A stretch of DNA of 64,000 bases from Vulcanimicrobiales bacterium (lineage in GTDB: Bacteria; Vulcanimicrobiota; Vulcanimicrobiia; Vulcanimicrobiales; Vulcanimicrobiaceae). Below are positions 1 through 64,000 of this stretch, in pieces (the first letter of the stretch is position 1; each line of letters begins with the position of its first letter). The stretch is from the NCBI GenBank assembly GCA_038231455.1, contig JBBRLI010000006.1:1-64000 (forward strand). Direction: 5' to 3'. The notes beneath the pieces were generated by a model. The model ran no database searches, was not told the DNA's origin, and saw only the letters and a program-made list of their open reading frames with translations. Position numbers and translations under genes: made by a program.

Positions 1-1
1 A

Positions 2-286
2 CTCGAAGCGCGCGATGAGACGATGAAGGCGAAGCTCACGGTTCTCAAAGAGATGGTGCAGCATCACGTCGAGGAAGAAGAATCCACGATGTTCGGTGAG
101 GCCCGCCGCGTGCTCGGTAAGAAGCTCGACGCGCTCGGCGCTGAGATGCTTGCGTTCAAAAAACGCGCAATGAAGTCCGGCAAGAAAGCCCCCGCGAAAA
201 AGTCGTCGGCGCGCTCGACCACGACCGCTGCCCGCAAATCCACTGCGCGGAAAACCAGCGCTCGCAAAACGGCGACCCGTCGCTAA
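2..286 (+). CDS. Hemerythrin/HHE cation-binding domain protein, 3' part (truncated by window start), with Lys/Ala/Arg-rich tail
   Basis: KLTVLKEMVQHHVEEEESTMF matches the HHE motif (H-H-x-x-E-E-E-x-x-x-F); frame is open from position 2. Confidence 0.75.
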   Translation, partial: LEARDETMKAKLTVLKEMVQHHVEEEESTMFGEARRVLGKKLDALGAEMLAFKKRAMKSGKKAPAKKSSARSTTTAARKSTARKTSARKTATRR

Positions 287-392
287 GGGTCGACCCGATG
301 GAACACGCAGCGCGGCGCGCCTTCTCGGGCTCGCTGCGCTGTGTCGTTACCGACAGTAGAAAGCGGCGCCAGGCCCGAATTTTCGACCGATT

Positions 393-1070
393 ATGAAACG
401 CGCACCCACTTGGCTCGCACTCTCCGGCGTCGGCGTCGTCCTTACGGCGCTCTGCTTGTGCGATTGGATTATGGGCTGGTGGTCGAACGTACCGGACGAT
501 TTCGCCGGCGAGGAAACGCCCTCGCCTGCACGGCGCACCGAGCCGGTTGCTGCCGCGCCGGCTGCTGCTGCCGCACCAGTTGCCGCAGCAGCGCCGGTTG
601 CCGCCGCTGGGCCGATACCGCCGCAGCCGGCAGCTCCGCCGCGGCCCGCGATGCCGCAAGCGAGCACGCCGCTTCCTGTCTTCACGGCTCCGCCCGCTCC
701 GGTTGCACCGCCTCCGCCCGTTGCCGCTAGCGGCCCCGCGTTCGTTGCGCCGCCGGGCGCGATTCCGCCGTTCATCCTCGAAGTTGCCGAACGCACGACA
801 CAACTCGTGCGCGGATTCACACGCGGGGCCTGGATCGTTTTTGGCTTTTACCCTGACGGCTCAATACGCTTCGTGGATCTCGACGGTGGGACGTACGAAG
901 GCTATGCGAGTTCGGCGCGTGCCGCGATGGCCGAAGTCGGCGGTTCGCGCAGCTTTGCACTTGCGATCGGGGTTGCTGCCGACGGCCGCTTACAGGCGTC
1001 GTTCTCGGGCGGCATTCACGACGGACAGACGATCGTTTTAGAAACGATTGCGGAAAAACCGGTCGCATGA
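393..1070 (+). CDS. Hypothetical membrane-anchored protein with Pro/Ala-rich linker
   Basis: N-terminal hydrophobic segment, PA-rich region, globular C-terminus; stop overlaps murA start (ATGA). Confidence 0.65.
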   Translation: MKRAPTWLALSGVGVVLTALCLCDWIMGWWSNVPDDFAGEETPSPARRTEPVAAAPAAAAAPVAAAAPVAAAGPIPPQPAAPPRPAMPQASTPLPVFTAPPAPVAPPPPVAASGPAFVAPPGAIPPFILEVAERTTQLVRGFTRGAWIVFGFYPDGSIRFVDLDGGTYEGYASSARAAMAEVGGSRSFALAIGVAADGRLQASFSGGIHDGQTIVLETIAEKPVA

Positions 1071-2413
1071 ACCTGCTCGATCGACTCGACACGACGCTTG
1101 CCATTCGCGGAGGCCAACGATTGGAAGGTTCGGTCGAGACGCACGGTGCGAAGAACGCCGTCTTGCCGATTATGGCAGCGACGCTGCTCTCGCGCGGGAA
1201 AGTCACGCTGCATCGCGTTCCGCGCATTACCGACGTCTCGGTGATGTGGTCGCTCCTCGAAGCGCTCGGCGCGCGCGTCCGGCTCGAAGGTCCCAATACG
1301 ATTACGATCGATGCGAGTAACGTCGATAAGTACCGGGCACCCTATATGCTGGTGCGTAAACTTGCCGCATCGTTCGACCTCGTCGGGCCGCTGCTCGGAC
1401 GTTTCGGCCGAGCCGAAGTGCCGCTTCCCGGCGGCTGCATTCTCGGCACGCGCGCGACGGATATGCACGAGGCCGCATTTCGCGCGCTCGGCGCAAACGT
1501 GAGCAATGCCGGTGGTTTCCTCGTCGCAAAAGCCGAGAAAGGACGCTTGCAGGGCGGCGAGATTGAATTCCGCACCCCCTCGGTCGGCGCGACCAAAAAC
1601 GCAATGCTCGCCTCGGTCATGGCGGAGGGCACGACGATCGTGCACAACGCCGCGATGGAACCCGAAGTCTCGGATCTGGCAAACTTTCTCATCGCCATGG
1701 GCGCGAAGATCCAAGGCGTCGGCGGCGTTACGCTGCGGATCGACGGCGTCCGCGAACTCCACGGCGTCGAGTACGAAGTGATCCCCGACCGGATCGTGAC
1801 GGGAACGCTGATGCTTTCGGGTGCGATCACCCGCGGCGATGTCACGGTGAAGCGCTGCAACCCCGATGACGTCGCGCTCTTGCAAAACAAGCTCAACGAA
1901 TGCGGCGTAACCGTCACCTCAGGCGATGACTGGGTGCGCGTGCAAGCGGGCAGCGTTATCGGCGGCACCGACATCGTGACCGCGCCGTTCCCCGGTTTTC
2001 CGACCGACCTTCAGCCCCCGATGCTGGCGTTCTTATGTACGGCACCGGGCACGAGCGTCGTGGAAGAAACGATCTTCAACGCGCGCTTCTCCTACGTCAA
2101 CGAACTCGTCCGCATGGGCGCCGAGGTGCGCGTCGCGATCGAAAACAACACCGCGCTGATCAAAGGCGTCGGCCATCTCTCGGGAGCCCCGGTCGAAGCG
2201 CCGGATATCCGGGCGGGGGCGGGTCTGGTCGTCGCCGGACTCGCCGCCGAGGGCCTGACGGAAATCATCGGTCTTGAGTACATCGACCGCGGCTACGAAC
2301 GGCTTGAGGAGATGCTCGGCGCGCTCGGCGCGACGGTCCAGCGCACCTCGGGCGTCGTCCCGTTCATGGAGCCCAGCGGAACCTTCGAGACCCAAAGCTA
2401 CCCGAGTCTCTAG
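1067..2413 (+). CDS. murA: UDP-N-acetylglucosamine 1-carboxyvinyltransferase
   Basis: GAKNAVLP, LPGGCILGTR (catalytic Cys present), PSVGATKN, PDRI, PGFPTDLQ, DIRAGA, IDRGYE motifs. Confidence 0.96.
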   Translation: MNLLDRLDTTLAIRGGQRLEGSVETHGAKNAVLPIMAATLLSRGKVTLHRVPRITDVSVMWSLLEALGARVRLEGPNTITIDASNVDKYRAPYMLVRKLAASFDLVGPLLGRFGRAEVPLPGGCILGTRATDMHEAAFRALGANVSNAGGFLVAKAEKGRLQGGEIEFRTPSVGATKNAMLASVMAEGTTIVHNAAMEPEVSDLANFLIAMGAKIQGVGGVTLRIDGVRELHGVEYEVIPDRIVTGTLMLSGAITRGDVTVKRCNPDDVALLQNKLNECGVTVTSGDDWVRVQAGSVIGGTDIVTAPFPGFPTDLQPPMLAFLCTAPGTSVVEETIFNARFSYVNELVRMGAEVRVAIENNTALIKGVGHLSGAPVEAPDIRAGAGLVVAGLAAEGLTEIIGLEYIDRGYERLEEMLGALGATVQRTSGVVPFMEPSGTFETQSYPSL

Positions 2414-2570
2414 CTCGCTCGGGTCGCCTTGGCTCGTAGCGATTGCGGCCGATGGTAGAGTCAGGGACCATTTTCCATCAGGAATCCCCTCGATGAGACC
2501 GAACGAACCACGACAACGCAGGGTCGGCTACGCCGGTTCGCGTTCTCGTGTGACCGTCTAGACAGTTTAG

Positions 2571-3563
<993 letters not shown>

Positions 3564-3673
3564 CCGTCGCCGAGCTAGCTTCGCGTTTTAACAAGGCGCC
3601 GTTTTGCGGGAGTGAAACATCCACCGCCCGCAATCGGTTGAACGGACAGAACCACCGGAGGAAAGTTGTCAGC

Positions 3674-4810
3674 GTGAAGTCCGTTCTACTCACCCCCGTT
3701 CTCGTATTCGTCCTCGTCGCTGCGGCTTCCGCAGCGACGACTTCGCATATGATGGGCTACGAAATTCAAACCAACGATTCGACGTTCAACCTCAAGAGCA
3801 GCGACTTTGTGTTCCCGGTCAAAGTGAAGTTCTCGAAACCCGGTACCAACATCGTCGCCGATAAAGCGCACGGGAATTCGGCACGCAAATTCGCGACATT
3901 CGATGGGAACGTCGTGCTCCACTCAACGGGCGGATTGCCCGTTGGTGGTCGTGAGGCCTCAAAATCGGGCACCGAGCCCTCGACGCTCACCTCCGACAAA
4001 CTGGATGTCGACGGCGTGCGTAAGTTCTATGCCGCAAGCGGTCGCGTGCACTTTACGCAAGGCGATAAAGTCGCTCTCGCCGATCGAGGCACGCTCGACG
4101 ATCAGACGCACATCTTGCATCTCGAAGGCAGCGTCCACGTCGGTCGCGGCGAGCAGACGATGGATGGCAATGCGATCGATTACAACATCGATTCCGGTGA
4201 ATCGCATGCGGTCGGCAATCCCGTGACGATGAAGGCGCCGGAACCACCGAGTACCTCGCATCTGATGGGCTACGAGATTCAGTCCAACGATTCGGACTTC
4301 AATCTGAAGAGCACCGATTTTGTTTTCCCCGTGAGAGTGAAATTCTCCAAACCCGGTACCGACATCGTCGCTGACCGAGCCCACGGGAACTCGGAGCGCA
4401 AGCTCGCGTTTTTCGATGGGAATGTCGTGTTGCACTCCACCGGGGCTCTGCCTGTCGGTGGCCGTGAGGCATCAAAGGCCGGCTCCGAGGCATCGACGCT
4501 CACCTCCGATAAACTCGACGTCGACGGCGTGCGCAAGTTTTATGCGGCGAGCGGTCACGTGCACTTCACGCAAGCCGATAAATTCGCGAACGCCGAGAAA
4601 GGCACGCTCGACGATCAGACACACATTTTGCATCTCGAAGGCAGCGTGCACGTCGGGCGTGGCGGGCAGACGATGGATGGTGATAAAATCGACTATAACG
4701 TCGATTCCGGTGAAGCCCACGCGGTCGGCAGTCCCGTCATCATGAAGGCGCCGATTCCGCCGCCTTCGCCGAGCGTGCTTCCGACGAAGGCACCAAAGAA
4801 GAAAAGCTAA
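3674..4810 (+). CDS. Exported LptA/OstA-like beta-jellyroll protein with two tandem ~171-aa repeats
   Basis: Signal peptide; OstA-like patterns (ADKAHG..ATFDGNVVL, SDKLD, LHLEGSVH, GNAIDYN); internal duplication; start GTG 3674 inferred from GGAGG upstream. Confidence 0.7.
   Translation: MKSVLLTPVLVFVLVAAASAATTSHMMGYEIQTNDSTFNLKSSDFVFPVKVKFSKPGTNIVADKAHGNSARKFATFDGNVVLHSTGGLPVGGREASKSGTEPSTLTSDKLDVDGVRKFYAASGRVHFTQGDKVALADRGTLDDQTHILHLEGSVHVGRGEQTMDGNAIDYNIDSGESHAVGNPVTMKAPEPPSTSHLMGYEIQSNDSDFNLKSTDFVFPVRVKFSKPGTDIVADRAHGNSERKLAFFDGNVVLHSTGALPVGGREASKAGSEASTLTSDKLDVDGVRKFYAASGHVHFTQADKFANAEKGTLDDQTHILHLEGSVHVGRGGQTMDGDKIDYNVDSGEAHAVGSPVIMKAPIPPPSPSVLPTKAPKKKS
3740..4765 (+). repeat. Intragenic direct duplication, two ~513-nt units (3740-4252 and 4253-4765)
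   Basis: acttcgcatatgatgggctacgaaattcaa.. vs acctcgcatctgatgggctacgagattcag..; near-identical protein repeats with many synonymous changes. Confidence 0.9.
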
Positions 4811-6156
4811 TGCTCGGACTTTTCGATGGCGAAGGCGGCGGGCAACAAGCCCACGCGCCGCTCGCGGCTCGGATGCGTCCGCGTTCGCTCGATGAGTTCG
4901 TCGGGCAAGAGCAAATCGTCGGCCCCGGCCGCGCGCTACGCCGTGCGATCGAGAACGATAGCGTGCCGTCGATCATTTTGTGGGGGCCGCCCGGCACCGG
5001 GAAGACGACGCTCGCGCAGATCGTCGCGAATGAGACGAAGTCGAACTTCGCGGCGATCTCGGCGGTGAGCGCGGGCGTCGCCGATCTACGACGGATCGTT
5101 GCCGATGCCGCGGCGCTTGCGCGCACGGGCAAGCGCACCGTGCTCTTCATCGATGAAATCCACCGCTTCAACAAAGCGCAGCAAGATGCGGTCTTACCGT
5201 ACGTCGAGGATGGAACCGTTACGCTCATCGGCGCGACAACCGAGAATCCGTCGTTTGAAGTCAATTCCGCGCTGCTCTCCCGCTCGCGCGTATTCGTTCT
5301 CAAGTCACTTGGTGATGAGGATGTAAGCCGACTTATTCTGCGCGCGCTCGAGGATACCGAACGGGGACTCGGCGGTCAAAACGTTCGTATCGATGACGAG
5401 GCGCTCGAAGCGCTGACCGGCCTTGCAAACGGCGACGCGCGCGTGGCGCTTGGAACCTTAGAATTTGCCGCCGCCGCAACACCGAAGGCAGACGACGGTT
5501 CGCGTACGATTACCGCGGCAACGATTGCCGACGCGCTGCAGCGTCGCGCGACGACGTACGATAAAAAGGGCGATTCACACTACGATATCATCTCCGCATT
5601 CATCAAGTGCGTACGGTCGAGCGATCCCGATGCAGCGGTGTATTGGCTTGCGCGGATGATCGACGGCGGCGAAGACCCGCTTTTCATCGCCCGACGGCTC
5701 GTGATTCTTGCAAGCGAAGATATCGGGCTTGCCGATAAAGCGGCGCTGCCGCTTGCGATTGCCGCGCAGCAGTCGGTGCACTTCATCGGTATGCCGGAGG
5801 GATTTTATCCGCTCGCGCACGCGACGCTCTATCTTGCGACCGCGCCGAAGAGCAACACGGTCGGGCGCGCCTATTCTGCGGCGCTTGCCGATGTGCAAGA
5901 CACGCGCACGGACCCGGTGCCGCTCCATCTGCGAAACGCACCGACCAAACTGATGAAGAATCTTGGTTACGGCGCGGGATACAAGTACAGCCACGATGTG
6001 TACGCGGGGATGGATGCAAGCGGCGAGGCGCCGCCCGCTGAGAAATTCCAATCCGGGCTACCCGATGCAATTACCGATCGCGCGTATTTCCAGCCCGGGC
6101 GTCAGGGCGATGAAGAGCGCCTGCGCGCTTGGATCGACAAGCGACGTAAATCATAG
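4810..6156 (+). CDS. rarA: Replication-associated recombination protein A (MgsA/RarA AAA+ ATPase)
   Basis: PLAARMRP, WGPPGTGKTT, FIDEIHRFNKAQQD, GATTENPSFEVN, VPLHLRNAPT. Confidence 0.95.
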   Translation: MLGLFDGEGGGQQAHAPLAARMRPRSLDEFVGQEQIVGPGRALRRAIENDSVPSIILWGPPGTGKTTLAQIVANETKSNFAAISAVSAGVADLRRIVADAAALARTGKRTVLFIDEIHRFNKAQQDAVLPYVEDGTVTLIGATTENPSFEVNSALLSRSRVFVLKSLGDEDVSRLILRALEDTERGLGGQNVRIDDEALEALTGLANGDARVALGTLEFAAAATPKADDGSRTITAATIADALQRRATTYDKKGDSHYDIISAFIKCVRSSDPDAAVYWLARMIDGGEDPLFIARRLVILASEDIGLADKAALPLAIAAQQSVHFIGMPEGFYPLAHATLYLATAPKSNTVGRAYSAALADVQDTRTDPVPLHLRNAPTKLMKNLGYGAGYKYSHDVYAGMDASGEAPPAEKFQSGLPDAITDRAYFQPGRQGDEERLRAWIDKRRKS

Positions 6157-6158
6157 TC

Positions 6159-7289
6159 GTGGATCGCATTTATCTCGATCACGCCGCGACGACGGTTGCG
6201 CGGCCCGAAGTCATCGCCGCGATGGTGCCGCTGCTCGCTGCCGGCAACCCAAGTTCCCTGCATGCCGAAGGCCGCGCGGCGCACGCGCTGCTCGACACCG
6301 CGCGCGAGCGCGTCGCGACGACCCTCGGTGCGAAGGCGCGGGAGATCGTCTTCACCGGCGGTGGCTCGGAGAGCAACAACCTTGCGATCCTCGGCGTATC
6401 ACGTGCGCTGCGCGCTCGCGGCCGGCACATTATCAGCACCGCGTTCGAACATCATGCCGTGCTGCATGCCCTCGATGTTTTGCGCGACGACGGATACACG
6501 ATTACGCTTCTGCCGGTCGATCCGAACGGCGTTGTCGACGCGGTTGCCTTTCGCGCGGCGATTCGCCCCGACACGATTCTTGCAAGCATCATGCTTGCGA
6601 ACAACGAGATCGGCACGATCCAACCGATTGGCGAGCTCGCGGCAATCGCAAAAGAGCACGGCGTCCTCATGCACACCGATGCGGTTCAAGCCCCGGCCTA
6701 CCTCGACGTCAACGTCGCGGCTCTTGGAGTCGATTTGCTCTCGATTGCGGGTCACAAATTTTATGGACCCAAGGGCACGGGAGTGCTCTATATCCGAAGC
6801 GGCACGCCGCTTGCGCCGCTGGTGGTCGGCGGCGGCCAAGAGTCGGGTCTGCGGGCCGGGACGGAAAATCTCGCCGGGATCGTCGGTCTTGCCGAAGCTT
6901 TGCAGCTCGCGCACGCCGAGCGAGCCGAGTCGGCCGACCGGGTCGCCGCCCTGCGCGACCGCCTGGAAGCCTCCATCCGTGCCGAGATCCCCGACGTGCG
7001 GATCAACGGCGCCGCGTCCCCGCGCCTCGCCAACAGCCTAAGCGTCGCATTCAAAGATGCCCCAAGCGACTTGCTGCTGATCAACTTGGACTTGGCCGGC
7101 ATCGCCGCCTCGGCGGGGAGTGCGTGTGCCGCCGGCAGCCTCGAACCAAGCCACGTGATCGCGGCGCTCGGACTCGAACCTCGCTATGCACGGGGCGTGA
7201 TTCGCTTCTCGCTCGGTAGGGTAACAAGCGGCGGGGATATCGAACGGGTCATCCAGACCCTTCCCTCGCTCGTACGTGCCGTTCGCTAA
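6159..7289 (+). CDS. iscS: Cysteine desulfurase (IscS/NifS family)
   Basis: YLDHAATT, GNPSSLH, HTDAVQA, GHKFYGPKG (PLP Lys), SAGSAC (catalytic Cys). Confidence 0.92.
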   Translation: MDRIYLDHAATTVARPEVIAAMVPLLAAGNPSSLHAEGRAAHALLDTARERVATTLGAKAREIVFTGGGSESNNLAILGVSRALRARGRHIISTAFEHHAVLHALDVLRDDGYTITLLPVDPNGVVDAVAFRAAIRPDTILASIMLANNEIGTIQPIGELAAIAKEHGVLMHTDAVQAPAYLDVNVAALGVDLLSIAGHKFYGPKGTGVLYIRSGTPLAPLVVGGGQESGLRAGTENLAGIVGLAEALQLAHAERAESADRVAALRDRLEASIRAEIPDVRINGAASPRLANSLSVAFKDAPSDLLLINLDLAGIAASAGSACAAGSLEPSHVIAALGLEPRYARGVIRFSLGRVTSGGDIERVIQTLPSLVRAVR

Positions 7290-7304
7290 AGCGCGAATGC
7301 GCGC

Positions 7305-7329
7305 GTGTAGGCGGTCGGGTTTTGGGTAA
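7305..7329 (+). promoter_or_regulatory. Candidate SigB/SigF-type promoter for the ytxG-ytxH-rsbVW-sigB operon
   Basis: GTGTAG-N13-GGGTAA resembles the SigB consensus GTTTAA-N12-14-GGGTAT; -35 is imperfect. Confidence 0.4.
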
Positions 7330-7379
7330 TGACGCAAAAGCGGTAAAGTGGTCGCTTGTGCGACGCTGGAGGATCTTCG

Positions 7380-7829
7380 TTGACAGGGACGTTCGACTGG
7401 CACATTGTTCTCGATGTCGGCATCGGGCTCGGCGTGCTGCTGATCGGGATCGGAATCTTGGTCGTCTGTTCGGCGCTTGCGAACCTACTCAAGCGCCTCA
7501 ACGGGACGCTCGATGAGGTCGATCGTCAGGTTGCCGCACTTTCCGCGCCGATCGCAGCCACACTCGGACATGTCGACGGAATTGCCGACACGGCCGATGC
7601 GACGATCGCGCGACTCGGCGCCGTCGTCGGTTCGCTTGAATCCGTCGCCGCCGGCGTATCGAAAACATCCGCTCTTGCGACGAATGCCGTCGCACCGACC
7701 ATTGTGAACCTCGGTGCAACACTCACGGGGATCAGCGCCGGCTTGCGGCGACTGGTCACCGGAAAGACTGCACCCGCCACCTCAGGGGATGAGTACGTTG
7801 AACGACCGATCGAACCAGCAACCCACTGA
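7380..7829 (+). CDS. DUF948 (YtxG/YoxC-like) general stress membrane protein
   Basis: N-terminal TM helix then amphipathic coiled coil; TTG start 7 nt after GGAGG; directly upstream of YtxH. Confidence 0.7.
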   Translation: MTGTFDWHIVLDVGIGLGVLLIGIGILVVCSALANLLKRLNGTLDEVDRQVAALSAPIAATLGHVDGIADTADATIARLGAVVGSLESVAAGVSKTSALATNAVAPTIVNLGATLTGISAGLRRLVTGKTAPATSGDEYVERPIEPATH

Positions 7830-8109
7830 AGGGTCCGGCTTTGTAACCGGGCTTCTCTTCGGCGCACTCATCGGCGCAGGCGTCGCGATGATCCTTGCTC
7901 CGCAAACCGGTGAAGACACCCGTGATTTCTTGCGTGCCAAAGCGCGCGAAGCCTCAGGCCGCGTTCGCGATGCCGCGGGTGACACCAACGACCTCTTGGA
8001 ACGCGGACGCAAGATCGTGGAAGAAGCCAAGGCTCGCATCGACGGCGCCGTCGATGAGGGAAAAGCCGCGGCCGACCAGCAACGCACCACTCTCGAACAC
8101 AACACGTAG
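7789..8109 (+). CDS. YtxH domain protein
   Basis: GFVTGLLFGALIGAGVAMILAPQTGEDTR matches the YtxH signature. Confidence 0.85.
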   Translation: MSTLNDRSNQQPTEGSGFVTGLLFGALIGAGVAMILAPQTGEDTRDFLRAKAREASGRVRDAAGDTNDLLERGRKIVEEAKARIDGAVDEGKAAADQQRTTLEHNT

Positions 8110-8117
8110 GAGAAGCC

Positions 8118-8462
8118 TTGGATATCAAAGTCAACGTCCGTGAATCGGAAGGCGATGCATACATCGTCGACCTCGCCGGTGAGATCGACGTCTACACCTC
8201 ACCGAAGGTGAAAGACGCCATCACCGAACTCATCGATCAAGAGCATTACAATCTCGTGATCAACCTCGAAAAAGTGCGCTACATCGACTCGACGGGTCTG
8301 GGCGTTCTCATCGGTGGTCTCAAACGCGTGCGCGAGCATGGCGGTTCGGTAAACTTGGTTTGCACCAATCCGCAGATCAAGAAAATTTTCGACATTACGG
8401 GTCTTGTCAAAATCTTCGGCATTTTCGATGACGAACAAAGCGCAATGAAGGCCCTGGTGTGA
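8118..8462 (+). CDS. rsbV: Anti-anti-sigma factor (STAS domain)
   Basis: GEIDVYTSP, YIDSTGLGVL (phosphorylatable Ser), IFDITGL. Confidence 0.92.
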   Translation: MDIKVNVRESEGDAYIVDLAGEIDVYTSPKVKDAITELIDQEHYNLVINLEKVRYIDSTGLGVLIGGLKRVREHGGSVNLVCTNPQIKKIFDITGLVKIFGIFDDEQSAMKALV

Positions 8463-8887
8463 TTCCGGTCGCCGTGGAAGCCGAAAGTTACGGCGTCTTC
8501 GAACTCAAGATTCCGGCCAAAGCGGAATGGGTTGCGGTCGCAAGACTCGCAATCGCTGCCGTTGCCAGCCGCTTGCGCTTCTCGGTCGATGAGATCGAAG
8601 ACATCAAGCTTGCAATCGCCGAGGCCTGCACCCATTGCATCCAGCACAAAACGGGCTCGGATGCCATCGAGATCACGTGCGAAGCACTCAGCGACTCCGT
8701 GCAGATCACGGTCCGCGATCGCGGTACGGCGCCGCGCGTCGAGGACGTCGAGAAACTTGTCGGCGATGATGGACGCACAGAAGAACTCGGCGTGTTTTTG
8801 ATTCGCGCCCTGATGGATAAGGTCGAGTACACGACCGACGCCGCAAACGGAACCGAACTTACCATGACCAAATACGTGAGCGTCTAA
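8459..8887 (+). CDS. rsbW: Anti-sigma factor / Ser kinase
   Basis: IPAKAEWVAVARL, IEDIKLAIAEACT, LGVFLIRALMDKV. Confidence 0.9.
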   Translation: MIPVAVEAESYGVFELKIPAKAEWVAVARLAIAAVASRLRFSVDEIEDIKLAIAEACTHCIQHKTGSDAIEITCEALSDSVQITVRDRGTAPRVEDVEKLVGDDGRTEELGVFLIRALMDKVEYTTDAANGTELTMTKYVSV

Positions 8888-8893
8888 GCTCTC

Positions 8894-9718
8894 GTGAGTT
8901 CGTCCCATCACGTCGAAGAAGAACGCTGGGATCGCCAAAAAGCGCGCGATGCGTTTACGCGCTTTGCGTACATTCGTGCAAATCCCAAAGAAGAAGCCGG
9001 CCCCAATCACCTCGGTGATTCGGAGCACGAGCGTCTTCGCAACGACCTGACGGTCGCGCACCTGAATTTGGTTCGCTATCTTGCGGTGAAGTTTGCCAAT
9101 CGCGGCGAGGCGCTCGACGATTTGATTCAAGTCGGCACCGTCGGCTTGCTCAAGGCGATCGACCGGTTCGATCTTGAGCGCGGCGTTGAATTCACGACGT
9201 ACGCGACGCCGACGATCGTCGGCGAGATCAAACGCTACTTCCGCGATAAAGGCTGGACGATTAAAGTCCCGCGCCGGTTGCAAGAACTCAACCTGGCGGT
9301 CAACCGCGCGATCGAAAAGCTGACCGTCAAACTCGGTCACTCGCCGACGGTCGCCGAACTCGCCTCGCACTTAGGTGCAAGTGAAGAAGACATTCTCGAA
9401 GCGCAAGAACTCGGTCAAGCGTACAATCTGCTCTCGCTGGACACCGAACTCAACGGCGAAGGCGACAAGAAGTCGCAAACGCTGGCAGATTACGTCGGCC
9501 AAAACGACGCCGGCCTCGAACTGCTCGAAGACCGCGCGAATTTAGAGAAGGCTTTTGAAGTGCTCACCGGCCGCGAGCGCGTGATCCTGTACTTACGTTT
9601 CTACGAATCGGTCTCGCAAACCGAGATCGCCAAACGCCTCAACGTCTCGCAGATGCACGTCTCGCGCCTCCAGCAAAAGGCGCTCGAAAAACTGAAGAAC
9701 GTCTTACAAGAAAAGTAA
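8894..9718 (+). CDS. sigB: SigB/SigF/SigG-family RNA polymerase sigma factor
   Basis: DDLIQVGTVGLLKAIDRFD, YATPTIVGEIKRYFRDKGW, SQMHVSRL; follows rsbV-rsbW. Confidence 0.88.
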   Translation: MSSSHHVEEERWDRQKARDAFTRFAYIRANPKEEAGPNHLGDSEHERLRNDLTVAHLNLVRYLAVKFANRGEALDDLIQVGTVGLLKAIDRFDLERGVEFTTYATPTIVGEIKRYFRDKGWTIKVPRRLQELNLAVNRAIEKLTVKLGHSPTVAELASHLGASEEDILEAQELGQAYNLLSLDTELNGEGDKKSQTLADYVGQNDAGLELLEDRANLEKAFEVLTGRERVILYLRFYESVSQTEIAKRLNVSQMHVSRLQQKALEKLKNVLQEK

Positions 9719-9724
9719 ATCAAG

Positions 9725-9755
9725 CGGGCCCGTCAATGACGGTCCCGTTTCTTTT
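9725..9755 (+). terminator. Intrinsic terminator after sigB
   Basis: cgggcccgtca/tgacggtcccg stem followed by tttctttt. Confidence 0.7.
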
Positions 9756-9872
9756 GAGGCATTCTGCCGCAAGCGGCTATGGATCGTGCTAGCTCGAAAC
9801 GTTTGCTCGCCTCTGGAGTAGGCAATGCCGCCCGGCAATCCCGGGATTTACTCGCCATTATGGAGATTCCGA

Positions 9873-10388
9873 ATGCAAAAACTCTCACGGAACCGCACTC
9901 TTCTGGCCGCGATGCTCGTCATCGCGCTCTTCGCCGGCTTCGCTCGGCCGTCGCAAGCGTTCCTCGACAAGACCCGCTTCGTCGCGCACTTGGGCGTGGC
10001 ATATTTTGCATTCCACCACTGGGTGATCAAACCGATGCAGGCGGGCGAATTCGCCAGCGGAGCGCCCCACCGCACATCGACGATCATCAAAGGCGGAGCT
10101 GCACTGCTCTTTGCGGTGCACGAAGTCCGCGTATCACAGAAGATCGCACACGAGAGCAAGAGCCCGCTGCTCCACAAGCTCGACGGCAAACTCACGGGTC
10201 TTGCGGCCTCGTTCCTCGCCGTCGGTACCGCACTCAAAGCGGGAAATTTCTCGCCGGATTCGATCAAGGGCCTTACGAAGCAAACCGACGACGTGAGCGC
10301 CGACTCCGCCGCCGCCGGTGAGCCGATCAAAGACATCGCCGTCCCCGACATCGGAAAATCCCAAGAGCCGGTCGGCGCCACAAAATAA
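9873..10388 (+). CDS. Hypothetical exported alpha-helical protein
   Basis: GGAG SD; signal peptide ending in S-Q-A; no family recognised. Confidence 0.7.
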   Translation: MQKLSRNRTLLAAMLVIALFAGFARPSQAFLDKTRFVAHLGVAYFAFHHWVIKPMQAGEFASGAPHRTSTIIKGGAALLFAVHEVRVSQKIAHESKSPLLHKLDGKLTGLAASFLAVGTALKAGNFSPDSIKGLTKQTDDVSADSAAAGEPIKDIAVPDIGKSQEPVGATK

Positions 10389-10474
10389 CCAAGGTCCGCA
10401 CGGTGCTTTGTACCGTGCGGACTTCGCCTTTTGGGGGATGAGGCGGGCCGCTCTTTCTTGAACCGGAGCGGGTC

Positions 10475-13084
10475 ATGAAATCCCAGGAACTTCGCGCCGC
10501 CTTCGTTGATTTTTTCGTTGCGAACGGTCATAAACACGTCCCCTCGGCGACCCTGATCCCCGATGCGATGTCCACGACGCTCTTTACGATTGCCGGGATG
10601 GAGCAGTTCGTCCCCAACTTTTTGGGTGAGGTCCCGCCACCCGCGAAGCGCGTGGTGACGGTGCAGCGCTGCCTGCGCGTTGCGGGCGCGAAGAGCGATA
10701 TCGAGAACGTCGGGCGCACGGGTCGTCACGGCACGTTCCTCGAGATGCTGGGCAACTTCAGTTTCGGCGATTATTACAAGCGCGAGGCGATTGGCTTTGC
10801 TTGGGATTTCGTCACGACGGTGATGAAGCTCGACCCGGCAAAAATTTACGTCACGGTTCACACGACCGATGATGAAGCGGCGAAGATCTGGGAGAACGAG
10901 ATCTGCATTCCGCCGAGCCGCATCTCGCGTTTCGATGAAGACAACTTCTGGACGATGGGGCCGACTGGTCCGTGCGGTCCGTGTTCTGAAATTTTCTACG
11001 ATACGGGCGAGGCGAATTCGGCCGGTCCCGAAGATACCGGGCCGAATCTCGGCAATCGCTACGTCGAAATTTGGAACGTCGTGTTCCAACAATACAATCG
11101 CGGCATCGATGGCAAAATGTCGGAACTGCCGCGCAAGGCGATCGACACGGGCGCGGGCTTCGAACGCATGCTCGCCGTTGCAAACGGCAAGCTCAACATG
11201 TACGAGACCGATCTCTTTACCGATCTCATCGCCGCGCAGCCGTCGATTGGCTCGACCTCGCTGACGCTTGCCGATCAAATCGTGCGCCGCAACATCATCG
11301 CCGATCACGCGCGCGCCGTCACGTTCCTCGTTGCCGACGGTGTGTATCCCTCGAACAACGATCGCGGTTACGTGCTGCGCTTTCTGATTCGCCGCGCGAT
11401 TCGTAATGGCCGACTGCTCGGCTATCCCAAAGAGTTCATGCCGCAACTGGCGGCCGCCGTCGTCGACTCACTCGAATCGGGGTACCCGATGCTTCGCGAT
11501 CGCTTGAACGACGTGCAACAAGCCCTGCGCACCGAAGAGGCCAGCTTCGTGAAGACGCTCGACCGCGGCTCGGAGATGCTCGGGCATCTGATCGATGAGG
11601 CCGTCGTCGATTGCACGATGTTGCTCTCGGGTGAGGACGTCTTCACGCTGCACGATACGTTCGGTTTCCCAGCCGAACTCACGCGCGAAATCGCGGGTGA
11701 GAAAGGCGTAGCCGTCGATACGAGTGCGTTCGAAGCGCATATGGACGAGCAGCGTCAGCGTGCGCGCGCGGATGCGCGTTCGAAACGCGGGGTGATCGCG
11801 GTCGCAGAATTGCCCGCAACGAAGAGCGTTTTTGACGGCTATACGGGTTTGGATGCGCGCGCAAGCGTGCTCGCGATTCTCGTGAATGGCGCACCCCTCG
11901 ATGAAGTGCACGCCGGATCCGAAGCGCAGATCATTTTGGATCGCACGTCGTTTTACGCCGAAAAAGGCGGTCAAATCGGCGATCACGGCACGATTGCGAC
12001 GAGCGAAGGAATTTTCGAGGTTAGCGACACGCAGTTTATCGGCGAATCGATCGCGCATCACGGCCGCATGCAGAGCGGATCGCTGGGCGTTGGCGATGCG
12101 GTGCAGACGAGCGTCGATCCGGTCTGGCGCGAAGAAATTCGCCGTCACCACACCTCCGCCCATCTCTTACAGCGTGCACTCAAAGACGTGCTCGGCGATG
12201 ATGTGATGCAGGCCGGCTCGTGGGTCGGTGTCGATCGCATGCGCTTTGACTTCCGCAGCCCCGGCGGCGCACTCTCGCCCGCCCAGCGACGCTCCGTCGC
12301 GCAAAAAGTCAACGCGATGATTCGCGAAGATCATCACCTCGAAACCGAAGAGCTGCCGATTGCCGAGGCCCAGGCCAGCGGCGCGATATCGATGGCCGGT
12401 GAAAAATACGGCGATGTCGTGCGCGTCGTCAAAGCCGGACCGTCGGTGGAGTTCTGCGGCGGCACGCACGCGCACTCGACGGGCGAACTCGGTCTCTTTG
12501 TGATCGTGAGCGAAGCGTCAATTGGCAGCGGCATCCGCCGCATCGAGGCCGTCGTCTCCAAAGCGGCCGAAGCGCTCGTCGAACGTCAGCAAGATACGCT
12601 CACCGAACTCTCGGAGTCGCTCTCGAGCAAACCCGAAGAACTCGTCGAGCGTGTCGCGCGCATTCATTCCGACGTGCGCGACTTGCAGAAAGCACTCGGC
12701 GATATTCGCGCGCGCATGGCCTCGGCCGATGCACAGACGTACGTTGAAGCCGCCGAGACGCTCGGCGGCAAACCGGTCGTGGCAACGATCGTGCGCGAAG
12801 CCTCGGCCGATGCCCTCAAAACGCTCGGCAACGCCATTCGCTCGCGGATGAAAAGCGGCGTGATTGCGCTTGTGGGCGTCGACGGTCAGAACGCATCGAT
12901 TCTCGTCAACGCGAGCGACGATCTCGTCAAAGCCGGCGTCCACAGCGGCAACCTCGTCAAGCTGGCGGCGCCGCTCGTCGGCGGCAAAGGCGGCGGCGCG
13001 CCCGCGCAGGCGCAAGGCGGCGGCAAAGACGTTGGCGGTGCGGATGCGGCGCTCGCCGCGATTCGCGAAGCGCTCAGCGCGTGA
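10475..13084 (+). CDS. alaS: Alanine--tRNA ligase
   Basis: FTIAGM, HGTFLEMLGNFSFGDYYK, IDTGAGFER, HTSAHLL and FCGGTH editing motifs, GGKGGG C-Ala domain. Confidence 0.98.
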   Translation: MKSQELRAAFVDFFVANGHKHVPSATLIPDAMSTTLFTIAGMEQFVPNFLGEVPPPAKRVVTVQRCLRVAGAKSDIENVGRTGRHGTFLEMLGNFSFGDYYKREAIGFAWDFVTTVMKLDPAKIYVTVHTTDDEAAKIWENEICIPPSRISRFDEDNFWTMGPTGPCGPCSEIFYDTGEANSAGPEDTGPNLGNRYVEIWNVVFQQYNRGIDGKMSELPRKAIDTGAGFERMLAVANGKLNMYETDLFTDLIAAQPSIGSTSLTLADQIVRRNIIADHARAVTFLVADGVYPSNNDRGYVLRFLIRRAIRNGRLLGYPKEFMPQLAAAVVDSLESGYPMLRDRLNDVQQALRTEEASFVKTLDRGSEMLGHLIDEAVVDCTMLLSGEDVFTLHDTFGFPAELTREIAGEKGVAVDTSAFEAHMDEQRQRARADARSKRGVIAVAELPATKSVFDGYTGLDARASVLAILVNGAPLDEVHAGSEAQIILDRTSFYAEKGGQIGDHGTIATSEGIFEVSDTQFIGESIAHHGRMQSGSLGVGDAVQTSVDPVWREEIRRHHTSAHLLQRALKDVLGDDVMQAGSWVGVDRMRFDFRSPGGALSPAQRRSVAQKVNAMIREDHHLETEELPIAEAQASGAISMAGEKYGDVVRVVKAGPSVEFCGGTHAHSTGELGLFVIVSEASIGSGIRRIEAVVSKAAEALVERQQDTLTELSESLSSKPEELVERVARIHSDVRDLQKALGDIRARMASADAQTYVEAAETLGGKPVVATIVREASADALKTLGNAIRSRMKSGVIALVGVDGQNASILVNASDDLVKAGVHSGNLVKLAAPLVGGKGGGAPAQAQGGGKDVGGADAALAAIREALSA

Positions 13085-13788
13085 GACGCGCGCTCGCACT
13101 TGCGAGCATCATGGCGCTGGCCGCGCCCGCTGCCGCGGCGCCGCCGGCGAGCGCGATCGCCTTACCGCCCTCGGTCGTCCTTGCAAACTACGCCGCTGCC
13201 TTGGCGCTCGTAAAAGAACCGAAGGCGTTTTCGTTTGAATATGCGCTGGATCAGAGCGGCGTGCACAATCTCTCGTCGCGCCACCGCGTCTACCGAAGCG
13301 GTGCGACCGAGCGCGATGAGACGATCGCGATCAACGGACAGCAAACACGTCGGCCGGACGTGCGCATCTTCCGCAACCGCCTCAATCGCTACGCGCTATC
13401 GAAGCTCGCACCGATCGAAGATGCCTACATCTTCACACCGGCGGGAACGATTCTCTCCGGCAGACACCGCGATTACTCGTTCCGACTCACCCCGTACAAG
13501 CCGGAGGTCTTTCGCGTCGACCGCGTCATCGTCGACGGCGTAACGTTTTTGCCGCGCAGTCTCACGTACACGATGCATGCGGGTGCAAACGTCGGGACGG
13601 GCACGCTCGTCTTCGGAAAGTCGGAGAAGTACTGGATGATCGGCAGCGCGACGGCAAGCGTCGGCGGCTCGCGTGAGAAGATCGTCTGGTCGAACTACCG
13701 CTTCATCAGCGTCATGCCGCGCGAGACGTTCGCCGAGCCAAAGCCCGTGCCCTCAGCGATCGTCCCACTCACGCCGGGCGGACGTTAG
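13081..13788 (+). CDS. Hypothetical exported protein (possibly LolA-like beta fold)
   Basis: Ala-rich signal peptide; translationally coupled to alaS (GTGA). Confidence 0.65.
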   Translation: MRRALALASIMALAAPAAAAPPASAIALPPSVVLANYAAALALVKEPKAFSFEYALDQSGVHNLSSRHRVYRSGATERDETIAINGQQTRRPDVRIFRNRLNRYALSKLAPIEDAYIFTPAGTILSGRHRDYSFRLTPYKPEVFRVDRVIVDGVTFLPRSLTYTMHAGANVGTGTLVFGKSEKYWMIGSATASVGGSREKIVWSNYRFISVMPRETFAEPKPVPSAIVPLTPGGR

Positions 13789-14423
13789 AGCGCCTGTCCG
13801 CCAATCGCGGCGTGGAGTCCGGCGAGATGGTCGCTCGTGGACTCGGTAACGAGTCGCCAGGTGTCGCCGTCCACCTCGAAGCTCGCGAAAGCAGCGTTCT
13901 CGACGTTGACGTTCCAAAGATCGGCGATCGGCCGGTTCGCGCCGCATAAGATCGCCATGCGTACGACGGCATCGTGCGAGCACACAAGGGTCGGCACCGT
14001 CGGCTGCAGCGTCGCGGCAAATTCGAGCCAACGTTCGCGGACATCTGCGAGCGTTTCGCCGCCATCGCCAATGAACACGACGTTCTCGGGATCTTCTTTC
14101 CACATACGCATGCGCTCGCCGTCGTTTGCGCGGATCTCTTCGCGGTAGCGGCCTTCCCACGAACCGTGGCCGATCTCGATGATGCGCGGATCGGCTTCCA
14201 CTTCGAGGTCGAGGCGTGAAGCGGTGAATTGCGCGGTCGCCATGCAACGCAAAAGGGGACTTGAGACGATGCGCCCGACGCGCATCTCCGGCGCATCGAA
14301 CGCGTTTGCAAGCGCCATTCCTTGGCGCACGCCGAGTGCGCTCAGCCCCGACTCGCGCCGCCCTTGATAGCGTCCCGCCATGTTCCACGTCGTCTCGCCG
14401 TGACGCGCAACGTGCACGCGCAT
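13785..14423 (-). CDS. Histidine phosphatase family protein (probable phosphoserine phosphatase)
   Basis: RHGETTWN, SSPLLRC, EIGHGSWEG, VCSH motifs; coupled to serA. Confidence 0.85.
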   Translation of the reverse strand: MRVHVARHGETTWNMAGRYQGRRESGLSALGVRQGMALANAFDAPEMRVGRIVSSPLLRCMATAQFTASRLDLEVEADPRIIEIGHGSWEGRYREEIRANDGERMRMWKEDPENVVFIGDGGETLADVRERWLEFAATLQPTVPTLVCSHDAVVRMAILCGANRPIADLWNVNVENAAFASFEVDGDTWRLVTESTSDHLAGLHAAIGGQAL

Positions 14424-16042
14424 TACAGCGCGAGTGTTTTCACCGACGCAACGCCGGGGATCGCGCGCAGCGCGTCGAGCGAGATTTCTTCGGCAGGTCG
14501 GTCGACCGAGAGCACCATGATCGCATCGCCGCCGATCATATTGCGCGAGACTTGCATCGTTGAGATGTTCACGCTCGCACCGCCCAAGATCGTGCCGACT
14601 TTGCCGATCATGCCGGGCACGTCGGCGTGGCGCGTCATGATGAGCGTGCCGACGGGGATCGCATCGATTTCGTAACCATCGATGTCGGTGATGCGCGGCA
14701 TGCCGTTGACGCTAATGCCGGTGATCGTCGTGCGATCGCCAAGGAGGCGGATTGCGCTTGCATACGCGCCGCTCTGCGGCTCGCCGCGCACGTCGACGCG
14801 CACGCCGAGTTCGCGTGCGATCGCATCGGCGTTGACGACGGAGACGCGACGGTCGGTCGTGGTTTGCAAGAGCCCGGAAAGAAACGCGGTAACCAGCGGC
14901 GCCGGGGGCACATCCGCAAGCGCGCCCTGCAAGACGAGCGAGAACGTGGGCATCTTGTCGCCGCGCGTGTACTGCGGAAAGAAGCGCCCGATCCGGTAAG
15001 CAACATCGAGGAACGGTTTCACGCGTTCGGCTTCGGGACCGTCGGGGAGGGGCGCGTTCACCACGCCGAGGGCCGGCGCTCCGACGAGCACTGCGGCGAC
15101 GTCGGTTGCAAGTTCCGTCGCGATGCGCGCGAGCGCTTCGCGCGTCGAGCCGCCAAGATGCGGGGTCGCATAGACTTTGGGATGGTGGTGCAGCTGTGCG
15201 CCCGTGCCGCCGGCCGGCGGCGGTTCTTCGGCGACGACGTCGATCGCCGCGCCTTGAATCGTGCCGGCGTCGAGAGCGGCTAACAGATCGGCTTCGACGA
15301 TCACGCCGCCGCGCGCGCAATTGACGATGTACGCCGAGGGTTTCATCTGCGCGAGTCGGGCCGCGTCGATCATTCCGCGCGTCGCTTGGGTCAGCGGCAC
15401 GTGCAGCGTCACGATGTCGGCCGCCCCGAGCACCTCATCGAGTGAAACCAGCTTGGCATCGAATGCATCGGCGCGGGCTGAACTGATGTACGGATCGTGG
15501 GTGAGGATCTTCATCCCGAAGGCCTTGGCGCGCACGGCGATGTTACCGCCGATTCGCCCGAGTCCGACGATTCCAAGCGTCTTCCCCGCAAGTTCGAAGC
15601 CGATGAACGGTTTGCGGTCCCAGATCGACGCCCGCAGCGAGGCGACGGCATCCGGCGTAAAGCGCGCAAGGGAGAGCATCAACGCGAAGGTTTGCTCCGT
15701 TGCCGCAAGTGTATTTGCCGCCGGTGTGTTGAGCACGATGATCCCGGCTTCGGTTGCCGCATCGACGTCGATCGCATCGACGCCCACGCCTGCGCGCGCC
15801 ACAACCGTTAGGTCGGGGCCGGCGGCGAGCAGCTCGCGATCGACTTTGGTTTCGGAACGCACGATCAGCCCATCGGCCCCGGCGAGCGCTGCCATCAGCT
15901 CGGCGCGCGATTTGCCGACGAGCGAATCGATGGTGATTCCGTTCTCGCGGAGCACCGCAAGCCCCGATTCGGCGAAGGCTTCCGCGATGACGACGCGGCG
16001 CGGTTGGGAAAGGCTGCTCTGAGTCACGGAGCGTAGTTGCAC
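14423..16042 (-). CDS. serA: D-3-phosphoglycerate dehydrogenase (with C-terminal ACT domain; start may be GTG 16027)
   Basis: RAGVGVDAID, GIVGLGRIG, NCARGG, TPHLGGST, DVPGMIGKVGTILG ACT motif. Confidence 0.95.
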   Translation of the reverse strand: MQLRSVTQSSLSQPRRVVIAEAFAESGLAVLRENGITIDSLVGKSRAELMAALAGADGLIVRSETKVDRELLAAGPDLTVVARAGVGVDAIDVDAATEAGIIVLNTPAANTLAATEQTFALMLSLARFTPDAVASLRASIWDRKPFIGFELAGKTLGIVGLGRIGGNIAVRAKAFGMKILTHDPYISSARADAFDAKLVSLDEVLGAADIVTLHVPLTQATRGMIDAARLAQMKPSAYIVNCARGGVIVEADLLAALDAGTIQGAAIDVVAEEPPPAGGTGAQLHHHPKVYATPHLGGSTREALARIATELATDVAAVLVGAPALGVVNAPLPDGPEAERVKPFLDVAYRIGRFFPQYTRGDKMPTFSLVLQGALADVPPAPLVTAFLSGLLQTTTDRRVSVVNADAIARELGVRVDVRGEPQSGAYASAIRLLGDRTTITGISVNGMPRITDIDGYEIDAIPVGTLIMTRHADVPGMIGKVGTILGGASVNISTMQVSRNMIGGDAIMVLSVDRPAEEISLDALRAIPGVASVKTLAL

Positions 16043-16046
16043 GCCG

Positions 16047-17522
16047 TTGGTTTCTCGCCTTCGTTCAGCTGGATCGGCGTGTGCCGCGACGATTCTTCCG
16101 TTCGTAACGTACCTGGTCTCGCTACGTCCGGGCGTCGACTACTGGGACACGGGCGAAATGCAGACGGTTCCGTACATTTTAGGGATCGCGCATCCGACCG
16201 GATTTCCCGGCTACACGCTCCTGGGATGGCTCTACGGGCACATCGTGCCGATCGGCACGGTGGCGTGGCGCATGAATTTGCTCTCGGCGCTGGCAACGAC
16301 TGCGACGTGCTGGTTCATCTACCGGATCATCGTCGAGCGCGAGATCGAACCGGAATTCGCGGCGGGTTCCGCACTGCTCTTTGCATTCACGAAGATCGCG
16401 TGGGAGCACGCTACGCGCGCCGACGTGCATCCGGTGGAACTCGCCTTCGGCACCGCCGCTCTCTACGCGCTGCTCCGCTGGGAACGCACGCTTTCCACGC
16501 GCGATCTTACGTGGTCGGTGTCCGCGTTTGCGGCGGCACTCTGCGTGCATAGCGCTGCGGTGCTCTTGCTGCCGGGCCTGTTCATGCTCGTTGTCGGAAA
16601 GATCGAGTTCATCCGGGTACGCGGTTGGATCGCCATCGGTCTAGCCTTGCTGTGCGTGCCGCTGGTGTACGCCTATTTGCCGATCCGCAGCGCGATCGTG
16701 ACGGCGGAACGGAGCGATCCGACCGTGGCCTTAGGCATTCCAGTCGGACGACCGTTTTGGGATTACGATCATCCCGCCTCGCTTGCGGGTCTGCGAACGC
16801 AGATCACCGGCAGCGACTTCGGAGCGCATCTCGCGCTGCGATCGTTACTCGCGCCGAGCGTGCTTGCCACGATCCCGCAGCGCTTTGGCCCAAGCGTCGT
16901 GCGCGATCTCCCAAATGCCCTGTTGTTTCTCGCGCTGATCGGTTTCATCGTCGTCTTTCGCGAACCGTACGTCGGTGCTGGGCTGCTGCTCTTCGGCGGA
17001 ATTCCGATGCTCTTCGTGCTCGCCTATCCGGCGGAATCCGATATCGAGCGCTACTTTCTGCCGGCGTATGTCGGCATCGCCGTGGCGATTGGAATCGGTT
17101 CGTCATATCTTGCGCGAGTCGGCGATCCGCGCGTTGCTCGCATCGGCTTTTCGTGTCTCATCGCGGCGTTTGCAATCATCGTGGGTAGCGACATCGCAAC
17201 GCATCACGAGTTTTTCGAGCAGCCGCACAATCATGGCCCCCAGGCCTTCGTGGATCGCATCAAAGCACACACGCCCGCGAACGCAATCGTCGTCGTCGAA
17301 TGGACGTATGCAACGACGCTTGCGTACGAAGCCTACGTCGAGCACGCGCTCGACGATCGCATCGTCGTTACGGGATGGTACGACGTCTACGCGCGTTTGT
17401 ATCCCGGCTGGCTGAAGACGCGACCGGTCGTTGTGGTAACGCAGGGGATGCCGTATCTTGCGGGCCTGCGCCTCGTCCCGCAGGACGCTGGTGAACCCGC
17501 GATCTATCGAGTCCTCCGATGA
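16047..17522 (+). CDS. DUF2723 / TMEM260-like GT-C membrane glycosyltransferase
   Basis: WDTGEMQ...LGIAHPTGFPGY resembles the DUF2723 signature D-S-G-E...GVAHPPGYP; many TM helices; YxYLPIRS motif. Confidence 0.8.
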   Translation: MVSRLRSAGSACAATILPFVTYLVSLRPGVDYWDTGEMQTVPYILGIAHPTGFPGYTLLGWLYGHIVPIGTVAWRMNLLSALATTATCWFIYRIIVEREIEPEFAAGSALLFAFTKIAWEHATRADVHPVELAFGTAALYALLRWERTLSTRDLTWSVSAFAAALCVHSAAVLLLPGLFMLVVGKIEFIRVRGWIAIGLALLCVPLVYAYLPIRSAIVTAERSDPTVALGIPVGRPFWDYDHPASLAGLRTQITGSDFGAHLALRSLLAPSVLATIPQRFGPSVVRDLPNALLFLALIGFIVVFREPYVGAGLLLFGGIPMLFVLAYPAESDIERYFLPAYVGIAVAIGIGSSYLARVGDPRVARIGFSCLIAAFAIIVGSDIATHHEFFEQPHNHGPQAFVDRIKAHTPANAIVVVEWTYATTLAYEAYVEHALDDRIVVTGWYDVYARLYPGWLKTRPVVVVTQGMPYLAGLRLVPQDAGEPAIYRVLR

Positions 17523-18685
17523 GGCGTTACCTCCCGCTTTTCGTCGGCGCGTTCGCGGCGCTTGCGGCATTGATTTTCGCGCACGGCCGTTCGACGCCAT
17601 ACAATAACTACGTGCTGCTCGCCGATGCGATGCTGCACGGACGGCTTTGGATCGATCCGCTCTGGCAAGATAGCCACATCGATGCGGTCCTCTTTCATGG
17701 GCACCGCTACATCGTCAACGATCCGGTCCCGGCACTCTTCATGCTGCCGCTCGTCGCCATTTTTGGGATCGACGCAAATCAAACGCTGCTCGCGTGTCTC
17801 TTTTGCGGCGCGGCTGTTTCGGGTGCGTGGCTGATTCTCGAGCGGCTCGAACTTGCACGCGAACCAAAAATCTGGCTTGCGATTGTGTTCTTAATCGGCA
17901 CGGATCTTTTGTGGACGGCGATGCTTGGCGACGTGTGGTTTATCGCGCAGACCGCGGCCGTCGCTTTCCTCACGCTCATGCTCGCCGAACTGGTCGGAAA
18001 AGCGCGACCGTGGTTCGTCATCGTGCTCTTCGCGCTTGCCGTTGGATGCCGCTTCACGATCGTTATGGCGCTCCCGGTCGTGCTGTACTGGACGTTCGCC
18101 GGTCTCCTCCGACCGCTGGCGAGTCGCGCAGCGCTCCGGACGGCTGCGCTTTCGCTTGTGCCGTTTCTCGCGCTCTGGGTGGCGTACAATTTTGCCCGCT
18201 GGGGTGTGCCGTGGGATAGCGGACACACGATTTTCTATCACCAAGATCAGGACGTTGGCTCGCCGACGGGCTCGCCGTTTGCGGTGATGAATCTTCCCGA
18301 TCAACTGTACTCGTTTTTCGTGCAGGCGCCGAAATTTGAGGATACCGTCCCGTATGCGATTCCCGCGATGGAGGGCGTCGCGCTGACCTGGACGTCGCCG
18401 ATTCTGCTCTTCGCCGCGTGGGCGCGCGGGAGCCGGTCCGCGATTGTCAGCTTGTGGCTCGCGACGGTGCTCGTCGCCGGCCCCTCGTTCTTGTATTATG
18501 TGAATGGTGCATCGCAATTCGGGATGCGCCATGCGCTCGATTTCGAGCCGTTTCTCTTCGTCTTGCTTGCCATCGCGGCGAAGCGCTCGTGGCCGCTGTG
18601 GGCGGCCGTGCTCGCATTCTGGTCGTCGTCCGTGGGCCTCTGGGGGATTTGGTACTGGAACGCATTTTACCGCGCGACGTATTAG
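17519..18685 (+). CDS. Polytopic membrane protein, putative GT-C glycosyltransferase (paralog 1)
   Basis: About 10 TM helices; YNNYVLLADA, MLGDVWFIA, QFGMRHALDFEPF motifs shared with the next gene. Confidence 0.7.
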   Translation: MRRYLPLFVGAFAALAALIFAHGRSTPYNNYVLLADAMLHGRLWIDPLWQDSHIDAVLFHGHRYIVNDPVPALFMLPLVAIFGIDANQTLLACLFCGAAVSGAWLILERLELAREPKIWLAIVFLIGTDLLWTAMLGDVWFIAQTAAVAFLTLMLAELVGKARPWFVIVLFALAVGCRFTIVMALPVVLYWTFAGLLRPLASRAALRTAALSLVPFLALWVAYNFARWGVPWDSGHTIFYHQDQDVGSPTGSPFAVMNLPDQLYSFFVQAPKFEDTVPYAIPAMEGVALTWTSPILLFAAWARGSRSAIVSLWLATVLVAGPSFLYYVNGASQFGMRHALDFEPFLFVLLAIAAKRSWPLWAAVLAFWSSSVGLWGIWYWNAFYRATY

Positions 18686-18687
18686 CG

Positions 18688-19899
18688 GTGCCGCTACGCG
18701 CCCGCCCGCTCGTCATTCCGGTGCTCATCGCGCTCGTAACGTTCGCTGCGGTCATCATCTCTTCACATTTTCGATCGACCCCGTACAACAACTACGTGCT
18801 CTTGGCCGATGCCCTCTTGCACGGACACCTCTGGATCAATTGGCCTGGCGAGTCGGTCAGCGACGCGCTGCTCTGGGACGGACGGCGGTATGTGATCGAA
18901 GGTCCGCTCCCGGCGTTCATGATCATGCCGTTCGTGGCGATCTTCGGCGATCACGCAAATCAAACGACGCTTGCCGCAGCCCTGTGCGCGATCGCAGTTG
19001 CAACGGCGTGGTCGATTGCCCGCAAACTCGGCGCAAGCCAAAACACCAGCTTGTGGCTCGTCTTGTTCTTGTTTACGGGCACGTCGCTGTGGTGGTGTTC
19101 GATGCTCGGCGATGTGTGGTTTATCGCGCACTCATCCGCCGTCTGTTTTACGCTCCTGGCCATTCGCGAACTCCTCGGTCGACAGCGACCGTGGCTCGTC
19201 GCGCTGCTCGCCGCCTGCGCATTCGAATCGCGCTTTTCGATGGTGCTGGCGGTGCCGTTCTATGCGCTCTTCCTGATGCGCGGCGGTATTGCGCCCGAAG
19301 TCGTGCGCCCAACGCGCGCGCAGATGATCGCGCGATTACGCGCGTACGCACTCGTGTTCGTGCCGGTTATCATCCTGTGGGTGGCGTACAACGAAATGCG
19401 CTGGAATCTGTGGTACGACATCGGCTACACGGAATTCTACCATCAAGATTCATGGGGACAGCCGACGGGATCACCATTTCGTCTTGCCTACGTACCGTAT
19501 GAATTGTACTCGTTTTTTCTGCAGGCACCGGTGCTTGCCGAATATCGGCAACTCGCGATCCCGCCCTATTTCAAAGTTGACGTGCACGGCGTTGCACTGA
19601 CGTGGACGAGTCCGGCACTCGTCCTCGCTTTTCTCGCGCGCACGACGCGCATGTATCGCCTCGTCATGTGGATGCTGATTCTCGCCCTTTGGATACCCTC
19701 GCTCGTGTACTACCTCAACGGCTGGTGGCAATTCGGCATGCGGCACGCGCTCGACTTCGAGCCGTTCGTCTTCGTGCTAATGGCAGTCGGCGTGCGCGGC
19801 GGGATGCCGACGTGGGGCAAATGGCTCATCACGTACGGCGCACTCGTCGGCGCGTGGGGCATTTGGTTTTGGAACGCCACGTACCGCTCCGGCGGCTAA
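18688..19899 (+). CDS. Polytopic membrane protein, putative GT-C glycosyltransferase (paralog 2)
   Basis: Clear paralog of 17519..18685; GTG start 2 nt after the previous stop. Confidence 0.7.
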   Translation: MPLRARPLVIPVLIALVTFAAVIISSHFRSTPYNNYVLLADALLHGHLWINWPGESVSDALLWDGRRYVIEGPLPAFMIMPFVAIFGDHANQTTLAAALCAIAVATAWSIARKLGASQNTSLWLVLFLFTGTSLWWCSMLGDVWFIAHSSAVCFTLLAIRELLGRQRPWLVALLAACAFESRFSMVLAVPFYALFLMRGGIAPEVVRPTRAQMIARLRAYALVFVPVIILWVAYNEMRWNLWYDIGYTEFYHQDSWGQPTGSPFRLAYVPYELYSFFLQAPVLAEYRQLAIPPYFKVDVHGVALTWTSPALVLAFLARTTRMYRLVMWMLILALWIPSLVYYLNGWWQFGMRHALDFEPFVFVLMAVGVRGGMPTWGKWLITYGALVGAWGIWFWNATYRSGG

Positions 19900-19983
19900 C
19901 CTTGGGGTTCGGGGTCGCTCGGCGTCGTTCGTGGATTGATGAGCACCGGGCCGCTGGCATCAGCAACGCGGGCGAACCCCCCC

Positions 19984-20265
19984 CTACTCGTCTTCGCCGG
20001 TCGCTCCACGCACGAATGACGCGCCGTACAGGATGGCGAGGACCGCGTACAAAGCAAGCAACGGCACGGTAATGACGTCGATAAAAAGCGTGCCGAGAAC
20101 GAAGACCAGTGCGATAATTGCGCTTGCAATGGCAAAGCGGAGGTGGCCCCGGGCGGTCATATTGTAGACGTGAGTTGCGTAGAACGAGGCCGTCGAAGCG
20201 CGGGCGTTCCGATAGGCGAGAATCGCCCCGAGCGCCGCCGCTATTGCCCCAAAAGTGCCGTACAT
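19984..20265 (-). CDS. Small hypothetical membrane protein (93 aa, ~3 TM)
   Basis: Strong SD AAAGGAGGT before ATG; MYGTFGAIAAALGAILAY... Confidence 0.7.
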   Translation of the reverse strand: MYGTFGAIAAALGAILAYRNARASTASFYATHVYNMTARGHLRFAIASAIIALVFVLGTLFIDVITVPLLALYAVLAILYGASFVRGATGEDE

Positions 20266-20281
20266 ACACCTCCTTTCTGAC

Positions 20282-20306
20282 GTTTGCTTGTGGTTAGCCT
20301 GGGTAT
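20282..20306 (+). promoter_or_regulatory. SigB/SigF-type promoter
   Basis: GTTTGC-N13-GGGTAT, near-consensus SigB promoter 37 nt upstream of ATG 20344. Confidence 0.65.
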
Positions 20307-20343
20307 ATCCAAGTTCGCACTCGCTTGGAAGGAGACACTCACA

Positions 20344-20583
20344 ATGAATGACCGCGACGTAGTGGTTCGCGACAGTGGTTCCGGTTCGGTGGCAACGTTT
20401 GCCATCGTCGCCGTGATCGTCGTTGCCGCCCTCATCGGACTGTTTGTTTGGCAGCCCTGGAACACGACTTCGACGACGAAGACCACGATCAACGCCCCGG
20501 CTGGAACGACGGGCACGACCGGCACGACCGGCGGCACGACCGGAACGACCACCTCCGGCACGACGACCACCACCACGCACTAA
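20344..20583 (+). CDS. Small single-TM protein with Thr/Gly-rich C-terminal tail
   Basis: AAGGAG SD; MNDRDVVVRD-TM-WQPWNTTSTTKTT...GTTGTTGTT. Confidence 0.75.
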   Translation: MNDRDVVVRDSGSGSVATFAIVAVIVVAALIGLFVWQPWNTTSTTKTTINAPAGTTGTTGTTGGTTGTTTSGTTTTTTH

Positions 20584-20801
20584 TGAGCGATCTGAAAAAC
20601 GACCTCAAGAGTGTGGGCGACGAGATGAAGAATCGCGTCGCCGCGGGTGCTGAGAAGGCAGATCGCGCCGTTGCCGGCGACGAAATGGCGGTCGGCGACC
20701 GCATCGCATCGCATGTCAAAGAAGCCGGCCACAACATCAAGGCGGAATTTGACAAAGGCGAACGCGAAGCTCGCCACGGTGCCGACGAAGAAACCAAGTA
20801 A
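20583..20801 (+). CDS. Small hydrophilic stress-type protein (CsbD/LEA-like character)
   Basis: Coupled TAATG start; highly charged amphipathic 72 aa. Confidence 0.65.
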   Translation: MSDLKNDLKSVGDEMKNRVAAGAEKADRAVAGDEMAVGDRIASHVKEAGHNIKAEFDKGEREARHGADEETK

Positions 20802-22431
20802 GGCGGATCCGCTCGCGGAGTACGCGCGTAAGCGCGACTTTGGAGCGACTCCGGAACCTTCGGCAAACAAACGCAGCGCGTCGCAGACGGCGCTGCGTTT
20901 TGTCATCCAGAAGCACCGCGCCTCGCGGCTGCACTATGATTTCCGACTCGAAGCGGGCGGCGTGCTCGCCTCCTGGGCTGTTCCCAAAGGCCCCTCGCGC
21001 GATCCGACCGAGAAGCGGCTGGCCATGCACGTTGAGGATCATCCGTACGACTACCGCGATTTCGAAGGCATTATTCCGAGCGGTAATTATGGCGCGGGTG
21101 AGGTGATCGTGTGGGACCGGGGCACGTACCGGCTCGCCGAAGGCAGCGATCCCGTCGCCGAGATCGCCGCGGGCAAAATCAAGTTCGTTCTCACCGGCAA
21201 AAAATTGCACGGCATGTGGACGCTCGTGCGCATCAAGCATCGGAGCGGCGAAGACGGCGACCCCTGGTTGCTGATTAAAGATCACGACGACGGCGTCGAT
21301 GCCACCTGGGATATCGACGCGCATGCAGAGTCCGTGAAGTCCGGCAAGACGCTTGCCGATCTTGCCAAAGCGAAATCCCCGAAAACGTGGAAAAGCGATC
21401 GACCGGCAGCGGTAAGCGCGGAACCCAAACGCGCGCGCTTGCGGGCTGCCGCGAAACGCGAGCCGCTGCCGCGCGATCCAAAACCAATGCTCGCAACGCT
21501 CGCCGATGCGCCGTTCGACGATCCGGCCTGGCTTTTCGAACTCAAATGGGACGGCTATCGCGCGATCGCCACGATCGATGCCGACGGCAAGGTCGATCTG
21601 CGCTCGCGGAACGGGAAAGATCTGCTCGGTCAGTTTGGTGAACTTGCGGACCTCGGCGCTGCATTCGCATCGCTGCCAATCGTCGTTGACGGCGAAGTCG
21701 TCATGCTCGACGAGCATGGCCGCTCGTCGTTTCAAGCACTGCAGTCGCGCGATAAGCGCTTCGCGAAAGGCAAGCCAACGTCGGCGGCCGGCGTCACGTT
21801 TGTTGCATTCGATGCGCTTTATGCGGATGGCCGAAATCTGCGCGACGAACCGCTCGAGGAACGCAAGAAGCAACTCGAGGCGCTGATCGTTCCCGGTCAC
21901 CGGGTGATGTTTTCCAAACACGTCATCGGCACCGGTACGCAGCTGTACGAACTCGTCGAGGCCCAAGGCATCGAAGGCATCGTCGCCAAGCAGCGGCGCT
22001 CGCCCTATCGCGGAACGCGCTCGCGCGAGTGGCTGAAGATCAAAGCAGCGAAACGCCAAGAATTCGTCATCGGCGGTTGGACGGAACCGCGCGGCAGCCG
22101 CAAAGGCTTCGGCGCGCTCTTGCTCGGCGTTTACGAGGGCAAAAAACTCGTGTATAGCGGCCACGTCGGCACCGGGTTCGATGCAAAATTGCTCGCCGGG
22201 ATCACCAAGGAACTGCACGCGAACGCAAGCGCTGACTCTCCGTTTGTCGAGACGCCGAAAACGAACACGCCCGCACATTTTGTCAAACCCAAATTAGTAG
22301 CCGAGATCAAGTTCACCGAATGGACGCACGATGCGCTCTTGCGCCATCCGGTGTTTCTCGGACTACGCTCCGATAAGAAGGCCACAAGTGTCGTGCGCGA
22401 GCGGGAAACCGCCGCGACGGAGCGAGACTGA
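20779..22431 (+). CDS. ligD: NHEJ DNA ligase D, phosphoesterase + ligase domains
   Basis: YARKRDF..TPEP, FVIQKHRASRLHYDFRLE, SWAVPKGPS; FELKWDGYRA (adenylated Lys), EGIVAK, WLKIK; start GTG 20779 inferred. Confidence 0.92.
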   Translation: MPTKKPSKADPLAEYARKRDFGATPEPSANKRSASQTALRFVIQKHRASRLHYDFRLEAGGVLASWAVPKGPSRDPTEKRLAMHVEDHPYDYRDFEGIIPSGNYGAGEVIVWDRGTYRLAEGSDPVAEIAAGKIKFVLTGKKLHGMWTLVRIKHRSGEDGDPWLLIKDHDDGVDATWDIDAHAESVKSGKTLADLAKAKSPKTWKSDRPAAVSAEPKRARLRAAAKREPLPRDPKPMLATLADAPFDDPAWLFELKWDGYRAIATIDADGKVDLRSRNGKDLLGQFGELADLGAAFASLPIVVDGEVVMLDEHGRSSFQALQSRDKRFAKGKPTSAAGVTFVAFDALYADGRNLRDEPLEERKKQLEALIVPGHRVMFSKHVIGTGTQLYELVEAQGIEGIVAKQRRSPYRGTRSREWLKIKAAKRQEFVIGGWTEPRGSRKGFGALLLGVYEGKKLVYSGHVGTGFDAKLLAGITKELHANASADSPFVETPKTNTPAHFVKPKLVAEIKFTEWTHDALLRHPVFLGLRSDKKATSVVRERETAATERD

Positions 22432-23390
22432 TGCCGAACGCGCCACGAACGACACTCGAGGTTGCTGGACGCTCGCTTTCGATCTCCAATATCGATAAGG
22501 TGCTGTGGCCGCGCGACGGTTTTACCAAAGGCGATTTGATCGCATACTACCGCGCGGTCGCGCCCTACATCGTGCCCTATTTGCAGGGCCGCCCGCTGAC
22601 GCTCGAGCGATTCCCCGATGGGATCGACGGCGAAGCCTGGTGGGAGAAAAACGCCCACCGCCGACTTCCCGCGTGGATCCCTACGATTTCCGTCCCCTCG
22701 AGCGGCGGCCGACACGACGCGATTGCATTCATGGTGTGCAACGATGAGCCCACACTCGTCTACGTCGCAAATCTCGCGGGGATCGTGCTGCACGTGTGGA
22801 CCTCACGCGAGCCGACGCTCGACGTGCCCGATTTCATCTTGTTCGATCTCGATCCGTGGGAAGGCTGTACGCTTGCGAACCTCGCGACCGTCGCTCTTGC
22901 CTTCCGCGACGCGCTCCAAGAGATCGGCCTGAGGCCGCTCGTGAAGACAACGGGCGGCTCGGGCTTTCACGTGCTCATTCCACTTGAGGCGCATTACGAC
23001 TACGACCTCATCAAAGGCTTCGGCGAACTGATCGCCCACCGGATCCATGGGCTTTTGCCGGAGCGTACCACACTCGAGCGCATGACGAAAAAGCGCCCGG
23101 CCGGAACGGTGTATTTGGATTGGGTCCAGGTTGGAAAGGGCAAGACGCTCGTCGCCCCCTTTAGCGTGCGTGCACGCGACGGGGCACCCGTCTCCATGCC
23201 GCTGAACTGGGACGCGGTCGATGCGATGCGTCGAAAGCGCGCCAAAGAGACCGAACCGGAGATGCTCCGCTGGACGATTAAAAATGTTCCGGGGCTCCTG
23301 GCAAAAGACGGCGACCCGTGGGTAGACGGGTGGAAGCCGCAACGGCTCGAAGCGGCCCTCAAGAACGCTCGCTCGCTCTGGAGTACCTAA
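22431..23390 (+). CDS. NHEJ LigD polymerase/primase domain, stand-alone
   Basis: SNIDKVLWP, TKGDLIAYY, RFPDGI, FDLDP, KTTGGSGFH, APFSVRAR. Confidence 0.92.
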   Translation: MPNAPRTTLEVAGRSLSISNIDKVLWPRDGFTKGDLIAYYRAVAPYIVPYLQGRPLTLERFPDGIDGEAWWEKNAHRRLPAWIPTISVPSSGGRHDAIAFMVCNDEPTLVYVANLAGIVLHVWTSREPTLDVPDFILFDLDPWEGCTLANLATVALAFRDALQEIGLRPLVKTTGGSGFHVLIPLEAHYDYDLIKGFGELIAHRIHGLLPERTTLERMTKKRPAGTVYLDWVQVGKGKTLVAPFSVRARDGAPVSMPLNWDAVDAMRRKRAKETEPEMLRWTIKNVPGLLAKDGDPWVDGWKPQRLEAALKNARSLWST

Positions 23391-24298
23391 TGGCTCACGC
23401 GATCTGGTCCGGCGCAATCAACTTCGGCCTCGTGACGATCCCGGTCAAACTGTTCACGGCCGTGCGGACGAACGATCTGCGCTTCAATTTCTTGCACAAG
23501 AAAGACGAGGGCCGGATCAATAATATCCGGCGCTGCAGCGTCTGCGGCGAAGAGGTCGCGTTCGCCGATCTCGTGCGCGGTTTCGAGTACGAAAAAGGCA
23601 ACTACGTTATCGTCACGGACGACGACTTCAAGCGCGTCAACATCGAGGCGACGCAGTCGGTCGATATCATGGAGTTCGTCGAACTCGATCAGATCGATCC
23701 GATGTTTTTCGATACGCCGTACTATTTGGAACCCGAGAAAAAAGGCCGCCACGCCTATGCGCTCTTACGCGAGTCGCTCCGCGAGGCAAACAAAGTTGGC
23801 ATCGCGCGCGTCGTGATCCGTTCGCGCGAGCATCTCGCGGCGCTCAAACCCTCGGGCGAGGCGCTCGTGCTCGAGTTGATGCACTACGCCGATGAGATCG
23901 TCGATCAGAGCGACTTCGACTTTCCCGCGCTCAAAGAAGACGTCGCACCGGCGGAACTCAAAGTAGCAAAAATGCTGATCGATTCGATGAGTTCGGAGAC
24001 CTTCGAACCCGCGCAATTCCACGACAAGTACAAAGAAGAGATCATGGCCATGATCGAAGCGCGCGCGGCGGGCAAAGATCTGCCGGTCGCCGTCGGCAAA
24101 GCGCCCAAGGTCAGCAACGTGGTCAATATCATGGATATGCTGCAGCGTAGTTTGGAAGAATCCGCCGGAAAGCGCGATGCTCGTGCAAGCGGTACCGCAA
24201 CGAAGGCCGCCGCGAAAAAATCGGCGACCCAGAAGGCAAGCGCGAAGAAAGCCGAACCCGAAAAGCCCGCCGCCAAACCCAAACGCAAAACGGCATAA
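23390..24298 (+). CDS. ku: NHEJ DNA end-binding protein Ku with basic tail
   Basis: AIWSGAINFGLVTIPVKL, GFEYEKGNYV, PYYLEP, VVNIMDMLQRSL. Confidence 0.95.
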   Translation: MAHAIWSGAINFGLVTIPVKLFTAVRTNDLRFNFLHKKDEGRINNIRRCSVCGEEVAFADLVRGFEYEKGNYVIVTDDDFKRVNIEATQSVDIMEFVELDQIDPMFFDTPYYLEPEKKGRHAYALLRESLREANKVGIARVVIRSREHLAALKPSGEALVLELMHYADEIVDQSDFDFPALKEDVAPAELKVAKMLIDSMSSETFEPAQFHDKYKEEIMAMIEARAAGKDLPVAVGKAPKVSNVVNIMDMLQRSLEESAGKRDARASGTATKAAAKKSATQKASAKKAEPEKPAAKPKRKTA

Positions 24299-24335
24299 GA
24301 AAAAGCCCGCTGCTGAAAGCTGCGGGCTTTTTCTT
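24297..24335. terminator. Bidirectional intrinsic terminator between ku and HU
   Basis: aagaaaaagcccgc...gcgggctttttctt inverted repeat flanked by A/T tracts. Confidence 0.85.
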
Positions 24336-24347
24336 GACCGGAAATGA

Positions 24348-24773
24348 TTAGCGGCGGGTTTTCTTTGCTGCCGTTTTCTTCTTGGCCGGAGCGGCTTTCT
24401 TTGCCGGGGCCTTCTTGGCGGCGGTTTTCTTCGCAGGCGCGCTCTTCTTCGCTGCGGTTTTCTTGGCTGCGGGTTTCGAGGCGGCCGAACCCGGGCGCTT
24501 CGATGCAACGGCGTCTTTGAGCGGTTTGCCGGCGGTGAATTTCAACACACGCTTTGCAGCGATCTTGATGGCCTCGCCGGTCGCCGGATTGCGGCCCATG
24601 CGCGCCGCGCGATCGCGGATCTTGAACTGGCCGAAGGGCGCGAGCTGCACTTTATCGCCGCTCTTGAGTACGTCCGTCATTTTCTCGAGCATTGCCTCGA
24701 TCATTTCGGCGACTTGCTTGCGGGGAAGTTCGTGCTCTTCTGCGAGTTCGCGCACGAGTTCTGCTTTGGTCAT
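24348..24773 (-). CDS. hup: HU family nucleoid protein with AKK-repeat C-terminal tail
   Basis: MTKAELV, FGQFKIRDRAARMGRNPATGEAIKI; tail of PAKK/AAKK repeats; TATACT -10 upstream. Confidence 0.93.
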   Translation of the reverse strand: MTKAELVRELAEEHELPRKQVAEMIEAMLEKMTDVLKSGDKVQLAPFGQFKIRDRAARMGRNPATGEAIKIAAKRVLKFTAGKPLKDAVASKRPGSAASKPAAKKTAAKKSAPAKKTAAKKAPAKKAAPAKKKTAAKKTRR

Positions 24774-24895
24774 TATGTCCTTTCGGAAAAAGCTCGGCTC
24801 ACGATAAGTATACGGGAGTCGTTTGCCGCTCCATACGCTATGCGCTAAGTAAATACTGCTGATTTTTCGATGAAAAAGACGGTATTTTCAAGGCC

Positions 24896-26077
24896 TTAAG
24901 CTTCAGCCTCGACGGCGACGGCGTCGAGCGGCGGCGACTTTGTTTGCGTTAACCCGAGCGCAAGTGCGCCCAGGGTAAAGAGTCCGGAGATTCCGGCGGT
25001 GGCGGCAACCCCATACCATTCGAGCGCGCCGGTGGATATCGTGGGCATCACGATCCCCGAACCCGAGTCGAGCGACGAGCCGACGCCCAGAATCGTGCCG
25101 CGCTGATTCTCCGGTGCGGCATCCGTCATGAGCGCTGCGAGCGTCGCGTTATTGATCGAAAGTCCGAACGCGAAGAAGAGCAGCATCACAAAACCGGTGT
25201 AGATGTTATGGATGAACGGCACGATGCCGAAGGCGATCAAACACGCGACGAGTCCGAGATTTGATGCGCGCCGGTCACCCAGCGCATCGGTGATGCGGCC
25301 GACGACGCCGAGCTGAACGACGATGCTGATCACGCCGAATCCGGCGAAAAAATAACTCGCGGTGGATTCGTTCAGCCCGAGTTGGCGCTGCAGGATCAGC
25401 GTGAACGCCGCGAACCATCCGTAGAGGCCGAGCGACCAAATCAGTTTTTGAAAGAGCACGGGCGAGAGCTTTTTGTCGCCGAGCGAGCGGACGATATCGC
25501 GGAAGCCCGCGGTGTCTTGTTGGTCTTCTTTGGAGCGCGACTCCGGCAGCATGACGAGCGTGAGCACCAGCGTCAGCAATTGGAGGCCGGCAGCGGCGAG
25601 GAACGGCGCGGTGTATCCGTATTTGCTAACGAGCAGTCCGCCGAAGGCCGGGCCGAACACGATGCCTGCGCTGAAGGCGGCACCCACGTAGGAAAACGCT
25701 CGCGCGCGCTGCTCCGGCGCAACGAGATCGGAGACGTACGCCTGCGTGACGCTGATATTGCCGCCGCTCACCCCCTCGACGATGCGCGCGGCAAAAACCC
25801 AGCCGATGGTGGGTGCGAACGCGAGCATGGTCCAACCGACGGTCGCGCCGATTTGACTCACGACGAGCACCATCTTGCGGCCGATCCGGTCGCTCACGTT
25901 GCCCCAGATCGGCCCCGCGATAAACTGGCAGATCGCAAATGTCGAGAATAGCAAACCGACCACCACGACCGGCGCGCCGAAATGCTGTACGTAATACGGC
26001 ATGAGCGGTAGGAGAATGCTGAAGCCGAGAATGTCGATGAACGTGATACCGAGGATCGGTAGCAGCCGGACGATCAC
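24896..26077 (-). CDS. MFS transporter, DHA1/TetA-like
   Basis: IDILGFSILLP, GNVSDRIGRK (motif A), GPAFGG. Confidence 0.9.
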   Translation of the reverse strand: MIVRLLPILGITFIDILGFSILLPLMPYYVQHFGAPVVVVGLLFSTFAICQFIAGPIWGNVSDRIGRKMVLVVSQIGATVGWTMLAFAPTIGWVFAARIVEGVSGGNISVTQAYVSDLVAPEQRARAFSYVGAAFSAGIVFGPAFGGLLVSKYGYTAPFLAAAGLQLLTLVLTLVMLPESRSKEDQQDTAGFRDIVRSLGDKKLSPVLFQKLIWSLGLYGWFAAFTLILQRQLGLNESTASYFFAGFGVISIVVQLGVVGRITDALGDRRASNLGLVACLIAFGIVPFIHNIYTGFVMLLFFAFGLSINNATLAALMTDAAPENQRGTILGVGSSLDSGSGIVMPTISTGALEWYGVAATAGISGLFTLGALALGLTQTKSPPLDAVAVEAEA

Positions 26078-26925
26078 GCGGTCACCTTTTCCAGAGCGTA
26101 GCCGATCATCCGATCGCGTAGACCGCTAGGCAGCATCGTGAGCGCGATTTGCGCTCGTGCATCGGTGCCGATTACATACCGCGTTTTCGGTCGACGCGCG
26201 ACGAGCGCGTGCTCGACGGCCTCGGCGACGCGCGCGGCGGGAATCGCTCGTTTCGCAATCCCGGCGATGATCTTTGCCATTGCCGCCTCGATCGGTGCGT
26301 ACAGTTCGCGCATTCCCGGATCGTAGCGTTGCGCGCGGGCGCTGCCGTCGGTCTGCGCTTTGTCCCAAATCGGCGTATCGATTGCACCCGGCTCGAGCAG
26401 CGCGACGGCGATATCGAAGGGTGCGAGTTCGACGCGCAGCGCATCGCTGATCGCCTCGACGGCAAATTTGCTGGCCGAATACGGTGCCAGAAAAGGCGCC
26501 GCGAAGCGGCCGGAGACCGAACCAATATTCACGATGCGCCCGATCGATTGGCGCAAGAGCGGCAAGAACGCCTGCGTGACGGCGACGAGTCCAATTACGT
26601 TGATCTCAAATTGCTTGCGCAGATCCTCGATGGCGATCGCTTCGAGTGGCCCGCCGACGACGATCCCGGCGTTGTTCACCAGGCCATAGAGCCCGCGTCC
26701 CGCCGTTTGGATCTGCGCGCGTGCAGCGGCAATAGCAGCCGCATCACAGACCTCGACGATCACCGGGGTACAGGCAGCGCCAAGTTCGCCCGCAATGCGT
26801 GCGCCGTCAGCGTCGCTGCGCACCCCGGCGTAGACGTGAAAACCCGCACTCACGAGTTGCCGGGCGGCGGCAGCACCGATCCCACTCGAACAACCCGTAA
26901 TCAAAACCGCTTTGCGCTCTACCAT
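26074..26925 (-). CDS. Short-chain dehydrogenase/reductase
   Basis: ITGCSSGIG, VNNAG, YSASK. Confidence 0.92.
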   Translation of the reverse strand: MVERKAVLITGCSSGIGAAAARQLVSAGFHVYAGVRSDADGARIAGELGAACTPVIVEVCDAAAIAAARAQIQTAGRGLYGLVNNAGIVVGGPLEAIAIEDLRKQFEINVIGLVAVTQAFLPLLRQSIGRIVNIGSVSGRFAAPFLAPYSASKFAVEAISDALRVELAPFDIAVALLEPGAIDTPIWDKAQTDGSARAQRYDPGMRELYAPIEAAMAKIIAGIAKRAIPAARVAEAVEHALVARRPKTRYVIGTDARAQIALTMLPSGLRDRMIGYALEKVTA

Positions 26926-27099
26926 CCCGCCTACGAACCCCGGGCTTCCATCAATCGCTTCACGGTTTCGCATTGCCGCGGGGACTCGGGGTCCGCCTAC
27001 GCCTCTTGCCGAACGACACGGCGTGCTTCGCGTGATTCGATACCGGAACAATGCTTCGCGTGCTCGGCGCGATCGGCTCCGCAAATAGCAATCTCAAAG

Positions 27100-27258
27100 C
27101 TGAGAAAGACCGGCGGCCCGCGGTCGTGTTACAAGCAGAACGGCGCTCCCAAAGCCGCATTCGCGACAAAGAAAGCCGCCGAGCGCGCAATTCCCGCGTC
27201 GAGCACAAGCTTGACCGCCTATCGATGCGACGTTCATGGCTGGCACCTCGGACATTAA
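27100..27258 (+). CDS. Putative small Cys/His protein (start uncertain, CTG 27100?)
   Basis: SCYKQ...KAAFATKKAAERA...AYRCDVHGWHLGH; stop overlaps the RND stop (TTAA). Confidence 0.4.
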   Translation: MRKTGGPRSCYKQNGAPKAAFATKKAAERAIPASSTSLTAYRCDVHGWHLGH

Positions 27259-30200
27259 GAAGCGCCGACGAAGCTGGAGCCTCGATCGATCGCCTCCGAC
27301 GTCGATTCGGTCGTGCGCGTGCCGACGAGTCGATAGATCGCCGGGATTACGATCAAGGTCATAATCATCGATCCGGAGAGACCGAAGATCACGGCCCAGC
27401 AGAACGGCCGCCAAAGCGATTGTGCGGAGAACGCTAGCGGTAAGAGGCCGGCGATTGAAGCGATGACGGTAAGGAGAATTGGACGCAGACGTTTGGTGCC
27501 GGCGACGATGAGTGCACGTTCCATCGGCAAGCCGCTCGCCATCTCACGTTTCGCGTATTCGAAGAGCACGATTGCGTGGTTGGTCACAATGCCGCCGAGA
27601 CTCGAGATGCCAAGGGAGGCCACGAAACCGAAATGCTGACCCATGATCGCAAGTCCCGCAATCGCGCCGACAAGACCAAGCGGTACGGCCGCAAGGACCA
27701 CGAGCGAGAGGCGCAGCGTGCGGAATTCGAAGAGCAACACCATTTGATTGATCAAGAGACCGACGATGACCGCAACGAGCAAGTTCGTAAACGATTTGGT
27801 CGTCTGTTCGTCTTCGCCCGCGTAGGCGATTGTGATGCCGGGCGGCAGGGCCGGAATCGACCGGCGGAACTCGGCAAGCACGTCGCTTGCGAGGCGGCCG
27901 TCGACATCACCGAGGACGGAAACGACCGGGATGCCATCGCGCAAGGTCGCGACGGAAGTTTGCGTACGCGGAGCGAGCGTCGCAAATTCCGCGAGCGGAA
28001 CGGCGCGGCCGTCGCGCGTTCGCACGCTTAGCGCGCCGAACGCGGCGATATCGGTACGCTGCCCGGGGGGCAGGCGGACGACGACCGGCGTTTGGCGATC
28101 GCGTTCGCGAATCTGCGTCGCCGTCATCCCGCCGAACGCGAGCGCGACGAGTTCGCCGACCGCGCGATCGTCGACGCCGATGCTCGCAGCGCGCGCATCG
28201 TCGATCGTTGCATCGAGCTTCGTCGTCGGTTCCCCGAGCGACGTGCGAACGTTGACGGCGCCGCGGACTTTCGCGAGGCGTGTTTCGAGCGCCATCGCAC
28301 CGAGGGCGAGCGCGCGGGGATCGCTGCCGGAGAGGCGCACCTGAATCGGCGCACCGACGGGCGGACCTTGTTCGAGCGCCTTGACCGTGATGCGTGCGCC
28401 GGGAATCGCTTTGATCCGTTCGCCGATCGCCGGGACGAGGCGGTTTGCGGCGGCGATATCGATCGTGTTGACGATGATTTGCGCGTAACTGGGCTTGGGC
28501 TGTTCGGAGGTCACGTTGTAGTAAAAGCGCGGAGCGCCGGCGCCGACGAACGTGCCGACGGTCGTGACACCGGGCGCGCGCACGACGATCGTTTCAACGG
28601 CGTGTGCGATGCGCTCGGTCGTGCGGATATCCGTTCCGTCCGCAGCATTGATTTCGATTTGAAATTGATCGCGATCGGCGCTCGGGAAAAATTGCACGCC
28701 GAGGTGTGGGATCCACATCGCCGCGGCGAGGACCGCGATCCCGGCGAGAGTTGCGGCGATGACCGGTCGGTGCAGTGCCGCCGTCGCGAGCGGGACGTAC
28801 CCACGCCGCACGGAGTCGAGCCCGCGGTCGAAGATGGCGCGCACGCCCGTCCGGGCGCTCGATGAGACGGCGAACCATTCGCCGAGAATCGGCGTAACGA
28901 AATATGCGACGACGAGCGACATCGCAAGCGAGATACACGTCACCACTCCTAAATCGCGCACGAAGTCGCCGACCGAGCCGCCCATCAAACGAAACGGCAA
29001 GAACGAAGACATCGCGACGAGCGTCGAGGTAAGCAGCGGCAACCAGAGCTCGCCGACGCCGCGCACGGCGGCTTCGGTCCGGTCGAGCCCCGCGCGCAGA
29101 TGGTGCTCGATATTGTCGATCGCGACGATCCCGGCATCGACGATGATCCCAAGTGAAATGATGAGCGCGAGTAAACTAATCTGATTGATGTCGATCGAGA
29201 GCAGCTTCATGCCGCCGAACGTCAGCACGATGGAGAGCACGACCGTGACGCCGACGAGTAGTCCGTTGCGTAGTCCCATGAAGAGCGCGACGAGCCCCGT
29301 TACGATAATTACGGCCAGCACGAGGTTGAGCGCGAAATCGCCGACGCGCGCGTCAACGGTCTTCGGCTGATCGGCGATCATCGCGACATGAACGCTCGCC
29401 GGCCACGATGCGCGACGCGTATCGAGAAAACGGCGTACCTCGGGACCGAGTTCGGTAACCGACGAGGTTTCTTTTGCTTCGATCGCAAGCGCCACGCCCG
29501 GCGCGCCGTCGACGCGCACGAGTTCGGTTGGCGGATCGGGATAGGCGGTGCCGACGCGCGCAAGATCAGCGACCCGCACGATGCGTCCCTCGGTCGCGCG
29601 CACCGCGGTCTGCCCGACGTCGGTGCTGTTGCGTAGCGCGCGGCTCGGATCGACTTGGGCAAGGCGACCGCTCAGCGCGACCGCGCCGCTTGGGATGAGC
29701 GTATTGCGGGCCGCAAGGGCCGCCGTGAGGTCGCCGGCCGTGATGCCGTATTGAGTGAGCGCTGCGACATCGAGGTCGACGCTTACCTGCTGCTCCTGCG
29801 CGCCGACCAGATGCACGACGCCTACGTCCGGTAAGGCGGCGATCGCGTCGTTGAGATTCTTTGCGAAGTCGCGCAGCTCGCGCGGCGTTGCATCCGGCGC
29901 GCTGATCCCAACGATGATCGGATACGTCTTCCAGACATCCTCGACGAGGCCCGGCGCGGACGCGGCGCTTGGTAACTGCGCGCGTAAGTCATCGATGTGA
30001 TTGCGGACGTCGCGCAGCGGCGTATCGGCACTGTTGATCGTATCGTCGAAGACGACGGTCACAACCGAGATTCCGGGACGCGAGACGCCTTCGACGTGCT
30101 CGACGTGCGCTACACCGCGGATGTCTTCCGTAATTTTCTTGGTGACGAGCTGTTCGACGTTCTGCGTCGTTGCGCCGGCATACGTCGTGACGATCGCGGT

Positions 30201-30332
30201 CTGCCGCTGCGTCGTGCCGGGGTCTTCCCGGCGCTGCATACCGAGGCCGGCGAAGAGCGACCAGAAGATCGCAAGAACGAGCCCGGCGATGACCAAACTT
30301 TTGCGTTGGACGGCGAAGCGCGCGAGGTTCAT
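27255..30332 (-). CDS. RND efflux transporter permease (AcrB/CzcA family)
   Basis: 1025 aa; GIIVDAGIVAIDNI, RLRPILLT, two large periplasmic loops. Confidence 0.93.
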   Translation of the reverse strand: MNLARFAVQRKSLVIAGLVLAIFWSLFAGLGMQRREDPGTTQRQTAIVTTYAGATTQNVEQLVTKKITEDIRGVAHVEHVEGVSRPGISVVTVVFDDTINSADTPLRDVRNHIDDLRAQLPSAASAPGLVEDVWKTYPIIVGISAPDATPRELRDFAKNLNDAIAALPDVGVVHLVGAQEQQVSVDLDVAALTQYGITAGDLTAALAARNTLIPSGAVALSGRLAQVDPSRALRNSTDVGQTAVRATEGRIVRVADLARVGTAYPDPPTELVRVDGAPGVALAIEAKETSSVTELGPEVRRFLDTRRASWPASVHVAMIADQPKTVDARVGDFALNLVLAVIIVTGLVALFMGLRNGLLVGVTVVLSIVLTFGGMKLLSIDINQISLLALIISLGIIVDAGIVAIDNIEHHLRAGLDRTEAAVRGVGELWLPLLTSTLVAMSSFLPFRLMGGSVGDFVRDLGVVTCISLAMSLVVAYFVTPILGEWFAVSSSARTGVRAIFDRGLDSVRRGYVPLATAALHRPVIAATLAGIAVLAAAMWIPHLGVQFFPSADRDQFQIEINAADGTDIRTTERIAHAVETIVVRAPGVTTVGTFVGAGAPRFYYNVTSEQPKPSYAQIIVNTIDIAAANRLVPAIGERIKAIPGARITVKALEQGPPVGAPIQVRLSGSDPRALALGAMALETRLAKVRGAVNVRTSLGEPTTKLDATIDDARAASIGVDDRAVGELVALAFGGMTATQIRERDRQTPVVVRLPPGQRTDIAAFGALSVRTRDGRAVPLAEFATLAPRTQTSVATLRDGIPVVSVLGDVDGRLASDVLAEFRRSIPALPPGITIAYAGEDEQTTKSFTNLLVAVIVGLLINQMVLLFEFRTLRLSLVVLAAVPLGLVGAIAGLAIMGQHFGFVASLGISSLGGIVTNHAIVLFEYAKREMASGLPMERALIVAGTKRLRPILLTVIASIAGLLPLAFSAQSLWRPFCWAVIFGLSGSMIMTLIVIPAIYRLVGTRTTESTSEAIDRGSSFVGAS

Positions 30333-31603
30333 TCGTGCGTCCCGCCGATCGCCGAGACGACGCGGACGCGGTCGCCGCTGTGCACCAGGTGTTCGCCGAG
30401 TGAGACGACCTGCGTGCCGGGTGCGAGGTCCGCGACGATCGCCTCGTCGCCTTCGGCGCGACGGACGATCACGCGCCGGCGCAGGACGCGCTGCGTTGCC
30501 GGATCGTAGACGAAGACGCCGGAACCGCTGGCGTCGGTCGAAATCGCGCCAAGCGGAATCACCGCACCGCCGGATCTCGACTCGCCGAGCGTGACCGCAA
30601 TGACGGCGCCGGGCCGAGCGCGCAGTGCGTGGACGCGGATGCGCACGTTCGCCGTGCGCGTCGTCGGATCGGCGGCCGGTTCGATGCGGAGCACGCTCCC
30701 GGCAACGTCGCCCGCAAGGTCGTGAATCCGCGCTCGCGTGCCCACGTGAACATTCGGCAGCGCGTTCTCGGGGACCGCGACAATGACGTCCGGCGCCGCC
30801 GCATCGGTCAGGGTAAAGGCCGCAGTCGCGGGTGAGGCTTCGCTGCCGGGTTCGATCGTACGCGTAAGGACAAAACTCGTCGCGGGCGCGACGATCGCCG
30901 TTTTTGCAAGCGATGATGCGGCGGCATCGACCGCGGCGCGCGCCCCCAGTTCCTCGGCGTGTGCGGTGGCGCGATCTTCGCGGCGCGCACCCTCATCGAC
31001 AAGCGATCGCTGCGCTTGGGCGGAGGCGGCTTGCGCTTGGGCAGCGACAAGCCGGCTCTGCGCATCGCGCTCGGCTGCGACGGTTTGATCGTGCGCTTGC
31101 GCCGCGATGTCGCCGTCGGCGAAAAGCACATCGGCGCGGCGTGCGTTAGAACTTGCCAGAGCCAGTGCCGCGCGCGCCTGATCGACGACCGCACGCGCCG
31201 TCGCAAGCGCGTCGCTTGCGCTGGCGCGTTCTTGCACGCGCGAACCGCCGTCGGTCTTCTGCGCTGTTGCTGCCGCACCGAGTAGACGCGCTTGAGCTGC
31301 GCGCAGTGCGATGGTTTGATCGTTCGCCTCCAGCGATGCAAGGACGGCGCCGCGCTCCACGCGATCGCCGACATCGTAGCCGACCGATCGCACGCGTCCG
31401 GCGATTTCGAATGCGACGTTGTAAGTGTGGGCGGCGATGACCGCGCCAGTCCCCGAGAAAGCGGCGCGCTGCGGCGGCTGCGCGGCGACCGCGATGTTGA
31501 CCGCTGTCCGTTCGGGCGGATTCGCTTGAGCCGTATGCGCGCAGCTGACAAGGCCAACGGCGGCAAGCGACAGGCCGCCGAGTTTGATGAGGGCTTCTTT
31601 CAT
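30329..31603 (-). CDS. RND efflux periplasmic adaptor (MFP), probable lipoprotein
   Basis: GGAGG SD; LVSC lipobox; VAFEIAGRV..VGDRV biotinyl-like half and coiled coil; ADPTTRT. Confidence 0.9.
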   Translation of the reverse strand: MKEALIKLGGLSLAAVGLVSCAHTAQANPPERTAVNIAVAAQPPQRAAFSGTGAVIAAHTYNVAFEIAGRVRSVGYDVGDRVERGAVLASLEANDQTIALRAAQARLLGAAATAQKTDGGSRVQERASASDALATARAVVDQARAALALASSNARRADVLFADGDIAAQAHDQTVAAERDAQSRLVAAQAQAASAQAQRSLVDEGARREDRATAHAEELGARAAVDAAASSLAKTAIVAPATSFVLTRTIEPGSEASPATAAFTLTDAAAPDVIVAVPENALPNVHVGTRARIHDLAGDVAGSVLRIEPAADPTTRTANVRIRVHALRARPGAVIAVTLGESRSGGAVIPLGAISTDASGSGVFVYDPATQRVLRRRVIVRRAEGDEAIVADLAPGTQVVSLGEHLVHSGDRVRVVSAIGGTHE

Positions 31604-31640
31604 AGAATGTTCCTCCAGATATATACGCTTACTGTTTTTG

Positions 31641-31653
31641 TGAACAACGTTCA
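31641..31653. promoter_or_regulatory. Palindromic operator TGAAC-N3-GTTCA upstream of the MFP/RND genes (probable TetR site)
   Basis: TGAACAACGTTCA, next to a minus-strand TTGACA at 31660-31665; second copy at 32328. Confidence 0.65.
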
Positions 31654-31680
31654 TCGGATTGTCAAAAAAAAGAGCGGCTC

Positions 31681-32283
31681 TCACGCGAGCATCCCGCGCA
31701 TCGTCATGTCGCACATCGCTTGCGCCATTTGCATCGGATCTTCAAGCGGCATATCGCCGACCGTGAAGTGCAAGCTGACGATGCCATGCATGGCGGCCCA
31801 CAAGAGTTGCGAGAGCATCTCCGCGCGGAGCCCCGGTTCGAGTCGGCCGGTGGCGATCATTTCCTCCACCGTGTGTGTGAGGAACGCGAACGGATCGGCC
31901 TGGGAACCCTCCGGGCAAATGACTTCGTGCGAGAGTTGCGGGGCGTCCATGAAGATGAGGCGGTACGTTTCGGGGTTCTCCATCCCAAAACGCACGTAGG
32001 CAAGACCGATCTGGACGACGCGCTCGACGGGGTCGGCGATCGCCGCCAGTGGCCGAAACGAGTTCACGAGCTGCTCGAACGCGTCTTGCATGAGTTCGAC
32101 GGCGATTTCGTCGCGACCGGGGAAGTGCAGGTAGATGGTCGCCGGCGAGTATTCGATTGCGTCGGCGACCCGTCGCATCGTGAGCCCTTCGAGGCCGTCC
32201 TCGAGCACGATCGCGCGGGCCGCCTCGAGAATCCGCTGACGGAGCTCGGCCTTCTGGCGTTCCTTGCGTTCGGTGATGCCCAT
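31681..32283 (-). CDS. TetR/AcrR family transcriptional regulator (WHG-type C-terminus)
   Basis: ILEAAR..GLEGLTMRRVADAIEYSPATIYLHF; WAAMHG. Confidence 0.93.
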   Translation of the reverse strand: MGITERKERQKAELRQRILEAARAIVLEDGLEGLTMRRVADAIEYSPATIYLHFPGRDEIAVELMQDAFEQLVNSFRPLAAIADPVERVVQIGLAYVRFGMENPETYRLIFMDAPQLSHEVICPEGSQADPFAFLTHTVEEMIATGRLEPGLRAEMLSQLLWAAMHGIVSLHFTVGDMPLEDPMQMAQAMCDMTMRGMLA

Positions 32284-32290
32284 GGGCGTC

Positions 32291-32319
32291 ACGATACCGC
32301 GCAAGAAGACAACTGTCAA
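32291..32319 (-). promoter_or_regulatory. Sigma70-type promoter of tetR (leaderless transcript)
   Basis: TTGACA-N17-TATCGT with ATG 7 nt downstream of the -10 and no SD. Confidence 0.65.
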
Positions 32320-32327
32320 TATGTTTA

Positions 32328-32340
32328 TGAACGGCGTTCA
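32328..32340. promoter_or_regulatory. Second TGAAC-N3-GTTCA operator, between tetR and the selenoprotein gene
   Basis: TGAACGGCGTTCA. Confidence 0.65.
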
Positions 32341-32385
32341 GTGAAAGCGCGAATCGCCCGAGCCCGAAGTCGGGTTTGCGTGGAT

Positions 32386-33156
32386 ATGAGTCTGGAACAC
32401 AATCCGCTCCGAACCGCGTGGGCCGCCTGGCTACCGGGCGCCCTAACGCAGCTCGAAGCTGAGTCGTATAAAGAGGCCCTCGTCGGCTTTCCGCGGCCGG
32501 ACCATCCGCCGTTGCCCTTCCTACAAGCGCCGTCGCCTGGGGAACGACGAATCGCCCTGATTACCTCGTCCGGCGCCTACGATACGCAAACCCAGGCGCC
32601 GTTTGTCGCGCGCTCGGCAGTCGGCGATATCAGCCATCGGGTTTTCCCGACGTCGCTTCCGGACGAGCGCCTCGGATTCGCGCACGGACACTACGACGAC
32701 GAACACGTCCTCGCCGATCGTGAAGTGCTGGTGCCGCGGCGGACCCTCGCAGCCGAAGGCGCGATCCTCACCGAGAATGTCATCTCGACGATGGGATACG
32801 CCATCGATTTTCCATCGTTTCTCGAAGCGACGATTCCGCAACTCATCTTGCAAGCGAAAAACGACGGCGCGAATTGCGCGCTGCTGGTCCCCGTTTGACC
32901 CATGTGTCACCAGACGGTCCGTCTGGTCGCCGACGCCTTCGAACAAGCGAACATCCCGACCGTTGTTGTCGGAACGATGCACGCGCCGCTCAAAGGATTA
33001 CCGCGCGTGCTCATCTCACGCTATGACCGCGGGCGCAATTTTGGGATGCCGAACGATACGAGCGAACATCACGCGCTCGTGCGCGAAGCGCTCTCGCTCT
33101 TCGATGTCACGGAGCCGACACTGATCGATCACAAGGAGCGCGCCGCGGCCCCGTAG
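32386..33156 (+). CDS. GrdB/PrdB-like (glycine/betaine/sarcosine/D-proline reductase B family) selenoprotein; in-frame TGA 32896-32898 = Sec171
   Basis: RIALITSSGAY..Q.PF...GD.SHR, HGHYD, then ALLVPV-TGA-PMCHQTV..ADAFEQANIPTV; the two ORF-track pieces are in one frame; UxxC motif; downstream hairpin. Confidence 0.85.
32909..32927 (+). other. Putative bacterial SECIS element
   Basis: ACCAGACG-GTC-CGTCTGGT perfect hairpin starting 10 nt after the UGA, with G/GU at the apical loop. Confidence 0.7.
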
Positions 33157-33175
33157 CCGCGACGCGCACGACCGC

Positions 33176-34054
33176 TTGCAACGACCCTCGCAAAATGCGG
33201 CGCTCGGCGCCGCCGCCGCGCTGTTCTACGTCTTCCTATGGGCCTCGGCGTACGTGCCGAGTAAAACCGGCGTCCTCAATTCATCGCCGCTGTGGTTTCT
33301 CGTCGTGCGCTTCGCCGTTTCCGGGGGCGTTTTTCTTGCCGTTGCCTTGGCGCTGGGCGGAAAGCTCCCGCGCTCCGGTCGTGACTGGATCGCGATCGTC
33401 GTGCTCGGCATCACGTCGAACGCGATCTACTTAGGCTGCACCTACGAGGCACTGCGTCACATGGCAGCCGGCATCGGAGCGATCGTTGCGAGTACGAATC
33501 CGCTGGTGCTGGCGTTTGTCGCGCCGTTTCTGTTGCGCGAACGTTTGACATGGATGAAGGTCGCGGGTCTCTTGATGGGATTCGGTGGCGTCGTTGCGAT
33601 CATGATCGTGCGTACCGGAACGGGGAGTGCCCAACCGCTCGATGTGTTGCTCGCGTTCGTCGGTGTCCTTGGGAGCGTGGCCGGAACGATCGTCTTCAAG
33701 AAATATTGTGGCGACTTCGATTTACGAATCGTGACGGCATTGCAGTTGCTCGTCGCGGGCGTTGCGCTGTTCCCGCTTGCCATTCTCACCGAAGGCGCAC
33801 CGCACATGATCTGGGGTCTGCCGATCGTCGAATCGTTCGTGTACGTCGTCGTCGTGATGTCGATCGGCGCATCGACGCTTTGGTTCTGGCTGCTCACGCA
33901 CGGTGAAGCCAGTCGCGTGAGCGCGTACTACTTCCTCACGCCGATTTTCGGTCTCTTTCTCGCGGCGATTCTCTTGCACGAACCGGTGACCGGGCGCGAC
34001 CTCTTCGGACTTGCGGGTATCGCGGTCGGAATCGCACTCGTGCAGCGCGGATGA
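33176..34054 (+). CDS. EamA/DMT family transporter
   Basis: 10 TM, two EamA repeats; LRERL, LHEPVT motifs. Confidence 0.9.
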   Translation: MQRPSQNAALGAAAALFYVFLWASAYVPSKTGVLNSSPLWFLVVRFAVSGGVFLAVALALGGKLPRSGRDWIAIVVLGITSNAIYLGCTYEALRHMAAGIGAIVASTNPLVLAFVAPFLLRERLTWMKVAGLLMGFGGVVAIMIVRTGTGSAQPLDVLLAFVGVLGSVAGTIVFKKYCGDFDLRIVTALQLLVAGVALFPLAILTEGAPHMIWGLPIVESFVYVVVVMSIGASTLWFWLLTHGEASRVSAYYFLTPIFGLFLAAILLHEPVTGRDLFGLAGIAVGIALVQRG

Positions 34055-35250
34055 CGATGCGCTGGCGGATGCTCGCGCTGATGACCGGCTCGCAAGTCGG
34101 CGGCGCGATCGTTCAACAGGGCCTCGGTTCGCTTGCGCCCGTTCTCCTCGTGACCTTCGCGCTCTCCAAAGCACAACTCGGCACGGTGTTCACCGCGCTC
34201 TCGATCGGTAGCGCACTCTTCACCACACTCGCGGGCGTCATCGTCGATCGCTACGGCGAACGCGTCGTCACGCTGTGGGGCGGCGTGCTGCTCGGCGCGA
34301 CGCTGCTTGCGGCATCGGCCGTCGCATCGTATCCGTGGCTCGTCGCGTGCATCTTTCTCTTCGGCATTTCGTACGCCGCGCAAACACCCGCCGGGGGACG
34401 TGCGGTGCTCGCGTGGTTCGATCGCGACCGTGGTCTTGCAATGTCGATTCGCCAAACCGGCGTGCCGCTCGGCGGTGCGATCGGCGGACTGATTCTGCCG
34501 TTTCTCGCGCTGCACTATAACTACCGCGTCGCACTTGCCGTCGGTGGCATCCTCGGCGCGGCCGCAGCGATCGTCGCCGCGCGCTACTACGTCGATCCGC
34601 CGCGGAAAGCGACAACCGTGCGCGGACTCGGTGATGTCCTGCGCGGCATGATGCGGCTGGTGCGCAGTCCGCGTACCATCCTCTTCACACTTGCGTGCAT
34701 GGTGCTCGTGAGCGGACAGACGATCATGAACGCGTTCTTCGCGATCACCGCCATCGCCGACGTGCACGTCAGTGCAGCGGTTGCGGCCGGCGCTTTTGCG
34801 TTCGCACAGATCTGCGCGGTCGCGGGCCGTGTCGTCTGGGGAAAACTGAGCGACACGCTGTACCGCGGCGATCGCGCGCTGCCGATCGCGACGATCGGCG
34901 CGATCCTTACCGTATGCGCCTGGACGATCGCGCACATCGCACCGGGCGCCGTGTTCGAACTCTTCATCGTCGGCGGATTACTCGGGTTTTCGGCATCGAG
35001 TTGGAACGGCGTCATGGCAACGGCGATGGCCGAGATCGGTGGCCCCGAGTACGCGGGCAGCGTGCTAGGCGTCGCCCTCACGTTTATCTTCGCGGCCGCG
35101 GGCGCCGCGCCGCTGATCTTCGGCTCGCTCGCCGACGCACATTCGCTACGCCTCGCGTGGATGGTCCTCGCGGCGGTCGCTGCGCTTGGAATCGTTCCCG
35201 CACTCGGTGCGGCGTTTCTCGCGCGACGCGAAGCAACGTTTGCACGCTAG
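34051..35250 (+). CDS. MFS transporter
   Basis: GVIVDRYGER, WFDRDRGLAMSIRQTGVPLGG. Confidence 0.9.
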   Translation: MTMRWRMLALMTGSQVGGAIVQQGLGSLAPVLLVTFALSKAQLGTVFTALSIGSALFTTLAGVIVDRYGERVVTLWGGVLLGATLLAASAVASYPWLVACIFLFGISYAAQTPAGGRAVLAWFDRDRGLAMSIRQTGVPLGGAIGGLILPFLALHYNYRVALAVGGILGAAAAIVAARYYVDPPRKATTVRGLGDVLRGMMRLVRSPRTILFTLACMVLVSGQTIMNAFFAITAIADVHVSAAVAAGAFAFAQICAVAGRVVWGKLSDTLYRGDRALPIATIGAILTVCAWTIAHIAPGAVFELFIVGGLLGFSASSWNGVMATAMAEIGGPEYAGSVLGVALTFIFAAAGAAPLIFGSLADAHSLRLAWMVLAAVAALGIVPALGAAFLARREATFAR

Positions 35251-35294
35251 CAAACAGGCCGCGCGCAGCGAAACGCCTAATCGGAGCCAGCCGT

Positions 35295-35381
35295 GCCCAG
35301 GTGGCGGAATTGGTAGACGCGCTAGTTTCAGGTATTAGTAGCCGCAAGGCTGTGGGGGTTCGAGTCCCTTCCTGGGCACCA
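35295..35381 (+). tRNA. tRNA-Leu (anticodon CAG)
   Basis: GCCCAGG/CCTGGGC acceptor stem, GGAATTGGTAGAC D-loop, anticodon loop TT-CAG-GT, long variable arm, GGTTCGAGTCC, encoded CCA. Confidence 0.95.
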
Positions 35382-35388
35382 AAAAATG

Positions 35389-35413
35389 AAAGACGCGAAA
35401 CGCGTCTTTTTTT
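35389..35413 (+). terminator. Intrinsic terminator after tRNA-Leu
   Basis: aaagacgcg-aaa-cgcgtcttt followed by T-run. Confidence 0.85.
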
Positions 35414-35592
35414 CTTGCTTGATGAGGTGAGAATACGTACAAGCGATCACTCTTCGGCTGGCTGGCCGCTGGTCGTCTCGGGCCCCAAGACGCTGCTCGA
35501 AGCCGGCCGCCTGTTCAAACGCCGGGTCGCTGATGGACGCCCGGTGATTTCCGCCACGGCGCGGCCACCCACTTGAACGCTACGATCGTGGC

Positions 35593-35853
35593 ATGCAACA
35601 GCTTTACGCCGATGGCTCGATCGCCTTTTCCGCCGATTCCTGGACTCATGAGGCCCGGACGGCGTGTTATTCGGTCGCCGATCTCCACGCCCGGACTGGC
35701 TGTTTGCTTCGCGTCGAGATGGCCGACGGCGATGTCTTTACCGGTATTTTCCGCACGGAGATCCTCAGCGCGCGATCGCTGAGCGTTTATATTGCGGGAC
35801 CGCGCAGCGCAACGCTCACGATCGATGAGATCGTCTCGATCGACTCGCTCTGA
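35593..35853 (+). CDS. Small hypothetical protein (86 aa), probably leaderless
   Basis: TACGAT 6 nt before ATG; coding-like composition; followed by hairpins. Confidence 0.55.
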   Translation: MQQLYADGSIAFSADSWTHEARTACYSVADLHARTGCLLRVEMADGDVFTGIFRTEILSARSLSVYIAGPRSATLTIDEIVSIDSL

Positions 35854-35917
35854 GGTAGAACGGGCCTTGCGGCCCGCTTCTGTGGTGAAAGACGGGACCC
35901 AAGCGGGGCCCGTTTCT

Positions 35918-36325
35918 TTATTTAACCGTGACCGTCGCGCGCATGAATGCGTGGTAGGCGCAGAAGTACGGGTACACTCCGGCCTTTGCGTAGGTCTTGC
36001 TCCAGGTCTGGCCCTTGGCCATGTAGCCTGAATCGTAGCTCTTGTCATCCGCCGTCACCGTGTGCGCCGACTCGTCGTCGTTGATGAACTGGATCGTGTC
36101 GCCGACCTTGACGACGGCGTCCTTGGGCGAATAGGCGAAGTCTTTCATATGGACGACGAGCGCTGGGGTCGGCTGCGGCGAGGGGCTCGCGGCCGGTGAG
36201 GCCGGCGCCGAGGGCATGCTCACCTGGGGCATGCTGGGGCTGGGGCCTGGTGCGGGCTGGGCGAGCGCGACCGAGGTCGTCAGGGCGAGGACTATCCAAA
36301 GCGGAGCGATCAAGCGAAATCCCAT
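35918..36325 (-). CDS. Exported cupredoxin (plastocyanin/amicyanin-like type-1 copper protein)
   Basis: Signal peptide, Pro-rich linker, VKVGDTIQF.N..AHTVT, YFCAYHAFM (Cys/His/Met ligands). Confidence 0.9.
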   Translation of the reverse strand: MGFRLIAPLWIVLALTTSVALAQPAPGPSPSMPQVSMPSAPASPAASPSPQPTPALVVHMKDFAYSPKDAVVKVGDTIQFINDDESAHTVTADDKSYDSGYMAKGQTWSKTYAKAGVYPYFCAYHAFMRATVTVK

Positions 36326-36493
36326 CGTAGTCTTGTGAACGAACAAATCGCTAACGGCATTTCATCTTGGCCGGATGCCGGTTAAGCGCCCCTTTGGACG
36401 CCGCGTGCGGTACGACAATCGTCGCGCAGGCCGAAAACATGGTTGACCGAAGCCTGTTGTGTTGAATGTGTCGCGTCGTGGAGTGGTGGTTTC

Positions 36494-39400
36494 GTGCTCG
36501 AATCGTTGGTGAAAGTTGCTCTTCCGGAACTCGGGGAGTCCGTCACCGAAGGCTCAATCGTCGAGTGGCGCAAGAAAGTCGGCCAGTGGGTCGCTGAAGG
36601 CGATACGATCGTCGATGTGACGACCGACAAAGTCGATGTCGAAGTGCCCGCGACGGTATCCGGTGTGATCACCGCGCTGTACGGCGGCGAAGGCGATACG
36701 GTTGCCGTCGGCGCGACGCTTGCCGAGATCGACACATCCGCGGCAAAACCGGAAGGCGGCCCCGAAGCCGCATCATCATCCGCTGCTGCGGCGCCTGCCG
36801 CAACAGGGACGAAGGCCCCCGCCGACGTCGTCACGCCATCATCGTATGGCGCGGCCGGCAGTGCCGCCACGCCGCCGACGATGACAAACGGCAACGGCAA
36901 AACCGGTGGCACCGCCTCCGCGCACGCGCGCCGTCTTGCCGAACGGTATCACGTCGACATCGCAAGCATTCGCGGAACCGGTCCCGATGGGTTGATCGTG
37001 CGCGAAGATGTCGAACACGCGATCGCGTCGGGTTCGGCCAAGCCTGCCTCAAACGGTGCGAGCGCTCCGGCGATCAACTTCCCCGCGCCGTCCGCGCAAG
37101 CAACGATCACGACGCTCAAAGGCCCGCAGGCCGTGCTTGCGACGTACATGGATCAGTCGCTCTCGATTCCCACCGCGACGTCGTTCCGGACGCTCTCGGT
37201 TGGTGCGCTCGAAGCGCGACGTGCCGAGCTCAACGGCGCGCTCAAAGCCGCCGGCAAATCGGACAAGATTTCGTTCACGCATCTCATTGCCTACGCACTC
37301 GTCGTCGCAGCAAACGAAGCACCCGCGATCACCGCGAGTTTCCGCCGCGACGGCGCGACCGTGCAGAAGATCGAAGCCGGCGTGCATCTTGGCATCGCCG
37401 TCGACATGACGCGTAAAGATGGTTCGCGATCGCTGGTCGTGCCCGTAATCAAAGGCGCAGCGTCGATGGATTTCGTCGCGTTCCGCGCGGCGTACGAAGC
37501 GCTGATTGTGAAAGCCCGCGATGGCAAACTGACCGCCGACGAACTTTCCGGCGCAACGTTCACGCTAACGAATCCCGGCGGCATCGGAACCATCGCCTCC
37601 GTGCCGCGTTTGATGGTCGGCCAAGGCGCGATCATCGCCGCTGGCGCGATCGCGTATCCGCCCGGCTTCGCGCACGCGCCCGATTCGACGTTAAAACAGC
37701 TCGGCATCGAAAAAGTCATGACCATGACCTCGACCTACGATCATCGCGTGATCCAAGGTGCGCAGTCGGGTGAATTCCTCAAACGCGTCGATGAGTTGCT
37801 CGCAGGCGCAAGTGAATTTTACGAAGGCGTCTTCCGCGCGTACGGTCTTGCCTCACCCCGTGTGATGGCGACCGCCGTAACGACGAACGCGCGTCCGACG
37901 AGTTCGGCGAATGCAGCGGCTCCGGCTGCCGCCGGAACGGCCGCATCCTCGCAAACGGCGGGCGCAACCTCGGAAGAGATGCTGCGCGCGATCGCCGCCG
38001 GGATGGCGATGGTCTCATCGTATCGCCGTCACGGCCACCTTGCCGCGACGCTCGATCCGCTTGGGAAAGAACCCGTCGGCGACCCATCGCTCGATCCACG
38101 CAATTACAGCCTCACGCCCGCGCTGATGAGTGCGATCCCCGCATCGGTGCTGCGCGTCAAAGTGCCCGGCGGCACGATGGCCGACGTCTTGCCGGCACTC
38201 CGCGAAACGTACAGCGGCACGATCGCCTACGAAGTCGAGCACATCTCCAATACGCAGCAGCGTGAATGGCTGCGCGAATATATCGAGAGCGGCATGCATC
38301 GTACGCCGCTCACCGCGCAGCGCAAAGTGCAAGTCCTCCAGCGTCTCACCAAAGTCGAGACGATGGAACGGTATTTCCGTAAACAGTTCATGTCGCAGAA
38401 GACGTTCTCGATCGAAGGCCTCGACGTGATGGTTCCGATGATCGAAGAGATGATTTCAATGCTTGCCGAAGACGGCACCAAAACGGCCGTTCTCGGCATG
38501 GCACATCGCGGACGCCTCTCGACGATCGCGCACGTCGTCAACCGGCCGTACGAAGAACTACTCGCCGAATTTGAGGCGGGCTCGATGAAGACGGCGCTTA
38601 GCGACGGCGATGAATCCGACGACGCAACCGGCGATGTGAAATACCATCACGGCGCCGATGGAATCTATGCAACGTCGATGGGCACGCAGATCGCGGTTAA
38701 ACTCGCGAACAACCCGAGTCACCTCGAGGCCGTCGACGGTGTCGTCGAAGGCATCACGCGTTCGCTGCAAACCGATCACGCGCAAAACATCGCGCGCATG
38801 GACTTCACGGCAGCAGCCCCCATCCTCATCCACGGCGACTCGGCCTTCCCGGGTCAAGGCGTGGTAAGCGAAGTCCTCAACCTGCAGGCCCTCGTCGGCT
38901 ATGCGACCGGCGGCACGATCCATATCATTTCGAACAATCAAGTCGGTTTCACGACCGATCCGAACGAGAGCCGCTCGACGCGTTATGCATCGGATCTTGC
39001 CAAAGGTTTCGACGTGCCGATCGTGCACGTCAACGCCGATGACGTCGATGCGTGCATCGCCGCGGTGCATTTCGCCATCGACTATCGCCGTAAATTCGGC
39101 CGCGATACCGTGATCGATCTGATCGGCTATCGCCGCTTCGGTCACAACGAACAAGACGAGCCGATGTACACTCAGCCGGGGATGTACGAGACGATCAAGG
39201 CGCATCCGACGGTGCGCGAACTTTTTGCCGCGAATCTCGTCGCGCAAGGCGTGCTCAGTGCCGATCAAGTGAGCGAACTGCAAGATGACGCGCAGGCGCG
39301 TATCGCCGAGGCGCACGCAAACGTCAAGAACGGCAACATCGCCAAGCTCATCGGCGCGGATAAAGTCAAGATCCACATCGATGAAAAGCCGGCTTCGACC

Positions 39401-40567
39401 GGTATCGAGAAGCGGAAATTGCTGGCGTGGGCAGACGCCCTCGTCGCAACGCCCGAGGGATTTACGCCGAACAAGAAACTCGTCTCGCAATTCGACAAGC
39501 GCAAAAAAGCGTTGCAAGCCGAAGGCGAAGTCGACTGGGGCCTAGCCGAGGGCCTGGCGTTCGCATCGCTGATCGATGAGGGGACGCCCGTGCGTCTCAC
39601 CGGTCAAGACTCCGAGCGCGGGACGTTTAGCCACCGTCACGCGGTGCTTCACGATGCCCTTACCGGCGAGAAGTACGCGCCGCTCCAGCATCTGCCCGGC
39701 GCTAAAGCGTCGTTTGAAATTCATAACAGCCCGCTCTCCGAGTACGCGTGTCTTGGCTTTGAGTACGGCTACTCGACCGGGTTGCCCGAGGCGATGGTGC
39801 TGTGGGAAGCGCAATTCGGTGACTTCAATAATGGCGCCCAGATCATCATCGATCAGTTTATCGCATCGGGTGCGGCGAAGTGGGGTCAAACCACGCGTTT
39901 GACGCTGCTCTTGCCGCACGGCTACGAGGGTGCAGGTCCCGAACATTCGAGCGCGCGTTTGGAACGCTTCCTGCAACTCTCGGCCGAAGGCAATATTCGG
40001 ATCGCGAACTGCACGACGGCGGCCCAGTATTTCCACTTGCTGCGCCAGCAGGCGCGCGCGAAGGCGGCCTATCCGCTCGTCGTGCTCACGCCCAAGAGTC
40101 TCTTGCGTAACCGCGCTGCCTACGGAAAGATCGACGATCTTGCATCCGGTTCGTTCCGGGAAACGATCGACGATGCGAAGTTCGCAAGCGATAAAGGGGC
40201 CGTCACGCGCATCTTACTTTGCAGCGGGAAAATCTATCACGATTTGATCGCATCGCCGCTCTACGCGCAAACGAAGTCGACCGCGATCGTGCGCGTTGAA
40301 TTGCTCTCGCCGCTGCCGAAGGTCGCGATCCTCGAGACCATCGCGTCCTACCCCAATGCCAAACACGTCATTTGGGTTCAGGAAGAGCCCAAGAACATGG
40401 GCGCTCGCGCGCACGTGCGCCGTCGTTTAGTCGAAGAACTCGCGCCCCAGGTTGCGGATGTCGAGTACGTCGGTCGGCCCTACCGCGCGTCTCCCTCGGA
40501 AGGCTATCCGGGCGCGCACGCCGTCGAGCAAGAGCGGATCATCCGCACGGCGCTGACCGAAAATTAG
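36494..40567 (+). CDS. sucA: Multifunctional 2-oxoglutarate dehydrogenase: lipoyl domain + PSBD + E2 acyltransferase + E1 in one chain
   Basis: LPELGESVTEG..TDKV lipoyl; ARRLA..GTGPDG PSBD; TYDHRVIQGA E2; GMAHRGRL, HGDSAF, RLTGQD, WEAQFGDF, GPEHSS E1; start GTG 36494 inferred. Confidence 0.93.
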   Translation: MLESLVKVALPELGESVTEGSIVEWRKKVGQWVAEGDTIVDVTTDKVDVEVPATVSGVITALYGGEGDTVAVGATLAEIDTSAAKPEGGPEAASSSAAAAPAATGTKAPADVVTPSSYGAAGSAATPPTMTNGNGKTGGTASAHARRLAERYHVDIASIRGTGPDGLIVREDVEHAIASGSAKPASNGASAPAINFPAPSAQATITTLKGPQAVLATYMDQSLSIPTATSFRTLSVGALEARRAELNGALKAAGKSDKISFTHLIAYALVVAANEAPAITASFRRDGATVQKIEAGVHLGIAVDMTRKDGSRSLVVPVIKGAASMDFVAFRAAYEALIVKARDGKLTADELSGATFTLTNPGGIGTIASVPRLMVGQGAIIAAGAIAYPPGFAHAPDSTLKQLGIEKVMTMTSTYDHRVIQGAQSGEFLKRVDELLAGASEFYEGVFRAYGLASPRVMATAVTTNARPTSSANAAAPAAAGTAASSQTAGATSEEMLRAIAAGMAMVSSYRRHGHLAATLDPLGKEPVGDPSLDPRNYSLTPALMSAIPASVLRVKVPGGTMADVLPALRETYSGTIAYEVEHISNTQQREWLREYIESGMHRTPLTAQRKVQVLQRLTKVETMERYFRKQFMSQKTFSIEGLDVMVPMIEEMISMLAEDGTKTAVLGMAHRGRLSTIAHVVNRPYEELLAEFEAGSMKTALSDGDESDDATGDVKYHHGADGIYATSMGTQIAVKLANNPSHLEAVDGVVEGITRSLQTDHAQNIARMDFTAAAPILIHGDSAFPGQGVVSEVLNLQALVGYATGGTIHIISNNQVGFTTDPNESRSTRYASDLAKGFDVPIVHVNADDVDACIAAVHFAIDYRRKFGRDTVIDLIGYRRFGHNEQDEPMYTQPGMYETIKAHPTVRELFAANLVAQGVLSADQVSELQDDAQARIAEAHANVKNGNIAKLIGADKVKIHIDEKPASTGIEKRKLLAWADALVATPEGFTPNKKLVSQFDKRKKALQAEGEVDWGLAEGLAFASLIDEGTPVRLTGQDSERGTFSHRHAVLHDALTGEKYAPLQHLPGAKASFEIHNSPLSEYACLGFEYGYSTGLPEAMVLWEAQFGDFNNGAQIIIDQFIASGAAKWGQTTRLTLLLPHGYEGAGPEHSSARLERFLQLSAEGNIRIANCTTAAQYFHLLRQQARAKAAYPLVVLTPKSLLRNRAAYGKIDDLASGSFRETIDDAKFASDKGAVTRILLCSGKIYHDLIASPLYAQTKSTAIVRVELLSPLPKVAILETIASYPNAKHVIWVQEEPKNMGARAHVRRRLVEELAPQVADVEYVGRPYRASPSEGYPGAHAVEQERIIRTALTEN

Positions 40568-40583
40568 CTTTTCTTTGTAAATT

Positions 40584-42980
40584 TTGCGCGTAGAGGGCGT
40601 GTCCGCCCCCGACGCGCAAACCCGAGGCGTGGGAACACGCATCCGCGAGCGCGTGGCGCTGTTGTTCGCGATTCCATTTCTGCTCTTAGCCCTTATTCTC
40701 GGCGGGGCTCTTTGGCTTGTCGTCGTCTCCGATGCAACAGCGCGTGAAGGGCAGAACGCAACGACGGTGATCACGGCTGCAGAAGCCGTGCTCGCCAACC
40801 TGCTCGATGACGAAACGGGCGCGCGCGGCTACGTCCTCACGCAAAACCCGCAGTTTCTCGGCCCGTACTCCTTGGCTCGGCGAGAACTCGATGTGCGGCT
40901 CACCGAGCTCCGGCATATGGTGGATGCGAATGAGTCGATCGGACCGGCGGTGGAGGCGATCGGCGCCTCGGCGGGCAGCGAACTCTCGATTCTCGACTAT
41001 TATGTGAAACTTCAGAGAACCGGACATCACGCGGCTGCCGTTTCAGCCGTTGCCTCGCGCGGCGGGATGCTCGAGATGGAACGCTTGCGTGTGCTCGTCA
41101 AAGCGATTGCCGATCGCGAATATGCACATCGTTTCGATGCCCGCTCGCGCCTTGCCATCGAGCAGCGGCTTGCGATCGTCGTGCTCGCCCTCGCAACGGT
41201 GCTTGGATTCGTGCTGGTACTCGTGCTCAATGGGACGGTAGCGCGACTCATCGTCGGACGCATCGAGCGCATCGCTGCCAACACCAAGCGCTTCTCGGCG
41301 GGCGAGGAGATGTCGCCGCCGCTTGCCGGAAATGACGAGATCGCGCAACTCGATGCCTCATTGCACGCAATGGCCGCGCTCCTTCGCGATCGGCAACGGG
41401 CCGTGGATGCGGCCCTCGAAGAAGCCGTTTCGGCTTCGCGTCTCAAAAGCGAATTTGTTGCAACGATGAGTCACGAGATTCGCACCCCGATGAACGGCGT
41501 GATCGGCATGACCGAACTCTTGCTCGAAACCGATCTTTCATCCGAACAGCGCGAATTCGCTATTACGGTTCGCGATTCGGGTCAAGCCCTCTTACGCGTC
41601 ATCAACGACATCCTGGACTTCTCGAAAATCGAAGCCGGCCACCTCGAGCTCGAAGAAGCGGATTTCGAGGTCATTAGTACGGTCGAATCGGTTGCCGCAC
41701 TCCTCATGCCGCAAGCGAATGCCAAGAACGTCGTCCTCACAACGCACTTCGAGGCCGCCGTGCCGCCGGTCGTCGGCGGCGATCCGGGACGTGTTCGGCA
41801 AGTCCTTCTCAATCTTGTCGGCAATGCGATTAAGTTCACCGATCGCGGGAGCGTCGTCGTCTCGGTGTCGCTTGCCGAGCAGACGATCCGTTACACGACC
41901 TTGCGATTTACGATCAAAGACAGCGGTATCGGAATCAATCGCGAAACGCGCGAACTCTTATTCGAACCATTCCGTCAAGTCGACGGTACGACGACGCGCC
42001 GTTACGGCGGGACGGGCCTCGGCCTTTCGATCTCCAAACGTTTGGTGGAATTGATGGGCGGCGAAATCGTCGTCGAGAGTTTGCCGGGAATGGGATCGAC
42101 GTTTTCGTTTGCGGTGCGCTTCCGAAGTCGCGATGCGACATCCGTGCCGCGCACCTCAGCCGACGTCCGCGGTCTGCGCGCAATCGTCATCGATGACGAT
42201 GCGGCCTCACGCGAGGTGCTCGCAAGCTACCTCAAGGCGTGGGGGCTCCGCGCCGAGTCCTTCGGCGAGCCGAGCGTGGGTCTCGAGCGCATGCGCGCGC
42301 GTGCGGCGGATGGGGAGCCGTTCGATATCGGCGTGATCGATTACGCGATGCCGGAGCTTGATGGTTTCGCACTCGCCGCGACGATCCGCGAGGATGTGAA
42401 CCTTCGGGCGATGCGGCTCATCCTTGCAACAGCGCATGACGAAGAAGGTTTGGGCTCGCGGACGCGCGCGGCCGGCTTCTCCGCCTGTCTCATTAAACCG
42501 GTCCGTCAGTCGCAGCTCTTCGATGCGATCGTGAGTGCGCGAACGCCACGCGCGCTAAGCGACGTGCCCGCGTTCCTTCCGACGATCTCCTTACATGCAA
42601 AATCGCCCGGCGCGCGTATTCTGCTCGTTGAGGACAACCTCGTCAATCAGCGTGTCGCCATGCGTCAGTTGCAGCGCTTCGGGTATTCGGCCGACATCGT
42701 CGACAATGGGCGTGCGGCCGTCGATGCACTCGTCGCACAATCGTACGATTTGATTTTGATGGATTGCCATATGCCCGAGATGGACGGCTTTGAGGCGACC
42801 GTCGCGATCCGCAAACGCGAAGTGCAATCGAAACGCCGCGTGCCGATCGTTGCGATGACGGCAAACGCGCGCCGTGAAGATCGCGACGCGTGTCTTGCGG
42901 TGGGGATGGACGACTATCTTGCCAAACCCGTTGCGCTTGCGGATCTGCAGCGGATCCTCGAAGCGTGGCTGCCGACGTAA
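40584..42980 (+). CDS. Hybrid sensor histidine kinase (CHASE3-HAMP-HisKA-HATPase-2xREC)
   Basis: [15 protein letters not shown] (CHASE3), [28 protein letters not shown], two receiver domains. Confidence 0.93.
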
Positions 42981-42983
42981 GGG

Positions 42984-43409
42984 CTAGAAACGCAGGCGTT
43001 GTTTTGCGGAGAGCTTCACGATGACCGCATGCATCTCGATAATCGTGCGCTTATCGGGGAGTTCGATCTCGCGCATCACTGCGCGACACCGTGCCAGGAC
43101 GCTCCGATAGTCGGCGTTGAGCGTCTCGTTGCCCCATGCCGGTGAGATACGGAGTGGTTCGTCGATTTCGATCGTGCAGTGTGGGTCACGCGCGAGCAGT
43201 GAGGCAAGTCGACCGCTGCGCGAGAAATTCATCACGAATGCACGGCCGTCGAAGCGATAGGATTGGGCGACCACATAGGGCCAGGTGTCGTCGTTGACGC
43301 CGATGCGGCACACGCGCTCGCGTTCGACGAAGGCGCGAACCTCGGGCCAATCGTTCCAGGCAAGGTCTTCGCGGCGCGTGTCGCTCTCAAAAAAATCAGG
43401 GACCGCCAT
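42984..43409 (-). CDS. Pyridoxamine 5'-phosphate oxidase-like FMN-binding protein
   Basis: VCRIGVND..PYVV, YRSVLAR split-barrel pattern. Confidence 0.65.
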   Translation of the reverse strand: MAVPDFFESDTRREDLAWNDWPEVRAFVERERVCRIGVNDDTWPYVVAQSYRFDGRAFVMNFSRSGRLASLLARDPHCTIEIDEPLRISPAWGNETLNADYRSVLARCRAVMREIELPDKRTIIEMHAVIVKLSAKQRLRF

Positions 43410-43418
43410 ACGTCGCCT

Positions 43419-44453
43419 TTAGGCGCTCGCTCGTGGCCTACCCGTTGATTGGCGGATGCGGAGTTCGACGGAAATCGATTCGATCAGTGGTTCTGGGGTT
43501 GCTTCGTGAAGTGCGCGAGACATCGCGCGAGCACCGAGTTCGCGCAGCGGAACGTGGACCGTCGTCAGACCTGGCGTGACGTCGCCCGCCGCCGGAATGT
43601 CGTCGAAACCGCAGAGCGACATCTGCTCGGGCACGCTGATTCCGCGTTCGCGGAGGTCGAGGAGCGCGCCGATCGCCATCTCGTCGTTGAGTGCGAGAAG
43701 TGCGGTAATTGTCGGATCGTGATCGAGCAGCGTCATCGCCGCCGCGCGTCCGGAATCGCGCGTGAAGTCACCATCGACGATGTGATCCGGTGCGAGGACG
43801 ATTCCCGCGCGTACGAATGCATCGCGCACGCCGTCGAGGCGGTCGTGGCTGGTCGTGAGAATCGGCGGGCCGCCGATCACGCCGATGTTGCGATGACCCA
43901 GATCCAGGAGATGTTGCGCGATCGCACGACCGCCGGCAACGTTATCTGGGACGATGGCATCGGCTGCTGCGTGGTGTCGGCCAATCAGCACGGCGCGTCC
44001 GCCCGAGGCGGTAAATCCCTCGAGTGCATCGAGAATCTGCTGGTTGTAATCGAAGTCGTGCAAACCGGACCCCGCCATGATCAGGGCACTCGCGCGGTGC
44101 GCTTGCATCAAGGTGACGTAGTCGATTTCGCGTGCCGGTTCGCGATGGCTATTGCACACCAGGAGCGACCGTCCCGCGGCTTCGGCCATGCTCTCGATGC
44201 CGCGCAAGACTTCGCTGAAGTACGGGCCGCCGATATCGTGGACAATGACGCCGACGATGGATGAGCGCGAGCGGGCGAGGGCCTGCGCGTTCGCGTTACG
44301 GACGTAGTGCATCGCGCGCGCGGCAACCATGACCTGCTCGCGAAGCGGCCCGCTGACCTTACGATCGCTGCCGTTGATGACGCGTGAAGCCGTCGCGAGT
44401 GATACACCCGCGAGTTTGGCCACGTCCATAAGCGTGACCGGTCCCTTATTCAT
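43419..44453 (-). CDS. LacI family transcriptional regulator
   Basis: TLMDVAKLAGVSLATASRVIN; GFDDIP; LTTVHVP. Confidence 0.95.
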   Translation of the reverse strand: MNKGPVTLMDVAKLAGVSLATASRVINGSDRKVSGPLREQVMVAARAMHYVRNANAQALARSRSSIVGVIVHDIGGPYFSEVLRGIESMAEAAGRSLLVCNSHREPAREIDYVTLMQAHRASALIMAGSGLHDFDYNQQILDALEGFTASGGRAVLIGRHHAAADAIVPDNVAGGRAIAQHLLDLGHRNIGVIGGPPILTTSHDRLDGVRDAFVRAGIVLAPDHIVDGDFTRDSGRAAAMTLLDHDPTITALLALNDEMAIGALLDLRERGISVPEQMSLCGFDDIPAAGDVTPGLTTVHVPLRELGARAMSRALHEATPEPLIESISVELRIRQSTGRPRASA

Positions 44454-44481
44454 GCGGCGTCCTTCGACGCTCGCTTGCTAC

Positions 44482-45015
44482 TTACCGCGTGATGGAGGCC
44501 ATGAATTCTGAGATTGTCCTGGTGACCTGGATTATTAACCGATTTCTCATGTTGACAAACCCGTCTTCGACCGCCCGGTCGAACATGGCGATCAAGGGCT
44601 CGTAGTACCCGTTGACGTCGAGCAAGTAGCACGGCTTGGCTTGGATCCCGAGTTGAACCCAGGTCACGGCCTCGCAAAACTCTTCGAACGTCCCAAATCC
44701 CCCCGGCAACGCGACGAAGCCGTCGGAGAGGTCGGCCATGAGGGCTTTGCGCTCGTGCATGGACTCCACGACATGCAACTGCGTAAGCCCCGCATGCGCG
44801 ACTTCACGCTCGGCGAGCGTCCGCGGGATCACCCCGATGACCGTACCACCGGCGGCTAAGACCGCATCGGCAACCGCGCCCATCAAACCGACATGGCCCC
44901 CGCCGTAGACGAGTTCGATCTTCGCAGCGGCGAGCGCCGTACCGAGTTCGATCGCGGCGGCGCGGTAGACCGGATTCGTGCCGGCGCTCGAACCGCAAAA
45001 AACGCACCAGCGCAT
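44482..45015 (-). CDS. LOG family nucleotide phosphoribohydrolase
   Basis: CVFCGSS, VYGGG..GLMG, MHERK, PGGFGTFEE. Confidence 0.92.
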   Translation of the reverse strand: MRWCVFCGSSAGTNPVYRAAAIELGTALAAAKIELVYGGGHVGLMGAVADAVLAAGGTVIGVIPRTLAEREVAHAGLTQLHVVESMHERKALMADLSDGFVALPGGFGTFEEFCEAVTWVQLGIQAKPCYLLDVNGYYEPLIAMFDRAVEDGFVNMRNRLIIQVTRTISEFMASITR

Positions 45016-45306
45016 CTAGTCTCCGATCGGTTCGCAAAGCACGACGACGCGGTTTGTCGCAAGCGTGCGAATACCATTGATACCGAGTTCTTTGAAATGC
45101 GGTTCTTCATAGTGCGCGTCGAGCGCCGCTCGATCGCGCCACTGCTCGTACAAGAAAAACGTCGACGGTTCGGTCGTGCTTCGATGCACGACATACATGA
45201 GGCAACCCGCTTCTTTGCGCGAAGCGGCGCCGAGCTTGCGAAAGAGTTCGATCGCGGCGTCGCTGTGCATCTCCGGAATCGTGTAGGTGACGGCGTTGAC
45301 GAGCAC
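45016..45306 (-). CDS. Antibiotic biosynthesis monooxygenase (ABM) family protein
   Basis: SRKEAGCLMY, FFLYEQW, HYEEPHF. Confidence 0.88.
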   Translation of the reverse strand: MLVNAVTYTIPEMHSDAAIELFRKLGAASRKEAGCLMYVVHRSTTEPSTFFLYEQWRDRAALDAHYEEPHFKELGINGIRTLATNRVVVLCEPIGD

Positions 45307-45319
45307 GGAGGTCTCCCGT

Positions 45320-45349
45320 AAAAAAGCGAGGCGCTTGCGCGCCTCGCTT
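45320..45349 (-). terminator. Intrinsic terminator downstream of kamA
   Basis: Minus strand aagcgaggcgc-gcaa-gcgcctcgctt followed by T-run. Confidence 0.8.
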
Positions 45350-45380
45350 GCCTACCCAGCCCAAGTAGGGAAACCCTGCG

Positions 45381-46742
45381 CTAAACGAGCGCTTCGATGT
45401 TTCCGCCCGCGCGTGCGAGGGCGTCGGCGATCATGGCTTCTTGGATCTGCGGCGACTGCCAGCGCGCTTGCGCTGCAAGCGAGAGCGTGTCGATCGGATC
45501 GAAGTAGAGAAAATACTTCCCGGGCTTGACGCTCGGCGCGGTATACACCGCGATCCCGTTTTCGCGATCGTAATAGTCGAAGCTGTGCACGTCGCGTTTG
45601 CCGCCGCCGCCGGGCGCATCGCAGATGAACGTGGGCGTGTTGAAACCGGCGGTCGATCCGCGCACGAATTTCTCGATGTCGACCGACGTCTGGATCGAGG
45701 TGCGCAGCTCCTCAACGCCCTTAACGAGGTCGTGCATGTAGACGTAATACGGATGCACGTTGATGTAACTCAATCGTTTGACGAGCTGCTGCATCACGTA
45801 TTTATCGTCGTTGACGCCGCGGATGAGCACGCTCTGATTGCGCACGTACACGCCGCGCTCGAAGAGCACGCGCATCGCCCGCTCGGTGATCCAGCTGATT
45901 TCATTTGGCGAGTTGAAGTGCGTATGCAGCACGACTTCTTTGCCGAGCGCGCGACCCTGATCGACGATCGAAACGAGCGCGTCCGTCCACGCCGTATCGG
46001 TGAGAATTTTCATCGGCATCACGGCCGGCCCTTTGGTCGCAAAACGCATGCGCCGCACGTGCGGGATTGCAAGCAAGGCTTCGCCGATCATCTTGAGCGA
46101 CTTCGGGGCGAGCTGATACGTATCGCCGCCCGAGATCACGATGTCTTCGAGTTCCGGCCGGGAGGCGATGTAGTCGAAGGCGTCTTGCCAATCTTTGGGC
46201 GTCTTCGCCAGCGGCACTTTGTCGACGGTATCGGTATCGGCGCCGATTGCATACGAACGCGTGCAAAAGCGGCAGTAGACCGGGCACACGTTGAGCGGCA
46301 AGAAGAGCGCTTTGTCGACATACCGGTGGACGAGGCCCGGCACCGGGGAGTCGTCTTGTTCGTGCAGCGAGTCGAGGGCCAGACGCGGGTGATCGGTCAG
46401 CAGCATCGATGCGACCGGAATGAACTGCGTGCGGATCGGATCGGTGTACGGATGCGCCCAATCGATGGAGGCGATCAGATACGGCGAGACGCGTACGGCC
46501 ATCGGCGCGCGATGAAAGCCTTCGCGCACGTCGTCGAAAAATTCCGGCGCGACGAGATCTTTGATCGTATCGAGCAACTCGTCCGTCGTCTTGACCGAAT
46601 TTTGACCCTGCCAGATGTGGCTTAGGAACGTTGCCTCATCGATCTGCGCGTACTTGGGGATCGTGCGCCAGAACTCACCTTGGCGCAGATTCCGATGATC
46701 GAGGGTGGCCGGATCGATAGGCGGTTTGACGACGTGGTTCAC
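45381..46742 (-). CDS. kamA: Lysine 2,3-aminomutase (KamA family radical SAM)
   Basis: GLVHRY, CPVYCRFCTR (CxxxCxxC), ISGGD, NQSVLIRGVND, DAPGGGGK; adjacent to kdd. Confidence 0.88.
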   Translation of the reverse strand: MNHVVKPPIDPATLDHRNLRQGEFWRTIPKYAQIDEATFLSHIWQGQNSVKTTDELLDTIKDLVAPEFFDDVREGFHRAPMAVRVSPYLIASIDWAHPYTDPIRTQFIPVASMLLTDHPRLALDSLHEQDDSPVPGLVHRYVDKALFLPLNVCPVYCRFCTRSYAIGADTDTVDKVPLAKTPKDWQDAFDYIASRPELEDIVISGGDTYQLAPKSLKMIGEALLAIPHVRRMRFATKGPAVMPMKILTDTAWTDALVSIVDQGRALGKEVVLHTHFNSPNEISWITERAMRVLFERGVYVRNQSVLIRGVNDDKYVMQQLVKRLSYINVHPYYVYMHDLVKGVEELRTSIQTSVDIEKFVRGSTAGFNTPTFICDAPGGGGKRDVHSFDYYDRENGIAVYTAPSVKPGKYFLYFDPIDTLSLAAQARWQSPQIQEAMIADALARAGGNIEALV

Positions 46743-47815
46743 AAGCGAGCTCCATACCGTGTCGAGAAATAGGCCAGGATAGCGGGGTGGTCGCGCAGCG
46801 TCTGGAGGGCGACTGCGGCGTGATTTTTGGCGTAGCCGTTGCCGACGATCATGGTCACGTCTTTTCCAACACCTTCGGCACCCAGTGCGGCTGCGGTGAA
46901 CGACGTGCTCATCGAAAAGAAATAGACTGTGCCTTCATCTTTGGCACACAGGATCGACGTGAGTTCGGTCCCGGCAACGTTGACGCAGTTGACGACGAGG
47001 TCGGCGAGTTCGGGCAGTACGTTTGGTATGACGTCGAGCATCGCGATTGCATCGCGCGCGTCAAGCTCGACCAGCTCGTCGACGTAGCCGCCCGCGAGAA
47101 GCAGCTGCGCGGACTCCGTCGCGCGGCTCGGAACGATGCCGACTACCCGACCATCGAAGCCAACGCGATCGCGCGCTTGGACGCAGGAAAGCAAGCCGCT
47201 TTTTCCATCCGCACCGATGACGACAACGGTTTGGCCGGGTTTTGCGAGGCGACGCACTTGCGCCGGCGCGCCCGCTACATCGAGTGTGGCAAGCGCAACG
47301 TCGGTTGGAATATCGTTTGGTAACTTTGCGTAGAGGCCGGTTGCAAAAAGAATCGCATAACCGCGAATCCACACGCGACCCGTGGCGGTATCGACGCCGA
47401 GCACTTCGTCGATATGCAGCGGCGTAAGCGTGAGCGAGACGAGCGATGCAATGCGGTCGCCGATCGCGATGCCGCTCCCGGGAAAATCTGCGCCGAGTGC
47501 GGCGATGCGTCCGACGAACATTCCGCCACTGCCGGTGACGGGGTTGTGCTGTTTGCCGCGCGCGCGCACGTTCGCCGCAATGTGCTCGCCGATTGCCGCG
47601 CCGTCGCCGCTACACGCTTCGCTGATCTGTCGGAACGACGCGCTATCGATGTTGAGCGCTTCGACTTCACACAGCATCTCGTTTGCGTGCGGCAGGGGTG
47701 TATTGTCCAGCCGCCAAGCGACTTGCGGCAACGCGCCGCGCGGTTCGAGAACGCGGTGCGACCCGAGGCGACAAATGCGCTCCGGCACGAACGGAAGCGT
47801 TGCCTCGTCGATCAT
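46739..47815 (-). CDS. kdd: L-erythro-3,5-diaminohexanoate dehydrogenase
   Basis: GSHRVLEP.GALPQ.AWRLDN, LNIDSASF, NPVTGSGGM, DVAGAPAQ, FSMSTSFTAAALGAEGVGKDV. Confidence 0.88.
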   Translation of the reverse strand: MIDEATLPFVPERICRLGSHRVLEPRGALPQVAWRLDNTPLPHANEMLCEVEALNIDSASFRQISEACSGDGAAIGEHIAANVRARGKQHNPVTGSGGMFVGRIAALGADFPGSGIAIGDRIASLVSLTLTPLHIDEVLGVDTATGRVWIRGYAILFATGLYAKLPNDIPTDVALATLDVAGAPAQVRRLAKPGQTVVVIGADGKSGLLSCVQARDRVGFDGRVVGIVPSRATESAQLLLAGGYVDELVELDARDAIAMLDVIPNVLPELADLVVNCVNVAGTELTSILCAKDEGTVYFFSMSTSFTAAALGAEGVGKDVTMIVGNGYAKNHAAVALQTLRDHPAILAYFSTRYGARL

Positions 47816-48285
47816 ACAATGTTCGCAACGGCGATGCCGCCGCGCTCGAACGGAGTGGAGAGAACGATCGTCGTTTTCGTGCGCGCCATGCCCGGGATAC
47901 GTTTCAGGCGCGAAAGCAAATCGTCGAGATGGTCGGTCGAGCGCGTGATGACCTTGAGGACGAATGACTCGTCACCGGCGACACTGTGCACCTCGACCAC
48001 TTCGGGGAGCGAGGCCACCGCCGTCGTGAAATCCTCGTAGCTCGTTTCGGGTCCGGTGAAGGCGCTCACGAACGCCGTCAACTCGTACCCCAGACGGCGG
48101 TTGTCGAGTTGTGCTGCGTAGCCCCGGAGGTAGCCCCGGCCCTCCATACGCTTCACGCGTTCGTGAACGGCGGGGGCTTTGAGCCCGACGAGCGTCCCGA
48201 GTTCCGCGAACGTCGAACGAGCGTTCTTCTGCAAGGCTTCAAGCAGTTGCAAGTCGAGACGGTCGAGCTCCGGATTCGCAATCAT
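47812..48285 (-). CDS. Lrp/AsnC family transcriptional regulator
   Basis: LDRLDLQLLEALQKNAR HTH; HSVAGD RAM domain; coupled to kdd. Confidence 0.93.
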   Translation of the reverse strand: MIANPELDRLDLQLLEALQKNARSTFAELGTLVGLKAPAVHERVKRMEGRGYLRGYAAQLDNRRLGYELTAFVSAFTGPETSYEDFTTAVASLPEVVEVHSVAGDESFVLKVITRSTDHLDDLLSRLKRIPGMARTKTTIVLSTPFERGGIAVANIV

Positions 48286-48429
48286 CGTCGGTGTGACCGC
48301 CTATTGAACGGCAATTCGTTCGGCAAAGTAGGAGAGATGGGGCGTATCTGTTCGGCGCTGCTCCCCGAGGAACCTTGCCCCGGCAGGCTTTGGAGAACGC
48401 TGGAAAAAGTGCCGGAAATGCCTTTGAAG

Positions 48430-49155
48430 ATGCGCCTCTCACCGTTGATCTCGGTCCTCTCGCTTGCCGTCTCGATCATCCCGCCCTCGCTCCCGGCGCC
48501 GAGCCCGGACGAGACGCCGGCGCCGGCGCCCGCGCACTTTACGGTCGACGGTTCTTTTATCGCGGGCAGCTCGTCGACGATTTACGGAACCGGTCTCCAG
48601 TCAGCGGGGGCGACGTATCGTCTCTCGGCGACCGGCCGCTTCCCCAAACGAGACCGCAGCGATGGGCTCTATCTCAGTGGCGAGTACGACAATCAAAAAT
48701 TCTTGAACCAGCAAACGGGCGCGACGAGTTCGGATGCGTTCACCGAAGTCCGGGGCGGCGTTGCGATCCCAAGTGTCGGCGTGTACGTCGGTGCGGGCTA
48801 CCTCAACGAAAATCTCGGCGGCGGCTTCCCGCTCTCGGCGAACGGGGTGGGTCTTGGCTTTGAGAAATTGACCGAGATTCGGGCGCCGTTCACGTATTAT
48901 TTCAGCGCCTTCTATTATCCCAATCTCGCGGCGACGTCGGGTGCGCAAACGATCGGGGCAACCACATTTCCGGCGTCGAGCGTGAGCTTCAAACTGCTGC
49001 GCTACGGCATCGGCACGGTACTGAATTTCGGCCGCAGTCCGCTCTATTTCAATCTCGGCACGACGTACAATCAGGAGACGGTGAAAGGCTTCCCCAACGG
49101 CCGCGGTGACAACACGCGCTCGATCCAGTACGCGGGGCTGGGCCTCCGCTTCTGA
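48430..49155 (+). CDS. Putative outer-membrane beta-barrel protein
   Basis: Signal peptide, alternating aromatic/Gly strands, C-terminal YAGLGLRF beta-signal; start 48418 or 48430. Confidence 0.65.
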   Translation: MRLSPLISVLSLAVSIIPPSLPAPSPDETPAPAPAHFTVDGSFIAGSSSTIYGTGLQSAGATYRLSATGRFPKRDRSDGLYLSGEYDNQKFLNQQTGATSSDAFTEVRGGVAIPSVGVYVGAGYLNENLGGGFPLSANGVGLGFEKLTEIRAPFTYYFSAFYYPNLAATSGAQTIGATTFPASSVSFKLLRYGIGTVLNFGRSPLYFNLGTTYNQETVKGFPNGRGDNTRSIQYAGLGLRF

Positions 49156-49168
49156 TCGACACGTCGCA

Positions 49169-50800
49169 ATGAACGCGTTCGAACGCATCGCTCGTACCTT
49201 GCTCGCGTGCGCCATCGCCTCAGGTGTCGCGGCCTGTTCCCGCATCGCTTCTCCCAGCGGCGGTACCGCGCATGCAGACGGCGTTCGCTTCACGGTCACG
49301 AGCGATCCGGGAACGCTCGATCCGCTTTTCGCGCATGCCGACGCGAACGGCGTCGAAGCGCAACTCGCGCGCCTCGCGTTCGAGCCGTTCGTCGACATCG
49401 ACGAACGCGGTCAGCCCATTCCGATTCTGATCGAATCGATTCCGACGAAAACGAACGGTGGAATCTCGAGCGACGGCCTGACGCTCACCTATCATCTGCG
49501 GCACGGTGTGCGCTGGCACGATGGGCCCGAGGTGACGGCCGCGGATGTGCTCTTCACGCTGCGCGCGATTCGCGATGACCGCAATCCGATTCGCTCGCGC
49601 GCGGGCTACGACCGCATCGCAAAGGCGACATCACCCGATCCGTACACGGTGATCGTGCAACTCAAAGCGCCGTGGGCGCCGGCGGTGGCAACGCTGTTCT
49701 CCTATGGCACGGCGCCGCAGTACGTCTTGCCGGCACATCTCCTCGGAAAAGAACCCGATCTTGCGAAGAGCGCGTTCGGCGCGCACCCGATCGGCAACGG
49801 GCCGTATCGATTCGTCGCATGGCAACGCGGCGAGAGCGTGCGGTACGAAGCCAATCCGTCGTATTGGCGCGGCGCGCCGAAGATCGCGAAGATCGAAGCG
49901 CACATTGTCTCGGATCCCGGCACGAATCTCACGTTGCTCCGGACGGGCGAAGTCGATTGGAATTTGATCGCGCCCATCCAGCAGCAGACACTCGTCGGTC
50001 GCACCGATTTGCACTACCGGTACGTTCCGCTCGCGGTCGTCTTCGGGATCACGATCAATACGACGCACCCGCCCTTCGATGACGTGCGCGTCCGGCGAGC
50101 GCTGGCTGCATCGATCGATCGCGCTGGCATCTCGAAGAAGATCACATACGGCCGGTATCCGGTGATCGACACCGCGCAGCCGCTCTCGTCCTGGGCGCGC
50201 GATCCACTGGTAAAGCTTCCCGCGTACGACCCGCGCGCGGCCGATGCCCTGCTCGATGTGGCGGGTTGGCGACGCGGAGCCGACGGCATGCGTGCGAAGA
50301 ACGGCAAGCCGCTCTCGCCCTCGTACGTGCAATTCCCCGAGAGTACGACGGGGGTGCGCGCGGCAACCGTCATCCAAGCCGAACTCAAATTGCGCGGAAT
50401 CGCGATGAGCATCCGGTCCGTGCCCAACGCCCAGCTCTTCTTACCAAAATCACAGGGCGGGACGCTTGCCACGGGCGCGTACGACCTTGCCTACGTGCCG
50501 TGGCCGATGGGCGCCGATCCCGATGATAGCTTCATGTTTACGTGCGATGGCGCAGCCAATTACATGCGCTACTGTAACCGGACTGTCGATGCGCTTGAGA
50601 AGCGCGCCGTTGCCGCTTCGAGTCCCGACGAACGCAAGAGCCTCTACGCGAAGATCGAACGCCAGATCGCAAGCGACGTTCCCGTCGTCTATCTTTTCAA
50701 TCCATCTTACATCTACGCGTACCGTGATGGCCTCGGCGGTTTCTGGCCGAACGCATTCTCACCGACGTGGAACGCCGTCGACTGGAACAAACGACCGTGA
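49169..50800 (+). CDS. Peptide/nickel ABC transporter substrate-binding lipoprotein (family 5)
   Basis: VAAC lipobox; DPGTLDP, LRHGVRWHDG, PIGNGPYRF, DDVRVRRAL. Confidence 0.92.
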   Translation: MNAFERIARTLLACAIASGVAACSRIASPSGGTAHADGVRFTVTSDPGTLDPLFAHADANGVEAQLARLAFEPFVDIDERGQPIPILIESIPTKTNGGISSDGLTLTYHLRHGVRWHDGPEVTAADVLFTLRAIRDDRNPIRSRAGYDRIAKATSPDPYTVIVQLKAPWAPAVATLFSYGTAPQYVLPAHLLGKEPDLAKSAFGAHPIGNGPYRFVAWQRGESVRYEANPSYWRGAPKIAKIEAHIVSDPGTNLTLLRTGEVDWNLIAPIQQQTLVGRTDLHYRYVPLAVVFGITINTTHPPFDDVRVRRALAASIDRAGISKKITYGRYPVIDTAQPLSSWARDPLVKLPAYDPRAADALLDVAGWRRGADGMRAKNGKPLSPSYVQFPESTTGVRAATVIQAELKLRGIAMSIRSVPNAQLFLPKSQGGTLATGAYDLAYVPWPMGADPDDSFMFTCDGAANYMRYCNRTVDALEKRAVAASSPDERKSLYAKIERQIASDVPVVYLFNPSYIYAYRDGLGGFWPNAFSPTWNAVDWNKRP

Positions 50801-51063
50801 TCGCACGCATCATCGAAGCCGGCTATCTCTACGAACTCATCGGCCTCGGTTACTATATCTCGTTTCTCATCATGCAGCGACCAAAAAACCGCGAGCGCTT
50901 TTCGGTCCGCTCGCGGATTCTCACATTCGGCGCGTCTTTTGCGCTTGTGGCCTCGGTGCCGTTCGGCTACGCGCGCAGCACGCCGATCATCGGTCTTGTC
51001 ATCGTAGTTGCACTCGCCGCCATCGTCTCGACGTTCCTCGACGCACGCGGCGTCGCGCGCTAA
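50797..51063 (+). CDS. Small hypothetical membrane protein (~3 TM)
   Basis: GTGA coupling with the SBP gene; hydrophobic segments. Confidence 0.6.
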   Translation: MIARIIEAGYLYELIGLGYYISFLIMQRPKNRERFSVRSRILTFGASFALVASVPFGYARSTPIIGLVIVVALAAIVSTFLDARGVAR

Positions 51064-51069
51064 GCGCGC

Positions 51070-52446
51070 ATGGCAATTTCGGAACCCCTCAATTTTGCGC
51101 CGACCAGAGCCATGCTCGGCGCGGCACTGGACGAACTCGAGGAACTCGGTACGCAGAGCGGTAGCGCCGTCGCTCCGGCGAACCGCCGCAGCGCGCTCGA
51201 TGCGTATCTTGCCGCGCCTGCACAGCGCGCTACGCCGCCGACGTGGCGCCACGATTACGCGCGGTTGTCCTTTGCGGATCTCGCGTGGTCGACCGGTCGC
51301 ATGCGCGTGCCGACGCTTCCCCCGCAGCCCGCACGTCCTGCCGCTCCGCGTGAACTCGACGAGCAAGACGCGCCGGCGCTCGCGGTCGAGAACGCCGGGG
51401 GGCTGGTGCATCTCGGTAGCACCTACCTTGAACCGCAAGAGCGGCGCGGCGATGCGCGCGTCGCGATGCTCGCGCTCGCCGACGCAAAACGGCAGAAACC
51501 GGCCGCCGTCGCCGCGATTCACGGCACGATCGTTGCACCCGCGGTCGATCGATTTACCGCACTTGCGACGGCGTTTCAGAACTGCGGTGCGTTCGTTGAC
51601 ATCCCGGCGGGCGTGGTGCTCGATGCGCCGCTGCAACTCGTGTGGGCTTCGCGACCGGGTGAAGCGAGCGCCGTGTTCCCACACACGGTCGTGCGCGTGG
51701 GCGCGAATGCGCAGGCGACGATCATCGAGCGCTTCGTTGGTGAGACGGAAGCGTTCATCTCAGCAATCGTCGAGGTCGACCTCGAAGCGGGCGCGCGTTT
51801 GGATTACGTCGCGATCCAGCAAACCGATGAGGGCGCTCGCCTCGTGACGTATCGCGGTGCCCGCTGTGCCGAAGGGGCAACGATCGGCTGGCACGTCGCT
51901 GACTTAGGCGGTGCGCTCGCGCGCGACACGCTTATCGCCGACCTTGTTGCGCGGCGCGCGAGCGCCGAGATCAACGCGTTCTTTTTCGTTCGCGGGTTCG
52001 CGCACGCCGAGCTTACCGTGGCGTGTCGCCACGATGCTTCGGAGACGCAGTCGGCGACCGTCGTACGGAGCGCGGCGGCCGATCGTGGACACGGCCGTTT
52101 TACGGGCGAGATCGCGATCGCCGCGAGTACCCGGGGCGCCCGCGCGTCGATGCGCGACGATGCCTTGATCCTCTCGCGCGATGCGTATTTAGATGCAACG
52201 CCGGCACTGGAAATCGGGTCGAACGAAGCATCGGCGTACCACGCCGCAACGGTCGGTTCGCTCGATGAAGAAGCGCTTTTTTACGTCCAGTCGCGCGGCA
52301 TCCCACGCGGCATCGCCGAACGAATGATGTCGCTGGCCTTTTTCGAGGGGGCGATCGCCGGGTTTCCGGGCGAAGCGGTTCGCGACGAAGTCCGAACGGC
52401 GCTCGACGCCGCCCTCGATGCCATCCCGGAAACGTTCCTCACCTAG
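51070..52446 (+). CDS. sufD: SufD-like Fe-S cluster assembly protein
   Basis: TWRH, beta-helix region, PALEI..ASAYHAATVGSLDEEALFYVQSRGI. Confidence 0.8.
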   Translation: MAISEPLNFAPTRAMLGAALDELEELGTQSGSAVAPANRRSALDAYLAAPAQRATPPTWRHDYARLSFADLAWSTGRMRVPTLPPQPARPAAPRELDEQDAPALAVENAGGLVHLGSTYLEPQERRGDARVAMLALADAKRQKPAAVAAIHGTIVAPAVDRFTALATAFQNCGAFVDIPAGVVLDAPLQLVWASRPGEASAVFPHTVVRVGANAQATIIERFVGETEAFISAIVEVDLEAGARLDYVAIQQTDEGARLVTYRGARCAEGATIGWHVADLGGALARDTLIADLVARRASAEINAFFFVRGFAHAELTVACRHDASETQSATVVRSAAADRGHGRFTGEIAIAASTRGARASMRDDALILSRDAYLDATPALEIGSNEASAYHAATVGSLDEEALFYVQSRGIPRGIAERMMSLAFFEGAIAGFPGEAVRDEVRTALDAALDAIPETFLT

Positions 52447-52455
52447 GAGTACCCG

Positions 52456-53499
52456 ATGGGCGTCGTTCTGAAAACCGAGCTCGATCCGCCGACCGTGAAG
52501 CGTCCGCCGGAGATCCTCAAAGCGCATTGGTATATCGCTGCCTGGAGCGATGAGGTCGGCCGCGAGCCGTTCGCGCGCCGCATCGCGGGCGAGCCGCTCG
52601 TGTTTTATCGAACGGAATCGGGTCAAGTCGCGGTGCTCGCAGACCGCTGTCCACACCGTCGCTTCCCGCTCTCGCGCGGGACGGTCGTCGGCGACAACCT
52701 GCAGTGCGGCTATCACGGCTTCACCTTCGAGTCCGGTGGCGGCTGCGTGAGCGTCCCGGGTCAAGAAAAAATTCCGGCCTCGGCACGCGTGCGCGCCTTT
52801 CCGGTCGTCGAACGCAGCGGCGTGATCTGGGTGTTTCCCGGCGACCCGGCGCGCGCCGATGTTGCGAAGATTCCCATAACTCCGTGGATAGCGGAGTGGA
52901 CGACGATTACCGGCTACGCGCACATCCGATCGCGCGCGACGCTCTTGATGGACAATTTGCTCGATCTCTCGCACGAGACGTATCTGCATCCATCGAGCAT
53001 CGGAACGAGCGACGTCGCGGAAACGCCGATTGCCGTCGAACAAGACGGTGACGTTTTGCACGTGCGCAAAGAAATGATCGCGGCTGAATGCCCGCCGTTC
53101 TATCGCAATTCAACCGGCATCACAACGAAGATCGATCGCACGCAGAATATCGACTATACGCCGCCCGGCTACTATCAACTCAACATCCGGGTCGCGCCGA
53201 CCGGTTCGGATGAACGAGGCTATCTGCTCAAAGTGATCTACGGACTCACGCCGGAGACGGCGACCACGACCCACGACTTTTGGGCGGTGTGTCGCGATTT
53301 CTCGCGCGATGACCTCGCGATGAGCGAGTCGCTCCGCAAGCAGCAAACCTTTGTGGTGCAAGAAGACGTCGATGCGCTCGACGCGCTCGAAGCCGCGATT
53401 ACCGCCGACGATTCAAATGCGCCCGAGGTGAGCATCGGCATCGACCGCGGTGGTCTTATGGCCCGTCGTATGATCGCCGCCCTGACGCGCGCGGAGTAG
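52456..53499 (+). CDS. Rieske non-heme iron oxygenase alpha subunit (VanA/demethylase-like)
   Basis: CPHR...CGYHG Rieske motif; DNLLDLSHETYLH iron-binding motif. Confidence 0.9.
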   Translation: MGVVLKTELDPPTVKRPPEILKAHWYIAAWSDEVGREPFARRIAGEPLVFYRTESGQVAVLADRCPHRRFPLSRGTVVGDNLQCGYHGFTFESGGGCVSVPGQEKIPASARVRAFPVVERSGVIWVFPGDPARADVAKIPITPWIAEWTTITGYAHIRSRATLLMDNLLDLSHETYLHPSSIGTSDVAETPIAVEQDGDVLHVRKEMIAAECPPFYRNSTGITTKIDRTQNIDYTPPGYYQLNIRVAPTGSDERGYLLKVIYGLTPETATTTHDFWAVCRDFSRDDLAMSESLRKQQTFVVQEDVDALDALEAAITADDSNAPEVSIGIDRGGLMARRMIAALTRAE

Positions 53500-54616
53500 C
53501 CGGCGCTTTCACCGAACAGCGACGAGGGTTATGAGATTCACAGGGATCGAGCACGTGCAGATGCGCGAGCAGGTCGAACGCGCTGCCGTCTGCTTCGGTG
53601 ATATTATCTGAGGTGAGATGATAGATGCGGCGGCCGGTGATGTCGGTGTACCAGTAGCGCATATTCGCTGCGGCCCGCGCGCCGAGCGCATCGAACGTGC
53701 CCGCGACAATTGCGGGCGCTTGCGAGACGGGTGTCCACTCTACGTTTAAGGTGAACTGGTTTGCGTTGGTATCCTCGACATACGCGCCATAATCGTGCAG
53801 TGCGTAGAGCACGGTTTTCTGATCGTGCACCATGTTGCCTAAGCGATCGATCTGCGCGTGTGTGAGATCGAACCACAGATGCGCGCCGAGTGGAATGTCC
53901 TGCTCCGGCTGCGGGTCGTCGTGCCGACATCGCTGCTGAGCGTGGCCGAGCGCCGGATAGATCGACGTGTTCCCGCCGCACGGCGTCGAAACGGCGAGCG
54001 CGTGCCGAATTCCACCGGGGCCGCGTGCGAGTTCGGCAGCCGTAACCGCACCGCCGAAGAGCGATGCGCCAGCCGCATTGGCGATAATGGCGGGATGCCA
54101 ACCGTCACCGCTCGCGAGACTTTGGACGATGCCGCCAAAGCCAACCCGGTAGGTATGTCCGTCTTTCCAATCGCCACTCGTGCGGACCTCATACAGTTCG
54201 ACGGCGGCGCCGCTTGGCTGAATGCTTACCAGATGCGCATCGCCACGCCCGGCGCCTTGCGACATGGCTTTCGCCGGCATACGAATCGTGCGCCCCGCAA
54301 ACGGGCAAGCAAAATACGTCTCAAAGCAAGTCAGCCGCACGAGCGGATCTCTCACCGTCGTATGGTAAATCGGGATGCTCTCGTCGTGTGCGTTATCGTA
54401 AGGAACGCTCACACGCGGAGACCAAAAAAAGTTGCCGAGCCCTTGCGCGCGCAGCCAATCAATTTTCGTGCGGTCATTCGCAGCGAGTCGCGGCCAGGAG
54501 ATCAGGCGCGTATTCCACGGTGAGTGCCCTTGCACGAACGGTCGCGCGCTTGCAGGCAGCGCTATGCCGAGCGTGCACGCGAACGCCAGAATGACCCATC
54601 GGGCAAAAAATCCCAC
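53456..54616 (-). CDS. Hypothetical secreted protein
   Basis: Signal peptide ending ASA; SPWNT, DAHLVSI, IRHALAV, ALHDYGAYVED motifs; TACGAT 6 nt before GTG. Confidence 0.7.
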   Translation of the reverse strand: MGFFARWVILAFACTLGIALPASARPFVQGHSPWNTRLISWPRLAANDRTKIDWLRAQGLGNFFWSPRVSVPYDNAHDESIPIYHTTVRDPLVRLTCFETYFACPFAGRTIRMPAKAMSQGAGRGDAHLVSIQPSGAAVELYEVRTSGDWKDGHTYRVGFGGIVQSLASGDGWHPAIIANAAGASLFGGAVTAAELARGPGGIRHALAVSTPCGGNTSIYPALGHAQQRCRHDDPQPEQDIPLGAHLWFDLTHAQIDRLGNMVHDQKTVLYALHDYGAYVEDTNANQFTLNVEWTPVSQAPAIVAGTFDALGARAAANMRYWYTDITGRRIYHLTSDNITEADGSAFDLLAHLHVLDPCESHNPRRCSVKAPATPRASGRRSYDGP

Positions 54617-54645
54617 GGCAGAATCGTACCCGCCAAGCGGCCGTA

Positions 54646-55374
54646 TTATCGGCCCAGGAGCGCAGCCCGACCGAGCGGCCAAAAGCGCACGAACGCATGA
54701 CCCGTGAACGAGGCGCGTTGCCCTTCGCGCGGGCCGCTGTGAAACGTCCCGCCGGTCTGCGCGAAGCCCCAGAGATGTGAATCATCCGAGCGGTTACGAT
54801 TGTCGCCGAGCATCAGGTAACAGCCATCGGGGATCCGATCGGGCGCCGACCATAGCGCGCGCGCTGGGAAGTTCGCACTTGCGGGATCGAGCGCAACGCC
54901 GTCGACGATAATGTGATAGTCTTTGATTGCGAGTTCGTAGTTCGGCTTTTCCGCAACGTACGGCTCGGCAAGCGCGAGCCCGTTGCGATAGACGATTCCA
55001 TTGTGAACGCGGATCGTGTCGCCCGGGACGCCGATCGTGCGTTTGATGAAATCATCGGTGCTTGGGATCGGCGGCACGAAGATCGCGATGTCGCCGGATT
55101 TTGGCGCGCCCAGGCGATACTCGAATTCATTGGCCATCAAGACATCGTGAATCTTGAGCGTCGGCACCATCGACTCGCTTGGGATGAAGAACGGCCGGAT
55201 CAGAAACGTGACGAGCACGAGCGCGACGAGACCCGCGACGATGAACGCATCGAGATACTCGCGGACGACGAGGCGCGTGCGCGCGGCCGGTAGCGTAATG
55301 CCCGGCCGCATGCTGATGCCGATCCGCACGAGCGAAAACGTAGCAACGAGTGCGAGTAACTCAAGCGGTGTCAA
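54646..55374 (-). CDS. lepB: Signal peptidase I
   Basis: IPSESMVPTL (Ser), FIKRTIGVPGD (Lys), GDNRNRSDDSH. Confidence 0.95.
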   Translation of the reverse strand: MTPLELLALVATFSLVRIGISMRPGITLPAARTRLVVREYLDAFIVAGLVALVLVTFLIRPFFIPSESMVPTLKIHDVLMANEFEYRLGAPKSGDIAIFVPPIPSTDDFIKRTIGVPGDTIRVHNGIVYRNGLALAEPYVAEKPNYELAIKDYHIIVDGVALDPASANFPARALWSAPDRIPDGCYLMLGDNRNRSDDSHLWGFAQTGGTFHSGPREGQRASFTGHAFVRFWPLGRAALLGR

Positions 55375-55412
55375 AAAAAATCCCCCACGGTCGGCCGAAC
55401 CGACGTGGGGGA
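55373..55412 (-). terminator. Intrinsic terminator after pntB, overlapping the lepB RBS/start
   Basis: TCCCCCAC...GTGGGGGA stem followed by an 8-T run on the minus strand. Confidence 0.75.
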
Positions 55413-55441
55413 CGTACTTCGCTTTTGAGGCGTGGTTTCAG

Positions 55442-56842
55442 CTAGAGCGCTTTGACCGCCGTCACAACCGCGTCGATCGACTTCTTTGCATCCCCAAAGA
55501 GCATTGCGGTTTTTGGATCGTCATAGAGCGGGTTGTCGATCCCGGCGAAGCCCGGCTTCATCGAACGTTTGAGGACGATGATGTTCGCTGCTTTGTCGAC
55601 ATCGAGAATCGGCATGCCGTAGATCGGCGAGGATTTATCACTTCGTGCCGCGGGGTTGGTCACGTCGTTTGCACCGATGATGAGCGCAACGTCGGTGCGC
55701 GAAAATTCGGGGTTGATTTCGTCCATGTCGTAGAGCGCTGGATACGGCACGTTCGCCTCGGCGAGAAGCACGTTCATATGACCCGGCATGCGACCGGCGA
55801 CGGGATGAATTGCGTATTTCACTTCGACGCCGCGCTTTTCCAGCTGGTCGGCGAGTTCGCGTACGCTGTGCTGTGCTTGCGCGACAGCCATACCGTAACC
55901 CGGCACGATGATCACTTGACTTGCATACGCGAGCATCGCGCCAACATCGTCCGCGGATAGTGAACGCACGTTTTGGCCTGCCGTGCTGGACGAGCCGCCC
56001 GTGGCGGTCTGCACGCTGCCGAACGCGCCGAAGAGGACGTTGGTGATGGAGCGATTCATCGCTTTGCCCATCATCAAGGTGAGCAGCGTGCCGGATGCAC
56101 CGACAAGCGCACCCGAGATGATGAGCACGTTGTTTGCGAGCACGAAACCCGTAAGCGCGGCGGCAAGCCCCGTAAACGAGTTGAGCAGCGAGACGATGAC
56201 CGGCATATCGGCGCCGCCGATCGGCAGCACGAAGAGGACGCCCAGCACCAGCGCCGCGACCAGCGCGACCCAGAACCACGTAGTGATGTTGAGGTTTGCG
56301 ATCACCATTGCTGCTGCGCCGAGTACGATGAGTAAGATCGCCGCGTTGACGACTTGCTGGCCCGGATAGACGATCGGACGGCCGGTCATCACTTCTTGTA
56401 ATTTGAGGAACGCGATGATGGAACCGGAGAAACTCAGCGCGCCGATGGCGCTCGTAAGGACGATGGTAAACGTTTGATCGAACGGTAGCCACGCGCCCGG
56501 ACTTGCATTCAGAAGTTTGAGCAGTTCGCCCGCAGCGACGAGAGCCGCCGCGCCGCCGCCCGCGCCGTTGAAGAGCGCGACCATCTGCGGCATCGCGGTC
56601 ATTTTCACGACGCGGCCGGAGTAGATTCCGATACTCGCGCCGATGACGACGCCGATGGCGAGCACCCACCACTGCACGATGCCTTGCGTGAGGACGGCGA
56701 TGAGTGCGACGAGCATGCCGAGTGCGGCTAAGCGATTTCCCAGGCGCGCCGTTTTCGGCGAGCTGAGATAGCGTAGTCCGAGAATGAAGAGAACGCCGGT
56801 GATGAGATAGGCGACGTTGACGGGACTCGCAGCGATCGCCAT
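55442..56842 (-). CDS. pntB: NAD(P) transhydrogenase subunit beta
   Basis: MTAMPQMVA, IGGADMPV, PGYGMAVAQAQH, HPVAGRMPGHMNVLLAEA. Confidence 0.97.
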   Translation of the reverse strand: MAIAASPVNVAYLITGVLFILGLRYLSSPKTARLGNRLAALGMLVALIAVLTQGIVQWWVLAIGVVIGASIGIYSGRVVKMTAMPQMVALFNGAGGGAAALVAAGELLKLLNASPGAWLPFDQTFTIVLTSAIGALSFSGSIIAFLKLQEVMTGRPIVYPGQQVVNAAILLIVLGAAAMVIANLNITTWFWVALVAALVLGVLFVLPIGGADMPVIVSLLNSFTGLAAALTGFVLANNVLIISGALVGASGTLLTLMMGKAMNRSITNVLFGAFGSVQTATGGSSSTAGQNVRSLSADDVGAMLAYASQVIIVPGYGMAVAQAQHSVRELADQLEKRGVEVKYAIHPVAGRMPGHMNVLLAEANVPYPALYDMDEINPEFSRTDVALIIGANDVTNPAARSDKSSPIYGMPILDVDKAANIIVLKRSMKPGFAGIDNPLYDDPKTAMLFGDAKKSIDAVVTAVKAL

Positions 56843-57151
56843 CTAGTCGGTCTCTTTCTTCGCAACGATCGGTCGCGGTTTGAACATTTCGAGCATGCGT
56901 TCGGTGACGGTGAAGCCGCCGAAGACGTTGAGCGATGCGAGGATCACAAGGATAACGCCGATGACGGCTTGGAAGGGCGCATCGAGCGTACCCGTCACGA
57001 GGATCGCGCCGACGAGGACGATTCCGTGAATGGCGTTGGTCGCCGACATCAGCGGCGTGTGCAAGGTAGAGGGGACTTTCGAGATCACTTCGATCCCGAC
57101 GAACACCGATAACACGAAGACGGTGAGTTCGGTAAGGAGCTGTTCGCTCAC
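56843..57151 (-). CDS. pntAB: NAD(P) transhydrogenase alpha subunit part 2
   Basis: LHTPLMSATNAI, GGFTVTERMLEMF. Confidence 0.95.
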   Translation of the reverse strand: MSEQLLTELTVFVLSVFVGIEVISKVPSTLHTPLMSATNAIHGIVLVGAILVTGTLDAPFQAVIGVILVILASLNVFGGFTVTERMLEMFKPRPIVAKKETD

Positions 57152-58287
57152 GCGCGGCCTCCGGTTAGGGCGGAAAGAGTGGGTTCGTGGACGATCTCGC
57201 CGTCTTTAACGATCGTCGTACCGCGCACGATTTCATCGGTCATGTCGAGGACGAGGACGCCGTCTTTAATGATGTAATCGAGCAGCGTCTGCACGTTGCG
57301 CGAGTACAACTGACTTGCGTGCGTGGCGACGGTCGAGGTGAGGTTCAGCGGACCCACGATGTTTACGCCGTTCGCACTCACGACGGTTTCGCCGGCTTTG
57401 GTGAGTTCGCAATTCCCACCGGTCTCGGCGGCGATGTCGATCACGACGCTGCCGGGCGCCATCGCCGCGACCGCTTGCGCGGTTACGAGAATCGGCGCTT
57501 TACGACCGGGGATCGCGGCTGTGGTAATCACGACGTCGGCGGCGCCGATCGCCTTCACCATACCGGCGCGCTGTTTTTCAACGGCTTCTGGCGAAAGCTC
57601 TTTTGCGTAGCCGCCCGTGCCTTCAGCCGATTCGCCGAGATCGATCTCGAGAAATTTTGCTCCGAGCGACTGCACTTGTTCTTTCACCGCTGCGCGCACA
57701 TCGTAGCCGATGACGACGGCGCCGAGGCGGCGCGCCGTTGCGATCGCTTGCAAACCGGCGACGCCCGCACCGAGCACGAGCACGTGCGCCGGTTTGATCG
57801 TCCCGGCAGCCGTGGTGAGCATGGGGAAATACTTCGCGAGCGTATCGGCTGCGAGAATCACGGCTTTATAGCCGGCGATATTTGCTTGCGAGGAGAGCGC
57901 GTCCATCGACTGGGCTTTGGTCGTACGCGGGATCGCATCCATACTGAGCGCCGTGAGTTTGCGCTTCGCGTACCGCTCGACTGAGGGCGCATCGCCGAGC
58001 GGCGCGAGGAAGCCCACGATCGTCGTGCCCGGGGCGAGGCCCTCGAGTTCGGCATCGGTGGGTTTGCCGACGCGCGCGACCAAGTCCGCGCCGCCGTAGA
58101 GCGCTCCGCCATCGACGATCGTCGCGCCGGCGGCTTCGTACGCGGCATCGGGATACGCGGCTTGGACGCCGGCTCCGCGTTCGACGACGACGGAAATCCC
58201 CGCTTTGACGAACTTCGCGACGGTTTCGGGGATCAGCGCGACGCGGCGTTCGCCGCTCGCGCGTTCTTTCGGAATGGCGATTTTCAC
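57148..58287 (-). CDS. pntAA: NAD(P) transhydrogenase alpha subunit part 1
   Basis: GERRVA, AQSMDALSSQ, GAGVAGLQA, GGYAK, GGNCE. Confidence 0.96.
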   Translation of the reverse strand: MKIAIPKERASGERRVALIPETVAKFVKAGISVVVERGAGVQAAYPDAAYEAAGATIVDGGALYGGADLVARVGKPTDAELEGLAPGTTIVGFLAPLGDAPSVERYAKRKLTALSMDAIPRTTKAQSMDALSSQANIAGYKAVILAADTLAKYFPMLTTAAGTIKPAHVLVLGAGVAGLQAIATARRLGAVVIGYDVRAAVKEQVQSLGAKFLEIDLGESAEGTGGYAKELSPEAVEKQRAGMVKAIGAADVVITTAAIPGRKAPILVTAQAVAAMAPGSVVIDIAAETGGNCELTKAGETVVSANGVNIVGPLNLTSTVATHASQLYSRNVQTLLDYIIKDGVLVLDMTDEIVRGTTIVKDGEIVHEPTLSALTGGRA

Positions 58288-58355
58288 GGGAGTTTACCTA
58301 CGGTGGCTTGAGGTTGTGCTACTAATCGTTCTCGACAACCATCGGACCTGCGATT

Positions 58356-58724
58356 CTAAAGGCCGAAGTAGATCGCGAGGGATGCAACGAGGCACCCAGC
58401 CCCCCCGACGATGTGCGTGAGATAGCTCTTCCGCGCGGCTGCGCCGCGTTCGCGATTGACGATCATCGCGTCGATAATCGCGATTACGGCAGAAAACGAG
58501 AGGGTGAAGAGAATCGCGAAGTGCGCTTTGCCAAGGACGAGCCCGAGCAGGATGAAGCCGAGGGCGAAATCTCGCACTCCAAGCGCTCGGACGAGTGCGA
58601 GCGCGAACGGTTCGGTCGACGGTAACCCGTATTGTTCGGACGAGGTCTTCGGTGCAACCAGTGCGGCGATCCCGATCGCGATAAACGCGATCGCCCCCAG
58701 AAGCGCAAGTGTCATGCCGATCAT
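58356..58724 (-). CDS. DUF4267-like membrane protein
   Basis: 4 [17 protein letters not shown] and H in TM segments. Confidence 0.7.
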
Positions 58725-58778
58725 GCGGTAATTCCCATACGAAGAACCTTGGACGCCGCTGTGCGGTCGAACGATGCG

Positions 58779-58925
58779 ATGCGCGGCGTCAAGAAAGCAA
58801 ACTTACCGACCAAGAACTGCGCGCAATGCGGGTTATCTTTCACTTGGCGCAAAAAATGGACTTTGAACTGGGACGACGTTCGCTATTGCAGCGAGCGCTG
58901 CCGCCGGGCGAAGCCGCAGCGCTAG
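58779..58925 (+). CDS. DUF2256 domain small protein
   Basis: [23 protein letters not shown]...[12 protein letters not shown] matches the DUF2256 pattern. Confidence 0.88.
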
Positions 58926-58937
58926 CGCCACGCGGCG

Positions 58938-59117
58938 CTAGTCGTCCTTCTCGACGATCACGGCGGTTGCGATGTCGAAGTCGTGCCATTCGCCGCACTG
59001 ATCGCACCGGATCCGATTCTCGACACCAAGTTCGTCGAGCGCCTCGAGCGTGCGAATCCGCACGCGTGGTGAAGCGAGCTTGTTCGTGCGCGGACAGCGA
59101 ACCGTCAGGTACGGCAT
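58938..59117 (-). CDS. 59-aa putative zinc-ribbon protein (not in ORF track)
   Basis: MPYLTVRCPRTNK...IRCDQCGEWHDFD; ATG immediately follows the SBP stop codon. Confidence 0.7.
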   Translation of the reverse strand: MPYLTVRCPRTNKLASPRVRIRTLEALDELGVENRIRCDQCGEWHDFDIATAVIVEKDD

Positions 59118-60080
59118 TTACACGGCGGCGATGAGGCGCTGCGCGGGCAGCGGACCGTATTTGATGAAGCCGTCGTAGATGAATTCGTTCTGAATGTCGA
59201 GCACGGTCGTGCGGTCGACGCGCAGATCCGCTTTGAAATCGTAGCGGTCGGCCTTCTTGATGAGGTCGATCGGTTGTTTTGTGTATTTGGCGTACGCTTC
59301 GAGATTCTCCGGATTGTAGTATCCCGCGCCGGCAATTTCAGCGGCGGCCTTGCGGAGCGCGCCCATCACGCCTTTGGCGACGGCCGCATCTTTGAACATC
59401 GAGGGCCCGAAGAAGATCCCCGTGCCCGCGATCCCCGAGTGAACGGAACCGATGATGTGCGCGAGTTTCTTCTCTTCAAATATCGACGTAAAGGGGGCGG
59501 AGAGGAATGCGCCGTCGATGGCTTTCTTCGTGAGCGCGACTTCCATGTCGGCGTTCGCAATATTGGTACCCTCGACATCGCTTAACTTGAGGCCGACTTC
59601 GCGTAAAATACGCGCCACGTAGTAGCTCGACGTCGCGCCGGCGCCGCCGATCCAACCGATTTTCTTGCCTTTGAGGTCTTTTGGCGACTTCATGCCGCTC
59701 TCGAAGAGATCTTCACGAATCATCAGCGCCGTTGGGTGACCTTTGGCGGGTTGGTAACCGGTCGATGCAACGAAGCGCACGTCGAGTCCGCGATTGACCG
59801 CATTATAAAACGATGCCGCGATGCCGGCAGCAATGAAATCGAGTTGGCCTTGCGCGGCGAGCACCAGTGCATCTTGGCCCGCGACGATCGGCGAGAGTTC
59901 GCAGTTAAAGCCGGCAGCGGTCAGGTAACCGCGTTCCTGCGCGACGAAGAGCGGCGCGAACAGCGTCGATGGGACGAATCCCACTTTGAGCGTCCGGCTC
60001 TGGGCGCGGACGATGGCCGGGGCTGCGACGAACGCGGCACTTCCGGCAAGTCCGGTGAGGAATCGGCTGCGTGTGGTCAA
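59118..60080 (-). CDS. ABC transporter substrate-binding protein (SsuA/NMT1 family), Tat-like signal
   Basis: TRSRFL..AAPAIVRAQ; FAPLFVAQERGY; DLKGKKIG. Confidence 0.88.
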   Translation of the reverse strand: MTTRSRFLTGLAGSAAFVAAPAIVRAQSRTLKVGFVPSTLFAPLFVAQERGYLTAAGFNCELSPIVAGQDALVLAAQGQLDFIAAGIAASFYNAVNRGLDVRFVASTGYQPAKGHPTALMIREDLFESGMKSPKDLKGKKIGWIGGAGATSSYYVARILREVGLKLSDVEGTNIANADMEVALTKKAIDGAFLSAPFTSIFEEKKLAHIIGSVHSGIAGTGIFFGPSMFKDAAVAKGVMGALRKAAAEIAGAGYYNPENLEAYAKYTKQPIDLIKKADRYDFKADLRVDRTTVLDIQNEFIYDGFIKYGPLPAQRLIAAV

Positions 60081-60188
60081 GAGTGGCTCCTTTTACGTGG
60101 TGTTCGGTTCGTTCCGATGCTTCGCGGCAAGGTCCTCGATGGAGGCCTATCAGAAACGTTATCGGCAATTCGAAAGCGAGGGCCACCG

Positions 60189-61445
60189 ATGGATCTGCTG
60201 CGTCGCGATATCGAGCTTGACTGGCACCCCGACGCCTGCGCGCGCGTCCCATACGCCCTCTACACCGATCGCGCGATTTACGAACGCGAACTCGATCGGC
60301 TGTTTTATCGCGGTCACTGGTGCTATGTCGGCCTCGAATGCGAGATTCCAAATTTCGGCGATTTTAAGCGCACGTCGATCGGCGAACGCGACGTGATCGT
60401 CGTGCGTGACAAGAGCGGCGCGATCAATGTGGTCGAAAACCGCTGCGCGCATCGCGGCGTTCAGTTTTGTCAAAAATCGTTCGGCCAAACGAAAACGTTC
60501 GTGTGTCCGTACCACCAGTGGAGTTACGACCTGCGTGGCAACCTCATCGGTCTGCCGTTTCGCAAAGGCGTCAAGCAAGGCGAGAAAGTCAACGGCGGCA
60601 TGCCGCCGGATTTCGATCTTGCCGATCATTCGCTGACGACGCTCGCGGTTGAGTCCTGGAACGGCGTCATTTTCGCCTCGTTCGATCGCGATGTCGCGCC
60701 GCTCCGTTCGTTTGTCGGACCCGAAGTTGGGAACTACATGGATCGCATCTTCGATGGCCGCGAGCTCACGCTGCTTGGCTATTCACGTCAGCGCATTCCG
60801 GGCAACTGGAAGCTCATGCAAGAGAATATCAAGGATCCGTACCATCCGGGTCTCTTGCATACGTGGTTCGTTACGTTCGGCTTGTGGCGCGCGGATCAGC
60901 AGTCACAGATGGTCGTCGATGCGCGCGGTCGTCACGCGGCGATGGTTTCGCGCAAGAACGATGGTGGCAAGAGCGATGCAGTAACTGCCGGTGTGACGAG
61001 TTTCAAAGAAAACATGGTGCTGCAAGATGACCGGGTGCTCGACGTGGTGATCGAACCGTGGTGGAACGGGCCGACCGTCACGATGCTCACGCTCTTTCCG
61101 AGCTTGATCGTGCAGCAGCAAGTCAACTCGCTCTCGACGCGCCAGATCATCCCGACCGGAACCGACACCTTCGATTTTGTCTGGACGCACTTCGGATTCA
61201 AAGATGACGATGCGGAAATGACGCGGCGTCGCTTACGTCAAGCCAATCTCTTCGGCCCCGCGGGATATGTCTCGGCAGACGATGGTGAGGTGATCGAACT
61301 CTCGCAGCGCGGCTTCGATCAGCACGGCGATCTTGCAACGGTGTGTGAACTCGATGGCCGCGGGATGGGCGGCGCCGATCACAACGTCACCGAGACGCTC
61401 ATTCGGTCGATGTACGGCTACTATCGCGAGGTGATGGAACTATGA
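60189..61445 (+). CDS. nagG: Salicylate 5-hydroxylase-like Rieske oxygenase large subunit
   Basis: CAHRG..CPYHQW; NWKLMQENIKDPYHPGLLHTWFVTFGLWR; RQANLFGPAGYVSADDGE. Confidence 0.85.
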   Translation: MDLLRRDIELDWHPDACARVPYALYTDRAIYERELDRLFYRGHWCYVGLECEIPNFGDFKRTSIGERDVIVVRDKSGAINVVENRCAHRGVQFCQKSFGQTKTFVCPYHQWSYDLRGNLIGLPFRKGVKQGEKVNGGMPPDFDLADHSLTTLAVESWNGVIFASFDRDVAPLRSFVGPEVGNYMDRIFDGRELTLLGYSRQRIPGNWKLMQENIKDPYHPGLLHTWFVTFGLWRADQQSQMVVDARGRHAAMVSRKNDGGKSDAVTAGVTSFKENMVLQDDRVLDVVIEPWWNGPTVTMLTLFPSLIVQQQVNSLSTRQIIPTGTDTFDFVWTHFGFKDDDAEMTRRRLRQANLFGPAGYVSADDGEVIELSQRGFDQHGDLATVCELDGRGMGGADHNVTETLIRSMYGYYREVMEL

Positions 61446-61927
61446 TTGCCGCTCCCGTCGTGTCGGTCGCCGACCGCTTGCGGATCGAAGACCTCTATGC
61501 CGAATACTCCGCATGTTTAGATGAGGGGCGCTACGATGCGTGGCCCGAGTTTTTCACCATCGATTGTTCGTACCGAATCGTCGCGCGCGAAAATTACGAT
61601 CGCGGGCTGCCGCTCGCGCTCTTATCGTTCGAAAGCCGCGGAATGCTGATCGACCGCGTGTACGGCATTACGCAAACGCTCTTCCACGAGCCGTACTATC
61701 AGCGCCACATCGTCTCGGGCTTTATCGTCAAGCCGGACGGCAATGCGTTCGCGGTCCGTGCGAATTATCTCGTCGTGCGGACGAAAGCGGCGGCCTTGCC
61801 GGAAGTGTATAGCGTCGGGCGCTACGTGGACCGGATCGTCGAACACGACGGCTCGCTGCGATTCGCAGAAAAAATCTGCATCTTCGATAGCGAGCTCATC
61901 GCAAACTCGATGATCTATCCGATCTAG
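61442..61927 (+). CDS. nagH: Salicylate 5-hydroxylase-like small subunit
   Basis: WPEFF, RENYDRGLPL, ESRGMLIDRVYG..TLFHEPYYQRH, DSELIANSMIYPI. Confidence 0.85.
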   Translation: MIAAPVVSVADRLRIEDLYAEYSACLDEGRYDAWPEFFTIDCSYRIVARENYDRGLPLALLSFESRGMLIDRVYGITQTLFHEPYYQRHIVSGFIVKPDGNAFAVRANYLVVRTKAAALPEVYSVGRYVDRIVEHDGSLRFAEKICIFDSELIANSMIYPI

Positions 61928-62806
61928 CTAGCGCACCGCGCCAACGGGTGCGCCGATGCGGACCGCGTTGCGTAGGATGCCGATCTTTTGGATCTCGACT
62001 TCCATCACGTCGCCGTCTTTGAGGAACTCGGGAGGCGTGCGCGCAAAGCCGACGCCTTCGGGCGTTCCCGTTGCGATAACGTCGCCCGGTTCGAGCGTGA
62101 GACCGTGCGAGAGGCTCGCGATGATACGACGCAGGTTGAAGATCATCGCGGCGGTGTTGGCCGACTGTTTCACATCGCCGTTGACGCGCAGCGCGATATC
62201 GAGCGTCTGCGGATCGCCGATCTCGGCTGCATCCACGATCCAAGGGCCAATCGGGCACGAGTTGTCGAGCGTCTTGCCTTTGAACCACTGCACGTGTTTA
62301 TTTTGGAGGTCGCGCGCGGTAATGTCGTTCAGGCACGCGTAGCCAAAGATGACATCGAGGGCGTCCGCTTCGCTGACGTTCTTGCATTTTTTGCCGATGA
62401 CGACCGCGAGCTCCGCTTCCCAATCGTACTGGCTCGAAACATCGGCCATCAGTTCGAGCGTTTGATCGGGGTCGGCGACCGCAGTCGGCGCCTTGGAAAA
62501 GAACGTGGGAACGTCCGGAAGCTTGAGCTCGACGCCGCGTACGCGTGCGCCCTCTTCGGCGTGCGCGAGATAGTTGCGGCCGACGCAGAAAATGTTCTTC
62601 CGCGGTGTCACCGGCGCATGCAGATGCGCCGATGCAAGCGGGACCGCGGGACTCAAGGCGCCGAGCGCTGCTTTGCGGTCGGCTGCATCCATCGCGATGA
62701 ATTCTTCAAGGCGCGTGACCGCCTCCGCGAACGGGCGAATCGAATCGCCTTCGAGCACCCCGGGGCGCCGAGCGCTGCCGCCGGTGCTGAACGTTACGTA
62801 TCGCAT
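61928..62806 (-). CDS. Fumarylacetoacetate hydrolase family protein (fumaryl/maleylpyruvate hydrolase candidate)
   Basis: CVGRNY..H, DWEAELAVVIG, NDITARDLQ, ATGTPEGVG; AAGGAG SD before ATG 62806. Confidence 0.9.
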   Translation of the reverse strand: MRYVTFSTGGSARRPGVLEGDSIRPFAEAVTRLEEFIAMDAADRKAALGALSPAVPLASAHLHAPVTPRKNIFCVGRNYLAHAEEGARVRGVELKLPDVPTFFSKAPTAVADPDQTLELMADVSSQYDWEAELAVVIGKKCKNVSEADALDVIFGYACLNDITARDLQNKHVQWFKGKTLDNSCPIGPWIVDAAEIGDPQTLDIALRVNGDVKQSANTAAMIFNLRRIIASLSHGLTLEPGDVIATGTPEGVGFARTPPEFLKDGDVMEVEIQKIGILRNAVRIGAPVGAVR

Positions 62807-62895
62807 ACTGTCTCCTTCGATGCGCATCTCGCGGGTCGCGGCGCGGGTCGAAACGTATCACCGGGGTATCGCCTATTCCTGCGAGAGGACGTTCC

Positions 62896-63834
62896 ATGAT
62901 CGCCGCCGATTCGCTCGACCAAGTTCTGAGGGCAGCCCAGGTCCATGCCGCGCAGCCGCTCTGGACGGTCATGGACGCAATGGTGCCGCCGGCGCCGAAT
63001 CCGCGCGCGGTTCCCCACCTCTGGCGGTATGCCGACCTCCGTCCGCTGTTGCTTCGCGCGGGCGAACTCGTCGGCACCGAAGAGGCCGAGCGTCGCGTGT
63101 TCATGCTGGTGAATCCGGCCATGCGGGCGCCGTTCACGACCGATACGCTGTATGCGGGCCTACAGTACATTCGCCCGGGCGAAGTCGCACGGGCACATCG
63201 GCACATGGCGTTCGCACTGCGCTTTATTGTCGAAGGCGACGGTGCGTACACGGCGGTCGGCGGCGAGAAGGTCACGATGGAACGCGGCGACGTGATCCTC
63301 ACGCCAACGTGGGATTTTCACGATCACGGGCATGAGGGCAAGCAAGGAATGATCTGGCTCGACGGCCTGGATCTGCCGCTCTTTCAGTGGCTACCGACCA
63401 ATTTTGCGCAGCCGTATCACGAGCCGCGTTATCCCTCGGAACCGTCGACTGCCGATTCTCACTTGAAATATCCGTGGGCCGAGATGCAAGCCAAACTCGA
63501 CGCGCACGTGGGGCCGTTTGCCGAAGAACGCTACGCACACCGGCACACGGGCGGTCATATCTCGAAGACGCTCGGAGCTGCAGCCGAGCGCCTTGCGGCC
63601 GGCGCCACCTCGCCGAAGCGACGCGAAACCGCAAGCTCGGTCTACCACGTGCATAGCGGCACGGGCATGACGACCATCGGCGAGACGACGCTGCACTGGG
63701 AATCCGGTGATACGATCGCGATTCCGGCGTGGATGCCATTCGAACATCACGCAACGGATGCGACGTATTTCTTCCGGTTCGATGACAAACCGATGCTCGA
63801 TGCTCTCGGCTACTACAAGCGCGAGGACGGCTAA
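62896..63834 (+). CDS. gtdA: Gentisate 1,2-dioxygenase (bicupin)
   Basis: AERRV..LVNP, LYAGLQ..PGEVARAHRH..ALRFIVEG.GAYT, WDFHDHG, WLDGLDLP. Confidence 0.88.
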   Translation: MIAADSLDQVLRAAQVHAAQPLWTVMDAMVPPAPNPRAVPHLWRYADLRPLLLRAGELVGTEEAERRVFMLVNPAMRAPFTTDTLYAGLQYIRPGEVARAHRHMAFALRFIVEGDGAYTAVGGEKVTMERGDVILTPTWDFHDHGHEGKQGMIWLDGLDLPLFQWLPTNFAQPYHEPRYPSEPSTADSHLKYPWAEMQAKLDAHVGPFAEERYAHRHTGGHISKTLGAAAERLAAGATSPKRRETASSVYHVHSGTGMTTIGETTLHWESGDTIAIPAWMPFEHHATDATYFFRFDDKPMLDALGYYKREDG

Positions 63835-64000
63835 TGGATTCGGTCATCGATGCGAGTCTGCCGTTTCCCGAAGCGGATCTGCGCGATCATCCGCCGCGCA
63901 ACGCGCGCGTGATGCTCGGCGGCTTGTATTTTCTTGCGCGCACGATCGATAAAGCCAAAGCGAAAATCAACGGCACGCTCGGCGAGTACAAGATCGGCCC
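63834..64000 (+). CDS. DUF5069-like protein, 5' part (truncated by window end)
   Basis: TAATG coupling; DLRDHPPRNARVMLGGLYFLARTIDKAKAKINGTLGEY. Confidence 0.65.
   Translation, partial: MDSVIDASLPFPEADLRDHPPRNARVMLGGLYFLARTIDKAKAKINGTLGEYKIG

Follow-up and report, generated by a model that had tools for sequence, protein, structure and literature searches.

Does the TGA at 32896-32898 end a gene, or is it decoded as selenocysteine (Sec) in the middle of one? This question is raised by a locus in the window, the whole stretch of 64,000 nucleotides of DNA analysed here. Positions 32386-33156 of the plus strand form a single reading frame whose sole interruption is this TGA, and inspection of the window sequence finds it followed in-frame by CCC ATG TGT. 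An earlier, sequence-only reading had noted that one ORF ends at ALLVPV and that another begins 3 nt further on in the same frame, and both the coordinates and the translation agree with this. It had also proposed that read-through yields 256 amino acids with Sec at residue 171, which our translation matches exactly: with the TGA read as U, the product extends from ATG 32386 to TAG 33154-33156, and the joined protein contains ...ALLVPV-U-PMCHQTVRLVADAFEQANIPTV..., U being residue 171. Orthologues in a 13-sequence alignment (A2) share the N-terminal start, M-x-x-E/x-x-N-x-Y-R...WAAWLP. We have little doubt that 32386-33156 is one gene with a predicted Sec at the UGA. The explanation that we favour overall, with good confidence, is a stand-alone selenoprotein of the GrdB/PrdB superfamily with Sec at the UGA, and not a canonical reductase subunit. 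The features of the locus are collected in Table 1.

Table 1. Features of the selenoprotein locus and its surroundings in the window
Feature	Positions	Strand	Basis
Divergent TetR-family regulator gene	31681..32319	-	TetR_N and TetR_C_33 matches
Table-11 ORF	31720..32898	+	Same frame as 32902..33156
Perfect 6-1-6 palindrome between TetR and selenoprotein genes	32328..32340	.	Inverted repeat
Complete predicted selenoprotein gene, 256 codons and TAG stop (33154-33156)	32386..33156	+	Frame, translation, PrdB model, AlphaFold2, shared orthologue N-terminus
In-frame UGA, predicted Sec171	32896..32898	+	Codon conservation, aligned Cys, Sec machinery
Redox motif U171-P-M-C174-H175	32896..32910	+	Alignment A2 and AlphaFold model
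Table-11 ORF	32902..33156	+	Same frame as 31720..32898
SECIS-like hairpin	32904..32936	+	Folding, comparison with shuffles
EamA/DMT transporter gene	33176..34054	+	EamA, E 2.5e-38
MFS transporter gene	34051..35250	+	MFS_1, E 4.3e-43; start overlaps EamA stop by 4 nt

The databases hold the gene in pieces. We found that 31 of the 32 near-length entries stop at ALLVPV, while the remaining entry stops earlier. The entries ending at ALLVPV are 168-170 aa long, except three with longer N-termini (188-257 aa), and C-terminal fragments of 59-84 aa are present as separate entries. The expectation that gene callers would report fragments is borne out by the 170-aa and 84-aa entries. Among 1.84 billion cluster representatives the clade accounts for only 3 at E <= 1e-30, and it is seen only in Eremiobacterota-type metagenome-assembled genomes (MAGs). 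Its source-named entries are labelled hypothetical proteins and carry no precomputed Pfam domain. Since all clade entries found are truncated at the UGA and those with a source name are labelled hypothetical, the gene is invisible to standard pipelines; the practical value of the present result is therefore one of annotation.

Residues 53-239 of the joined protein, on both sides of the UGA, align with the NCBIfam PrdB model TIGR04483 (E 1.6e-20, 73.6 bits), and a genome search with the same model gave the window protein 67.7 bits. The sequence-only reading had pointed to the GrdB family model, PF07355, and its homologues for coverage on both sides of the codon. Such coverage is provided by the PrdB model, whereas PF07355 is not matched by the protein itself at E <= 1. 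We compiled an alignment (A1) of the window protein and 39 full-length homologues, in which all 40 sequences match TIGR04483 and 32 match PF07355. Both paralogues in the genome also match PF07355 (cut-off 22 bits), scoring 41.7 and 35 bits; in each the match stops immediately upstream of the TGA, at position 345 of the 347 in the model. As the window protein lacks the match that most of its homologues and both paralogues have, its link to PF07355 is transitive only. The UxxC arrangement is given as the family motif in passages of PMC2398784 and PMC13188914. The TIGR04483 match and this motif uphold the label "GrdB/PrdB-like" applied earlier, and membership in the GrdB/PrdB superfamily is very likely. 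The three paralogues of the genome score 191, 137 and 68 bits against TIGR04483, all below its equivalog cut-off of 300 bits, and the window protein is the most divergent of these three PrdB-family selenoproteins.

A rival reading takes it for a true PrdB, belonging to D-proline reductase, or for a subunit of the GrdB type from a reductase of glycine, sarcosine or betaine, with partner genes that lie elsewhere or are unassembled. The best family match is indeed the PrdB equivalog model, some sources call the Cys homologues "D-proline reductase (dithiol) PrdB", and selenoproteome surveys, in the parts of PMC2398784 and PMC1088965 that list such sequences, class them as PrdB. Against these names stand the scores: neither the window protein, at 73.6 and 67.7 bits, nor either of the other paralogues reaches 300. 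We rejected a canonical PrdB on these scores and on the neighbours, which are TetR, EamA and MFS genes and not a prd operon. A GrdB was rejected on length, with 256 aa against a full-length architecture of about 430 aa; the ~435-residue GrdF model is matched only over positions 230-377. Searches of the genome, which is 93.67% complete, gave no match to PrdA (TIGR04480), to GrdA (PF04723) or to PF09338, the model used for both PrdA and GrdE; these partner searches had no positive control, as 14 control genomes gave no match to any of them either. Among 11 orthologous or paralogous loci examined, we found no conserved partner and no adjoining prd or grd gene. With neither the pyruvoyl partner nor the other subunits found, we consider with good confidence that the protein is no subunit of a canonical D-proline or glycine reductase; that it is a true PrdB or GrdB is quite unlikely.

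The D-proline reductase of Clostridium sticklandii, with its selenoprotein PrdB, was reportedly described by Kabisch et al. in 1999, as cited in PMC13188914. Like PrdB, the window protein carries Sec in a UxxC motif, and the whole of it is one domain, 256 aa long against a 238-position model, with homology over model positions 29-218. Unlike PrdB, it is accompanied by neither a PrdA proprotein (the pyruvoyl subunit) nor prd neighbours that we could find, and its host, going by the sources named for its closest homologues, is no Stickland-fermenting clostridium but probably a member of Eremiobacterota sampled in a sediment metagenome. With GrdB, GrdF and GrdH (PF07355, TIGR01917/TIGR01918) it has in common the superfamily and the UxxC motif; it differs from them in the missing PF07355 match, in matching only the C-terminal third of the GrdF model, and in a genome where GrdA and GrdE were not found. 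The GrdB motif is given as UxxCxxC in a passage of PMC13188914, whereas the window motif is U-P-M-C-H-Q-T, from which the third Cys is absent.

Environmental relatives have been on record for longer. Environmental surveys from 2005 onwards list PrdB-type UxxC selenoproteins (PMC1088965, PMC2398784). The Sargasso Sea survey counts 42 Sec and 1 Cys form of PrdB in its tally (Zhang, Fomenko and Gladyshev 2005, PMC1088965), and the GOS survey tabulates "Proline reductase PrdB, pfam07355, UxxC" with 235 Sec and 110 Cys forms (Zhang and Gladyshev 2008, PMC2398784). The window gene falls in this environmental "Proline reductase PrdB" category, which in these tallies comprises pfam07355 UxxC selenoproteins that are abundant in oxic metagenomes and have fewer Cys than Sec forms. 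Where the tallied survey sequences are marine, the window clade comes from Eremiobacterota-type MAGs only. The gene is a new, mis-annotated example of already catalogued PrdB-type UxxC selenoproteins. Another family with a UxxC motif, the UGSC family (seleno)protein (PF24696, NF041046), gave weak matches to 3 of the 40 A1 sequences (best E 1e-4). These matches hint at remote kinship near the Sec site; the window protein itself is unmatched, and its motif is U-P-M-C, not U-G-S-C.

The TGA codon is conserved across the phylum. We detected an aligned TGA in 26 of 28 related places, distributed over 18 of 201 genomes and 12 of 80 genera. One of the two other places (locus L034) has TGC, encoding Cys, at the aligned position, and the other has Leu in a weak match (E 7.6e-6) that looks unrelated. 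In the related-locus search, the lone locus for a single-protein query was 30% identical and came from a Bryobacteraceae MAG. Identity upstream of the codon is about the same as downstream in 12 comparisons with the window protein: the closest orthologue shows 61% downstream and 62% upstream of the UGA. Eight residues downstream of the UGA are invariant in alignment A2 (C174, H175, V181, E186, T192, P206, R207 and G220), as are D81 and R85 of the GD.S.R motif upstream. Hence the motifs named by the sequence-only reading are in place: U-x-x-C is present, and E186, T192 and the D81/R85 pair are invariant in the 13 sequences. Its expectation of Cys aligned to the UGA held in 29 of the 39 full-length homologues, the remainder having S (5), G (3), W (1) or R (1) in the Sec column; the column of the second Cys holds C in 33, D in 5 and G in 1. 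With a non-Cys residue at the Sec column in 10 of 39 full-length homologues, this residue is not used for redox chemistry by every member of the family.

These observations bear directly on the idea that the gene is a pseudogene or truncated, with the TGA a true stop, only the 170-aa N-terminal part made and the 84-aa ORF separate or untranslated. Gene callers do give just such 170-aa and 84-aa entries, and TGA serves as a normal stop codon in the genome, where it closes 477 of 1398 long stop-to-stop frames, a tally that alone does not discriminate between genetic codes. The sequencing runs listed for the stretch comprise its probable source DNA run and no RNA run. A nonsense mutation would not, however, persist in the same column at 26 places over 12 genera with equal rates of evolution on both sides, full-length homologues have Cys at this column, and the structural model described below is one domain with strands from both halves. 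A pseudogene is extremely improbable.

The genome has the machinery that Sec insertion needs. Confirming what the sequence-only reading had proposed to look for, we found selA (520 bits), which adjoins selB (275 bits, or 305 with neighbours in frame), selD (385 bits), which carries an in-frame TGA of its own, and a tRNA-Sec (71.6 bits) with anticodon TCA according to ARAGORN. Decoding of the UGA as Trp, Cys or Gly through a changed code or near-cognate suppression has in its favour a W at this column in homologue P0053, possibly a TGA that was translated with a different code, and inconclusive SECIS statistics (family mean z -0.33), but is likewise extremely improbable given TGA-free long table-11 ORFs in the window and genome (1374 aa, 1025 aa, selA and selB), a complete Sec machinery with an in-frame TGA in selD itself, and homologues that align Cys, the usual counterpart of Sec.

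Sec use is not confined to this genome. A selA gene scores above the cut-off in 167 of the 201 genomes sampled from the phylum if G128, a genome flagged as unpublished, is counted, and in 166 of 200 without it. Together with the three PrdB-family selenoproteins carried by the window genome, this tally indicates that the lineage, probably Eremiobacterota, employs Sec broadly. Our literature search found no paper pairing the name of the phylum with selenocysteine.

For the joined protein, AlphaFold2 run with 40 sequences predicts a single domain (pLDDT 94.8, pTM 0.92). This domain takes strands from both halves of the protein; strand 164-168 ends shortly before U171, and helix 172-187 follows it directly. 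The PDB yielded no relative in sequence or profile searches and no Foldseek match below E 0.02. A wide search with VIA-align returned a flat list with Z of 8-9, consisting of generic Rossmann-like folds (LacI-type, SDR, B12-binding); owing to this flatness, no specific fold relative can be named. In the model, the protein is predicted to be a stand-alone single-domain alpha/beta (Rossmann-like) member of the superfamily.

The sequence after the UGA folds into a hairpin. Its 8-bp core stem pairs 32909-32916 with 32920-32927 and begins 11 nt after the UGA, the apical loop is GUC (32917-32919), and an outer extension of 5 bp pairs 32904-32908 with 32932-32936. At -15.7 kcal/mol (z -2.56), the window hairpin is more stable than every one of 30 shuffles. 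A script identified a comparable hairpin, starting at +20 to +30 and with GU in its apical loop, at 25 of the 26 loci with TGA; at the last one, L043, it was recognised by eye. The register varies between subfamilies. We scored hairpin stability against dinucleotide shuffles in 27 loci and found it significant in some only, the window locus included. For the 26 loci with TGA, z averages -0.33, many loci being no more stable than their own shuffles, and the sole Cys locus also folds well (-14.5 kcal/mol). Rfam, scanned over 32000-33600 at E <= 10, gave only five chance-level matches, none of them to a SECIS family. In view of the mean z and of significance in some loci only, we did not use the hairpin as family-wide evidence.

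For the stand-alone selenoprotein that we favour, a UxxC redox mechanism is fairly probable by analogy. The UGA would be decoded as Sec during translation via SelB and Sec-tRNA(Sec), the two presumably binding the hairpin downstream of the codon. The active site would be U171-P-M-C174-H175, at the start of the helix. The selenol of U171 may attack a substrate or a partner, by analogy with PrdB and GrdB; C174 would then resolve the adduct to give a selenenylsulfide, which would be re-reduced by a thiol or dithiol donor. The question of the role of PrdB-like selenoproteins in organisms without PrdA is not a new one. The window protein would be a reasonable test case for it, being small, predicted with high confidence and provided with Cys homologues.

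The EamA gene lies 20 nt downstream of the selenoprotein gene on the same strand, and the sole terminator-like site from the selenoprotein stop into the start of EamA is a weak one (33310-33326, 5 pairs, 3 of them G-C) located inside EamA; the two genes are probably co-transcribed, judging from their arrangement. The EamA neighbour is not conserved in orthologous loci. A bolder proposal, which we regard as doubtful, is that the stand-alone PrdB-like selenoproteins form a separate reductase family, with three paralogues here and an Eremiobacterota-specific clade. Such enzymes would need no pyruvoyl partner, and their U-P-x-C-H site would reduce or cleave some small molecule in non-fermenting bacteria; in the window genome, the EamA and MFS transporters, which share the orientation of the gene, might handle substrate or product, with the divergent TetR in control. 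The neighbours in 11 related loci are varied: aminotransferases, a GST, an FeS-assembly protein, radical SAM, GNAT, an amidohydrolase, a deaminase and cytochrome c.

The palindrome between the TetR and selenoprotein genes is a candidate operator on the basis of its sequence. A promoter-like site is found on the minus strand at 32319..32291, and since its TTGACA overlaps the listed TTG start of the TetR gene, the true start of that gene is probably the ATG near 32283.

The TGA at 32896-32898 lies within ...CTG GTC CCC GTT TGA CCC ATG TGT CAC..., and the two ORFs that table 11 yields around it occupy one frame. With the TGA read as selenocysteine (U), the gene runs from the ATG at 32386 to the TAG at 33154-33156 and encodes 256 residues, with U as residue 171 in ...NCALLVPV-U-PMCHQTVRLVADAFEQANIPTV... 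Sequence, ORF list and read-through translation reproduce the coordinates, frame and peptide of the sequence-only reading. It had also foreseen that gene calling would split the gene, and databases indeed carry it as two 'hypothetical' fragments. The proposed Sec at the UGA of a GrdB/PrdB-like protein is supported by the conservation of the TGA, the Cys aligned with it in homologues, the presence of Sec machinery and the match to the PrdB model. Judged by these comparisons, the split conceals a real selenoprotein gene that belongs to the GrdB/PrdB superfamily.

A near-length protein search over 5.8 billion proteins returned 32 matches, 31 of which end in ALLVPV (mostly 168-170 aa, three with longer N-termini of 188-257 aa); the remaining one, a 151-aa entry, ends earlier. 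Those with a named source are 'hypothetical protein' entries from Candidatus Velthaea, Candidatus Elarobacter and Eremiobacteraeota MAGs; going by these names, the window probably comes from a member of Eremiobacterota. Scanning 201 genomes of the phylum in six frames, we found 28 places in 18 genomes (12 of the 80 genera) and re-aligned each to the window protein. The column of residue 171 is TGA in 26 places (one of them the window's own), TGC (Cys) in one (L034) and Leu in one, the weak match L038 (E 7.6e-6), which looks unrelated. In the 13-sequence alignment A2, which sets ten orthologues beside two paralogues and the Cys form, C174, H175, V181, E186, T192, P206, R207 and G220 are invariant 3' of the UGA. 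Identity to the window protein after versus before the codon is 61% versus 62% in the closest orthologue and 55% versus 51% in the next. Neither a nonsense mutation nor a pair of separate genes accounts for the aligned TGA, the downstream invariants and the equal identity on both sides.

HMMER, run exhaustively over 1.84 billion cluster representatives, gave 338 matches at E <= 0.001, only three of them at E <= 1e-30. The best 150 of the 338 are of three kinds: full-length proteins spanning the site, proteins ending at it, at least 33 of which terminate in [VI]-P-[VAIS], and short C-terminal fragments, such as an 84-aa entry with 83% identity to residues 173-256. We aligned 39 of the site-spanning proteins with the window protein (alignment A1). 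The expected Cys opposite the UGA is found in 29 of the 39, the others having S (5), G (3), W (1) or R (1); the C174 column reads C (33), D (5) or G (1). Such a Sec/Cys pairing is usual, and the ten non-Cys forms at the Sec column show that the redox pair has been lost in part of the wider family. The Trp belongs to the full-length P0053 (..LLAPV-W-PVCNQ..) and may be a TGA translated under a TGA-as-Trp code, hence another Sec form. Loci L035-L037 and L044 (genomes G137, G169, G192 and G145) form a subfamily with a GA-U-PMCT or PS-U-PLCT motif and about 232-236 aa after Sec, a C-terminal extension also present in some Cys homologues of A1 (P0081, P0085, P0089, P0096).

The GrdB model PF07355 recognises the homologues rather than the window protein: 32 of the 40 A1 sequences match this model, the window protein does not, and a Pfam scan of it gave nothing meaningful. 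It does match the NCBIfam model of D-proline reductase PrdB, TIGR04483 (E 1.6e-20; residues 53-239 aligned to positions 29-218 of the 238-position model), with 73.6 bits, far under the 300-bit equivalog cut-off, and marginally the GrdF model. All 40 A1 sequences match the PrdB model, and 33 to 38 match the GrdB, GrdF and GrdH models and TIGR01918. The window's genome, G000, contains three PrdB-family genes, each with one in-frame TGA; at 68 bits in the genome search, against the higher scores of its two paralogues, the window's gene is by this measure the most divergent. AlphaFold2 with A1 predicts one compact alpha/beta domain (pLDDT 94.8, pTM 0.92), in which strand 164-168 leads through the U-P-M-C turn into helix 172-187. 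Sequence and profile searches found no related solved structure, and structure searches gave generic Rossmann-like matches only (Foldseek E >= 0.02; VIA matches without a clear leader at Z 8-9). Three of the 40 A1 sequences weakly match the UGSC family (PF24696, NF041046; best E about 1e-4), a hint that UGSC selenoproteins are remotely related to PrdB-like proteins around the Sec site.

The Sec machinery on which the proposal depends was recovered from G000 (3.71 Mb, 106 contigs, 93.67% complete) as selA, selB, selD and tRNA-Sec. The in-frame TGA of selD suggests that selenophosphate synthetase is probably a selenoprotein as well. selA is above cut-off in all 18 genomes with a homologue of the window protein, a co-occurrence that adds little because selA is so widespread in the phylum (167 of 201 genomes including the unpublished G128, 166 of 200 without it). 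TGA is not reassigned genome-wide, since the window ORFs of 1374 aa and 1025 aa, selA and selB are open under table 11.

Features of the selenoprotein locus and of the selenocysteine machinery (first four rows, window coordinates; C numbers, contigs of G000)
Feature	Location	Strand	Details
ORF 1 (table 11)	31720..32898	+	same frame as ORF 2
ORF 2 (table 11)	32902..33156	+	same frame as ORF 1
Candidate SECIS stem	32909-32916 with 32920-32927	+	8 bp, GUC loop, 11 nt after UGA
Outer 5-bp extension of hairpin	spans 32904-32936	+	
Paralogue (L045/L052)	C7:115393-116028	-	191 bits; motif GG-U-PLCH
Paralogue (L041/L053)	C14:68611-69252	-	137 bits; motif PA-U-PICH
selA	C28:20030-21364		520 bits
selB	directly downstream of selA		275 bits, rising to 305 when its C-terminal piece is counted
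selD (L010)	C7:149899-150819	+	385 bits; one in-frame TGA
tRNA-Sec			71.6 bits; ARAGORN: tRNA-SeC, anticodon TCA

The hairpin downstream of the UGA folds at -15.7 kcal/mol (z -2.56), better than any of 30 shuffles; a 76-nt fold has a z of just -0.9. At 25 TGA loci out of 26 the best pick is a hairpin whose apical loop contains GU (GGUC, GGUCU, GGUCG, GUC, GUU, AGGUG or CGUGC) and starts 20-30 nt past the U of the UGA. At L043 the script chose another hairpin, and the GGUC hairpin of its subfamily is visible by eye. Stem sequences vary from subfamily to subfamily. Because z averages -0.33 over the 26 loci, the Cys locus folds well too (-14.5 kcal/mol), the registers differ among loci and an Rfam scan of the gene region gave no SECIS family at E <= 10, the hairpin is only suggestive as a SECIS element.

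Neither partner genes nor neighbours support a canonical reductase complex for proline or glycine. The partner subunits PrdA (TIGR04480), GrdE/PrdA (PF09338) and GrdA (PF04723) have no match in G000, a negative qualified by the 14 control genomes, which gave no match to these families either, and by the 6% of G000 that may be missing. Gene context is not conserved across orthologues and paralogues. The window's gene is preceded by a divergent TetR regulator, the first gene of an HlyD/AcrB efflux operon. An EamA transporter gene begins 20 nt downstream and overlaps the MFS gene after it. Orthologous loci adjoin class-III or class-I aminotransferases (convergent), GST, an FeS-assembly protein, a radical-SAM/GNAT pair or an amidohydrolase; of the two paralogues, one lies by cytochrome c, ThyX and an M48 peptidase, the other by a TadA-like deaminase and an EAL protein. 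With no conserved partner, the neighbours therefore do not indicate a substrate.

From the chemistry that PMC13188914 describes for UxxC in the PrdB and GrdB proteins, we infer a redox mechanism involving U171 and C174. UGA171 would be decoded by SelB and Sec-tRNA(Sec), guided by the downstream hairpin. The selenol of U171 would act as nucleophile and C174 as resolving thiol, and the resulting selenenylsulfide would be re-reduced by a thiol or dithiol system. The residues conserved clade-wide in A2 (D81, R85, D111, P117, G137, H175, E186, T192, P206, R207, G220) are candidate substrate-binding positions.

The window's gene is of the same kind as 'Proline reductase PrdB' (UxxC, pfam07355) in two marine surveys: among known selenoprotein families this one ranks third by abundance in the Sargasso Sea (42 Sec, 1 Cys; PMC1088965) and is among the most abundant in GOS (235 Sec, 110 Cys; PMC2398784). 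The reviews PMC9312934 and PMC13188914 likewise give D-proline reductase (TIGR04483) and GrdB (PF07355) as UxxC selenoproteins. For two decades catalogues have included PrdB-type UxxC selenoproteins from organisms other than Stickland fermenters, so another one would not surprise specialists. In the library searched, PrdB-like/GrdB-like proteins turned up only in work on Synergistota fluoroacetate metabolism, PF07355 surfaced only in these two surveys and two reviews, and no paper linked Eremiobacterota with selenocysteine. The locus raises the role of partner-less PrdB homologues, a worthwhile question that it does not make newly answerable.

Between the TetR and selenoprotein genes, a perfect 6-1-6 palindrome (TGAACG-G-CGTTCA, 32328-32340) is a candidate TetR operator. 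It adjoins a sigma-70-like promoter on the minus strand (32291-32319, 10/12 matches), the -35 hexamer of which overlaps the TTG start listed for the TetR ORF; the start is probably an ATG near 32283. Elsewhere in the window, the 1374-aa ORF (36443-40567, +) is a fusion in which lipoyl, E3-binding and E2 catalytic domains are joined to the E1 component of 2-oxoglutarate dehydrogenase, an architecture that may resemble actinobacterial Kgd.
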